Part shown: positions 1 through 35,631 of the stretch, piece after piece
How positions within the stretch are numbered: position 1 is the stretch's first letter
Layout of the letters: every line of letters begins with the position of its first letter
Virus record (IMG/VR): IMGVR_UViG_3300046786_000269
Span: 1-35,631 of that record
Direction: 5' to 3' (one strand)
Length of the DNA stretch: 35,631 bases
DNA from: a virus
Lineage: Duplodnaviria > Caudoviricetes
Program-made: the position numbers and the translations under genes
Notes under the pieces: model-generated
The model's input: the letters and a program-made list of their open reading frames with translations, nothing else
What the model was told of the DNA's origin: nothing
Database searches by the model: none

Positions 1-127
1 CCTGTGCGTAAGGTGCACAAAGAAAGAAAAGAAAATCTTTTGTATTGTCGCTGTGCGTGTGTCGCTTGCGATGTAGCACTAGGTGGGAATGAATACCGCT
101 AAGCGACCTAGTGTTACCCTTCCTCGC
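1..127. repeat. Exact 127-bp direct repeat with 35136-35262 (circular overlap; unit genome about 35135 bp)
   Basis: Identical from cctgtgcgta to tcctcgc; first mismatch is C128 vs T35263. Confidence 0.95.
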
Positions 128-287
128 CTGTGCGGTATTAGCTAAAGCTAGTGGACGGGAGTTACATAGAATTTATTCAAAAGAATTTACACTTTTTTGT
201 AACTTTCTCGCAAATATTTCCTAAGTATTTGAAACTTATACGAATATATCTCTAAAGTATTTTCGTCATAGTGTCGAATCTTCTCCC

Positions 288-317
288 TTGCGAGACGTAT
301 CATACATAGTGTAGGAT
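288..317 (+). promoter_or_regulatory. Putative sigma70-type early promoter
   Basis: TTGCGA(288-293)-18 bp-TAGGAT(312-317); the variant copy keeps TTGCAG-18-TAGGAT. Confidence 0.5.
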
Positions 318-363
318 TGAGCCATGGGGTTGAGTTGACCCTATCAACTAAGAGGATGACAAC

Positions 364-597
364 ATGACAATATATACGCCGGACACTTGGGCCGAAGAGG
401 AAGCGAGGATATGTTACCCTGTTGGGTGGCGACACTGGGAAACAGAGGATTGGTATGAAGCTCGGAAGTCGAAAGACATCGAATATTATAGCACAAAGGT
501 ATTTGCAAAAGAGCCCGATGCCGCTGAATTGATAGCTAAATTTAAGGCGGCATGGGAGGAAGCGCATATAGAGTTGCAATGGTCAGAAGATTATTAG
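364..597 (+). CDS. Hypothetical early protein (77 aa, Trp/Glu-rich)
   Basis: ORF preceded by strong RBS tcaactaagaggatgacaacATG. Confidence 0.8.
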   Translation: MTIYTPDTWAEEEARICYPVGWRHWETEDWYEARKSKDIEYYSTKVFAKEPDAAELIAKFKAAWEEAHIELQWSEDY

Positions 598-606
598 GGT
601 GACAAC

Positions 607-729
607 ATGAATCACAAAAGATTTAGACAACAAAACACGGTCTCTGGGACGTTTATGGGTGACTTTTCAATAGCTTGCATCATAGGTCTGCTATGGTACG
701 GCATCTTGACGGTGTTTTTTACATTCTAG
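607..729 (+). CDS. Small membrane protein (40 aa, MNHKRFRQQNTVSGTFMGDFSIACIIGLLWYGILTVFFTF); not in ORF track
   Basis: RBS agggtgacaacATG; C-terminal hydrophobic helix; the variant copy at 35583 differs by 4 synonymous and 1 non-synonymous change, supporting coding. Confidence 0.8.
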   Translation: MNHKRFRQQNTVSGTFMGDFSIACIIGLLWYGILTVFFTF

Positions 730-732
730 CTA

Positions 733-760
733 TTGCGATGAACCTTATTCATGCTAGCAT
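733..760 (+). promoter_or_regulatory. Putative sigma70-type promoter with inverted repeat in spacer
   Basis: TTGCGA(733-738)-16 bp-TAGCAT(755-760) preceded by TGc; atgaa-cctta-ttcat inverted repeat. Confidence 0.5.
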
Positions 761-795
761 ACATCATACAGGTAGTAATTAACTAAGGGGACAAT

Positions 796-1068
796 ATGTA
801 TAAATCAATAAAAACGAAAGCGGAGTTAAAACGCCTAGCGGTGGGCACTCGCCTCATCATGACTAATAACATGGTAGGTCGATTCGATGTTCCTTCACGC
901 ACCATCAAGCAAATACGCTCTAATGACATCATCATGAGCTTAGAAGACGGGCGTGAGAGCTATTCGCAACTAAACGACGTGAGGCTTGAGCCGACCGAAG
1001 AAGGGTTTAAGTTAATCGACCGTGAGACGGGCGTATTGTGCGTAGAATATAAAGTTTTAGCCAACTAA
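796..1068 (+). CDS. Hypothetical early protein (90 aa)
   Basis: RBS aactaaggggacaatATG; fits gene packing. Confidence 0.8.
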   Translation: MYKSIKTKAELKRLAVGTRLIMTNNMVGRFDVPSRTIKQIRSNDIIMSLEDGRESYSQLNDVRLEPTEEGFKLIDRETGVLCVEYKVLAN

Positions 1069-1077
1069 GGAGACAAC

Positions 1078-1515
1078 ATGGAACCGACAAAAGACATAAT
1101 TCTTGATGCGCTTTACAAGCATATTGCACAACGTAGCGGCATCGATGCCAGAAACTACTTTGATAGTTGGCGTGATACTGAGGGCCGTAAGGCGTTTAAC
1201 GCTGAATACCGTGAGATTCTTCGTGAGGGCCGTGAAGCTCGGATGCTACTCCACGCCGTTCGCACCCGTGACATTAGTGCCGACGAGATACTTGCGGCTT
1301 CGAAACGTGCGTTTAGTGGTCGCTTGTCGTGGAACGCTGAGAAAGCCCGTTGGGATTACTGTACCGGTCAATATTTCCCCACGGAGTATCGTGCGGCGGC
1401 TTGCGCCGTCTTAGCTTCGGCACTGTGGCGCTACATGGCTGATGGCGGTGGGGATGTCCGTAGGTGGGCAAAAGAGACCTTTGGGCGTGGCGTTCAATCT
1501 CGATGGTTTAACTAG
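1078..1515 (+). CDS. Hypothetical phage protein (145 aa)
   Basis: RBS caactaaggagacaacATG; protein-like composition (WDYCTGQYFPTEYR). Confidence 0.85.
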   Translation: MEPTKDIILDALYKHIAQRSGIDARNYFDSWRDTEGRKAFNAEYREILREGREARMLLHAVRTRDISADEILAASKRAFSGRLSWNAEKARWDYCTGQYFPTEYRAAACAVLASALWRYMADGGGDVRRWAKETFGRGVQSRWFN

Positions 1516-1584
1516 GTGCCTAGCAGGGGCCGCCCCACGGGGCGGTTGACTGGTACGCATGAAGCGACCAATTAAGGGTATTTT

Positions 1585-2007
1585 ATGAAAACAAGACGAC
1601 AGCCAATGCGGGATCATTCTTCATTTATTACTATGCAAGAGTTAAGGGATAAAATCTTGACCCACAAAACGAACGCTTTAAGCCTAGAGCGATGGTCGAA
1701 GATACTTCAAAAGGAAGCACCAAACTCCGTAGCCAACGAACGGCACAAGGCTTTCATGGCTGAATCAACGGACATCGACAAAGGCCTGAAGCAGATGATC
1801 AACGGCTTAGAGCTATATTGTAGCGGCTTTAGAAGCCGGTTCGACTCCGCAATCGGTAAAGATGCCTTCTTGGGCAACGGCGTAGCGGCAGTAATTGAGG
1901 CGTTGTTTGTTCTGCTTCAAGGCCCCGGAAATTGGGACAATGGAACGGTGGACGCCACTTTGCGACACATCGCCGACCTCAACGTCATCGATTCTATAGA
2001 GCAATAG
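1585..2007 (+). CDS. Hypothetical protein (140 aa)
   Basis: RBS caattaagggtattttATG; globular composition. Confidence 0.75.
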   Translation: MKTRRQPMRDHSSFITMQELRDKILTHKTNALSLERWSKILQKEAPNSVANERHKAFMAESTDIDKGLKQMINGLELYCSGFRSRFDSAIGKDAFLGNGVAAVIEALFVLLQGPGNWDNGTVDATLRHIADLNVIDSIEQ

Positions 2008-2015
2008 GGGGCAAC

Positions 2016-2351
2016 ATGAAAGCATTAATTTTTACCCTTGCACTCATGCCGACAATGGCAACGGCTCAGGGGCTAATCGGCGAACTAGAAGCTCCAACGG
2101 GGCCAGTTAATAGCCTAGAGGCCCCGTATTATCCACCGCCGTATGGCATAGCCATCCAGCCGGTGTTACCCGTACCTCGTGACAGAGGGCCGTGGGGGAC
2201 CGGCTACAGCATCATCACAGAGACACGGGAGCGGCCTGACCTGGGACGGCAACTATTGGGCGATTATGGCGCAACTCGGCAACAGACGATCCAGAAATGG
2301 GTACCGAATGATGCTTTAGGTAATCCGATCAATCCATACGGCTTAGAATAG
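2016..2351 (+). CDS. Secreted Pro-rich hypothetical protein (start reassigned to 2016)
   Basis: RBS tagggggcaacATG; signal peptide MKALIFTLALMPTMATA/Q. Confidence 0.75.
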   Translation: MKALIFTLALMPTMATAQGLIGELEAPTGPVNSLEAPYYPPPYGIAIQPVLPVPRDRGPWGTGYSIITETRERPDLGRQLLGDYGATRQQTIQKWVPNDALGNPINPYGLE

Positions 2352-2430
2352 TCCTTTCGCTACCGTCTCAAGTCAGGCGGCGGCGTGGGCGCTAGTTGAA
2401 GGCTCAGTTTAACTAAGGAGATAAAAGACA

Positions 2431-2643
2431 ATGAAAGCAATTAGTAACGTGTTTAAGTTTATCGTGGGCGTGATCGTACTGTGCTGTTCAGCCTGTACAG
2501 GCATCGAGATGGGCGGCAAAGTCGGGGTCTACCGTGTTGACGAGCGGCAGGAATCCAGCCGCACAAACGTCGAAAACAGGGTGCCTTTAAAGTGTTACTT
2601 TGTTGATTGCTACTCACACACACAGTCTAACGATCTTAAATAG
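2431..2643 (+). CDS. Putative lipoprotein (70 aa)
   Basis: RBS aactaaggaga; basic N-terminus, hydrophobic stretch and lipobox-like LCCSAC. Confidence 0.65.
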   Translation: MKAISNVFKFIVGVIVLCCSACTGIEMGGKVGVYRVDERQESSRTNVENRVPLKCYFVDCYSHTQSNDLK

Positions 2644-2651
2644 GTGACGAT

Positions 2652-2819
2652 ATGATCGAGAACATTAAACAACTACTATTTACGCCTACGGGCATTATCG
2701 TTTCGTTGCTTCACGTTGCTTTTTTCGTGGGGTGCGTGACGTGCTGGATCGGTATTCAAACACAGGTATTTGGTAACGATCCAGTAGAACAAGTACAGGC
2801 ATTAGGACGGCGCAAATGA
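2652..2819 (+). CDS. Small membrane protein (55 aa, MIENIKQLLFTPTGIIVSLLHVAFFVGCVTCWIG...); not in ORF track
   Basis: RBS aggtga; TM helix; ATGA overlap with next gene at 2816-2819. Confidence 0.75.
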   Translation: MIENIKQLLFTPTGIIVSLLHVAFFVGCVTCWIGIQTQVFGNDPVEQVQALGRRK

Positions 2820-3307
2820 GCCAGGGTCAAAAGCAGGGCGGCGGCGGTTTAGTCGCCTTGCTACTGGCGGCGGCGTTGTTTGTCCCACCAGCTAATAATC
2901 TGCGGTTCCATGTGCATCGCTTTTTCGGGCTCTACGTCGCACCTACACGAACGATAATCGAGAGTGAGGTTGATAGGGCGGCTGATGCCTGGGGCGTGTC
3001 TCGTAGCGTCCTACGGGCTTTGGTGCAGGTCGAGAGTAGTTACCGACCTGACGCACTATCTCCCGTAGGCGCTCGGGGTGTGGCTCAGATTATGCCGTTT
3101 AATGCAAAGCGGTGCGGGCTCGGTGACGACAGAAAGCTATGGGATGCGGTTCATAACGTGCGGTGCGGCGCTCGTATACTTGCAGAGGAATTAGACCAAC
3201 ACGGCGACTTAAAGAAGGCGCTTACGGTCTACAACTGCGGAAGGGTCAAATGTAAGGAGGGCGAAAGATATGCAAGCAAGGTAATTGCGCTTTCTCGTGT
3301 GATGTAA
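2816..3307 (+). CDS. Membrane-anchored lytic transglycosylase (SLT domain)
   Basis: ALVQVESS catalytic Glu motif, SPVGARGVAQIMP, ALTVYN; N-terminal hydrophobic anchor. Confidence 0.9.
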   Translation: MSQGQKQGGGGLVALLLAAALFVPPANNLRFHVHRFFGLYVAPTRTIIESEVDRAADAWGVSRSVLRALVQVESSYRPDALSPVGARGVAQIMPFNAKRCGLGDDRKLWDAVHNVRCGARILAEELDQHGDLKKALTVYNCGRVKCKEGERYASKVIALSRVM

Positions 3308-3342
3308 GACAAAGTAAATAGGTATTTTATCAGTAGGATTAT

Positions 3343-4197
3343 ATGAATAAGGAATTAACAGTAACAAACAATAGCCCGGTCGAGATGTTGGCTGCGCTTC
3401 GTAATACGGTGGCGCCAGGGCTTACAGATGCAGAGTTCGCACTGTTTGCTGAGATAGTAAAAAGCACCGGCCTAAACCCTGTCACTAAAGAGGTGTGGGC
3501 AATCAAAGCCGGTGGGCGTCTCCAACTCATGACCGGCATAAACGGATTCCTTCGTATTGCTAATAGCCATCCAGCTTATGACGGCATGGAGGTAGAATAT
3601 GAGTGGGATGGCAAAGCACTTATATCGGCAACGGCTAAAGTATACCGCAAGGATCGCCGGTTCCCATCGGTAGCTACAGCGTATATGGCTGAGTACAGCA
3701 AGCCGACACCAATATGGAAACAGATGCCGTCAGTTATGCTGTCAAAGTGTGCTAAGTCGCTAGCAATCCGTGAGGCGTTTATTCAAGAGCTAGGCGGCCT
3801 CTACACGGCTGAAGAGATGCCAAGCGAGTATGGGCATCACCACGCAAAGGCTGCGCCATCCATCGAGGTCAAAGTAGATGAGGAATTGATAGTCAGCCAG
3901 AAGACGGGCGAGGTATTGGGCGTAGTTAAAAAGGAAGCAGTCGTTAGACCAGAGGAAGATAACCTACCTGACTGGAACACTGCTGCCGAGGTAGTGGAAG
4001 ACGTTAAGCCAAAGGCTAAGAAGGGCCGTGCCGTGACTACTTACTATAACCTTGAGACGCTACAAGGTGATAAGCTCAAAGTAGCTGAGACGTACCTCGT
4101 AGCTAACAACGCCAAGCGTCTTACAGAGACGCATTGGAAGTCGCCTATACGCCTTGAGAAGTTAACGACCTGCATCGATGAGGCATACAATGAGTAA
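3343..4197 (+). CDS. bet: Phage ssDNA-annealing recombinase, Bet/RecT family
   Basis: GLNPVTKEVWAIK, TGINGFLRIANSHPAYDG, WKQMPSVMLSKCAKSLAIREAF, GLYTAEEM. Confidence 0.9.
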   Translation: MNKELTVTNNSPVEMLAALRNTVAPGLTDAEFALFAEIVKSTGLNPVTKEVWAIKAGGRLQLMTGINGFLRIANSHPAYDGMEVEYEWDGKALISATAKVYRKDRRFPSVATAYMAEYSKPTPIWKQMPSVMLSKCAKSLAIREAFIQELGGLYTAEEMPSEYGHHHAKAAPSIEVKVDEELIVSQKTGEVLGVVKKEAVVRPEEDNLPDWNTAAEVVEDVKPKAKKGRAVTTYYNLETLQGDKLKVAETYLVANNAKRLTETHWKSPIRLEKLTTCIDEAYNE

Positions 4198-4372
4198 GCC
4201 CATACCAGGACGAGCAAGCTATGACGCTGCGCCTAAAGGCTATAAGCGGCACACCATATTTATTCACGTCAAGTTGCTGGATAAGGTGCGCCGTGTAGCG
4301 GCAAAGGAAAACATCACTATCAAGCAGTTGATTGAGGAAGCTATTGAACGGAGGGTTGCCAATGACGATTAA
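4190..4372 (+). CDS. Ribbon-helix-helix DNA-binding protein (start reassigned to 4190)
   Basis: HTIFIH beta-strand followed by LLDKVRRVAAKENITIKQLIEEAI helices. Confidence 0.75.
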   Translation: MSKPIPGRASYDAAPKGYKRHTIFIHVKLLDKVRRVAAKENITIKQLIEEAIERRVANDD

Positions 4373-4631
4373 GACGTTGGGACAAATAGCAGAGGATGCG
4401 GTGACATTTGCGGAGGCGTTCGTCCCCAACGAATACCAAACGCAAAACGCTGCTGACTATGCGGAGGCGTATGCGGCAGGTGCTAGGCAGGTGCTTCAGT
4501 ACCTGGAGCAGTTTGCCGCACGGGTCAACGCCGTCATGCCTTTTGATAGCTCTAACGAGTTTGAGAAGGGACAAGTCGATGGTATCCTTTGGACACTAGA
4601 TGCGCTGAACGCCTTGTTCGGTAGAGATTAA
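4362..4631 (+). CDS. Hypothetical protein (start reassigned to 4362)
   Basis: RBS ggaggg upstream; overlaps previous stop. Confidence 0.75.
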   Translation: MTIKTLGQIAEDAVTFAEAFVPNEYQTQNAADYAEAYAAGARQVLQYLEQFAARVNAVMPFDSSNEFEKGQVDGILWTLDALNALFGRD

Positions 4632-4636
4632 CCTGC

Positions 4637-4712
4637 TGGAGTGTAGTTCAGTTGGCAGAACAGGCGACTGTTAATCGCCATGTCGTAGGTTCGATTCCTA
4701 CCACTCCAGCCA
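4637..4712 (+). tRNA. tRNA-Asn(GTT)
   Basis: 76-nt cloverleaf: acceptor tggagtg/cactcca, D stem gttc/gaac, anticodon stem ggcga/tcgcc with loop ctGTTaa, T arm gtagg-ttcgatt-cctac, discriminator G, encoded CCA. Confidence 0.95.
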
Positions 4713-4749
4713 ATAAAAAGCCCCGTAACGTGTTGCGGCGTTACGGGGC
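4712..4749 (-). terminator. Intrinsic terminator (minus strand)
   Basis: 11-bp stem gccccgtaacg/cgttacggggc; A-tract at 4712-4719 is a U-tract on the minus strand. Confidence 0.8.
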
Positions 4750-4782
4750 GAGGAACAGTGATGTGGGCACTGTCAGTAGTTC
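4713..4782 (-). ncRNA. Candidate ~70-nt small RNA 1
   Basis: Minus-strand promoter TTGCTC(4815-4810)-16-TGgTATTGT(4793-4788), internal hairpin acagtg/cactgt, terminator; no ORF. Confidence 0.5.
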
Positions 4783-4813
4783 CCACAACAATACCAGCCA
4801 ACAATGCTTGAGC

Positions 4814-4848
4814 AATAAAAAACGGCGCTAGGTTTTCACCTAACGCCG
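4814..4848 (-). terminator. Intrinsic terminator (minus strand)
   Basis: cggcg-c-tagg/ccta-a-cgccg stem whose C/A mismatch is a G-U pair on the minus strand; A-tract 4814-4822. Confidence 0.8.
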
Positions 4849-4890
4849 CTCAACTAAGGGGATACAACCGACAAAAGTTAGTATCTGCTC
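4814..4890 (-). ncRNA. Candidate small RNA 2 / 3'UTR carrying an anti-RBS sequence
   Basis: Hairpin 4861-4885, single-stranded complement of caactaaggg (4851-4860), then terminator. Confidence 0.45.
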
Positions 4891-4917
4891 TACTTGTACC
4901 CCATTAGACCTCTACAA

Positions 4918-5202
4918 TCAATCCAGATTCCACCCTTCATGCGGTTTTAATCGTGGTTCAACTGCATCATGTGATTGCGCTGCGAGTAGAGCGTAGTTCA
5001 TCACGAACCGCTCTCTGCGGTGCATCGTGTTGTCCACATACCATATCTCTACTTCGTACACGTTTCCCTCATGGTCTATCGCCTTGTAGGTGCCGTGCGT
5101 CCCAGTAACGTGCGTACTAATCGGCGGCAACTCCGGCATGATTGCGTAGAGTCGTTTGTGTAAATCAGTCAGGGATAATCCCTTGTAGTGCTTTTGCTGC
5201 AT
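4918..5202 (-). CDS. Hypothetical protein (94 aa)
   Basis: RBS aagga upstream on the minus strand; overlaps the upstream HTH gene. Confidence 0.7.
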   Translation of the reverse strand: MQQKHYKGLSLTDLHKRLYAIMPELPPISTHVTGTHGTYKAIDHEGNVYEVEIWYVDNTMHRRERFVMNYALLAAQSHDAVEPRLKPHEGWNLD

Positions 5203-5407
5203 GTCGTTTGTCCTTTAGTTGTTTCATTTCGTCGCCTCGTGCAATTAACCATGACTCGACTTCCAACAACCGGAATCGACGTACAGCGCCAATGCGAATG
5301 TGTGGCATCCCCTGTTTTACCAGCAATTCAAAACTGCTTTTCGGAATTGAAAAGTAATTCTTTATTACTGTGCTGCTGACGTATCCTTCGTTTTTCGTTT
5401 CGTTCAT
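5165..5407 (-). CDS. Excisionase/MerR-like winged-helix DNA-binding protein
   Basis: GMPHIRIGAVRRFRLLEVESWL wing motif; RBS aaggtg. Confidence 0.75.
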   Translation of the reverse strand: MNETKNEGYVSSTVIKNYFSIPKSSFELLVKQGMPHIRIGAVRRFRLLEVESWLIARGDEMKQLKDKRHAAKALQGIIPD

Positions 5408-5413
5408 ATAAAA

Positions 5414-5456
5414 ACACCTTGCGACATGATCGACCTCATGCTACATCACAGGTGTC
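5414..5456. promoter_or_regulatory. Divergent promoter/operator region
   Basis: TTGCGA(5419-5424)-17-TACATC with TGc; nested inverted repeats acacct/aggtgt and catga/tcatg. Confidence 0.5.
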
Positions 5457-5478
5457 TAATTGACAACAAGGAGATACA

Positions 5479-5781
5479 ATGGGCAAACCAAAAAAGGCAT
5501 TTCGCAATAAGGGAATCGACATAGCGGCTTGGGAAAATGACCGAGGCGGCGTGAGCTTTACCTTTCGCAAGACCTACAAAAACAAAGAAACAGGCGAATA
5601 TAAAGAGACTAAGTACTTGTTTGCTAACGACCTTAAAGACCTTCGTGACTTGATTACGGAAGTGCTGACATGGAACGAGACGTTGGCAGATAGGACGGAA
5701 CACGAGTACGCCGCTATAGCGTCTCCTGCACCGACCTACGTCGCAAAAGCCGCCGACATAGACGACGACATACCCTTTTAG
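5479..5781 (+). CDS. Putative ssDNA-binding protein with SSB-like acidic tail
   Basis: C-terminus DIDDDIPF; aromatic/basic N-domain (AAWEN...TFRKTYK). Confidence 0.7.
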   Translation: MGKPKKAFRNKGIDIAAWENDRGGVSFTFRKTYKNKETGEYKETKYLFANDLKDLRDLITEVLTWNETLADRTEHEYAAIASPAPTYVAKAADIDDDIPF

Positions 5782-5784
5782 TGT

Positions 5785-6270
5785 GTGAGGTCCATCATGC
5801 GAATTACGCTTGATTCTGCCGAAGCCTTCCATGCGGGGATGGCCGGTTACATGCGAATGTTCCGAGTGATGACCAATGGCTACAAAAGCCCGTTCGATGG
5901 CCTTGCGCTGTCGGACGGGTGGCGTAGCCACATCGAGGGGGCAATCGCCGAACTGGTGGTGTCCAAAGCCACTAACAGCTATTGGCCTGGTGCTACTTGG
6001 TTATTTAAAGACCAGAACGATGTAGGACCGTACGAGGTGCGCTACACCCAGTACGCTCAAGGTCATTTGCTGTTGTATCCATCCGATAAAGACGAGGCAC
6101 CATACATTCTCGTTACCGGCAAATATCCAGACTATCAAGTTGTAGGCTGGATTTACGGTCGATACGGGAAACACCCCGATTATTGGACGGAAGAAACCAA
6201 ACAACCCTGCTACAAGATACCTCAGACAGCATTGGAGCCTTATGAAACTTTACACACTACACACGGTTAA
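5785..6270 (+). CDS. Putative PD-(D/E)XK-like nuclease / conserved phage protein (start may be ATG 5797)
   Basis: GAIAE helix followed by DVGPYEVR pattern. Confidence 0.55.
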   Translation: MRSIMRITLDSAEAFHAGMAGYMRMFRVMTNGYKSPFDGLALSDGWRSHIEGAIAELVVSKATNSYWPGATWLFKDQNDVGPYEVRYTQYAQGHLLLYPSDKDEAPYILVTGKYPDYQVVGWIYGRYGKHPDYWTEETKQPCYKIPQTALEPYETLHTTHG

Positions 6271-6496
6271 TGACGGGAAATGGCAGATTAAGCTGTCGAT
6301 ACGCCGCAACCCGTCCTATGAGTTTGAGTTTGAGCCCAGGCCGGATATACGGGCGCTGGTTGAAACAAACTACGATGAGTCGCCGGAGGTATTGGCTAAG
6401 ATATTATTAGACTCTGTGCTGCATTGTGAGGCCGTAGAGGTCCACTTGCTGTGCGGTCAAGGCTTGTATATGGAGCGTGTAGAAAATGACCGTTAA
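6242..6496 (+). CDS. Hypothetical protein (84 aa)
   Basis: RBS ggag; overlapping gene packing. Confidence 0.7.
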   Translation: MKLYTLHTVNDGKWQIKLSIRRNPSYEFEFEPRPDIRALVETNYDESPEVLAKILLDSVLHCEAVEVHLLCGQGLYMERVENDR

Positions 6497-6671
6497 GCCA
6501 ATTATGTTTCAAGACCAGTTTTGGCGTGATTTGCAAGCAAGCCACAAAGCGGCATTAGAGCGAGTCGCACAAAACAATGCGGTGACTGCATCAGTCGATG
6601 CCGTTATCCTTCAAGTGTCTAGCGAGTTTAAGGAGATTTATGCCGCTTACGAAAAAGGGTGCGAAGATTAG
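6486..6671 (+). CDS. Hypothetical protein (61 aa)
   Basis: Overlapping gene packing. Confidence 0.6.
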   Translation: MTVKPIMFQDQFWRDLQASHKAALERVAQNNAVTASVDAVILQVSSEFKEIYAAYEKGCED

Positions 6672-6843
6672 ACAGGCGATGGAAAAGTTTTATGGCAAAA
6701 AAGAGGGCGATGCCGTGTTTTATGCGTCAGAAAACAAAGGAAACATTAGCGGAGTTACGAAGAAGAAAAAGAAGCATGTAGAAAGCAAGGAGAAATATCC
6801 AGGCGAAAAAACAGAAACTCGCAAAGAAGAGGAGATGGAGTAA
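6640..6843 (+). CDS. Small basic phage protein (MPLTKKGAKIRQAMEKFYG...; start reassigned to 6640)
   Basis: RBS aaggaga; Lys-rich. Confidence 0.75.
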   Translation: MPLTKKGAKIRQAMEKFYGKKEGDAVFYASENKGNISGVTKKKKKHVESKEKYPGEKTETRKEEEME

Positions 6844-6844
6844 C

Positions 6845-7162
6845 TTGGTTAACTCACGTTGCAAGGGCGCAGTAGGAGAACGGGAGCTGGCGGCTAAACT
6901 CAAGGAACATGGGTTTAGCGCCAGACGTACCCAACAATTTTGTGGGGCCAACGGAGATTCTGACGTAGTTTGCACAGAATTAGCTGATTATCACATCGAA
7001 TGTAAGCGTGTTGAACGGTTAAACATTGACCAAGCGATGGACCAATCTTTGCGAGATTGCAAAGACAAAACACCCATTGTATGTCACCGGCGCAATCACA
7101 AGCCGTGGTTAGTCACGATGTACCTTGAGGACTGGCTACAGCTAGTAAAAGATGAAAGATAG
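6845..7162 (+). CDS. Holliday junction resolvase (PD-(D/E)XK type)
   Basis: SRCKGAVGERE, SDVV, HIECKRVERLNI motifs; TTG start after ggag. Confidence 0.85.
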   Translation: MVNSRCKGAVGERELAAKLKEHGFSARRTQQFCGANGDSDVVCTELADYHIECKRVERLNIDQAMDQSLRDCKDKTPIVCHRRNHKPWLVTMYLEDWLQLVKDER

Positions 7163-7499
7163 GGACTTAACCTTTCTAACTGAGCATGTCGGCCACCAGG
7201 CCACACCGGAGCAGTTGCTATGGTTAGCCGTCATTGACAGGGCGCTCGTAGACTACATAAAGTTTTACGACACTTTACACGCTAAACATCGTCGCTCATT
7301 AGACTGGTTTTTGTTTGAAGAAGATTCAGTACCAAACAACTTAGTCTATATCTGCGAGCAGTTATTTAACGATGTGGACGTTGTAAAAAGTATCCGTAAA
7401 CGTGCCGTTGCTTTGGCAAAAGGATACCTCCCTCAGCAAGAAATTGAGGACTACAAGCGCAAGCGGTACAGCTTGCGAGTCAAAAGCAAATACTACTAA
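7152..7499 (+). CDS. Hypothetical protein (115 aa), possible late regulator
   Basis: Last plus-strand gene; LWLAVIDRALVDY helix; regulatory role is positional inference only. Confidence 0.7.
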   Translation: MKDRDLTFLTEHVGHQATPEQLLWLAVIDRALVDYIKFYDTLHAKHRRSLDWFLFEEDSVPNNLVYICEQLFNDVDVVKSIRKRAVALAKGYLPQQEIEDYKRKRYSLRVKSKYY

Positions 7500-7681
7500 C
7501 GCTTCTTCTTCTTGTCGATTACTGACCAAGCTTGAGAAACGCCGTACAACACAGCGCCAGCTACTACAGGCTCTGCTGCGTGGACAAGGTTTTGAGCGTC
7601 GGACTCCTCAACGCCAATCGTAAGCAAGCCACCAGCCGCTAACGTGAGCAAGTGTCGGACGATGGATAAAAGTATCGGCAT
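7496..7681 (-). CDS. Putative holin (two TM helices, basic C-terminus)
   Basis: SIVRHLLTLAAGGLL...AWSVIDKKKKR; end of late operon. Confidence 0.7.
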   Translation of the reverse strand: MPILLSIVRHLLTLAAGGLLTIGVEESDAQNLVHAAEPVVAGAVLYGVSQAWSVIDKKKKR

Positions 7682-8472
7682 AATATACCTGCTGTTTTAT
7701 CAAAGTTTTTCAAACGGAAACCGCACTCTCTCTTTCGAGGGTCAACAAACGTACCACCAATGCCAGTGTTACAATTCATCCACGGTTCCCAATAGTAGCT
7801 AATAGCACAATGTCTGGAGTTAGCGACCCACCTTTTTACAGGCACCGTCGCACCGTCCAGCCCATCCATGTCCGTTATACACGGCTGAGACTCTGGCACA
7901 CTATAGCCGTGTCGTTCACAAACGAATCCCCTAAGACAACTTTGCCGGTGTGGATTGTCCACAAGAATACACCCAGGCAAAGAAGTAGATACCCTATTAA
8001 GCAAAACTCTTCGTGCTGGTCCATCGAGGTCACACTCCAAACATGGGCTGACGTAGCACTGAATGGGATTCTGCGCTTTAGCCAGTCGTTTTTTAAACCG
8101 TTCTAATACCGCATTAAATCGTCGATTAAGCCTTGAGCCTTGTATGTGGACTGCCTGACTGGCAGAAGCCTTAGAATAGCCGTATAGGACTTCATAGCGA
8201 CCACACCGCCGGTTACGCATACATGGCGAATTGATAAGGTGTACCCGAATCACTTTAGGGTTTGGTAACGCTAAAAGCTTGTCACCGCACGGACATTGAG
8301 CGTTGAACGTATTCTCAAGCCAACCGGTGACTACGGCATCCTGCGCTGCAAGGGTTTGTAATGTCGCTGTGCAATTCCATTCCTTATGACACATCGCTAA
8401 GTAACTAGGCGCTGCGTTTGCTGTCGATGCGTATAAAGATACCAACAGTATCGTTATAAGCAGTCGCATCAT
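7639..8472 (-). CDS. Secreted Cys-rich protein (277 aa) in the lysis cassette
   Basis: Signal peptide MMRLLITILLVSLYASTANA/A; 18 Cys. Confidence 0.8.
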   Translation of the reverse strand: MMRLLITILLVSLYASTANAAPSYLAMCHKEWNCTATLQTLAAQDAVVTGWLENTFNAQCPCGDKLLALPNPKVIRVHLINSPCMRNRRCGRYEVLYGYSKASASQAVHIQGSRLNRRFNAVLERFKKRLAKAQNPIQCYVSPCLECDLDGPARRVLLNRVSTSLPGCILVDNPHRQSCLRGFVCERHGYSVPESQPCITDMDGLDGATVPVKRWVANSRHCAISYYWEPWMNCNTGIGGTFVDPRKRECGFRLKNFDKTAGILCRYFYPSSDTCSR

Positions 8473-8711
8473 TTATCCAGCGCCCTATCTAGTTTCTGCT
8501 CAATGCGCTCTAGGCGCTGCTTAATATGACTAAGCTCTGCCTGAATAACTTGGACTTCCATCGAAACACGATACTTGCTCTCTTCCAACTCATGCAGGGA
8601 GTTTTTAACAGAGCGGTAATCCATGCCAACTATGGATATAACAACTCCAATCAAAGCCTTAACGGCCAGGTCAAGCCAGTAGCGTATTTGAGTAAAATCA
8701 CCGTCTGTCAA
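8469..8711 (-). CDS. Single-TM coiled-coil protein (lysis-associated)
   Basis: LAVKALIGVVISIVG TM plus heptad C-terminus. Confidence 0.7.
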   Translation of the reverse strand: MTDGDFTQIRYWLDLAVKALIGVVISIVGMDYRSVKNSLHELEESKYRVSMEVQVIQAELSHIKQRLERIEQKLDRALDK

Positions 8712-9127
8712 TGTACCCGGCCTCCACCATAAGCATCTATAACAACTAGTTGTGCTTCTGTAGCGCCGCCCATCAGTTCCATGAATTTCTGAAACGCCGA
8801 CCTGCTTGCAAGCACCGCCGTCTCTTTATCGAGCCGTCCGTACTGCAATCCAAGCAAGATGCAACCGTGCGTGTCTTTATGTGTGTTCCCTGCGTGAAAA
8901 AGAATCTGGTCACGCTCAGGCACGTTCATTACCTGATACGTCAATCCAAATTTAGGCGAACGATGTAGCTTAATGGTGTATCGACCAACTGGGATGCAGG
9001 AGATACGCCGCTCGTTATCCCTCCATGCATCCTCTAATGTAAGCATCTCCGGCGAGTCATCAATGCAGAGTACGCCCATGGTAGCGCCGTTATACTCTGT
9101 AACTCTGACAAGCCTTAGCTGCTTCAT
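8708..9127 (-). CDS. DUF5675-like protein (candidate endolysin)
   Basis: TLE..W.DN...SCIPVGRY and ILFHAGNTHKDTHGCILLG. Confidence 0.8.
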   Translation of the reverse strand: MKQLRLVRVTEYNGATMGVLCIDDSPEMLTLEDAWRDNERRISCIPVGRYTIKLHRSPKFGLTYQVMNVPERDQILFHAGNTHKDTHGCILLGLQYGRLDKETAVLASRSAFQKFMELMGGATEAQLVVIDAYGGGRVH

Positions 9128-10497
9128 GCGCCCTCAAGCTCTGCCACTCTTGCTTCAAGCTCTTGAATGGCCTTGAACGCCAAAGCAATCATATTGCTGT
9201 ATTGCAAAGCGTCAGGTTCTCCGTCCTGGTTGTAAACCACAAACTCTGACAATCCTGCTTCGTCTACTTCTTCAGCAATCAATCCGGCAAACTGCTTATC
9301 GCCGTCATTAATTCCTTTGTAGAACACCGGACGCAACGCCTTAACAGCGTCTAATCCTCGTGTGTAGTCTTGGATGTCGGTCTTGTAGCGAACAGACGAC
9401 GTTGAACGTGCCAAGCGATAGCTGGCATCAATAACTAAATTAGCTGCGCTTGCGGTAGTAAAGTTATATGGCGCATTAGTTGCATTGCCCGTAGTAATAA
9501 GGCCATCATCCCGCAAACTTAAAATGTTTACAGCGCCGCTTGTTACTGCGGCAAATGCGGTCCCTGTCGACGCTGCTTGAACAACTAATCGAGCGGACGA
9601 TGCGGTTGTTCCAATGTTTACGTTGCCGCTTGCATCAATACGCATCCTTTCAGTGCCAGTAAGCGTTGTAACATTCGCTCCCGTTATAAAGGATATGGCA
9701 GTCGCTGAATTATAAACACCACTTCCACCACCAACAGCGATGATATTAGCGCCGCTTTCGCCACGAACATCTATGGCTAAGAAATCAGTATTGGCTGTTA
9801 AATACTGTTGTCCATAAACTCGTCCAACCTTAGTGCTAGAATTTACGTTGTCAGCACCAAGTCGTAATGCTCCAGTTACGTCAAGCATGTGAGCTGGAAC
9901 GCTTGTTCCGATTCCCACGTTACCACTGCTTTTAATAATCACCCGCTCCGCAAGAGTGCCCGATGCGTTTGGCGTAGTATAAAAACGCAACGCTCCAGGC
10001 ATGTCATTCACAGCGCCAGGAGTATCATCTACACTTGCAACAATAGCTGCGGCATTTGTAAAAGAAGTTCCATTAGCGCCATTGAAAGCAATAACTCCAA
10101 GCTGGTCGCCATTTTGTACGATGGTATTTGTTGGGACCGCTGCGCCCCGGGACTTTAACAGTGATATAACTGGACCGGCAGCATCATTGCTATATCGTGT
10201 ATTGTTAATCGATAAAGCAGTTCCTTGCGTTGAAATTCCAGCCTGTGCTTGTCCAAGTGTTATTGCATCAGATGATGCTACTGCACTTGCTACGTTAGTT
10301 AGCTTTTTGCCACCCAGATTGAGGTTGCCTGTAGCGGCATTGCTACCGTCTTTATTAAGACATTGGTCGATGCCATTTTTAAAATCATTGTCTTGAGCGT
10401 CATGAAGTCCTGGCTCAATGCCAATGCCATTAGTAGCGTCAACGGTCCACCCATTGTTACCATTTGCTCTTGTAAAATTTCCACCAGACCAAGGCAT
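9124..10497 (-). CDS. Tail fibre with C-terminal peptidase S74 intramolecular chaperone
   Basis: GNVGIGT / ERMRIDASGNVNIGT repeats; SSVRYKTDI cleavage motif; KAIQELEARV coiled coil. Confidence 0.9.
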   Translation of the reverse strand: MPWSGGNFTRANGNNGWTVDATNGIGIEPGLHDAQDNDFKNGIDQCLNKDGSNAATGNLNLGGKKLTNVASAVASSDAITLGQAQAGISTQGTALSINNTRYSNDAAGPVISLLKSRGAAVPTNTIVQNGDQLGVIAFNGANGTSFTNAAAIVASVDDTPGAVNDMPGALRFYTTPNASGTLAERVIIKSSGNVGIGTSVPAHMLDVTGALRLGADNVNSSTKVGRVYGQQYLTANTDFLAIDVRGESGANIIAVGGGSGVYNSATAISFITGANVTTLTGTERMRIDASGNVNIGTTASSARLVVQAASTGTAFAAVTSGAVNILSLRDDGLITTGNATNAPYNFTTASAANLVIDASYRLARSTSSVRYKTDIQDYTRGLDAVKALRPVFYKGINDGDKQFAGLIAEEVDEAGLSEFVVYNQDGEPDALQYSNMIALAFKAIQELEARVAELEGA

Positions 10498-10507
10498 ACG
10501 AATCTCC

Positions 10508-13456
10508 CTATACTAATTTCAAAACTTTATCGACGTATTCTCTAGTCTCTTTTGGAACCTTAACAAACTGCTTAATGTTGTCCCAACTTGGCGTTTTACC
10601 TTCTGCTTTTACTTTGGCTATTGCGCTTTTTATATTAGCTGGCCCCCAGTTGTAAGCTGCCAATGCAAGACGCTCATCGCCGAAAGTATCAAGCTGCTTG
10701 CGAAGATAGCGGCTACCTCCCTCTACGTTTTGTTCTGGGTCTGTAGCATCCACCCCGAGGTCTTTAGCCGTGCCAGCCATAAGTTGCATAAGGCCACGAG
10801 CGCCTTTGTTGCTGATGGCATCCTTGTTGCCAGCAGACTCAACCTGTATCACCGCCTTAACTAAGCTGGTTGGGGCATACTGATCGCCCTGCGGAAGGCT
10901 TACGTTTTGTTTGCCAACCTTAACCTGGCTTGCGGGATTGAGCGTTTTCTCAAGCTCTAAAATGCGTTGCTCAAGAAGCATGTTCTCTGCTTCAATGTCA
11001 TCCTGCGGCGCACTAGGTGTAGTTGTTGTTTCCATGTCTGGAGTATCAACAACATTTTCTGTTTGGCTTTTACCGCCAAAGTATCCAAGCTGTACGCCAA
11101 ACTTCATTAGTGCATCTATGTTTGATTTTGTCGGCGGCGCTGATGCCAGCTTAATCAGCTTTGGATTTGCCAATAGCTCTGCTTCAAAAGCATTCATAGC
11201 AGAATTGCGAGCTTCGCCAATTTGCTTGACCCAGTTACCAACGCTGTAACCAACCAAGGCTCCTGTCATGGTGCCAGAACCAGCAAGTGTTCCAGCCAAC
11301 GCTCCTTTACGCATGGCATTGATTACGCCACGAGCCCCAGTGACAGCGCCTAGTGCTGTCTGTCTTATGCTAGTAAGGGAGTTGCCTGATGCGGCTTGCT
11401 TCTCTAGCGCCGCTGGACTCTTAGAAATCTCAAGGTCTTTAAGCACCTTCTCAAGTTCTGGCAGGTCATCCTGAAATAACTTCTTAGCAATCGCTTTGTT
11501 GTTTGTAAGATTCTCAAGCGGAGTGCCTCTCTTCATCAGCTTTTCACTAATGAACTTAGCTCGTCCCATCTGCAAGACTGGCGAATCAGCAAACTGCCGT
11601 GCAAACTTCTCTGCGCTGCGCTCGTTGGCAAATATCTTGTTTGGAATGGCAGAGTCACCAATGCGAAGGTATTCTTCCATTGGCGACTTTTGACCGGCCT
11701 TCTGTGCAAAGGCTTCAATATCTTTGTACTTGTCTTTAAACGCTGCTTGGAATGTGGCCTTCTCTTTACCAATAAACTCAGTAGGATTAGAAGCCTTAGT
11801 CAATCGTGCTAATAGTTCAGTACGAAGCTCGGTCATCTCGTTAGAGTCAAAGCCAAACTTGTCAGCTATTTCAGTGACGTTCTCAGGCTTTTCAAGAGCC
11901 TTATTCATTACACGGCTGGTTTGTACCTTTGGCTTAAACTGCCGTATAGCTGTCAGATCGCCAACCACGCCTTGAGAAAAGGTCTGCTTTGCTTCACGAG
12001 TCTTTTCAATGGCAGTACTGAGTTTTGTTAATGATTCTAGGTCTGGCTTAGTTGAAGCAGTACCAGGAAGTCCTCCAAGGGCACCGGCCTCTGGATCATA
12101 GAAATACTTGAGTCCAGCTTGGTCGATGCTCTCTCGCAGTTGCCGCATCAGGCTCGCTTCTGCGTTGTTTACGCCACTAGCATCAGCCATAGCACGACCG
12201 GCGGCGGCACGAATATCTTGCAGTTCTCCTACAGTTACGACTCCTGCCTTTCGTTGTGCAATGTCGTATACTTCGTTCATTACTCGTTGAGCTTTTGAAC
12301 TTGTCTCTGCCTTTGTTAGTTTGCCAAACGATTCAAACGTATCGATGGCCTCAGCAAATGGAACCGAAGCGTCAATCTTTGTTTTCTTTGGTACTTGCTG
12401 CCAAACCTTATCGACTGCATCTTCAACCACATCTTTACGTCCCATCAGGGATTCTTGAAGTGATTGCCCACGGTCCATTGTGGTTTGCGCTCTAGCATCT
12501 TCGCCAAAGCCAAGAGCGTTAAGAATAGAAGATTGCTGCGCTTCCTTCTGTGCGGCTGCTACCTGTGCTGCATCTTGCAACATCAGCGACATTTCACCTT
12601 GCTGTGGAGTAATGCCAAAACGCTCTAGTGCTGCTGTAAGCTCTGATTTACGAGCGTCTAATGCTGGCTGTAAGATGTTGCCGCCTTCTGGCGTATTAAG
12701 GAAACTCTGTTGATACTTAGCTGCACTAGGTGTCTGAGCTATTTCTGCTGCTGTAAGCGGCACACCACCAGCACCAACTCCAAGCTCTGGTATTTGCTGC
12801 GCTACTGCCAGCCGCTGTGCGCCCTCTTCGCCAAGTGCTGCAACTACGTTAGTATTTGCTGCGGCTCGTAACGCATCTTCATTGCCTAGTACAATCTTGG
12901 CAGTCGGAGCTAAAGCTGATGCCAATTTTCTAGTACCACTAATAGTACCTTGTACTGCTGTTGGAGCGAGTAAAGCACCAGCCAATCCGCTATATGGTGA
13001 TTCAGGCGCTATTGTTTCTCCAGCTCTAGCTCCAAGGTAGCTGGCTAATCCAAGACCAGCTTCGTTAAGCAATTTACCTTTACCGCCAGGGCCAGGAGTC
13101 ATAAATTCAACTGCTCGTTGAACTTCGGTCTGAGGTCTTACGCCAAGTATTTCTGCGGCTCCAGGCCCTTCCAACGCAGGAGAACCAGCAATCAAAGCAT
13201 CAAGAGCTTTTGTCGCTCCGAAGGTTTCTACTGGAGCGCCAGCATATTCTAAGCCTTTTACGAATGGATACGAGAGAACGTCAGCTAGTCCAGCAACTCC
13301 ACGGGTAATGCCAACTGGCACGTCAAATGCTAATTGCTTTAAACCATATCCACTCGGCTGTGCTGGCTCTGATTGTGGCTGTGCAGAACCAAGAGACGCT
13401 TCAAGTTGCGCTATGCGTTGTTCCAGTAGTGCGTTCTCTTGGTCGAGTGGGTCCAT
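10508..13456 (-). CDS. Large DNA-ejection/internal virion protein with C-terminal SLT domain
   Basis: AVIQVESAG, SNKGARGLMQLM, ALAAYNWG; position between nozzle and tail fibre. Confidence 0.85.
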   Translation of the reverse strand: MDPLDQENALLEQRIAQLEASLGSAQPQSEPAQPSGYGLKQLAFDVPVGITRGVAGLADVLSYPFVKGLEYAGAPVETFGATKALDALIAGSPALEGPGAAEILGVRPQTEVQRAVEFMTPGPGGKGKLLNEAGLGLASYLGARAGETIAPESPYSGLAGALLAPTAVQGTISGTRKLASALAPTAKIVLGNEDALRAAANTNVVAALGEEGAQRLAVAQQIPELGVGAGGVPLTAAEIAQTPSAAKYQQSFLNTPEGGNILQPALDARKSELTAALERFGITPQQGEMSLMLQDAAQVAAAQKEAQQSSILNALGFGEDARAQTTMDRGQSLQESLMGRKDVVEDAVDKVWQQVPKKTKIDASVPFAEAIDTFESFGKLTKAETSSKAQRVMNEVYDIAQRKAGVVTVGELQDIRAAAGRAMADASGVNNAEASLMRQLRESIDQAGLKYFYDPEAGALGGLPGTASTKPDLESLTKLSTAIEKTREAKQTFSQGVVGDLTAIRQFKPKVQTSRVMNKALEKPENVTEIADKFGFDSNEMTELRTELLARLTKASNPTEFIGKEKATFQAAFKDKYKDIEAFAQKAGQKSPMEEYLRIGDSAIPNKIFANERSAEKFARQFADSPVLQMGRAKFISEKLMKRGTPLENLTNNKAIAKKLFQDDLPELEKVLKDLEISKSPAALEKQAASGNSLTSIRQTALGAVTGARGVINAMRKGALAGTLAGSGTMTGALVGYSVGNWVKQIGEARNSAMNAFEAELLANPKLIKLASAPPTKSNIDALMKFGVQLGYFGGKSQTENVVDTPDMETTTTPSAPQDDIEAENMLLEQRILELEKTLNPASQVKVGKQNVSLPQGDQYAPTSLVKAVIQVESAGNKDAISNKGARGLMQLMAGTAKDLGVDATDPEQNVEGGSRYLRKQLDTFGDERLALAAYNWGPANIKSAIAKVKAEGKTPSWDNIKQFVKVPKETREYVDKVLKLV

Positions 13457-14457
13457 TATTTTCTCTGTGCCGCCAATGCTTCAAGTTTAGCCAGTCGCTC
13501 TTTAAGCTCTCGATTCCGTTTTTGAGCATCTGATTCGCCAGGTGCTGTAATCGCTCCAAAGTTAGAAGAAATTGGAGCCATCTTAATCTTTTCACGGATA
13601 CGATTTGCTATCGCAGTTGTACCAGTAACACGGCCAAGTCCTGGTACCTCTGGACCAAACAGCGAATTGAACTGGTCATTTCTGTCAACGTCGCTTATTT
13701 GTGCTGTGTTACCACCAAGTCGAGCAAAGTTAGCCAAGTTCCCTTGAATAAGCGAATAGACTAGTTCTGCTTCTGAACCAGGTATACGTCGCTGAACTTC
13801 AAATTCTGGCGCTGTTAAATTTAATGCCTCAACTCGGTCGGCTATGTTTCCAGCCATTTGAGCATACCGAGCTATCTCCTGATCCTTTTTCTTAACATCT
13901 GGATCAAGTACACCAGTTGGCAATCGCTTAGCTTGTTCAAGAGCAATCAAATCTTCTAGCTTTTGTTGAGCTTGCTTACGACCTAAATCGCTAAGCTCAA
14001 ACTGTGCGCCTTGCTCTAACTCTTTTAGTTTTTCAGCCGTAGTAATTTCAGATAAAGCCTTTCGTTTCAATGCTTCTTGATTTACAAGCTGCTTGGTTAA
14101 TTCTGATTGTGTTTGTAGTTGGGTGTTTAAACCTAATAGCTTGGATTGCATCACGGAATCAGGCGCAGACTGTGCAATTTGCAATCTATCTTCTGGTATA
14201 CTGGCTTGAAGCAACTTTAATCCAAGCTGATTAGCTGCAATAGAATCTTCTGCTGCTTGTCGTCGTGCTTGATATCCAAGCAATCCTTGAAGCAATGCGC
14301 CACCAAGAGCTATGCCAAATGTAGTGCCTGAGCCTTGGTACGGGTTGTACAATGACGGCATACCAGCGCCAATCACTTGTGAACCAAGCGCCCAATTGTT
14401 GTCCATCGGTGAATAATTTAGTCCCGATAGTGCTGAGTATAAATCTTCACCCGCCAT
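13456..14457 (-). CDS. Internal virion/ejection protein (start reassigned to 14457, MAGEDLY)
   Basis: Helical A/Q/L-rich with Gly-rich TM-like segment; synteny. Confidence 0.7.
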   Translation of the reverse strand: MAGEDLYSALSGLNYSPMDNNWALGSQVIGAGMPSLYNPYQGSGTTFGIALGGALLQGLLGYQARRQAAEDSIAANQLGLKLLQASIPEDRLQIAQSAPDSVMQSKLLGLNTQLQTQSELTKQLVNQEALKRKALSEITTAEKLKELEQGAQFELSDLGRKQAQQKLEDLIALEQAKRLPTGVLDPDVKKKDQEIARYAQMAGNIADRVEALNLTAPEFEVQRRIPGSEAELVYSLIQGNLANFARLGGNTAQISDVDRNDQFNSLFGPEVPGLGRVTGTTAIANRIREKIKMAPISSNFGAITAPGESDAQKRNRELKERLAKLEALAAQRK

Positions 14458-14464
14458 AAAACTC

Positions 14465-15337
14465 TTATCCGTATCTGTTAATTTGATCGGTAGCCGCCGC
14501 CTCTTCTGCTGGATTTGTGCCAGGACCACCACGACCACGGCCCTTACGCTGATCCTGCTGCAACTTCATTTGATTCTGGAAGTTCTGTTGATTTAATCGA
14601 GTATCGTATCCAAATTGCGATTCACGCTGTTGGCTTGCATATTGATTACCTAATCCAGCATTAAATGGAGCTGAAATTTGACCAAATTGTTCAAATGGCA
14701 TGTTAGCCAAGCCGGTAGCCTGGTTGTAGAACTGCTGCTGTCGTTGATCCGTAAGTTGCTCAGCAGTCGCCATTGCTTCCTGCTTTGCTCTGTCTTGACG
14801 GTCGTTCATGTTTCGTATCATCGCTTGAGCGGCAGGTGAATTTGGATCAAGTCCTCGCTCCGCTATTTGCTGTTGAACGTCAATTCTTTCATTTGCAAAG
14901 TCTTGTTCATTGCGACGATTAAACTGGTCCATATACGAGCTACGGACACGGTCCATTTGTGCATTATATTCTGGATTATAATTGCTTTGAACTTTGTTTG
15001 GATCAAACTGGTTAAACCGATTGACTATATTTGTGTAAGCTTCGTTACCCTGCTGAAAAGCATTGTTGGTTATCTGCTCGGGAGTAAGAGGCTTATTTTT
15101 GCCTGGCTTTTCCGGTGCAACTGGCTTAGTTGGCTTTGTTGGTTTTGTAATAAATTTGTTTTGATCGGCTGGAACAAATGGTTTGGTTTGACCAGGGATG
15201 ACTTTGCCGTAGTTGTCTACAAGCAGTCCTTCAGGGTTGACCCATTTGCCCTTGTACTTCCAATTGCCCCGCTTTGAGGTCTTAGGAAGAGATGGGTCTT
15301 TCGACATTGCGCCTTTAGTATCTTTATTCTTTGCCAT
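14465..15337 (-). CDS. Internal virion/ejection protein
   Basis: Q/N-rich helical, ERGLDPNS motif; synteny. Confidence 0.7.
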   Translation of the reverse strand: MAKNKDTKGAMSKDPSLPKTSKRGNWKYKGKWVNPEGLLVDNYGKVIPGQTKPFVPADQNKFITKPTKPTKPVAPEKPGKNKPLTPEQITNNAFQQGNEAYTNIVNRFNQFDPNKVQSNYNPEYNAQMDRVRSSYMDQFNRRNEQDFANERIDVQQQIAERGLDPNSPAAQAMIRNMNDRQDRAKQEAMATAEQLTDQRQQQFYNQATGLANMPFEQFGQISAPFNAGLGNQYASQQRESQFGYDTRLNQQNFQNQMKLQQDQRKGRGRGGPGTNPAEEAAATDQINRYG

Positions 15338-15339
15338 AG

Positions 15340-16872
15340 CTACACTTGTCCACCCATATCGTAACGTATTTCAAATCCTAGTATTTGCATGGTCGAGTCT
15401 CTTAGTGAACCACCAAAACGTATGGAGGCCGAATGGCCTTGTCCCTTGGTGGCAAATCGGTCAAAGGTGTATTCAACGCCAGACGACCAAAGTGACCCCC
15501 ACGGCGACCCCCACGGGGTAAATTGAGCCACTGGAGATGCTGTCGAAGTTGTGGCGGTACCTTGCTTAAAGTCAGTATCCAGGCCAAGGTTTAACGACAC
15601 GCCTCGACGGGTTTTCAGCAAAGGTCGAATGTCTTTAAAAGCTTTATAGTTGGAGCGGGACCCATAAAAACTAAAGGCTGTTCTACCGGAGAAGGTAATG
15701 GCAAAGCTATTGGTCCCATCTACAGCATCGGATTGCCCTGTTTCGCCCTGCCAAACAACTCCTGTACTGGAGCCATAAAAAGGAAGCTTATTAAAAACAC
15801 ATCCTGATAGAGCATGCTCATCGCTTGCTAATTGGAATGTAGTCCAGCCTTTTGTGTCGATAGCATAGACAAGAAACCGTCCACCACTACCAGACGTTGG
15901 GATATGAATATATACCCGTCTGCCTTGAGGCCAAAAGAATCCGGTCCATTGATGATCGAATGGAAACAGCGCCGAATTATCTGAAATGAGCGGATTAATC
16001 CGATAACCTACTGAATTAAGTGCCTGTTCAGGGTCAGCTTGAAACAAGCCAGACAAAGGAACGATTCCCTGTTCAGTAATAAACCAAACGTCATTGTTTA
16101 CTCGGACATACGACCGATAGCCAAGTGGCCGGCCGATAACATATCGAGCTACTAAGCCCCAGGAAGTGGCATCTCCAGCATAGGTTCCATTGTAAAAAAC
16201 TATTTCGCCTTCGCTACTGATACCCCAAAAATAGTCTTGGCTGGTTGTGCTAGTTGTCGTGCTGAAGCTGCCTACAGCTAATAAGAAACCGCCACGGGTA
16301 AAGACATAACTTAAATCAAAAGCGGTTAAAGCTGGCGTTCCACCAGTACCAGTAACCTGCAAGCCACCATACCAAAACTTACAGCTATTCTCTTCGACAA
16401 AATACAGCCGCTCTTTATGAGCATGGACGTTAATCAATGCCGCTTTAGAAATGCCTGTAAATGTTACATCAGCAAATGTAGCAGAACTGCCATCCCATAC
16501 CTGTGCGTTATCGGTGCCGTTACACAAGTAAATGCGATTGTTATAAATGACGGACTGCCATTCACCACTAGTAGGAATTGTAGTCCCAGTCCTATCTGTA
16601 GCAACACCACCGCTTACGGAATATAGCTTTGTATTAGTGGCTACAATCAATACGCTACTACCATCCGCTTTATAGAGCGGAGCCATAAACGTGATGGGGT
16701 CTGTAATACCTATGTCAGCATATTTTTGATAGCCAAGGCGAACTGTTGGAGCATTGTTGCCAGGGAATACGTTAATTAGCTCCAAGGCATACTGAGGCTC
16801 CATATTGTCAATTGGACTTACTAAATCCAATCCCCCATACGGTGGCGATGTTGTAAAACCTTGGAACGCCAT
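15340..16872 (-). CDS. Tail nozzle / packaged-DNA stabilisation protein (P22 gp10-like)
   Basis: PPYGGL N-terminus, beta-rich 510 aa; podovirus synteny. Confidence 0.75.
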   Translation of the reverse strand: MAFQGFTTSPPYGGLDLVSPIDNMEPQYALELINVFPGNNAPTVRLGYQKYADIGITDPITFMAPLYKADGSSVLIVATNTKLYSVSGGVATDRTGTTIPTSGEWQSVIYNNRIYLCNGTDNAQVWDGSSATFADVTFTGISKAALINVHAHKERLYFVEENSCKFWYGGLQVTGTGGTPALTAFDLSYVFTRGGFLLAVGSFSTTTSTTSQDYFWGISSEGEIVFYNGTYAGDATSWGLVARYVIGRPLGYRSYVRVNNDVWFITEQGIVPLSGLFQADPEQALNSVGYRINPLISDNSALFPFDHQWTGFFWPQGRRVYIHIPTSGSGGRFLVYAIDTKGWTTFQLASDEHALSGCVFNKLPFYGSSTGVVWQGETGQSDAVDGTNSFAITFSGRTAFSFYGSRSNYKAFKDIRPLLKTRRGVSLNLGLDTDFKQGTATTSTASPVAQFTPWGSPWGSLWSSGVEYTFDRFATKGQGHSASIRFGGSLRDSTMQILGFEIRYDMGGQV

Positions 16873-16879
16873 TTAACTC

Positions 16880-17491
16880 CTAGCGACCAAACCGATTGCG
16901 GTTCAAAAAAGTAGACATTGCATTTTGTTGAGGCATTTGTTGCGATTGCCCCATGGGTTGTGGAGCAGGTTGCAATTGATTCCCTTGAATTTGCCTAAAC
17001 GCATTGTTCATTTGTGCATTAGGCCGTCGGTCAGCAAAGTCATACTGCTGTGATGGGCCAGGCATGTTGTATTGTGGCATTGCGCCAAACGATGGACTTT
17101 GCGGTGGCCGCTGCATACGTCCCATCATATCTTGCATTTGACCTTGCATCCTGGAATCCATGCGCCCTGGCTTTGGTCCAAATCCTGGAGGCGACATAAG
17201 ATTTGGTGCCGGCGGCTCTTGATAGTTATTAACTCGCTGCATCATATCATTGAACTGATTGTCCATAGCATTTTGCTGATTTTGAGCGTTCTCAATACCG
17301 GCATCCATGGCTGCGTTGTTCATCATTTGATTTTGTTGTGCCATGTCTAATGGCTGAGCCAACATTTGTCTACCGCCCCCCAAAGGAGGTCTCATCTGAG
17401 GTCGTGGAGCAAGTGACCGTGCAATGCCTCCACCCCGTGGGGCACCAGTCATAGTCCGTGGATCCATTTGCATTGCAGAGCGACGAGCCAT
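16880..17491 (-). CDS. Low-complexity Q/M/P-rich protein
   Basis: Tight packing with neighbours; disordered composition. Confidence 0.7.
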   Translation of the reverse strand: MARRSAMQMDPRTMTGAPRGGGIARSLAPRPQMRPPLGGGRQMLAQPLDMAQQNQMMNNAAMDAGIENAQNQQNAMDNQFNDMMQRVNNYQEPPAPNLMSPPGFGPKPGRMDSRMQGQMQDMMGRMQRPPQSPSFGAMPQYNMPGPSQQYDFADRRPNAQMNNAFRQIQGNQLQPAPQPMGQSQQMPQQNAMSTFLNRNRFGR

Positions 17492-17493
17492 AG

Positions 17494-18558
17494 TTATTTC
17501 CTCATATTTTTATCAAGCATATCTCTAATGGATGTTCTTCCTTGAGCTGTAATTGGGGCCGGTCCTTTTGTTTGTGGGCCGTCAACTTTGTTCCAATCAA
17601 TATCAATAGTTCCATGATGTTCATTAACAGCTCCGGCATTTAAAGCTTTTTGAGCAATTTCTCGACGCTGCTTGTCATTAAATTTACCCATCCAATCGTT
17701 GCCGTACTTTTCGTAGAACGCAGCATATCCGATAATATCGTCTGGTGTTAAATCTGCTTCATTGCGGGACTGTGCAAATTTAACATTGCCGTGTTTGCCC
17801 TGTGCAATGTTAGCTTTTTCTATATCTATAAGCTGCTGTTTGCTTCGTCCTTGTCGCAATCCCTCTGCTACTGTTGTTTCAGGAAGGGTAATTCCTTGCT
17901 TGCGAAGTTCCGCAAAACGATTTCCTTCTTTCTTATATCTATTCGTATCTAAAAGTTCGTTTGCGCCACCAAGACCAAGCCCAACTCCAGCACCAATTAA
18001 TGCACCCCATGGACCAAAATAGGAACCCATCGCAGCCCCGGAAGCTGCCCCTTGAAGATACCCTCGCCGACCAGTGCGTTGATTTAATAATAAATCTCCA
18101 GCGCCAATGGCTCCGGCTATTGGTAAATAATAATTACCAGCAGACCCAATACCCTCTAACGCCCATCCCGAAGGTGCTCCCATTGGTACCATTTGAGCGC
18201 CTAATATATTTGGTGTTGCCACAGTTGTACCAGCGCCAGCGGTGCCAGCACCTGCTCCCACTGTTCCTGCTGCGGTTGTACCAGCACCAGCCGTAGTTGT
18301 GCCGCCTGAGCCAAACAAGCCACCAAGATTTGGAAATCCTCGCATAATTTCGTTTGTGAGCAACAAACCGCCGATATTGCCTCCCATTTGAGCAAGCGAG
18401 TTCATTTGAGCATCTTTTGCTTTTTCTTTATCAGTTTTGGGAGGGCCAAATCGCTCTTCTACCTTCTGTACTGCGGCTAAAGGCGGGAGGCCTTGCGAAC
18501 GTAGGAACAAGTAATAAGCTCGGGGACTGTCTTTTGCTGCTGCTGGTTCGTAGGCCAT
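17494..18558 (-). CDS. Gly/Ala-rich virion (probable ejection) protein (start reassigned to 18558)
   Basis: Glycine-zipper GAASGAAMGSYFGPWGALIGAGVG. Confidence 0.7.
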   Translation of the reverse strand: MAYEPAAAKDSPRAYYLFLRSQGLPPLAAVQKVEERFGPPKTDKEKAKDAQMNSLAQMGGNIGGLLLTNEIMRGFPNLGGLFGSGGTTTAGAGTTAAGTVGAGAGTAGAGTTVATPNILGAQMVPMGAPSGWALEGIGSAGNYYLPIAGAIGAGDLLLNQRTGRRGYLQGAASGAAMGSYFGPWGALIGAGVGLGLGGANELLDTNRYKKEGNRFAELRKQGITLPETTVAEGLRQGRSKQQLIDIEKANIAQGKHGNVKFAQSRNEADLTPDDIIGYAAFYEKYGNDWMGKFNDKQRREIAQKALNAGAVNEHHGTIDIDWNKVDGPQTKGPAPITAQGRTSIRDMLDKNMRK

Positions 18559-18559
18559 A

Positions 18560-19423
18560 TCAAATCCAAGTACCAAATACTGCTACACCGTTTCGAGCAA
18601 ACATTGGGTCACGCATGTGACCTCCTGCATAAAGCACTTTGCCGTTACGGTCACGACTAAACTCTTCATTAAGTTGCTGGTCAAATCGAGGCCGGATACT
18701 GTCTAAGCCATGAATTTCAGCAAACCGCTCTAAAACGCCTTGCTCCAATAACTTCTCTTGGAAAATGCTTACATCTGTATTCGCCAAGAATTGATTGTAC
18801 GGCCCGTTGTAATAGGCCCATGTGACACCACCATCGGACACGCTTCCGCTCGTGTGCGTCGGCGCTGTAGCTCCTGTGGTGCCTCCGGCTGTGGTTTGAT
18901 AGTAGTTGCCGTTATAAAAGCAGTAAGAGTTGGCTGCAAAGGCAGTAGCAGTAGTCCAAGTTACAGGTCTAACGCTTCGGTCTGCAATGTATTCAAAGAT
19001 GATGGTGTTATTGTCGTACTGTGTTCCAGGTGTAGGACTAATCAACAATTCGCTGTTAGTGATGCCCCGAATCTGGAATCGCTGATAAACGGTGGTGTTC
19101 AGACCAAATCCAAGAAATTCAGCGTACTCTTGCTCTGTCATTGGACCAAGCACACGCCATCGAGTGTTCTGATTCCAGAACGTATCGTAGTGGTAATAAG
19201 AAAAAGCCGCTGGTAACTGGTACGATGCTTGACCAGATACCAGCGTTATCGAACCTGATGCGTAGCATTTAGGCCAAGGATACGCTTCAAATATGTCACG
19301 GTTAATTCTATTGGCGATTGCAAGAAGCTGTTTGGTAGTAACTTCGGTGGAGCTAACCACGTTAGTTTCGACTGTATAGCCAGCCTCGTTCGCTACATTT
19401 TGAATAACCGTGGCTATACTCAT
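18560..19423 (-). CDS. Head-tail adaptor with inserted CBM5/12-like module
   Basis: WP...ITLVSGQASYQLP adaptor pattern; WTTATAF...YNGNYY...DGGVTW insert. Confidence 0.7.
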   Translation of the reverse strand: MSIATVIQNVANEAGYTVETNVVSSTEVTTKQLLAIANRINRDIFEAYPWPKCYASGSITLVSGQASYQLPAAFSYYHYDTFWNQNTRWRVLGPMTEQEYAEFLGFGLNTTVYQRFQIRGITNSELLISPTPGTQYDNNTIIFEYIADRSVRPVTWTTATAFAANSYCFYNGNYYQTTAGGTTGATAPTHTSGSVSDGGVTWAYYNGPYNQFLANTDVSIFQEKLLEQGVLERFAEIHGLDSIRPRFDQQLNEEFSRDRNGKVLYAGGHMRDPMFARNGVAVFGTWI

Positions 19424-20112
19424 GCTTTTCGTGGCCTCCCTCGTCGCCTTACTTCCTGATCCTCAAGACGCTCATCTTGAGCCTCTATGATGCCCTCTTC
19501 CAGGGCCTCGGGTGCGTGGATCACCTCCTTTCGACGGTCACGAAGGTCAATTCCTTCGTTAGCTTCTACTCGTTGAAGTAACAACTCAACCTTGTGTTCC
19601 AGGGCTTTGCGACGAGCAGTTTCGCCGTCAAGCAACTGCTTTAGCTTCACAACCTCATTCTGGTCTGACTTAGCGGCAGCTAACCAATCTTGCGCTAATT
19701 TGACAAACTTAGACAATGGCCCAAGTTTACGTTTTGCTTCTTCTGCTGCTGCTGCAAGCTGCTCTACCGTCTTAAAGCCAAGGTAGTTAAGCTCTCGCAT
19801 GGCGCTGCCAGTCATCATCGGCCACTCTGAAAGCGGAGTTCCTTCGGTTACAGGCTCAGAACCGGCCTTGAAACGAGCGTACAATTCTGGGTATTCCTGA
19901 ATGTCTTGCGGCTCAATACGACGAACCGTTTCATCCATTCCAGGCCACTGAATCGAAATAGAAGGAATCTCGTCAAAGATGGGACGACCCTCCTGACGAG
20001 ACTTTTCTGCGTTTTCGTTGTAAGCGTAAAAGAAGCGAATGTTTGCGCCTGAATACCGCTTTTTCGGCTGCGAGTTCCCCGACATTATAGACTGCCAATC
20101 AATCTGTGCCAT
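19420..20112 (-). CDS. Conserved hypothetical phage protein (230 aa)
   Basis: GRPIFDE, GTPLSEWP, TVEQLA; RRGRPRK tail. Confidence 0.8.
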   Translation of the reverse strand: MAQIDWQSIMSGNSQPKKRYSGANIRFFYAYNENAEKSRQEGRPIFDEIPSISIQWPGMDETVRRIEPQDIQEYPELYARFKAGSEPVTEGTPLSEWPMMTGSAMRELNYLGFKTVEQLAAAAEEAKRKLGPLSKFVKLAQDWLAAAKSDQNEVVKLKQLLDGETARRKALEHKVELLLQRVEANEGIDLRDRRKEVIHAPEALEEGIIEAQDERLEDQEVRRRGRPRKA

Positions 20113-20158
20113 TTAATCTCCTATAGATACACATAGACTGTGTAGCTATTTTATAGCA

Positions 20159-20476
20159 CTAACCTTCTATAACGACCAACGTGTTAATCGGAGCGCCAGA
20201 CGTTTGATAGGCAGTAATTGCTCCACCAGGTACAAAGCCATTTGCAAATATCAAACGATTGCCGTTGTCGCTGTTTGTCAGGTTGAGGCACTTATTTGTA
20301 GAGGTAGGTGCAATGCCTGTTAATGTTTGCCCCTCAAGGCCGATGCCAATATGAGCGCCCGACGCATTTTGAATAATAAGCAGCTTTCTAAATGGATTAG
20401 CCGCCAATACTGTCGTGCTTGTTGCAGTTTGAATTGTCGGAGTCGTTGTTTTTGTATTGCCAGTGTATGCGGTCAT
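20159..20476 (-). CDS. Small beta-rich virion protein
   Basis: RBS aggtga; ANPFRKLLIIQN motif. Confidence 0.75.
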   Translation of the reverse strand: MTAYTGNTKTTTPTIQTATSTTVLAANPFRKLLIIQNASGAHIGIGLEGQTLTGIAPTSTNKCLNLTNSDNGNRLIFANGFVPGGAITAYQTSGAPINTLVVIEG

Positions 20477-20485
20477 AAATCACCT

Positions 20486-20512
20486 AAAAAGTCGGGGGGA
20501 TTGAATCCCCCC
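20486..20512 (-). terminator. Intrinsic terminator
   Basis: ggggggat/atcccccc stem with U-tract on the minus strand. Confidence 0.75.
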
Positions 20513-20519
20513 TTGTCGC

Positions 20520-20843
20520 TTAAACTGCCTTCGTAAACTTTAGGTAAAAGTAGGAAGTGCCGTTTGATACAACCACAAAGCAGTTAGTATCAGCGTCATT
20601 GTCCTTAACAATACCTACGAAACCAGTACCAACTGAGGCCGGAGTTCCGAACGAAGTCGTAAGCTCTGCGGCTGTTGGAGTAGTATCGTTTACGTTGTTG
20701 ATTGCTTGCTTAGTTCTTACGCCAGCAGCCGTAGCCACTACCTGACCGGTAGGGGTAACGGTGCCTGTAAAAACGCCATCGGTAACGGAAGCTGCAAGCT
20801 CCGCTGGCATACCGAGTCCCATAAGGGTTTGTGCGCTAGCCAT
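20520..20843 (-). CDS. Putative capsid decoration protein
   Basis: RBS aggagg; T/G/A-rich, LMGLGMPAELA N-terminus; follows capsid genes. Confidence 0.7.
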   Translation of the reverse strand: MASAQTLMGLGMPAELAASVTDGVFTGTVTPTGQVVATAAGVRTKQAINNVNDTTPTAAELTTSFGTPASVGTGFVGIVKDNDADTNCFVVVSNGTSYFYLKFTKAV

Positions 20844-20853
20844 AAATCCTCCT

Positions 20854-20880
20854 AAAAAGGGGGGTTGTTACACCCCCCTT
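20854..20880 (-). terminator. Intrinsic terminator after the capsid genes
   Basis: aaggggggt/acccccctt stem with U-tract on the minus strand. Confidence 0.8.
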
Positions 20881-20887
20881 CAAGTCA

Positions 20888-21373
20888 TTAATTCACTCGC
20901 AAATGCCCGAAAGAACCAAGTTCTACCGCAGCAGCAGGAGTGGTCGATGCAAGTCCAACAACATTAAGAATCTTAGTTGTTGAAGCATCATCGGCTACGC
21001 CAGCAGTAGCAGTTGTGTTCAGGTTGTTTTTAGCAACGTAGCTAGCAGCTACTTTGCCCTTAATTCCTGAACCAACTCCACCGCCATTGATTCCACCGAT
21101 CCATACCCAAAGGTATTCATTATCAGCAGCAGCTACTTGAGCTACGCCGATAAGAAGCCCATTTGAGCCAGCGTTTGTAGTTGTAAGCATAGCGGCTTGG
21201 CCGTCTGCTTCAATCTTTACAAAGCCGTACTTATCGATGGCACCATCAGCTTGTACGAACACAAACTCACCTCTAGGCATGCTTCCAACATCACGAAGCT
21301 GCGCTGGCAGGGGTGACGAAACGCCATCCCAAGTTTTGTTGTAATTTACTCCGAACGATCCAACCATTGACAT
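20888..21373 (-). CDS. Capsid decoration/cement protein
   Basis: RBS ggagg; immediately downstream of MCP; G.EFVFVQA and EYLWVW pattern. Confidence 0.7.
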   Translation of the reverse strand: MSMVGSFGVNYNKTWDGVSSPLPAQLRDVGSMPRGEFVFVQADGAIDKYGFVKIEADGQAAMLTTTNAGSNGLLIGVAQVAAADNEYLWVWIGGINGGGVGSGIKGKVAASYVAKNNLNTTATAGVADDASTTKILNVVGLASTTPAAAVELGSFGHLRVN

Positions 21374-21391
21374 AAACTGTTACCTCCCTAA

Positions 21392-22348
21392 TTAAGCGTA
21401 AATAACAGCCTGAAGTGCAGGTGCAGAGCAGCAGAGGTTTCCTTCAACGATGATAACCGTGAAGAAAGCATCTTGGTCAACCGGACGAGCCATCTCTGGA
21501 GCGAGCGGTTTGAAATCTGCGCCACGAACCATGTCGAATGTCCAATACTTGGTATTGAGAAGTCGGCATGAGTTAGTTTCAAGCACTGAAGAACCGTATC
21601 CACCGTCGAATACGAAATCGCATCCGTCGTAGTTAAGAACACGGAATCCAGCTACAGCCTTCTTTGCAGGAAGCTGAATACGCTGAATAGCGGTCAAAGA
21701 TGAGTGGAGGTACTTCCAAGCTGTACGATCCATCAGTCCAAGGTCTGCCTGCTCATCACCACGAGTTACCTGCGAGATAGCGTCGGTGATTTGCTCCTGA
21801 ACATTAGAAGCTGAAAGGGTCACGTTGATAGCAAGGTTACGAGCCCAAAGGTTCGTTCCTCGGTCAATGGTTCCGTAGGTACCGGAAGATGGCGAAGTGG
21901 AAACTGCCTTCTTGATACCGTCAAACTCAAGTCCTCCGCTTCCAGTTCCATCGCCACGAAGCGAGGTAGAAACGGTATTCTTAAGACGGCTGATAGCAGC
22001 CTTCATCTTCATCTCTGCAAGGTCGAGAAGCTGTGCCTCATCTCGGTTTGCACGACGGTCACGACCGCTCATTGCTACAGGCTCATAAACCTGCTTGATA
22101 GCAAATCGGAACGCTGTAGCGTCATCGATTGCTGCAAGGTTGAATGAGTCAAATCCAGCGTAGAATCCACCCTGAGCTGCATCATTGTACATGATGGGCT
22201 TACGGAGTTCATAACCACCGGAAAATTTGCGAATAAGACCCTGATCGTCAAGCGAAGCCAAAAGCGGATTGTGGTGAAGTACCTCATCAGCGATAGCATC
22301 AGACTGATCGAAAAGGGTCGCTACGATTGCCTCTTCTAAATTAGCCAT
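21392..22348 (-). CDS. Major capsid protein
   Basis: 318 aa; IADEV..HNPLL, SGG.E, GDGTGSGG.E.DG motifs; after scaffold. Confidence 0.9.
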   Translation of the reverse strand: MANLEEAIVATLFDQSDAIADEVLHHNPLLASLDDQGLIRKFSGGYELRKPIMYNDAAQGGFYAGFDSFNLAAIDDATAFRFAIKQVYEPVAMSGRDRRANRDEAQLLDLAEMKMKAAISRLKNTVSTSLRGDGTGSGGLEFDGIKKAVSTSPSSGTYGTIDRGTNLWARNLAINVTLSASNVQEQITDAISQVTRGDEQADLGLMDRTAWKYLHSSLTAIQRIQLPAKKAVAGFRVLNYDGCDFVFDGGYGSSVLETNSCRLLNTKYWTFDMVRGADFKPLAPEMARPVDQDAFFTVIIVEGNLCCSAPALQAVIYA

Positions 22349-22396
22349 TTTAGTTATCCTTTAATTTTAGGGGATAACCTAATGGCTCTATGTCAG

Positions 22397-23437
22397 CTAT
22401 TCACCGCCAAGTCGCCGCCGCAGGTTATCCCGAATATCTTTCGTTTGTACCCTGGGGGTTCCACTTCCTGCGGAGCCAGATATTGACTTGGCAGCTTGCT
22501 TCGCCTTTTGGACGACTTGCTTCTGCTGCTGTATTACCGGCGCTGTATTTAGCTTTTGTACTAAGCCAGAAAACACCGGATTACCGTTGACCACATAATT
22601 ATAAGCCGTCTCTAGGACTTCCTCTGCGGAGCTATAACGACCCGTCTGTGTCAAAGCCTGTACCACGGGGGCCATCTCAGCTTCCAACTGCGAAGCTGTT
22701 TCAGGGTCACGGAACAAAGGCTTACGGTTCATGAATGATTCTACGACCATTTGGTTCATGTACTCAACTGCCTTTTTTTCCTGCTCGTGCTGCAAGGCCG
22801 TCCAGCGTTCCGTAGCAAGCTTTTCAGCTTCCTCCCTTGTCATGTACTGGGAGTAGTCCGGCTGGTCGTTGCCGGTCATTTGCTGCCGTTCAATAAGCTC
22901 CTGCGGTGATATCCCGTATGCCTCAAGCCATTCAAGTGCAGTCTCGTATGGAGCCTGTTTCATTGCCCGGTCCCAAGCGATTGAGCGACGAGCCACATCG
23001 GTAATAGCTATGCCTTCCTTGGCGTATTCCTGCTCGTAGTCTTTTATGGTGTTATAGACCGACGAATTACGCTCAATAAGCTGGTTTAGCTCCTGAGCTT
23101 TACGGTCGTATTGGTTACGAGTCTCGTAAGCTCGACGATTTAGATAGGATTGCAGAATATGAGCATTTTCAGCCGTGGGGTTCAGGAACGCTTCCTTCTC
23201 AGCCTTGTTCATGTCAGCCGGAGGTGCGAAGACCATCCGCTCTTGATTGCCGACTTCGTTGCTAACAACCTGAGAATCTTCCTCTTTTTGTTCAGTTTTG
23301 TAAGCAGTTTCTTGGCTACGATCCTCGTCTACATCACCCTTAAACTGTTTACTTAGGGTTTCACGAATCGACAACTCAGCCGGTTCACGTTCTGCAACAA
23401 CTTCGGTAGATTCTACCTCTTGGACATTATCTTCCAT
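22397..23437 (-). CDS. Scaffolding protein
   Basis: Acidic N-terminus, helical body, AKQAAKSISGS C-terminus; directly upstream of MCP. Confidence 0.8.
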   Translation of the reverse strand: MEDNVQEVESTEVVAEREPAELSIRETLSKQFKGDVDEDRSQETAYKTEQKEEDSQVVSNEVGNQERMVFAPPADMNKAEKEAFLNPTAENAHILQSYLNRRAYETRNQYDRKAQELNQLIERNSSVYNTIKDYEQEYAKEGIAITDVARRSIAWDRAMKQAPYETALEWLEAYGISPQELIERQQMTGNDQPDYSQYMTREEAEKLATERWTALQHEQEKKAVEYMNQMVVESFMNRKPLFRDPETASQLEAEMAPVVQALTQTGRYSSAEEVLETAYNYVVNGNPVFSGLVQKLNTAPVIQQQKQVVQKAKQAAKSISGSAGSGTPRVQTKDIRDNLRRRLGGE

Positions 23438-23750
23438 GTCTATACCTTTCTATTATTCTAGCCGTTAGGTCTTTAGCCAGCTTGCGTTCCGATGCCCCAG
23501 ACTCACTATCGGTCTGATAGCCACGGTCATACGCATCCCCTACTTCTATTGCCCCCGCCGCTCGATAAGCGGCCCGTAACTTACTTTTACTTGTATAAAT
23601 CTCTTTAGGATTAAGCGGGTTTCGAGTCGGCTCCATCTCATCCTGAATAAATAGGTCACGAGCATTAGTCTGCGCTCGTCGCTCTACCTGTTCTATAGGA
23701 ACAACCTTCTTTTTAACCGGACACCATTGGAATAGTTTGTATTTGCTCAT
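23427..23750 (-). CDS. Conserved hypothetical phage protein
   Basis: IQDEMEP, YTSKSKLR, IEVG motifs; tight packing. Confidence 0.8.
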   Translation of the reverse strand: MSKYKLFQWCPVKKKVVPIEQVERRAQTNARDLFIQDEMEPTRNPLNPKEIYTSKSKLRAAYRAAGAIEVGDAYDRGYQTDSESGASERKLAKDLTARIIERYRHGR

Positions 23751-24136
23751 TAGTCCTCCATTGTAGCCAGAAGAAACAGCACTTTTAACCGTCTGGCTTT
23801 CTTCTTTCGCTTTTCAGCTTCAATAGCTAGTCTTTGTTCTTCTATGATACGAGCCTGATATTCTGCGATAATGGCAGAAACCTCAGCTCGTAAAGCCTCT
23901 ACGTCGATTGGTTCAATAAGCTCTTGTTCAGGTATCCCTGCCTCAAGTTGCTTTTCAACCAACAGCTTAAATTCAACCGACGGCTTTTTCTTTTTCTTCT
24001 TAGTCTTACGCTGTCGCTCTTTAAGGATTTGAGCGGCATAGGCTTCCTCAAAAGCATTATACCGCTTCTTAAACCCATCAGGGTCGAGCAGTTGTACCTG
24101 CAAGTAGCTCTGAGGTGGTTTAAAGAAGAGAAACAT
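23750..24136 (-). CDS. Hypothetical protein (128 aa)
   Basis: Tight packing; Lys-rich helical. Confidence 0.7.
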   Translation of the reverse strand: MFLFFKPPQSYLQVQLLDPDGFKKRYNAFEEAYAAQILKERQRKTKKKKKKPSVEFKLLVEKQLEAGIPEQELIEPIDVEALRAEVSAIIAEYQARIIEEQRLAIEAEKRKKKARRLKVLFLLATMED

Positions 24137-24141
24137 TTAGG

Positions 24142-24417
24142 TTAAGCTATTTTAGCCTCAACTGTGTGAAGTGTGTGGTACGCCCCCAATATCTCCTTTA
24201 CTTGCTCTGAACCTGATACCCCAAGATATCCTGAAATAGCATTAGCAATGATGGCGCTGAAAAGTGACGATACCTGTGGCTTGCACACGTTTTCGCATAC
24301 AAACTCTATTGCAGTTTGTTCGCTGCTTTCAGACCAGCCATGAGTCTTGGCGATAATATCAAGGTATGGCTCAAACCCTTCTGGCATTGGCATTTCAAAC
24401 GTGACCGTGAGTTTCAT
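24142..24417 (-). CDS. Hypothetical protein (91 aa)
   Basis: ATGA overlap with the thioredoxin gene. Confidence 0.7.
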   Translation of the reverse strand: MKLTVTFEMPMPEGFEPYLDIIAKTHGWSESSEQTAIEFVCENVCKPQVSSLFSAIIANAISGYLGVSGSEQVKEILGAYHTLHTVEAKIA

Positions 24418-24917
24418 TTGGTTAGTTCTCCAATCTGCTTGTTAATTTCACCTAGCTTTGCGCCAATGATTTCCATGTTATAAGTTAATTCGCCACGTTG
24501 TGCGAAAAGCTCGTACAACTTCTTTTGACACTCTTGGGCAACTTTTTCTTCCTGCTGTATTTTGCTTGGAACTACTTCACCTGTCGCAAGCCAATGAGCA
24601 AGCGAATCCGAGTAAAGCATGCCAAAATGACGATATTTCAGTTCGCCACGCTCAAACACAAACAAAGCTGGCACAGAGTCTTTAACGACATCCGACTTAT
24701 CCATCTTCATCCAAGTGCGTTTAAACTCGGACGGCTTAGGAGTCTTGTCCATCGGGTGCGATACTTCTAACGCTCCACAATCAAAAGCGGATAAGTCTAC
24801 TTTTGCCAAATGGTCGTTCAATCTGTCGCAATATGGACAATTCTTTGCCCATACTTTGACCAGAACAAGTTCATTTTTAATAAACTCCTTGGCTGTTTCT
24901 TCAGTTAATTGCAACAT
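24414..24917 (-). CDS. Thioredoxin-fold protein (CPYC) with C-terminal coiled coil
   Basis: LVLVKVWAKNCPYC, SVPALFVFERGE cis-Pro loop; RBS aggaga. Confidence 0.85.
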   Translation of the reverse strand: MLQLTEETAKEFIKNELVLVKVWAKNCPYCDRLNDHLAKVDLSAFDCGALEVSHPMDKTPKPSEFKRTWMKMDKSDVVKDSVPALFVFERGELKYRHFGMLYSDSLAHWLATGEVVPSKIQQEEKVAQECQKKLYELFAQRGELTYNMEIIGAKLGEINKQIGELTK

Positions 24918-24929
24918 TTTATCTCCTAC

Positions 24930-26912
24930 TTATTTACCAAACACATACCAGTTTTGACTTGCAACGTAGCTGCCTGTGCATCCTGCATAATACGTTGCTG
25001 CTTCGCAGCTTGATTGGTCCCCATAACCAGAGCAAGACGGACTTCCTTGGCAAATGTTATCAAAACTATTCCAGGTACAATTGGAATACGTTGTCGAACA
25101 TCCGGACGTAGAGCCGCACGTTCCTTCGCTCAAACCGCTGCATGATACAGTTCTTGTCAAAGGACTGATATGAACCCAATCCTTAAAATTGCTGAGAGTG
25201 TAACTGCTCGTATGGTCAATTTGCTGACCGCTGTATGGAACAATTACAACATCATAGTTGGACGAACTTCCATTGTAGATCCAATAGTCACGATCTGGAC
25301 AAGTCATCATGTCTGGCAGAGTTAATGTAAGTGCTGATTGCCAAGTACATCCAGGCTCTGCGTTGCAATTTGTAGAGTCGTCAATGCCACCACAGGTTGC
25401 TGAACCGCTACACATCGCACCATACGTTCCAGTACAGTTACCTGTCGCATAGGTTCCAGTACACGAATACGAATCATATGTACCTGAGCAGCTAACGTAC
25501 CAAGAGCCACCGGTGCAAGCGCCGGTACCACTATCGTAAGTACAATAGCTGCCGCCATTGGCATTATTACAAGCAGTTCCATCGCCGCCGCCATCGCTAT
25601 AGTTTGCACAGTCATCGTAGTTCTGTGTACATCCAGAGGTGCTACCACAAGCTGTTTCACCTAGCGTAGAGCAGTCTTGTGGATTATTTGACCATGAACA
25701 ACCAGAGTAGCTTTCACATGTCGATTGGTCGCCAAATGATGAGCATGATGCTTGCTCCCAAGTACAGCCAGATGCTCCCGTACAACTGCTTTCATCGCCG
25801 TTATAAACGCTGCATGGATTTCCTGCATACCAAGTACAACCACCGTGTGCGTCACGATTTAAGCAATCGCTTTCGTTAGTATACGAGCTACAGGCATTGC
25901 TTGGCGTTCCGGTACATGTAGCCGTAGAAGGATCAGCAATCCATTCCGTTGCTGTGTTGTCTAATGTTTGATTAGCAGTGACATATTTTACTTTGAGCGC
26001 AGTACCCCCACCGCTGACTAAAGTGCTAGATGGAGTGCCAGTGTTACCTGCATTGACGCCTTGCTGAAAACCCCCATAGCCGTAGTGACCAAATGTACCG
26101 GCGACATTGTAGCTAATTAGCGTACCAGTTAATTGATTGTAAACTGCTTGGCCGTTGCCACCGCTGACCCAGGTACTGACTTCGCCGCTTGCACTAGCGC
26201 CAATGTGTCCTTTATTTACGCCGGTAAACTTAAAATCAATCCAAGTATACGAGCCTGTATTGTCGAGCGACATGTGCTGTGTCGTGCCAGGTGTGACGTT
26301 GGACTTTTGAATTGCAGAGATGGTTAGTTTGCCGTCGTCGTTAGCACCTTGAAGGTATGCAGAACCACCTTGATAGCGGCCACCCGAAAGAGCTTTTACG
26401 CTCACGCTGTCGATAGTAAATCGAGCCGCAACAATACTTGGCGCAAAGGTCAACCCTGCGCTCGCATTAAGGCAGAGGACTCGTGTCGTATATGTTCCAG
26501 CTATGCCATACGAGCCAATAGTATTACCTGCGAAGTTTACAACAACGGTGCCCGATGTGACGTTAGAAAGAGTAAAAGAAACGTCATACCGTTCACCAAG
26601 CTGCATTGTCGGGGTTTGAGATAGTGCTCCTGCGCCATTTGTGTCGTGTGAAACGGAGTTATTAGAATATGACCACCCTGTCGGCAATGTCCATCCAGTA
26701 GCAGAGCCAGTAAAGTTACCATTTGTGATGCGCTCTTGAGTAGACGAAGAGAGCGCAAGAATTTTGCCACCGTTACTCCAGTTAAAGTTCTGGGTATCTT
26801 GAGCAATTTGTCCGGTGCTACCACCAAACGTCACGCCACCAGTAACAAGAGTTGGCACTCCTGCTGCCGTCCAATCGAATGTTCCAGTAAATGGATTAAA
26901 AACGTAAGGCAT
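24930..26912 (-). CDS. Cys-rich fibre-like putative virion protein (660 aa)
   Basis: PYVFNPFTGTFD N-terminus, ITNGNF carbohydrate-binding-like domain, 33 Cys in the C-terminal half. Confidence 0.8.
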   Translation of the reverse strand: MPYVFNPFTGTFDWTAAGVPTLVTGGVTFGGSTGQIAQDTQNFNWSNGGKILALSSSTQERITNGNFTGSATGWTLPTGWSYSNNSVSHDTNGAGALSQTPTMQLGERYDVSFTLSNVTSGTVVVNFAGNTIGSYGIAGTYTTRVLCLNASAGLTFAPSIVAARFTIDSVSVKALSGGRYQGGSAYLQGANDDGKLTISAIQKSNVTPGTTQHMSLDNTGSYTWIDFKFTGVNKGHIGASASGEVSTWVSGGNGQAVYNQLTGTLISYNVAGTFGHYGYGGFQQGVNAGNTGTPSSTLVSGGGTALKVKYVTANQTLDNTATEWIADPSTATCTGTPSNACSSYTNESDCLNRDAHGGCTWYAGNPCSVYNGDESSCTGASGCTWEQASCSSFGDQSTCESYSGCSWSNNPQDCSTLGETACGSTSGCTQNYDDCANYSDGGGDGTACNNANGGSYCTYDSGTGACTGGSWYVSCSGTYDSYSCTGTYATGNCTGTYGAMCSGSATCGGIDDSTNCNAEPGCTWQSALTLTLPDMMTCPDRDYWIYNGSSSNYDVVIVPYSGQQIDHTSSYTLSNFKDWVHISPLTRTVSCSGLSEGTCGSTSGCSTTYSNCTWNSFDNICQGSPSCSGYGDQSSCEAATYYAGCTGSYVASQNWYVFGK

Positions 26913-27160
26913 TAGCTTCTCACGACGCTTGTAAGATTATCGCCTGTATAACCAAGAGTGAGCGTTGCAACCGTTACACCACTAAGTTTGTATACTACGC
27001 CAGTTAAGTTAGTTCCGGTATATGAAAGTGCAATTTCATCATGGGGTTGATTGACTAGCCCTTGTACTACCTCCTGATACACGTTGCTGTTTCTAACAAC
27101 GGTAGCTACTGAGATGTCTGGGTTTACTGACGCTGCGGAGTTAGAAACGGTTGTAGCCAT
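26912..27160 (-). CDS. Small beta-rich structural protein
   Basis: Internal repeat LSYTGTNLTGV / LGYTGDNLTSV; tight packing. Confidence 0.75.
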   Translation of the reverse strand: MATTVSNSAASVNPDISVATVVRNSNVYQEVVQGLVNQPHDEIALSYTGTNLTGVVYKLSGVTVATLTLGYTGDNLTSVVRS

Positions 27161-29736
27161 TATTCTTCATCCTCCAACTCGATACCTATTGGGTTGCCTT
27201 CTGTGTCGCTAATGATTTTGCCTTTGCGCTTACGGCGTGGAGCCGGAGCAGCTTTTTCAATAATCATTGGCTTGTCTGTCTGTAATAGGATTGGCGCTTG
27301 CTGCGGAATCTTTTGAATTGCGTCCATGCTAAGCCTGATACGCTCAAGCTCGTTATCGGATGCCAAGCGTCTCTCTTCCATGAGCTTTTCAGTCTCAGAA
27401 ACTTTGATACGCATTTGCTCAAGCTCAAGCTTTTGAAGCTCAAGCATCTGTGCCATACGGTTTGTCTCTTGCGTAATGGCTTGCTTATTAGCGTCAGATT
27501 CCGACATAGCTTGTACTTTAAGCATATCAACTTGTACTGCTGACTGCTTAATCTGAAGCTCTTGTTGTGATAGCGCAAGCTCTTGCTGCTTAACGTATTC
27601 CTCGAATTGCTGCTTTTGCATGAGAAGCTGTGCTTCAAGCTGGTCACGCTGCATCTTGAGTTGCTGGTCTTGGTAGCTAAGTTGGTTCTTAGCGGCCTTG
27701 TCCTGCATCTCCATCTGCGTGACCTGAATCCGAGCTTGGGATTCCATTTGCGCTATTTGTAGCCGGCCCTGAACTTCTTGCATAACTGGGTCCGGCGGCG
27801 GCGGTTGCTTAGCTGCTTCCTCCTTCGCTTTAGCAATTTCACCAATTTGCATAAGGGCTGAAGTAAATAATCCATCGACTTCTTTGCCTCCCTTGTAACG
27901 CTTAATCATGTTCTGGAAGAGTGCGATTGAGAACTGCAACAAAGGTGGGTACTGGTCTACCAAGCCTCGCATCTGGTCAAAGAATTGACCAGCCGTTTGC
28001 ATCAGTGCGGTCGCTTCTTGCTGTTGCTGCGCTTGGTCGATTGCGACCATAGAATCCGAAGCAATCTGAATGCGGTAACTTCGTTTTTTGTCGTCCCGAA
28101 GAATTTGAATAATCTGCTGCTTAACCTTGTCGATTTCCGCAATAGGGTCATAAGGCGGTGCCATAGGTGCCGGTGGAGGTGGCGGTGCCATACCTGAACC
28201 ATCTTCTGGCAGCGGTTCTTGCATCGGCTCTGGCATTGGCGGTGGAGGCGGCAGCGTTGGTTCAATGAGAGAGTCGGCATCAGCCACCTCCATAATGGTC
28301 TGTTCGTCAAACTGTTCGCAGATAATTACTGCAAGATTGCTGATAGCGTCTGAGACAAACTTAGAGAACATGTTTTGTCGCACGATAAGACCAAGCGACG
28401 ACCATTGATTCTCTAGCCGATTAGCTGTGGCTGACTTGTATTGCTCGCTTGTACCACGAAGCAAATCAGACACTTTAAGCGTTTCGTAAAGTTGCTCCAA
28501 AGCTGTCTGCCGTGCGGTCTGAAGAATGTTAAGAGCATTGATATACGGCTCAATGTTCATCGCTTCGATACCAGCAGCAAGGCCACCACGCTGCTTGTAT
28601 GATGGCCAATTCGTAACCGGAATAAGCTTCAAGTCGCCAGACATGAGCATTTCGACTTGATTGCCCAAAGTAGCATCGTACAAGCTATTAGTACGAATAG
28701 CTTGAGTAACTGCGTGGATACGAGTTGTAAGACGCTCCACCTCAAGGATTTGGTCTTTAACGTGGCTGTAATCTGAGACTGGGATTACACTATCTGGGTC
28801 AACCGACTGACGAATGACAACACACGGGTAAAACTTCTCAAAATTAATAGGTGGTTCTGACTCTTCAATGATGGTCTTTTCGCCACCCTTTTGAATCCAG
28901 TAGACCTTGTTTGTAGCTTCGCACCAAATCTCGTAAATCTCTGCTTTGCCCTCAAACTTGTCATCTTTACGGGAGATGTCTTTTTTCATCACCTCTGGGA
29001 AACTATCGTAAGAAAGTGTTTTGGCTACGTCTTTGCCAAACATGTCTTCAGCTTGCGCTCGGTCCATAAACGCACGACGGCCCTGCCATTCTATCTCTTG
29101 CTCGTTTCGAGCATCGGAGCAGAAGTAGTCGTTATACTGCACTACCTCAAGAATCGCCTTCTCAGACACCTTCTTTTCGACTTCAGCTTTGCCGATAAGA
29201 ATACCGCCCTCGGCTTCTGTAAGTTCTGATTCATCGCCGTCAAATGGTTGACCTTTGCCGTCAATAAGCTGACCAGACGGATCACGGATAACGGCAAATT
29301 CCTCTGTAACCTTTTCAAACTTAGGTACATACCGAGCCCAAAGAACCGCTTGGCCAACAGCAAGGAACTGCAATGCGCTCTGGTAGCCTACCTTGTCGAA
29401 GTCAAAGTGGCAGTCCATAGCGTACTGGGTGTTTCGTTCGATGACGACCGACCCAAGCTCATACGGCATACTGCCTGAATGCTTACGAAGGTTTACTTCC
29501 GCTTTTGGCGTGGAAGAATAGTAAGCAGGAAGAAGAGTATTGATACAATACCACCAAACATTAAGTCGTCTTTCTGCATCGTTAAGAATCCCCACCTGTT
29601 TTTGAGCGTTGTACACTCTGATGGATTCTTCAGCGGCCTCTATAAACTTTTTGCGGCGCTCCTCAGCCTGTGTGAGTTGAGACTTCCACCAACGGGGGGA
29701 ATACTTTTCAACGAGAGGTTTAGGCTGCAATTTCAT
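27160..29736 (-). CDS. Portal protein (long C-terminal coiled-coil barrel)
   Basis: 858 aa following TerL; SDLLRG.S....SATA motif; Q-rich coiled coil. Confidence 0.85.
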   Translation of the reverse strand: MKLQPKPLVEKYSPRWWKSQLTQAEERRKKFIEAAEESIRVYNAQKQVGILNDAERRLNVWWYCINTLLPAYYSSTPKAEVNLRKHSGSMPYELGSVVIERNTQYAMDCHFDFDKVGYQSALQFLAVGQAVLWARYVPKFEKVTEEFAVIRDPSGQLIDGKGQPFDGDESELTEAEGGILIGKAEVEKKVSEKAILEVVQYNDYFCSDARNEQEIEWQGRRAFMDRAQAEDMFGKDVAKTLSYDSFPEVMKKDISRKDDKFEGKAEIYEIWCEATNKVYWIQKGGEKTIIEESEPPINFEKFYPCVVIRQSVDPDSVIPVSDYSHVKDQILEVERLTTRIHAVTQAIRTNSLYDATLGNQVEMLMSGDLKLIPVTNWPSYKQRGGLAAGIEAMNIEPYINALNILQTARQTALEQLYETLKVSDLLRGTSEQYKSATANRLENQWSSLGLIVRQNMFSKFVSDAISNLAVIICEQFDEQTIMEVADADSLIEPTLPPPPPMPEPMQEPLPEDGSGMAPPPPPAPMAPPYDPIAEIDKVKQQIIQILRDDKKRSYRIQIASDSMVAIDQAQQQQEATALMQTAGQFFDQMRGLVDQYPPLLQFSIALFQNMIKRYKGGKEVDGLFTSALMQIGEIAKAKEEAAKQPPPPDPVMQEVQGRLQIAQMESQARIQVTQMEMQDKAAKNQLSYQDQQLKMQRDQLEAQLLMQKQQFEEYVKQQELALSQQELQIKQSAVQVDMLKVQAMSESDANKQAITQETNRMAQMLELQKLELEQMRIKVSETEKLMEERRLASDNELERIRLSMDAIQKIPQQAPILLQTDKPMIIEKAAPAPRRKRKGKIISDTEGNPIGIELEDEE

Positions 29737-31151
29737 ATTTTGGCTCGTCCCTGTTGCTGTCTCATCTGCGAGATATACGCCTGTAGCTTAATCAAACCTT
29801 TATTAAAGACTTCCGCAGGTTGTTCCCACTTAGAGTCTATTAACCTAGCTTTGCAGAGGTATCGCAAGGCATCTACGGCGTGGTCATTACCCGACGTATC
29901 CATGTCCTCTGGGTTGCGTTTGTCTATTGACATGGATGGTAGAGTTTCTAGCAAGTATGGGCAACTCGTAAAGATGTACAAGAGCGGGGGTTTAGCTATG
30001 AGCCGCTGCCGTATCTGGGACCAGCCAGAAATCCGGTCATTGTCTGCGGCCCTAAAAGACGGGTGTTTATACTTGGCAAAGACCGCCGTAAACTGGTCGT
30101 TTATGCTTGGTCCTCCCTCGTGGCTAAAGATAGAAGGATCGGCTACGGCTATTGGATTTTCTCCAACGGAGGCCGCTGCAATGCGATTAGCTTGTTCAAC
30201 ATTATCAACTCCTTTGCCCCACATTTCTCGATATATGACAATTGCTCCTTTAGGGTACGGTACTTCATTGCCTCTATCATCCCGCCCACTAGATACAGCG
30301 CCCCATATAGCGGCGAAAGGAGAACGATAGCCCCAATCGTACCCAAGATAACGAGGCCAATGCTTAGGTACGTTAAAAGGTGCAACAATGTGTTTTGAAG
30401 AAAATTCAGGAAAATAAGACCCTTCATGGATTTCAAAGTCTCCCTCTAGCCATGCTCGGACGAGTTCAGGACTGCCGACCATGTGTAGGCGGTTAATGTA
30501 TTCAGGGTCACGAGCCAAGAGAATCTGGTTATCGTGTACCCTGCTTGGAATGTAGATGTATTCAAAGTACGCCCCATTTGGGAGGTCTTTGCGTAAAACC
30601 TTCATGCCCTTTGGCGCTGGCTTAATAAATAGCTCTTTTAGCCACCCATGTCCCACGCCGCCTGGGTTAAACGTCAAAAGAATTTGCCCACCGCCCCTAC
30701 CTCGTAACGCTCCAAAAAGCTTCCAAATACAGCTTGGGTCGGAGTAGTTACCGGCTTCCTCGATAGCGCAATCTGATAGGTTTTGACCCTGATACTTTTC
30801 CGCATCAGCATCGTTAGCCAAGGGACGGAACCGCAAACGACCCCCTTTAGGGAATGTAAACTGCTTCTTTTGGTCTTGATAGTGAGCGTTTAGCGGTAGG
30901 TAAATCTGCTTGGCACGTTCGATAAGGTCATCTGCCTGGGGCAATTCTTTACGGAAAAAGATGGCGTTAAAGTCCACACCAAGTTGCTCCTGCTTAATAG
31001 CAAATTTACCTAAAACGCCGTCTGTTTTGCCGCCGCCTCGTGCGCCGCCGTAGCCAACCAAGGTAATCGGACAATGAATGAGAGCTTCTTGGGGTCCGGC
31101 CTGTGGAGCCCATACAATATGCTCGTCAATGTCTGCCTTGTATTCGTCCAC
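29733..31151 (-). CDS. terL: Terminase large subunit
   Basis: WAPQAGPQ, Walker A GGARGGGKT, Walker B CAIEEA, LTFNPGG, GYDWG, DHAVDALRY. Confidence 0.95.
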   Translation of the reverse strand: MDEYKADIDEHIVWAPQAGPQEALIHCPITLVGYGGARGGGKTDGVLGKFAIKQEQLGVDFNAIFFRKELPQADDLIERAKQIYLPLNAHYQDQKKQFTFPKGGRLRFRPLANDADAEKYQGQNLSDCAIEEAGNYSDPSCIWKLFGALRGRGGGQILLTFNPGGVGHGWLKELFIKPAPKGMKVLRKDLPNGAYFEYIYIPSRVHDNQILLARDPEYINRLHMVGSPELVRAWLEGDFEIHEGSYFPEFSSKHIVAPFNVPKHWPRYLGYDWGYRSPFAAIWGAVSSGRDDRGNEVPYPKGAIVIYREMWGKGVDNVEQANRIAAASVGENPIAVADPSIFSHEGGPSINDQFTAVFAKYKHPSFRAADNDRISGWSQIRQRLIAKPPLLYIFTSCPYLLETLPSMSIDKRNPEDMDTSGNDHAVDALRYLCKARLIDSKWEQPAEVFNKGLIKLQAYISQMRQQQGRAKI

Positions 31152-31330
31152 TAATACCCGTTTTTAAGGTCGTTACAGTAAGACCAGAAATCCAGTTCAT
31201 CCATCTCATGCTCTTTTGGCGAAACTTCCTCTTCGCACTCTTCACACTGAGTTAGATCAGGGAGAAATCCCTCGTCTACCATGTAGACTTCCTCGCAATG
31301 AGGACACTGCCAATATCTAGGAATCGTCAT
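31151..31330 (-). CDS. Zn-ribbon protein (59 aa, MTIPRYWQCPHC...QCEEC...); not in ORF track
   Basis: Two CxxC motifs; TAG stop overlaps the GTG start of terL. Confidence 0.75.
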   Translation of the reverse strand: MTIPRYWQCPHCEEVYMVDEGFLPDLTQCEECEEEVSPKEHEMDELDFWSYCNDLKNGY

Positions 31331-31523
31331 CGCCTTTCACCACGTTATGACCAGACATCATTACTGAATTGCTACCATAAATGCGCTCTACGGAGCAGTT
31401 GGGATTCTGACAGTAGAAGTAGTAATCATGCCCATCTTTGGTTGATAGGGTACTTAGGTGGAGGCAGCACGGACATCGCCTAGCGTGCGGTTCCTCGTCT
31501 TTCATCCTATGCTCTATGCCCAT
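31317..31523 (-). CDS. Small Zn-finger-like protein
   Basis: CPCC...CQNPNC. Confidence 0.65.
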   Translation of the reverse strand: MGIEHRMKDEEPHARRCPCCLHLSTLSTKDGHDYYFYCQNPNCSVERIYGSNSVMMSGHNVVKGDDDS

Positions 31524-31780
31524 TATTCCTCGGTTTTTACTATTGCAAGAAACCTAGCTCGCTCACGCTTCGTTGCTTCTTGCACTTTTGTTAATGCGTC
31601 TTGGTATGCGTCATTTTCATCTTGTATTGCCGCACGATAACCAGCCATAAATCCTGCTGTTAAAGAATTCTTTTCCTTCCAGTGCTTTTCTGTCTGATCT
31701 AAATTAAAGCCGTTAGCTTCAGCATAGGCACATGCTTGCAAAAGCAAATCTTCATCGTCTATGTCATCTATAAAAACCAT
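31523..31780 (-). CDS. Hypothetical protein (GFMAGYRAA module)
   Basis: RBS ggagg; TAATG overlap. Confidence 0.75.
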   Translation of the reverse strand: MVFIDDIDDEDLLLQACAYAEANGFNLDQTEKHWKEKNSLTAGFMAGYRAAIQDENDAYQDALTKVQEATKRERARFLAIVKTEE

Positions 31781-32088
31781 TATTCCTCCGGTGGTTTAGG
31801 TAGCGGCATCCAGTGGGTTACGCCTTCTACGACGTCGTCATATTTGTCATACCACGCTGTCGGTCCAAAATAAGCAACCTCGTAATTATGCCATCCCTCG
31901 CCACTTATAAGCACAGACATCGCTTCGTCATCTTGTTCCGGCAACCGATCCTTTACCGAGATCCACTGCGGCGCTGCGGCTTGGAAGCCAGTAAGGAATC
32001 CATTACGCAATCCGTGTGCAAACGTATCGCTACCTGTATCTTCCTGATTAACAAACTCCTCTGCCAACTCTTCAGGTGTTTTAGTCAT
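31780..32088 (-). CDS. DUF551-like protein (start reassigned to 32088)
   Basis: WISVKDRLP...VTHWMPLPKPP. Confidence 0.85.
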   Translation of the reverse strand: MTKTPEELAEEFVNQEDTGSDTFAHGLRNGFLTGFQAAAPQWISVKDRLPEQDDEAMSVLISGEGWHNYEVAYFGPTAWYDKYDDVVEGVTHWMPLPKPPEE

Positions 32089-32284
32089 TACCAACCTTCC
32101 GCAGCTCTGCCTTGAGCATTGCAATCTCTTCTTCTAGACTCGTGACTTCTAAGTCTCTTGATTGGTAGCCAGCTATATATGCCTTCTTTGCAGCAAAGTA
32201 TTCGCCATCATTCATAGCTAATAAACTAACGCATAGTATTGCTTGTCGTTCAATGCGATCCGCCAACTCTTCAGGTGTTTTCAT
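32081..32284 (-). CDS. Hypothetical protein (MKTPEELA; start reassigned to 32284)
   Basis: ATGA overlap; shared N-terminal module. Confidence 0.75.
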   Translation of the reverse strand: MKTPEELADRIERQAILCVSLLAMNDGEYFAAKKAYIAGYQSRDLEVTSLEEEIAMLKAELRKVGND

Positions 32285-32832
32285 TCCGCACTCCACACAT
32301 CCGTTTGCCGTCGTAATCCGCTAGGAAACTCCAGCTTGTTGTCCGTAAAACTCCGCTCTCTAAACACTACATGGTTGGTTGGCTGGATGGCTAACATGCC
32401 CAAATTTAGCTTAATAAAGCAAAACTCCTTGGCTTGCTCAGGGTATGCGGAAAACCCATCACCAACCGGAGCAGCCGTGAATAAGTAAGTTCCCTCGTAC
32501 GACTCATCCTTGCACTTAACCTTGCAATCCAAGCCAGCAAGGTACTTGTATTCCAATGTCGTAAACCGCTCGCCGTAACAGTCCCACGTTTGAGCCTGAT
32601 CCGCCCACCAAGGCACTGTGCGATGTGGATAAAAAGCTATCGCATGAGCCGGAACATTGCGGTAAATCGCACCCGACTCCAACATCACCGTACAACCCCA
32701 CGTTCTGCCTGGATATGAGACCAAACCAAACCACACACACGGTAGAAACCCTTGAGCTACGGTATGCGTGTAGGTGCTATCGACATAGCAGTAAATATGC
32801 CGTGGCAGTTCTCCAACCAAAGTGTACGTCAT
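32281..32832 (-). CDS. Conserved hypothetical phage protein (start reassigned to 32832)
   Basis: LESGAIYRNVP, WDC, YLFT, QPTN motifs; ATGA overlap. Confidence 0.8.
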   Translation of the reverse strand: MTYTLVGELPRHIYCYVDSTYTHTVAQGFLPCVWFGLVSYPGRTWGCTVMLESGAIYRNVPAHAIAFYPHRTVPWWADQAQTWDCYGERFTTLEYKYLAGLDCKVKCKDESYEGTYLFTAAPVGDGFSAYPEQAKEFCFIKLNLGMLAIQPTNHVVFRERSFTDNKLEFPSGLRRQTDVWSAE

Positions 32833-33110
32833 TTGCACTCCCATGACTTAACGGCAAACATGGAATACCGCTTGTGATCAGCACAGCTAAGCGTGTTGCT
32901 GCGGTTCCACCACATACACGACTTATCCTCTACTTTAGAGCCATCAGACAACTCAATAACGCATTCAGTTCGTGATCGCTCTGCCAGCTTTACAACGCCA
33001 TACATTGCAAAAATGACAGCAACTACGGCTAAAATGACGGCTGTAACCAAATCATGCTTGTTGATTTCAACCACATATCGGTGATAAGGATCGCCATTCA
33101 ATCTGGCCAT
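32829..33110 (-). CDS. Single-TM protein with Cys-containing C-domain
   Basis: LVTAVILAVVAVIFAMYGVV TM; 4 Cys. Confidence 0.7.
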   Translation of the reverse strand: MARLNGDPYHRYVVEINKHDLVTAVILAVVAVIFAMYGVVKLAERSRTECVIELSDGSKVEDKSCMWWNRSNTLSCADHKRYSMFAVKSWECK

Positions 33111-33418
33111 TACTCATCCTTCATGAAGTAGTTCTGGATATGCCCCTTCATCCTGTCGATAGCTGCCTTCATGCGCTTCTCAGCTTCCTCTAGCTGCTCA
33201 TCGGTAGCTTTTTCCAGCGGAACAACCGTAGCACCAGGCACCTTAGCAATAGCCTCTGCCTCGGAGATAAACCGAATAGTATGTAGCTCAACTTCCACTG
33301 GACGACCATCGAACGCCACTATCGCCATTGGCTGATTGTCCAAAACTACAAACCCGTAGAACAACCCATATTTAAGGTTGCCGTTTTTGGTTAAATGCTC
33401 AACTCGTTCTCTAATCAT
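33110..33418 (-). CDS. Hypothetical protein (102 aa)
   Basis: Overlapping packing. Confidence 0.75.
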   Translation of the reverse strand: MIRERVEHLTKNGNLKYGLFYGFVVLDNQPMAIVAFDGRPVEVELHTIRFISEAEAIAKVPGATVVPLEKATDEQLEEAEKRMKAAIDRMKGHIQNYFMKDE

Positions 33419-33770
33419 CTTTCTTCACCGGAAAAAACCCAGCCCATGGACTTACTTTGCCGTGATGCTCAAATACCTGGTCGTCGCTATGCCACTGTCT
33501 ACACAACGATTCCACCTCTTCAAGAATGACTGAAACATTGTCAAATCGAAGCGTTAATTCACCAAGTCGTCCATGTAGCTTGTTTATCGTCTTTTCAGCT
33601 TCTTTCAACTTATGGTCGTTGTAATTGGCGGTAAACTGCTGCTTATCTGCCGCCTTGTAGCCTTCCATAAAAGCACCGAAAATCATCTGATTGGTACACT
33701 GGTCACAAGTGCAACTATACCGTGGCGACTTCTTCACCCACTCCTGAGCCAACTCACTAACTGTTTTCAT
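33411..33770 (-). CDS. Hypothetical protein (MKTVSELA...AFMEGYKAA)
   Basis: RBS aaggt; shared N-terminal module. Confidence 0.75.
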   Translation of the reverse strand: MKTVSELAQEWVKKSPRYSCTCDQCTNQMIFGAFMEGYKAADKQQFTANYNDHKLKEAEKTINKLHGRLGELTLRFDNVSVILEEVESLCRQWHSDDQVFEHHGKVSPWAGFFPVKKDD

Positions 33771-33918
33771 CTACCTTTACCCCCTTAACCGCTTCCATCA
33801 CCCGCTCAGTCAACTTGTCCCTATCTTCCTGCTTAAACTCCTTGTCTATGGTCTCATTCACAAACCGCAACAACTCACTAAGAGGCACCTTTAACGGCTT
33901 CACCACCTCGTCACTCAC
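33757..33918 (-). CDS. Hypothetical protein (53 aa, GTG start, MSDEVVKPLKVPLSELL...); not in ORF track
   Basis: RBS gggag; fills the gap and overlaps both neighbours. Confidence 0.65.
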   Translation of the reverse strand: MSDEVVKPLKVPLSELLRFVNETIDKEFKQEDRDKLTERVMEAVKGVKVDENS

Positions 33919-34132
33919 AAACTAACTCCCTATACTGACTCTCACTAATCTTATGCTTCGGAAGATAAACCCTCCCTCGGCAATAACGACCACCACATTC
34001 CGCATGCAACAAATGTGTCACAACTACTTTCGCCATAGTACAGTTTGGACACCTAAAGTACCAGACCTTTTCCGTTGTACTCCCTGATACTCTCTTGCGC
34101 TTCCTACGATACTCAATCTTCATCTTTTCCAT
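33911..34132 (-). CDS. Zn-finger protein
   Basis: CPNC...CGGRYC. Confidence 0.7.
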   Translation of the reverse strand: MEKMKIEYRRKRKRVSGSTTEKVWYFRCPNCTMAKVVVTHLLHAECGGRYCRGRVYLPKHKISESQYRELVCE

Positions 34133-34580
34133 CGTTAATATATCTCTGAATAAACTCTTCCTTCGTCATCGGTTTAGCACTAACCACGTTCCGTACTTCA
34201 CCCGTATGCTCAATAACCTGAGTCTCATTCCATCCTAACTTAGTCTTTAACAGGTGTATCAATACAGGCGTGTTTCCTCCCATCGCTTGCTCTACAGCTA
34301 CAGTCGCCAACCCACGCTGCATCTCCGTCTGACCCTGTAAGTAGTCCTCTAGGTAATACTTTCTAAAGACCGTTTCACCAATCCGAGCAGCTATCGCCAC
34401 ATTACCCTTCGACAACCCTAACCGCCCAAGGTCACGAATCTGACTCGCTAACCGCTCATCCCTCACATGATGCCTCGTCATCGCCTTTTCCGTCAGCACA
34501 GGCGGCAACACCTCTACCTCAGAATTTTTATTTTCCTCGACCTCTGGAGAAGCACCCCCCTCTTTAATTTCATCTGCCAT
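34113..34580 (-). CDS. terS: Terminase small subunit (start reassigned to 34580)
   Basis: HTH GLSKGNVAIAARIG, AMGGNTPVLIHLLKTKLGW, IEHTG. Confidence 0.75.
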   Translation of the reverse strand: MADEIKEGGASPEVEENKNSEVEVLPPVLTEKAMTRHHVRDERLASQIRDLGRLGLSKGNVAIAARIGETVFRKYYLEDYLQGQTEMQRGLATVAVEQAMGGNTPVLIHLLKTKLGWNETQVIEHTGEVRNVVSAKPMTKEEFIQRYINDGKDED

Positions 34581-34792
34581 ACAAAAACTTAGCTCCATAA
34601 ACGAACAATGGTTGAGAACAGTTAGGTCGGATTTTTATGTGGGAGGTTGGATATAGCGGTACCGGTACCCGACGAGTTTTCAAATTTGTTTTGATTTTGA
34701 AAATCTCTAATAGGGAAACCACGTTTATGTACCTGAAAACACTACAGATTTATACATACCTAACTAGTTTTCTAATTCTAGTGAAGTAGTAA

Positions 34793-35059
34793 CTATGCGA
34801 CATCCTTCAAGAATTTCATAAATGATTCAGCATCGAGCCCTGATACCTCTTGGAGTGCGGCTATCTCTGCGCAATGATACATCCTCTTTACCCTCTCACG
34901 GTACTGCCACGCTCTAACACTGACACCGAATAGAGACGCCATGCGGGCCTGAGAGAGTCCGAGATACTTACGCACCTCATAGTATAGGTTACCCTTTGGA
35001 TATGGCTGGAGATGCCTGTAAGAGCCTATAAACCATCTCTGCGCGGTATTCTGTGCCAT
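34793..35059 (-). CDS. XRE/Cro-like HTH transcription regulator
   Basis: VRKYLGLSQARMASLFGVSVRAWQYRE. Confidence 0.8.
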   Translation of the reverse strand: MAQNTAQRWFIGSYRHLQPYPKGNLYYEVRKYLGLSQARMASLFGVSVRAWQYRERVKRMYHCAEIAALQEVSGLDAESFMKFLKDVA

Positions 35060-35135
35060 AACCCACTACTCATACCCTGGGTACGCTAGTAGGGTACAGG
35101 TAGAGCCAATGGTGAACAATACCCTGCTTTTGTCG

Positions 35136-35631
35136 CCTGTGCGTAAGGTGCACAAAGAAAGAAAAGAAAATCTTTTGTATTGTCGCTGTGCGTGTGTCGC
35201 TTGCGATGTAGCACTAGGTGGGAATGAATACCGCTAAGCGACCTAGTGTTACCCTTCCTCGCTTGTGCGGTATTAGCTTTCGCTAAGGGACGGGGGTTAC
35301 ATAGAATTTATTCAAAAGAATTTTCACTTTTTTCTAAAATCACGCGAAAATGGTCCTAAGTGTGTGAAAATACAAAGAATAAAAGATTAAAGTTTTTTTA
35401 TCACAGTGTCGAATCTTATTACTTGCAGAGAGTATCATACATAGTGTAGGATTGAGCCATGGGGTTGAGTTGACCCCACCAACTAAGGAGATGTAGTTAC
35501 GGATTATGACGTGCCAGAAACCACCATTGATCGTGCAATGCAATTGGATGAACTTGAAGACATATAAACCAAGGGTGACAACATGAATTACAAAAGATTT
35601 AGACAACAAAACACGGTGTCCGGTACGTTCA
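35136..35631 (+). repeat. Second, diverged copy of region 1-655 (exact for 127 bp, then a variant allele lacking the 364-597 gene)
   Basis: Direct alignment by eye of both ends. Confidence 0.9.
35583..35631 (+). CDS. 5' part of a variant allele of the 607-729 membrane protein (truncated by window end)
   Basis: MNYKRFRQQNTVSGTF vs MNHKRFRQQNTVSGTF. Confidence 0.8.
   Translation, partial: MNYKRFRQQNTVSGTF

Follow-up and report, generated by a model that had tools for sequence, protein, structure and literature searches.

A candidate small RNA complementary to the lineage-specific ribosome-binding tag of the early genes in a tailed phage and its relatives

In the phage genome analyzed here, a copy of the ribosome-binding site (RBS) of the early genes stands in front of no gene at all and abuts a terminator of the opposite strand, which raises the question of what this orphan copy might do. 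The window, i.e., the whole stretch of 35,631 nt, is an entire ~35 kb phage record whose ends carry an imperfect repeat. Its rightward early block (364-4631, plus strand) harbors small unknown genes, SLT, a Bet-like annealase, and an Arc-like gene (4190), and a tRNA-Asn(GTT) gene (4637-4712, plus strand) closes this early operon. A leftward operon follows, opened by an Xis/AlpA-like HTH gene (5165-5407, minus strand; promoter-like site at 5466-5438), whose counterparts in relatives match Pfam HTH_17 above cut-off, and continued by orf94 (4918-5202, minus strand), which encodes an unknown protein. Downstream, the gene order comprises a rightward block from ssb to RusA and then leftward structural genes. 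Among the 45 window proteins scanned, no integrase, no polymerase, primase, or helicase, and, using PHROGs, no antirepressor was detected; a tyrosine integrase, the only integrase family searched in the relatives, was present in 1 of 20 related genomes. The host-genome scan pointed to no host, yielding a single match at 34% identity plus two contigs of ~1 kb.

Several further features of this genome were recorded. The end repeat (35136-35631) is identical to the region 1-500 over ~127 nt and then diverges, leading into a different first early gene behind the same AACTAAG tag, a pattern that points either to a chimera of strains or to a cassette exchange captured at the tag. Promoter-like sites of the TTGCGA...TAG(C/G)AT type recur in the early region (288-317, 733-761, and 5419-5447), the block 713-798 is kept in two related loci (L007 and L009), and divergent promoter-like sites overlap between the HTH gene and ssb. 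The last middle gene (7152-7499, plus strand) and the last late gene (7496-7681, minus strand) overlap at their stops, leaving no room for a terminator, so that late read-through could run antisense across the middle block.

The early genes of the window share an extended RBS tag, AACTAAGG.GA.ACAA..ATG, which is an asymmetric repeat located just 5' of start codons and conserved beyond the Shine-Dalgarno (SD) bases, as in repeats of the SAS type. The exact AACTAAGG occurs four times in 1-5500 on the plus strand, against 0.088 expected under a Markov model (maximum of 2 in 500), and is absent both from 5501-35135 on this strand and from the minus strand. An early-RBS motif opening no open reading frame (ORF) had been proposed at 4850-4868, and our inspection agreed: CG comes next, and ATG, GTG, TTG, CTG, ATT, ATC, ATA, and ACG are all absent from 4863-4882. 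A small plus-strand ORF starting from the orphan was ruled out, as the window has no start codon for it, and in relatives with inserted genes the ORFs at the orphan site are unconserved and vary in length. The exact match claimed with 781-791 was also found, AACTAAGGGGA being present only there and at 4852-4862. As to the near copies, these lie at 346, 1063, 1570, and 2411, and the copy at 5464-5480 matches only with a one-base gap. A CsrA-type GGA-loop sponge was likewise considered and ruled out by eye, GGA being lost from the loops of L073 and L082.

Read on the minus strand, the orphan copy lies within a predicted small RNA of 71 nt (RNA-1, from 4886 to ~4816), which comprises a 5' hairpin, a free anti-RBS seed, and an intrinsic terminator; the tRNA-Asn gene is its neighbor and not part of it. 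In the hairpin (4861-4885), the loop and 3' arm form the complement of the RBS spacer, and in the case of gene 1078 this complementarity extends to codons 2-5; a 12-mer at 4866 within the hairpin occurs elsewhere in the window only at 1082, in gene 1078. The seed, CCCUUAGUU (4852-4860), is the complement of the AACTAAGG tag, and its first nine bases exhibited unpaired probabilities of 0.87-1.0 in the short form starting at ~4886. The terminator (4816-4851) proved as real as first suggested, with its diagnostic U-G pair kept in 8/8 aligned sequences and two double changes in its stem, and it closes the leftward operon of the HTH gene and orf94 as well as RNA-1. In the eight sequences, 100% of the hairpin cells were paired, with one A-U to G-C double change, and short-form hairpin and terminator together reached 100% of cells paired with three double changes.

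The fold originally proposed (hairpin at 4861-4885, seed free) stands only for an RNA starting at ~4886 and fails for 4814-4917, which when folded whole is very stable and buries the seed (z=-5.5) by pairing it with 4894-4907, the unpaired probability being mostly below 0.25. Only in RNA reading through from the HTH-orf94 operon would this lock arm (4894-4907, minus strand) pair with the seed; 93% of its cells were paired in the eight sequences despite 11/29 identity, with one double change, and L009 also has the long-form pairing. We infer from these folds that the read-through RNA is locked and the RNA from its own promoter active, although G-rich discriminators could give part of the long-form pairing by accident. 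The idea of an always buried seed was dropped once comparative evidence placed the predicted +1 at ~4886, which makes 4887-4921 predicted promoter DNA outside the mature RNA. The corresponding predicted sigma70-type promoter (4921-4893, minus strand) combines the -35 hexamer TTGATT (4921-4916), a 17-nt spacer, and the -10 hexamer TACAAG (4898-4893), and it is weak in the window itself (p_rand 0.19), its -10 being without its last T. L009, L116, and L117 present TTGATT-17-TATGGT in the same register (p_rand 0.043 in L009), and the predicted promoters of L105, L111, and L047 are stronger than that of the window. Two sequencing runs gave no coverage of 4769-6300, which speaks neither for nor against the predicted RNA.

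Comparison of the window with L009 revealed 33/38 identical positions in the 5' part of the RNA, 11/29 in the 29 nt upstream, and 190/285 in the orf94 coding sequence. In the L009 clade, one seed base has changed from U to C together with A-to-G changes in both pairing partners, and the early starts of L009 and L117 read GATACGAC, in step with the seed; essentially two lineages are compared here, and the agreement is suggestive only. Searches against Rfam returned only tRNA at E<=5 for window positions 1-7700 and only tRNAs at gathering score for the loci of 10 relatives. In an annotated phage collection, the best 20 of 513 matches were of tRNA length only, and none of them covered 80% of the query.

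A second predicted unit (RNA-2, 4714-4781, minus strand) lies in tandem, with a hairpin, a short anti-SD linker, and a terminator (4720-4749). Its promoter, TTGCTC-16-TGgTATTGT (4815-4788, minus strand; p_rand 0.02), overlaps the end of the RNA-1 terminator, and the unit is kept in L008, L009, L042, L116, and L117. RNA-2 was rejected as a second anti-early RNA, with no early-gene enrichment (p=0.51). The close relative L008 carries an extra tRNA-Cys gene (L008:2020-2175) between tRNA-Asn and the RNA-2 terminator.

The original prediction held that motif-bearing starts should rank first among the targets of such an RNA, and the scan bore this out. Duplex energies including opening costs were computed for 60 starts, some late ones uncurated, and six of the top seven bear the tag itself or a sequence close to it; in order, the scan returned the starts at +1078, +364, -33770, +796, +5479, +2431, and -5202, the last being the tag-like start of orf94, itself a predicted target. 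The mean was -7.5 for early against -2.9 for late starts (p=0.003), and the late gene at -33770 owes its third place (-15.5) to loopy pairing. The best predicted target is the start of the early gene 1078, of 145 aa (1062-1093, plus strand; -20.3 kcal/mol), with a two-part pairing covering the RBS and codons 2-5; its product has 1044 relatives, and among the 120 listed none is named beyond 'hypothetical'. Further predicted targets, all on the plus strand, are the starts of the first early gene 364 (344-370; -15.6 kcal/mol), gene 796 (779-795; -11.8, including the exact 11-nt copy at 781-791), an SSB-like gene with a weak Pfam match, 5479 (5464-5487; -11.6), and the lipoprotein-like gene 2431 (2407-2431; -10.4). 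The predicted targets are unannotated early genes and not an icd/antirepressor message. Shuffles keeping the anti-SD core reached the top-three mean in 0/1000 cases and the best score in 1/1000, and the long form loses about 7 kcal/mol in the same scan.

The conservation of the unit was analyzed in 86 ssb-bearing loci, the window and 85 others, which form a redundant set. In 63/86 loci, a strict finder placed a matching terminator of the minus strand no more than 1.6 kb upstream of ssb, and a looser one recovered it in 6 (L061, L062, L065, L088, L108, and L109) of the 23 without; by eye, most terminators are then followed by an RBS-like stretch on the plus strand. Sigma70-like promoters were scored 18-65 nt from the stem, using a simple weighted hexamer consensus, for 62 distinct elements, which are related rows including a few non-focal terminators. 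Here, the minus-strand promoter outscored its plus-strand mirror in 59/62 elements, with one tie and two losses, and attained p<=0.05 against random windows in 48/62 and against shuffles in 35/62. Promoter scores >=16 were found for 21/26 focal versus 12/41 other terminators (33 loci; p=5e-5), and these 12 also turned out to be small-RNA-like units. Pairing begins no more than 5 nt from the predicted +1 in 19/20 orphan loci, and the anti-SD linker and the terminator come next, the anti-SD core being partly paired in some relatives (0.28-0.98 unpaired). The predicted RNAs are mostly 50-100 nt long, so that the family as a whole presents, as a prediction, the own promoter, intrinsic terminator, and size expected of a trans-acting small RNA. 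Unit and promoter are also present in relatives without a leftward operon ahead of ssb (L104/L105, L111, L027/L113, and L103), and in a distant clade bearing orf94 the complement of the GGGGAAAC tag forms the terminator loop on stems that vary.

An intact plus-strand gene starting at the site in relatives had been named beforehand as what would speak for a decayed cassette start, and such genes are partly there: in 12 loci (L022, L023, L024, L052, L055, L058, L059, L064, L078, L086, L095, and L106) the site is an intact RBS and ATG in frame with ssb, giving it an N-terminal extension. A minus-strand promoter is nevertheless carried by the same 12 loci, with its extended -10 box overlying recurring GYQ-type codons, and because of this promoter we read them as cis-plus-trans forms of the same RNA and not as proof of a fossil. 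Transcription opposite a target start, the hallmark of a cis-acting RNA, would occur in these 12 relatives and not in the window, where the site has no start codon. In another group (L018-L021, L027, and L028), a second, paralogous ssb-like gene precedes ssb, with a C-terminal helix similar to the extension found at the N-terminus of ssb in phages of the L022/L052 type. The unit has also been found displaced: L077, L081, and L092 carry an L058-like version at a distance of ~3.4-3.7 kb from ssb, inverted onto the early strand and facing ORFs of only 32, 23, and 3 aa, respectively, i.e., no conserved cis ORF. These moved units still pair best with their own tag-bearing (GGATATATG-type) starts, on which, being moved and inverted, they can act only in trans.

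The early RBS signature differs among relatives, with AGGTGACTA in L105/L111, AAAGGAGA..ACACTA in L107, TGGAGAC in L073/L079, GGGGAAAC in L017/L047, and GAGGGTA in L072, and each relative's element carries that relative's own early tag. The co-variation of seed and tag proposed as a check was thus observed. It was quantified in 30 loci with early starts called by our own simple caller (21 orphan loci and nine with ATG at the site). The own early starts ranked 1st-2nd of 30 for 14/21 orphan loci and only 5th-18th for the remaining 7/21 (L050, L051, L067, L091, L100, L102, and L110). For 15 orphan lineages, picked by eye and with kinship not tree-corrected, 0/200,000 permutations reached the diagonal of seeds against own early starts; 0/100,000 did so when duplex energy was used, and again 0/100,000 when the SD core was masked. 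Middle and late starts, available for 14 of the 15 lineages, exhibited no covariation (17,044/100,000 permutations reached the diagonal), and in the 12 loci where the site is a real ssb-extension start the covariation is trivial. The early region of L105 has a further repeat, CCGACAA, ahead of the RBS tag in several early genes, a word that also forms the hairpin-loop mirror in RNA-1 of the window.

A G-U wobble test gave the opposite indication. In the orphan lineages, 67 mismatches were compatible and 96 incompatible with wobble pairing (p=0.03), and at sites with ATG the counts were 60 versus 57; this result speaks against a seed tuned to its targets. The excess is driven by a seed C facing a target A: the window seed places CCCC opposite GGAG in most targets, and with 74 G/A versus 23 A/G mismatches the seeds often keep C opposite target A, near a 16S-like anti-SD.

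Weighing these observations, we favor the reading that the predicted minus-strand RNA is a trans-acting antisense repressor of early-gene translation, at a probability of roughly 0.65. That one RNA might act on the common early RBS, as first suggested, is backed by the duplex ranking, the covariation, and the conserved succession of promoter, hairpin, seed, and terminator; the wobble test and the 12 ssb-extension loci count against it.

These 12 loci, with their RBS and ATG in frame with ssb, are also what would be expected of a cis-only antisense RNA, or of the fossil RBS, of an adjoining ssb extension, the window's copy then being a leftover cut off from its gene when the HTH-orf94 cassette was inserted. 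The same phages do use cis-antisense units of like design: in 12/12 loci checked (L077:3868-4440, minus strand, as well as L081, L092, L095, L103, L106, L113, L058, L059, L075, L050, and L066), a leftward winged-helix gene of 155-238 aa has its start faced by a unit of a second class, again composed of promoter, seed, and terminator. This gene matched HTH_36 in 5/5 proteins scanned, two of them above cut-off, and the arrangement resembles the antisense control of replication initiators in plasmids, here in phages most of which have no integrase; tblastn with proteins of 12 relatives found no homolog of the initiator-like gene in the window. A leftover would hardly have kept the ORF-less copy better conserved than its flank and the adjacent coding sequence (33/38 against 11/29 and 190/285), nor does it account for a unit that follows the early tags across 15 orphan lineages, is retained after relocation and inversion, and sits in terminator loops where no ORF starts, and we regard this explanation as unlikely.

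Lineage-specific repeats at gene starts would also suit a protein-binding site, be it an operator on the DNA, as the L5 stoperators are, or a site on the RNA recognized by a nuclease or a translational repressor, with the orphan as an extra site or plus-strand decoy. Arc-like (4190) and HTH genes do lie beside the element, and the wobble test does not favor pairing. However, the orphan is bracketed by a promoter and a terminator on the strand that yields antisense and not sense RNA, the hairpins keep G-U pairs on that same strand, and the rest of the genome is without exact tag copies, all of which leaves a protein site distinctly unlikely. The retention of C opposite target A recalls instead an anti-SD RNA of generic type, directed chiefly against host mRNAs in a translation takeover, for which the match to phage starts would be a by-product; this we judge very unlikely, given that the covariation extends to the flanks of early starts, survives SD masking, and is absent for middle and late starts. 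Finally, that the locus is only a terminator whose hairpin stabilizes the 3'-UTR of the leftward operon, or of late read-through, yielding no separate RNA, agrees with the very stable, seed-burying long form (z=-5.5) and with scans of the window, in which the interval from the last late gene (7496) to the site contained no strong terminator on the minus strand, but it is most improbable in view of the units with promoter in relatives lacking that operon (L104/L105, L111, L027/L113, and L103) and of the covariation with early tags, which it leaves unexplained.

Short terminated antisense RNAs serving immunity or replication control are known from the P4 CI RNA and from plasmid CopA and RNA I, P4 CI acting by premature termination on its own leader. 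The class A units of the relatives, opposite a rep-like gene, resemble the CopA/RNA I type. The trans-acting repressor proposed here for RNA-1 has its closest parallel in C4 of P1/P7, described as a trans-acting phage RNA of ~70-80 nt that blocks an RBS by pairing, with the ant mRNA as its target and P1/P7 heteroimmunity resting on sequence-specific pairing (PMC12197685); C4 constitutes Rfam family RF01695 (PMC2864571). RNA-1 is like C4 in its pairing in trans over the RBS with lineage-specific seed/target pairs, as predicted in silico; unlike C4, it gave no RF01695 match, it is predicted to act on several early genes that are unrelated but share one tag, and neither antirepressor nor integrase was found among the 45 window proteins scanned. 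RNA-1 is C4-like in logic but multi-target, and is not a member of the C4 family. P22 sar and lambda OOP are 68-77 nt RNAs, each antisense to one phage message (PMC12197685); the cis versions in 12 relatives resemble them, whereas in the window no cis gene accompanies the unit, which follows a tag common to several genes.

On the side of the tag, the SAS of Cluster K mycobacteriophages is a private, asymmetric repeat that extends the RBS of non-structural genes, and its partner was left as 'either RNA or protein' in the available portions of the reports (PMC3203893, PMC12699233). The window's tag shares these properties, but differs in its motif (compared by eye with the consensus in PMC3203893) and phage group; moreover, a candidate RNA gene with a promoter and a co-varying seed is present here, whereas those portions of the reports put forward no antisense RNA, the word 'antisense' being absent from the accessible text of PMC12699233. 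Virulent-phage small RNAs have been described for PAK_P3 (sRNA1 and sRNA2), one of them between tRNA genes, for which trans action on tRNA T-loops or single genes has been proposed (PMC4933390), unlike the shared RBS tag predicted for RNA-1; sRNA2 was discarded as a precedent for RBS targeting, since its proposed targets are tRNA loops (PMC4933390). The literature covered, with most subscription journals outside that coverage, described no phage RNA that is directed against the RBS of several targets.

Taken together, the preferred reading of a trans-acting repressor can be laid out as follows. Seen in the sequence are a tag shared by the early genes and an ORF-less copy abutting a minus-strand terminator. 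Comparison suggests that host sigma70 RNA polymerase would start at ~4886 and yield an RNA of ~71 nt. Its free CCCUUAGUU toehold is predicted to nucleate on the tag, upon which the 5' hairpin would unzip over the SD and the spacer, reaching codons 2-5 in gene 1078, and so keep the 30S subunit off. Read-through from HTH-orf94 would hide the seed under 4894-4907, leaving only the own-promoter or processed RNA active. The RNA may then accumulate after injection, ending the early burst and silencing incoming kin with the same tag; we infer a role in delayed early shut-off, probably also directed against superinfecting kin. Such silencing of same-tag kin would explain the diversification of tags between close relatives.

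These considerations touch two open questions in the field, namely the shut-off of early genes in lytic phages and the purpose of private gene-start repeats such as SAS. Tentatively, and with somewhat less than even confidence, we suggest an RNA-only address system, in which mostly integrase-less phages would place a private tag on swappable early cassettes and shut off the set with one matching RNA; tag/RNA pairs would define immunity groups, and acquired genes would join once they gained the tag. Close relatives differ in their natural seed/tag pairs, of which there are at least 15, and this makes the proposal testable as a cross-repression matrix for which the host is not needed. If true, these phages would possess a protein-free multi-gene switch with built-in specificity, offering a set of orthogonal translation regulators, and the address system would also provide the SAS-type repeats of other phages with the partner they still lack.

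Follow-up and report, generated by a model that had tools for sequence, protein, structure and literature searches.

The window analysed here is a phage genome of 35,631 nucleotides (IMG/VR record IMGVR_UViG_3300046786_000269; completeness 100% by CheckV), in which the gene of a cysteine-rich predicted virion fibre is followed directly by the gene of a thioredoxin-fold protein (Trx). In related phages, the genes of this pair are tightly spaced or overlapping and move jointly between phage backbones. Because the fibre and the Trx are gained, lost and given predicted export signals together, the Trx is probably a dedicated thiol-disulfide folding catalyst for the disulfide-rich fibre.

Organisation of the cassette

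The whole cassette lies on the minus strand, with the portal gene on one side and the presumed scaffold gene on the other. The features are the following:

27160-29736: portal (PHROG portal, E 2e-104)
26912..27160, minus strand: Cys-free protein of 82 aa (phrog_26903), opening the variable slot that follows the portal
24930..26912, minus strand: 660-aa predicted virion fibre/spike with 34 Cys, N-terminus not hydrophobic; the C-terminal part has homologues in 289 clusters
26856..26912, minus strand: 19-aa N-terminal anchor-like motif of the fibre, the sole part common to it and the Cys-poor fibre that occupies this slot in sister phage L108
26397..26744, minus strand: possible carbohydrate-binding (CBM4/9-like) domain, aa ~57-172 (phrog_30593, E 5e-8), a lead only
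24933..26015, minus strand: mobile C-terminal module, aa 300-660 (~360 aa), predicted beta-sandwich knob with two Cys-rich insertions
25347..25916, minus strand: Cys-rich arm 1, aa 333-522, 24 Cys, predicted repeats of helix-helix-strand plus a long return strand
24978..25142, minus strand: Cys-rich arm 2, aa 591-645, 8 Cys
24414..24917, minus strand: 167-aa Trx, with CPYC at aa 27-30, Pro83 at the cis-Pro position, an insertion and a C-terminal heptad helix (aa 119-166)
24142..24417, minus strand: 91-aa protein, ATGA-coupled to the Trx, without family match
22397-23437: presumed scaffold gene, named from its place upstream of the major head gene, without family match

The junctions, in gene order from the portal, are TAATG, TAATG, a 12-nt gap with AGGAG, and ATGA. 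An earlier sequence-only reading had placed the 660-aa protein and the Trx between portal and scaffold, and this placement holds, for the portal by the PHROG match and for the scaffold by position. Promoter and terminator counts equal those of shuffled sequences, without excess. The 82-aa protein is 80-89% identical across carriers of the Cys module and sisters with Cys-poor fibres, and it is likely an adaptor for fibres starting with an FNPxTG motif. The best cultured matches of the major capsid protein (MCP) are Myxococcus Mx9/Mx8, at 33-34%, too far for naming a host. The Cys module and Trx have no match among 50,697 INPHARED records, and two degenerate-pattern scans of GTDB returned no cellular homologues. 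No prior description of a fibre-Trx cassette was found in the papers searched; the genes may be listed in subscription papers or in annotation tables that supplement metagenomic phage studies.

Predicted fibre and its knob

Nearly all cysteines of the 660-aa protein (33 of 34) fall within aa 333-645, which confirms the earlier description of a protein lacking a signal peptide and carrying 33 Cys in its C-terminal half. The absence of a hydrophobic start was read from the sequence for the fibre and Trx of the window, and a hydrophobicity rule was run on close homologues. In the AF2 model of the Cys module (pLDDT 91.7, pTM 0.50), the knob is built from aa ~305-335, ~522-590 and ~640-659. It superposes on tailspike 24qj with a VIA Z of 12.6 (rmsd 1.6 Å over 88 aligned residues), on CBA120 TSP4 with Z 11.0 and on the Pa223 capsid spike knob with Z 9.8; its BFVD matches are tail-fibre proteins (~57 residues, rmsd ~1 Å). 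The module is thus predicted to contain the beta-sandwich of the TSP4-like/TNF-like phage knobs, that is, the core seen in CBA120 TSP4 (~76-177), the Solidus gp83 C-terminus and the Pa223 gp52 C-terminal knob (Z 9.8-12.6), but in the model two large Cys-rich arms are inserted into it. According to bioRxiv 2025.06.11.659172, Pa223 gp52 forms a trimeric spike on the head and has a knob of TNF-fold. From the modelled knob and the gene position we infer that the 660-aa protein is a virion fibre, which would trimerise through this domain.

Foldseek of the PDB with the Cys module gave no match at E<=0.001 and the sequence search of the PDB nothing relevant; the arms matched no solved structure in these whole-module searches, which the knob dominated. 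The arms may resemble the PSI (plexin-semaphorin-integrin) repeat. PSI gave no Pfam match and is absent from the fold-search lists, likewise dominated by the knob, in which the arms were searched only within the module.

The N-terminal parts of the fibre homologues vary, some being collagen-like and some sharing the anchor motif. This motif is identical at 14 of 19 positions between the 660-aa protein and the L108 fibre, and lies within the first 45 aa in 27 of 120 homologues. The CBM4/9-like region has Atlas feature scores of 0.78-0.84, below the naming bar.

State of the cysteines

The set of 32 module cysteines shows a single substitution in 5,067 aligned non-gap cells (161 sequences). Replacement by His or Asp never occurs and CxxC is found in 0 of the 161 modules. 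Cys counts per module are mostly 32 or 36, and an odd count is seen in 25/161 modules after excluding C538. Since substitution is so rare and never to His, CxxC is lacking and the counts are mostly 32 or 36, the cysteines behave like disulfide residues; the 32 near-invariant ones likely form about 16 disulfide bonds. The co-loss analysis of the 161 modules shows that cysteines are lost by block deletions, so the pairs cannot be read from it.

Alternatively, the repeats could be Cys4 metal (Zn) sites, with the Trx keeping the ligands reduced or helping to load the metal. The counts do change in steps of four (24, 28, 32, 36), and both the second, C-terminal CxxC present on the Trx in 12/44 clusters and the DUF6171 Cys proteins of some loci could bind metal. 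Such sites are very unlikely, as the modules lack CxxC and His/Asp replacement, the cysteines within the arms are 6-13 apart, and the module versions with signal peptides keep the same Cys set.

Thioredoxin-fold protein

The Trx contains the WAKNCPYC and SVP motifs together with an insertion, has a C-terminal helix of 48 residues and lacks a signal peptide, much as the sequence-only reading described it; the coiled-coil tail of that reading corresponds to the AF2 helix of aa 119-166, in which 10 of 14 a/d positions are hydrophobic. It matches Pfam Thioredoxin at E 7e-4, and its family profile matches PDB thioredoxins at E~1e-17. The AF2 model (pLDDT 87) includes the N-terminal strand and helix, a helix 28-37 starting at the CxxC, and an insertion with one short helix (64-69). 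Foldseek gave 205 matches at E<=0.001, the best being classical thioredoxins (E 2e-6). The predicted fold, with the CxxC at the helix start and a proline at the cis-Pro position, places the protein in the thioredoxin superfamily, and C27, C30 and P83 are invariant in 51 family members.

On sequence and predicted fold, assignment to a narrower class was rejected in each case. A canonical TrxA would have WCGPC rather than CPYC, and TIGR01068 gives 21 bits against a cut-off of 96.8. Likeness to glutaredoxin is confined to CPYC and V-Pro: PF00462 has no match at E<=0.01, TIGR02180 gives 13.9 bits against 87, and the N-terminal strand-helix is present. DsbA has a signal peptide and a large helical insertion domain. 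The Trx of the window has no signal-like start and its insertion holds just the one short helix; the Trx of locus L046 combines a signal-like start with CPHC, but reaches 27 bits against 279. By the criteria taken from PMC6450060, DsbC/DsbG/ScsC do not fit either, as the extension is C-terminal, not N-terminal, and GT-cisPro is not conserved.

The motifs themselves vary. CPYC occurs in 12/44 clusters, among 18 CxxC motifs; CGPC is seen in 0/44 clusters and 1/51 family members; V-Pro is present in 11/51, the residue before Pro being A/V/S/T/I/F. The earlier use of CPYC and V-cisPro as pointers to function consequently fails, the fold being a classical one without DsbA/DsbG domains. With CPYC, V-Pro and the CENVC of the 91-aa protein not conserved, the redox direction appears unreadable from them.

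The helix suggests another role, in which the Trx would be a redox-independent chaperone or structural partner acting mainly via the coiled coil, like host Trx for T7 polymerase. Most family members have a helical C-terminal extension and one of the 51 has a weak match to a tail-fibre-chaperone PHROG (E 0.006). This role is distinctly improbable, given that the active-site Cys pair and cis-Pro are invariant while the helix sequence is divergent, and that the Trx is tied to Cys-rich fibres only, with the Cys-poor fibres of the same slot lacking it. The homodimer prediction score of 0.29 (mark 0.42) weighs neither for nor against a dimer. Stand-alone relatives of the helix are limited to two short matches (86-88% identity), which are probably fragments.

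Co-occurrence and joint transfer

The sequence-only reading proposed a test of genomic co-occurrence, which gave a clear difference: the Trx lies 2-796 nt downstream of the Cys module in 44/48 clusters at 90% identity (29/32 at 70%), against 0/69 portal-related loci without the module, 33 of which include the whole interval; these counts cover the loci with genomic context, which ~60 distant Trx clusters and 6 signal-bearing fibres come without. The 69 loci are also free of the module, and the Trx domain is absent from all 9 complete sister genomes without it. Later-found module loci have the Trx in 5/5 cases. In the reverse direction, a Cys gene is directly upstream in 9/11 Trx loci, the other two having no upstream DNA; few distant loci enter this test, and broad Trx alignments are too diverged for scanning loci. 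Just one new locus with a divergent Trx turned up, L098, and there a 33-Cys fibre of a different kind is encoded two genes upstream. A module without signal-like start and without Trx is found in L067, a 59%-complete record.

The pairs span unrelated phage backbones, some with genetic code 25. L108, with a portal 92% and an MCP 96% identical to those of the window, lacks a Trx and fills the slot with a fibre of 4 Cys. L018 has a module of 80% and a Trx of 74% identity, yet a portal of 23% and an MCP of 31%. Outside the close clade, Trx and module show no co-phylogeny (rho -0.02, n=31), which disfavours a specific co-evolved interface. Since the Trx is exchanged between lineages and its CxxC varies, the Trx activity, rather than one fixed partner, seems to be selected.

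In phages, a Trx gene usually goes with replication or ribonucleotide reductase (RNR), according to PMC3821669. The Trx could accordingly serve nucleotide metabolism or replication and hitchhike beside the fibre, or the Cys-rich protein could be a host-surface or secreted accessory and not a virion part. RNR does occur in 1/38 carriers (0/18 among the near-complete ones), and some fibres have signal peptides. Nevertheless, neither class I/II RNR, class III RNR nor family-A DNA polymerase was found in the CheckV-100% record of the window, with positive controls, which bears out the RNR absence noted from the sequence. In addition, at least three lineages of the Trx tree occupy the same position adjoining the fibre, the knob fold and varied N-terminal parts are typical of virion fibres, and the signal-bearing fibre P0106 keeps the anchor motif directly after its predicted cleavage site. 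Either version is extremely unlikely on these grounds.

Compartment and source of oxidant

Signal peptides were called by the hydrophobicity rule and by eye. Of the module clusters without a signal-like start, 36/37 have a Trx that likewise lacks one, and L046 and L238 have it on both the fibre and the Trx (CPHC and CSWC, respectively), although these two Trx are just 26% identical. In three loci (L043/L047/L087), a fibre of exported type stands without a Trx. As these form one clade (support 0.99), independence is overstated by the Fisher values (5e-5, 1e-3); two of the three records are also incomplete. No mismatched pair was seen among the clusters compared, and the fibre and the Trx appear to share a compartment.

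No phage-encoded oxidant gene was found in the window genome. A VKOR-like gene is present in 1/38 carriers (L052), encoding a hydrophobic 103-aa protein with a Cys pair and CPWC, whose E values (0.002 and 9e-6) are below the Pfam cut-off. The Erv/Alr search gave 0/38 records and detected no control either. By Pfam, no other redox family appears among 30 chosen neighbours (29 out of a list of 139). The PHROG 'ferredoxin' gene (32281-32844) was rejected as a partner, as it is present also in the Trx-less sisters L108 and L145. The 91-aa gene was likewise rejected as a conserved redox partner: its ATGA coupling and CENVC are as first described, but CxxxC is kept in 11/18 covered homologues, self included, and unrelated ~90-110-aa genes fill the post-fibre place in other loci. 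It is likely a generic small post-fibre accessory gene.

A purely reducing Trx would duplicate host systems. A reductase or holdase could still be considered, keeping the 32 thiols in reduced form and free of aggregation while assembly proceeds, with the disulfides arising spontaneously after lysis. It accounts for the co-occurrence equally well and agrees with the classical Trx fold, the cytoplasmic location at most loci and the lack of an oxidant gene in 37/38 carriers; spontaneous oxidation is suggested for phage disulfides in a passage of PMC13576161. It is nonetheless unlikely: the canonical CGPC is nearly missing from the family, the host cytoplasm already has reductases, and an exported Trx beside an exported fibre, as in L046 and L238, fits oxidation or isomerisation better.

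Comparison with known systems

Poxviruses use the products of E10R/A2.5L/G4L in their disulfide pathway. Such a cytoplasmic pathway for virion proteins of poxviruses/NCLDV is outlined in PMC13576161, and the phage cassette resembles it in a virus-encoded Trx-fold enzyme likely serving virion disulfides in a reducing cytoplasm. Of the poxvirus-like pathway proposed earlier, the genomic linkage of a Trx-fold gene to a predicted virion fibre stands, and the complete pathway is not borne out, no oxidant gene having been found in this genome.

The sublancin operon of the SPbeta prophage co-encodes BdbA/BdbB with a disulfide-bonded substrate, according to PMC6391423. Both cases place a phage-borne thiol-disulfide oxidoreductase beside its own substrate, here a predicted one. 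The SPbeta product is a secreted bacteriocin with two disulfides, whereas the proposed substrate in the cassette is a putative virion fibre bearing about 16, most fibre-Trx pairs being cytoplasmic. DsbC/DsbG, ScsC and Wolbachia alpha-DsbA2 are oligomeric Trx-fold isomerases (PMC6450060). They share with the phage protein a Trx domain with a ~50-residue helical extension, and the motifs CGYC, CPYC, CGHC and CPHC all occur in the phage Trx family. The phage extension is, however, C-terminal, there is no DsbA-type helical insertion domain and no conserved GT-cisPro, and an oligomer is only possible. Milano, Qbeta and siphovirus gp39 illustrate that tailed phages can carry structural disulfides, but these disulfides mostly link subunits to one another, and no phage enzyme has been described for them; the terms 'thioredoxin', 'oxidoreductase' and 'Dsb' are absent from two Milano main texts.

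Proposed mechanism and significance

The sequence-only proposal of a dedicated oxidase, isomerase or chaperone survives in its dedication, through two-way co-occurrence, joint transfer and matching signal peptides, and not in its CPYC/V-cisPro arguments. In the preferred reading of a dedicated folding catalyst, the N-terminal motif would attach the fibre to the particle, in this phage probably by way of the 82-aa protein, as fold and position suggest. The Trx CxxC would attack the nascent Cys-rich arms, form mixed disulfides and shuffle them to the native pairing. The C-terminal helix may oligomerise the Trx or target the fibre, like the helical extensions of ScsC/alpha-DsbA2-type isomerases. 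Net oxidation, the weakest step, would come from outside the cassette, by host quinone/Dsb routes or oxygen at cell lysis, and one locus would add the VKOR-like gene as an oxidant source. Signal peptides seem to have been acquired by both genes in some lineages; in others, the fibre alone may be exported, relying on host Dsb enzymes.

A wider picture can be offered tentatively. Tailed phages might possess a widespread, horizontally exchanged oxidative-folding module, in which a private Trx builds a 16-disulfide eukaryote-like adhesin arm in the cytoplasm before lysis, with repeated compartment switches by which some fibres and foldases leave through Sec, the fibres then folding in the periplasm and being attached to the particles at lysis. 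A phage-particle disulfide helper of such kind is apparently not yet described, though the task itself is known from poxviruses. The cassette is a precise candidate, consisting of one small enzyme and one substrate co-expressible in E. coli, and recombinant expression could profit from a cytoplasmic foldase that a single gene encodes and that handles 16-disulfide proteins. The signal-peptide variants suggest virion parts passing through Sec, which is unusual for tailed phages. If true, the dedicated-catalyst reading would show by what means disulfide-dense surface proteins can be made by phages in a compartment that is reducing, and would extend the standard knob by a new family of Cys-rich receptor-binding arms.

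Linkage of the predicted cysteine-rich fibre and the thioredoxin

Scanning with the module (residues 300–660 of the 660-aa cysteine-rich protein) located it in 50 viral loci and 28 from metagenomes, and the contig L098 brings the total to 79. Ten were dropped for a cut 3′ end, too short downstream DNA or a broken frame, and the 69 retained form 48 clusters at 90% identity. The co-occurrence that the sequence-only reading proposed to test was confirmed: a thioredoxin (Trx) lies 2–796 nt downstream of the module in 44/48 clusters, the exceptions being L043, L087, L067 and L085. Each of 5/5 contigs found later (L182, L198, L209, L218, L238) has a Trx as well. In the opposite direction, 11 loci were found by the Trx; in nine the gene immediately upstream is the Cys gene, and the other two lack upstream DNA. 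A broader Trx pattern returned 19 loci, of which a single contig, L098, was new; there a divergent Trx lies downstream of a fibre of different build.

L098:4416-5681, +, 421-aa, 33-Cys fibre with the repeats present and the split knob apparently absent

Judging from this fibre, the Cys arm may be a mobile unit of its own.

The carriers span head-cassette and tail-region loci with a GC content of 36–66%, and some open only under table 25 (TGA=Gly): L019/L041, L042, L044, L054, L056, L065 and L209. Judging from the code, these are likely phages of Gracilibacteria/Absconditabacteria hosts. Against the window, the locus L018 is 80% identical in the module and 74% in the Trx, compared with 23% for the portal and 31% for the major capsid protein (MCP); therefore, the module and the Trx were transferred together. 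This joint transfer is shown by the data, as are gene coupling, conservation and two-way linkage. It is very improbable that the Trx is unrelated to the fibre or that the Cys-rich protein is no virion part.

The distances of Trx and module are weakly correlated over the full set (rho 0.16, 12/2,000 permutations, n=42), and once the close clade is set aside no correlation remains (rho -0.02, n=31), so partners were swapped between lineages. Such swapping fits selection for an activity, not for a specific interface.

The window phage and its Trx-less relatives

The window record (35.6 kb, completeness rating 100%) is podovirus-like and carries terminase, portal, major head, tail, SLT and tail-fibre genes on its minus strand. 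Its best sequencing-run matches are freshwater metagenomes, two of which may be its source; three further runs, from two studies, contain 24–47% of its words. The four genes and junctions described from sequence proved correct, as did the lack of ribonucleotide reductase (RNR): neither RNR nor PolA was found in the whole record. The Cys pair of the 91-aa gene (CENVC) is kept in 11/18 covered homologues, and unrelated small genes take the place of this gene in other loci. Other genes of the window include:

2816-3307, +, small stand-alone SLT (lytic transglycosylase) gene, early region
10508-13456, -, 982-aa virion protein with an SLT domain at its end
32281-32844, -, 187-aa protein matching PHROG 3704 'ferredoxin' (E 3e-21), without obvious CxxCxxC motif; it occurs in Trx-less sisters as well

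Of 75 portal-related loci, 69 were analysed, six with 3′-cut portals being left out. None of the 69, 33 of which span the whole interval, matches the module or Trx profile. Whole-record searches of 20 portal-related records (9 complete) gave no Trx domain; the lone weak match (E 0.005) spans only the helix. Among the sisters, L108 is the nearest (portal 92%, scaffold 94%, MCP 96%). It retains the 82-aa gene and the first 19 fibre residues; its fibre contains 4 Cys, and a Trx is missing. In this phage group, comparison with L108-L180 shows the portal-to-scaffold interval (window 23750-27160) to be a hypervariable cassette, with fibre-like genes filling about 1.7–6.3 kb. The 82-aa gene type repeatedly precedes proteins starting with an FNPxTG motif (window 26856-27160; L063, L064, L108, L182), possibly an adaptor-anchor pair for swappable fibres.

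Predicted structure of the module

Residues 300–660 have homologues in 289 clusters, fused to very different N-termini (protein lengths 486–1155 aa among 120 matches listed). Folds are predictions here. The AF2 model (97-row alignment; pLDDT 91.7, pTM 0.50) is confident locally, and about 90 residues, gathered from three discontinuous stretches, correspond to phage knob domains:

Tailspike 24qj, Z 12.6, rmsd 1.6 Å, 88 aligned
CBA120 TSP4, Z 11.0
Pa223 capsid spike, Z 9.8

The preprint bioRxiv 2025.06.11.659172 describes the Pa223 region as a knob with TNF fold on a trimeric spike of the head. In the model, the rest of the module makes up two insertions, arms that hold 24 and 8 Cys; the matches listed include no structural counterpart of either.

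Over 5,152 cells (32 arm Cys in 161 distinct modules), there are 85 gaps and one substitution. C538 is Cys in 49%, and Cys number 32 in 88 modules, 36 in 35 and 33 in 14, besides other counts. The count is even in 136/161 once C538 is excluded, and CxxC is present in 0/161. From this conservation and these counts, we infer disulfide-bonded repeats; that the repeats are metal sites is improbable. The region is acidic and high in S/G/T/Y/N/D, and it may resemble PSI (plexin-semaphorin-integrin) repeats.

The thioredoxin and other redox genes

The Trx model combines a classical fold with a 48-residue C-terminal helix of heptad pattern. A profile search gave 79 proteins, mostly family members of 140–200 aa. 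The window Trx falls below the cut-offs of the TrxA, Grx, DsbE and DsbA profiles. In an alignment of 51 sequences, invariance is limited to C27, C30 and P83, and a non-redox chaperone is an improbable alternative. The 44 clusters use 18 kinds of active-site motif, CGPC in none; the CPYC noted earlier is present in the window but is not family-wide (12/44). A second, C-terminal CxxC occurs in 12/44 clusters. It lies at the flexible tail end, often as CxxCQ (L036, L041, L042, L044, L045, L054, L056, L064, L068, L077, L080, L081), a feature reminiscent of the disulfide shuttles found in RNR R1 and in Erv proteins.

No oxidant gene is encoded in the window, and an Erv/Alr search had no hit in 38 carrier records, with no working control. 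Among 38 carrier records, one has RNR and one a VKOR-like gene below the Pfam cut-off, with one Cys pair and CPWC:

L052:1604-1912, +, VKOR-like, 103 aa, hydrophobic, immediately downstream of the Trx (Pfam VKOR E 0.002/9e-6)

Further carrier genes were observed. In one clade a DUF6171 Cys-rich small protein immediately follows the Trx (L059:6538-6786, L088:5841-6095), with similar genes in L053, L096 and L218. The terminase frame is extended in L004/L013 as well as interrupted in L002, possibly by an intron/homing endonuclease or intein.

L054:3341-4000, +, table 25, gene resembling Vut_1/QPTR-family transporters, upstream of the fibre
L002:462-1010, +, 182-aa ORF splitting the terminase large-subunit gene

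Predicted compartment

Signal peptides are predictions; signal-like starts were called by a hydrophobicity rule in the 56 loci (41 clusters) whose 5′ ends are complete. In 36 clusters the Trx is present and neither gene has a signal, one (L067) has neither signal nor Trx, three (L043, L047, L087) lack a Trx and have a signal-like start on the fibre, and one (L046, motif CPHC) has signals on both. L238, found later, has signal-like starts on fibre and Trx and none on its 91-aa homologue; its Trx is 26% identical to that of L046 and sits in a different part of the quick tree. As L043, L047 and L087 are one clade, the pattern stands for about three events instead of five, and the Fisher values are inflated. 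Six more signal-bearing fibres (6/120 matches listed) are scattered across the tree, one retaining the anchor motif just past the predicted cleavage site. The following Sec-type signal-like fibres lie in phage structural operons, a hint that parts of the virion may take the Sec route:

L046:2985-7731
L238:3713-6566
L043:1734-3314
L047:4563-6065
L087:2353-3948

In L043, the gene after the fibre (124 aa, 6 Cys) likewise starts signal-like. Most simply read, the pattern means that fibre and Trx have to come together while the fibre folds, and that host periplasmic enzymes can replace the Trx.

Proposed function

The candidate reading, which is probably correct, is a virion fibre with about 16 disulfides and the Trx as its dedicated thiol-disulfide catalyst. 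The Trx would most likely shuffle mixed disulfides of the fibre, and net oxidation would come from host routes or from oxygen at lysis. A reducing holdase is an unlikely, though the least unlikely, alternative role.

The closest phage-borne precedent is prophage SPbeta, which according to PMC6391423 encodes BdbA/BdbB for sublancin; the substrate there is a bacteriocin. Helical extensions and motifs of isomerases are covered in PMC6450060, the terms thioredoxin and Dsb are absent from the main texts of PMC10811340 and PMC10491603, and passages of PMC4759559 and PMC3821669 are not relevant or replication-linked. The Cys-fibre and its Trx are a real, widespread phage module, apparently undescribed before, and with this candidate function the pair rather likely extends virus-encoded disulfide folding.
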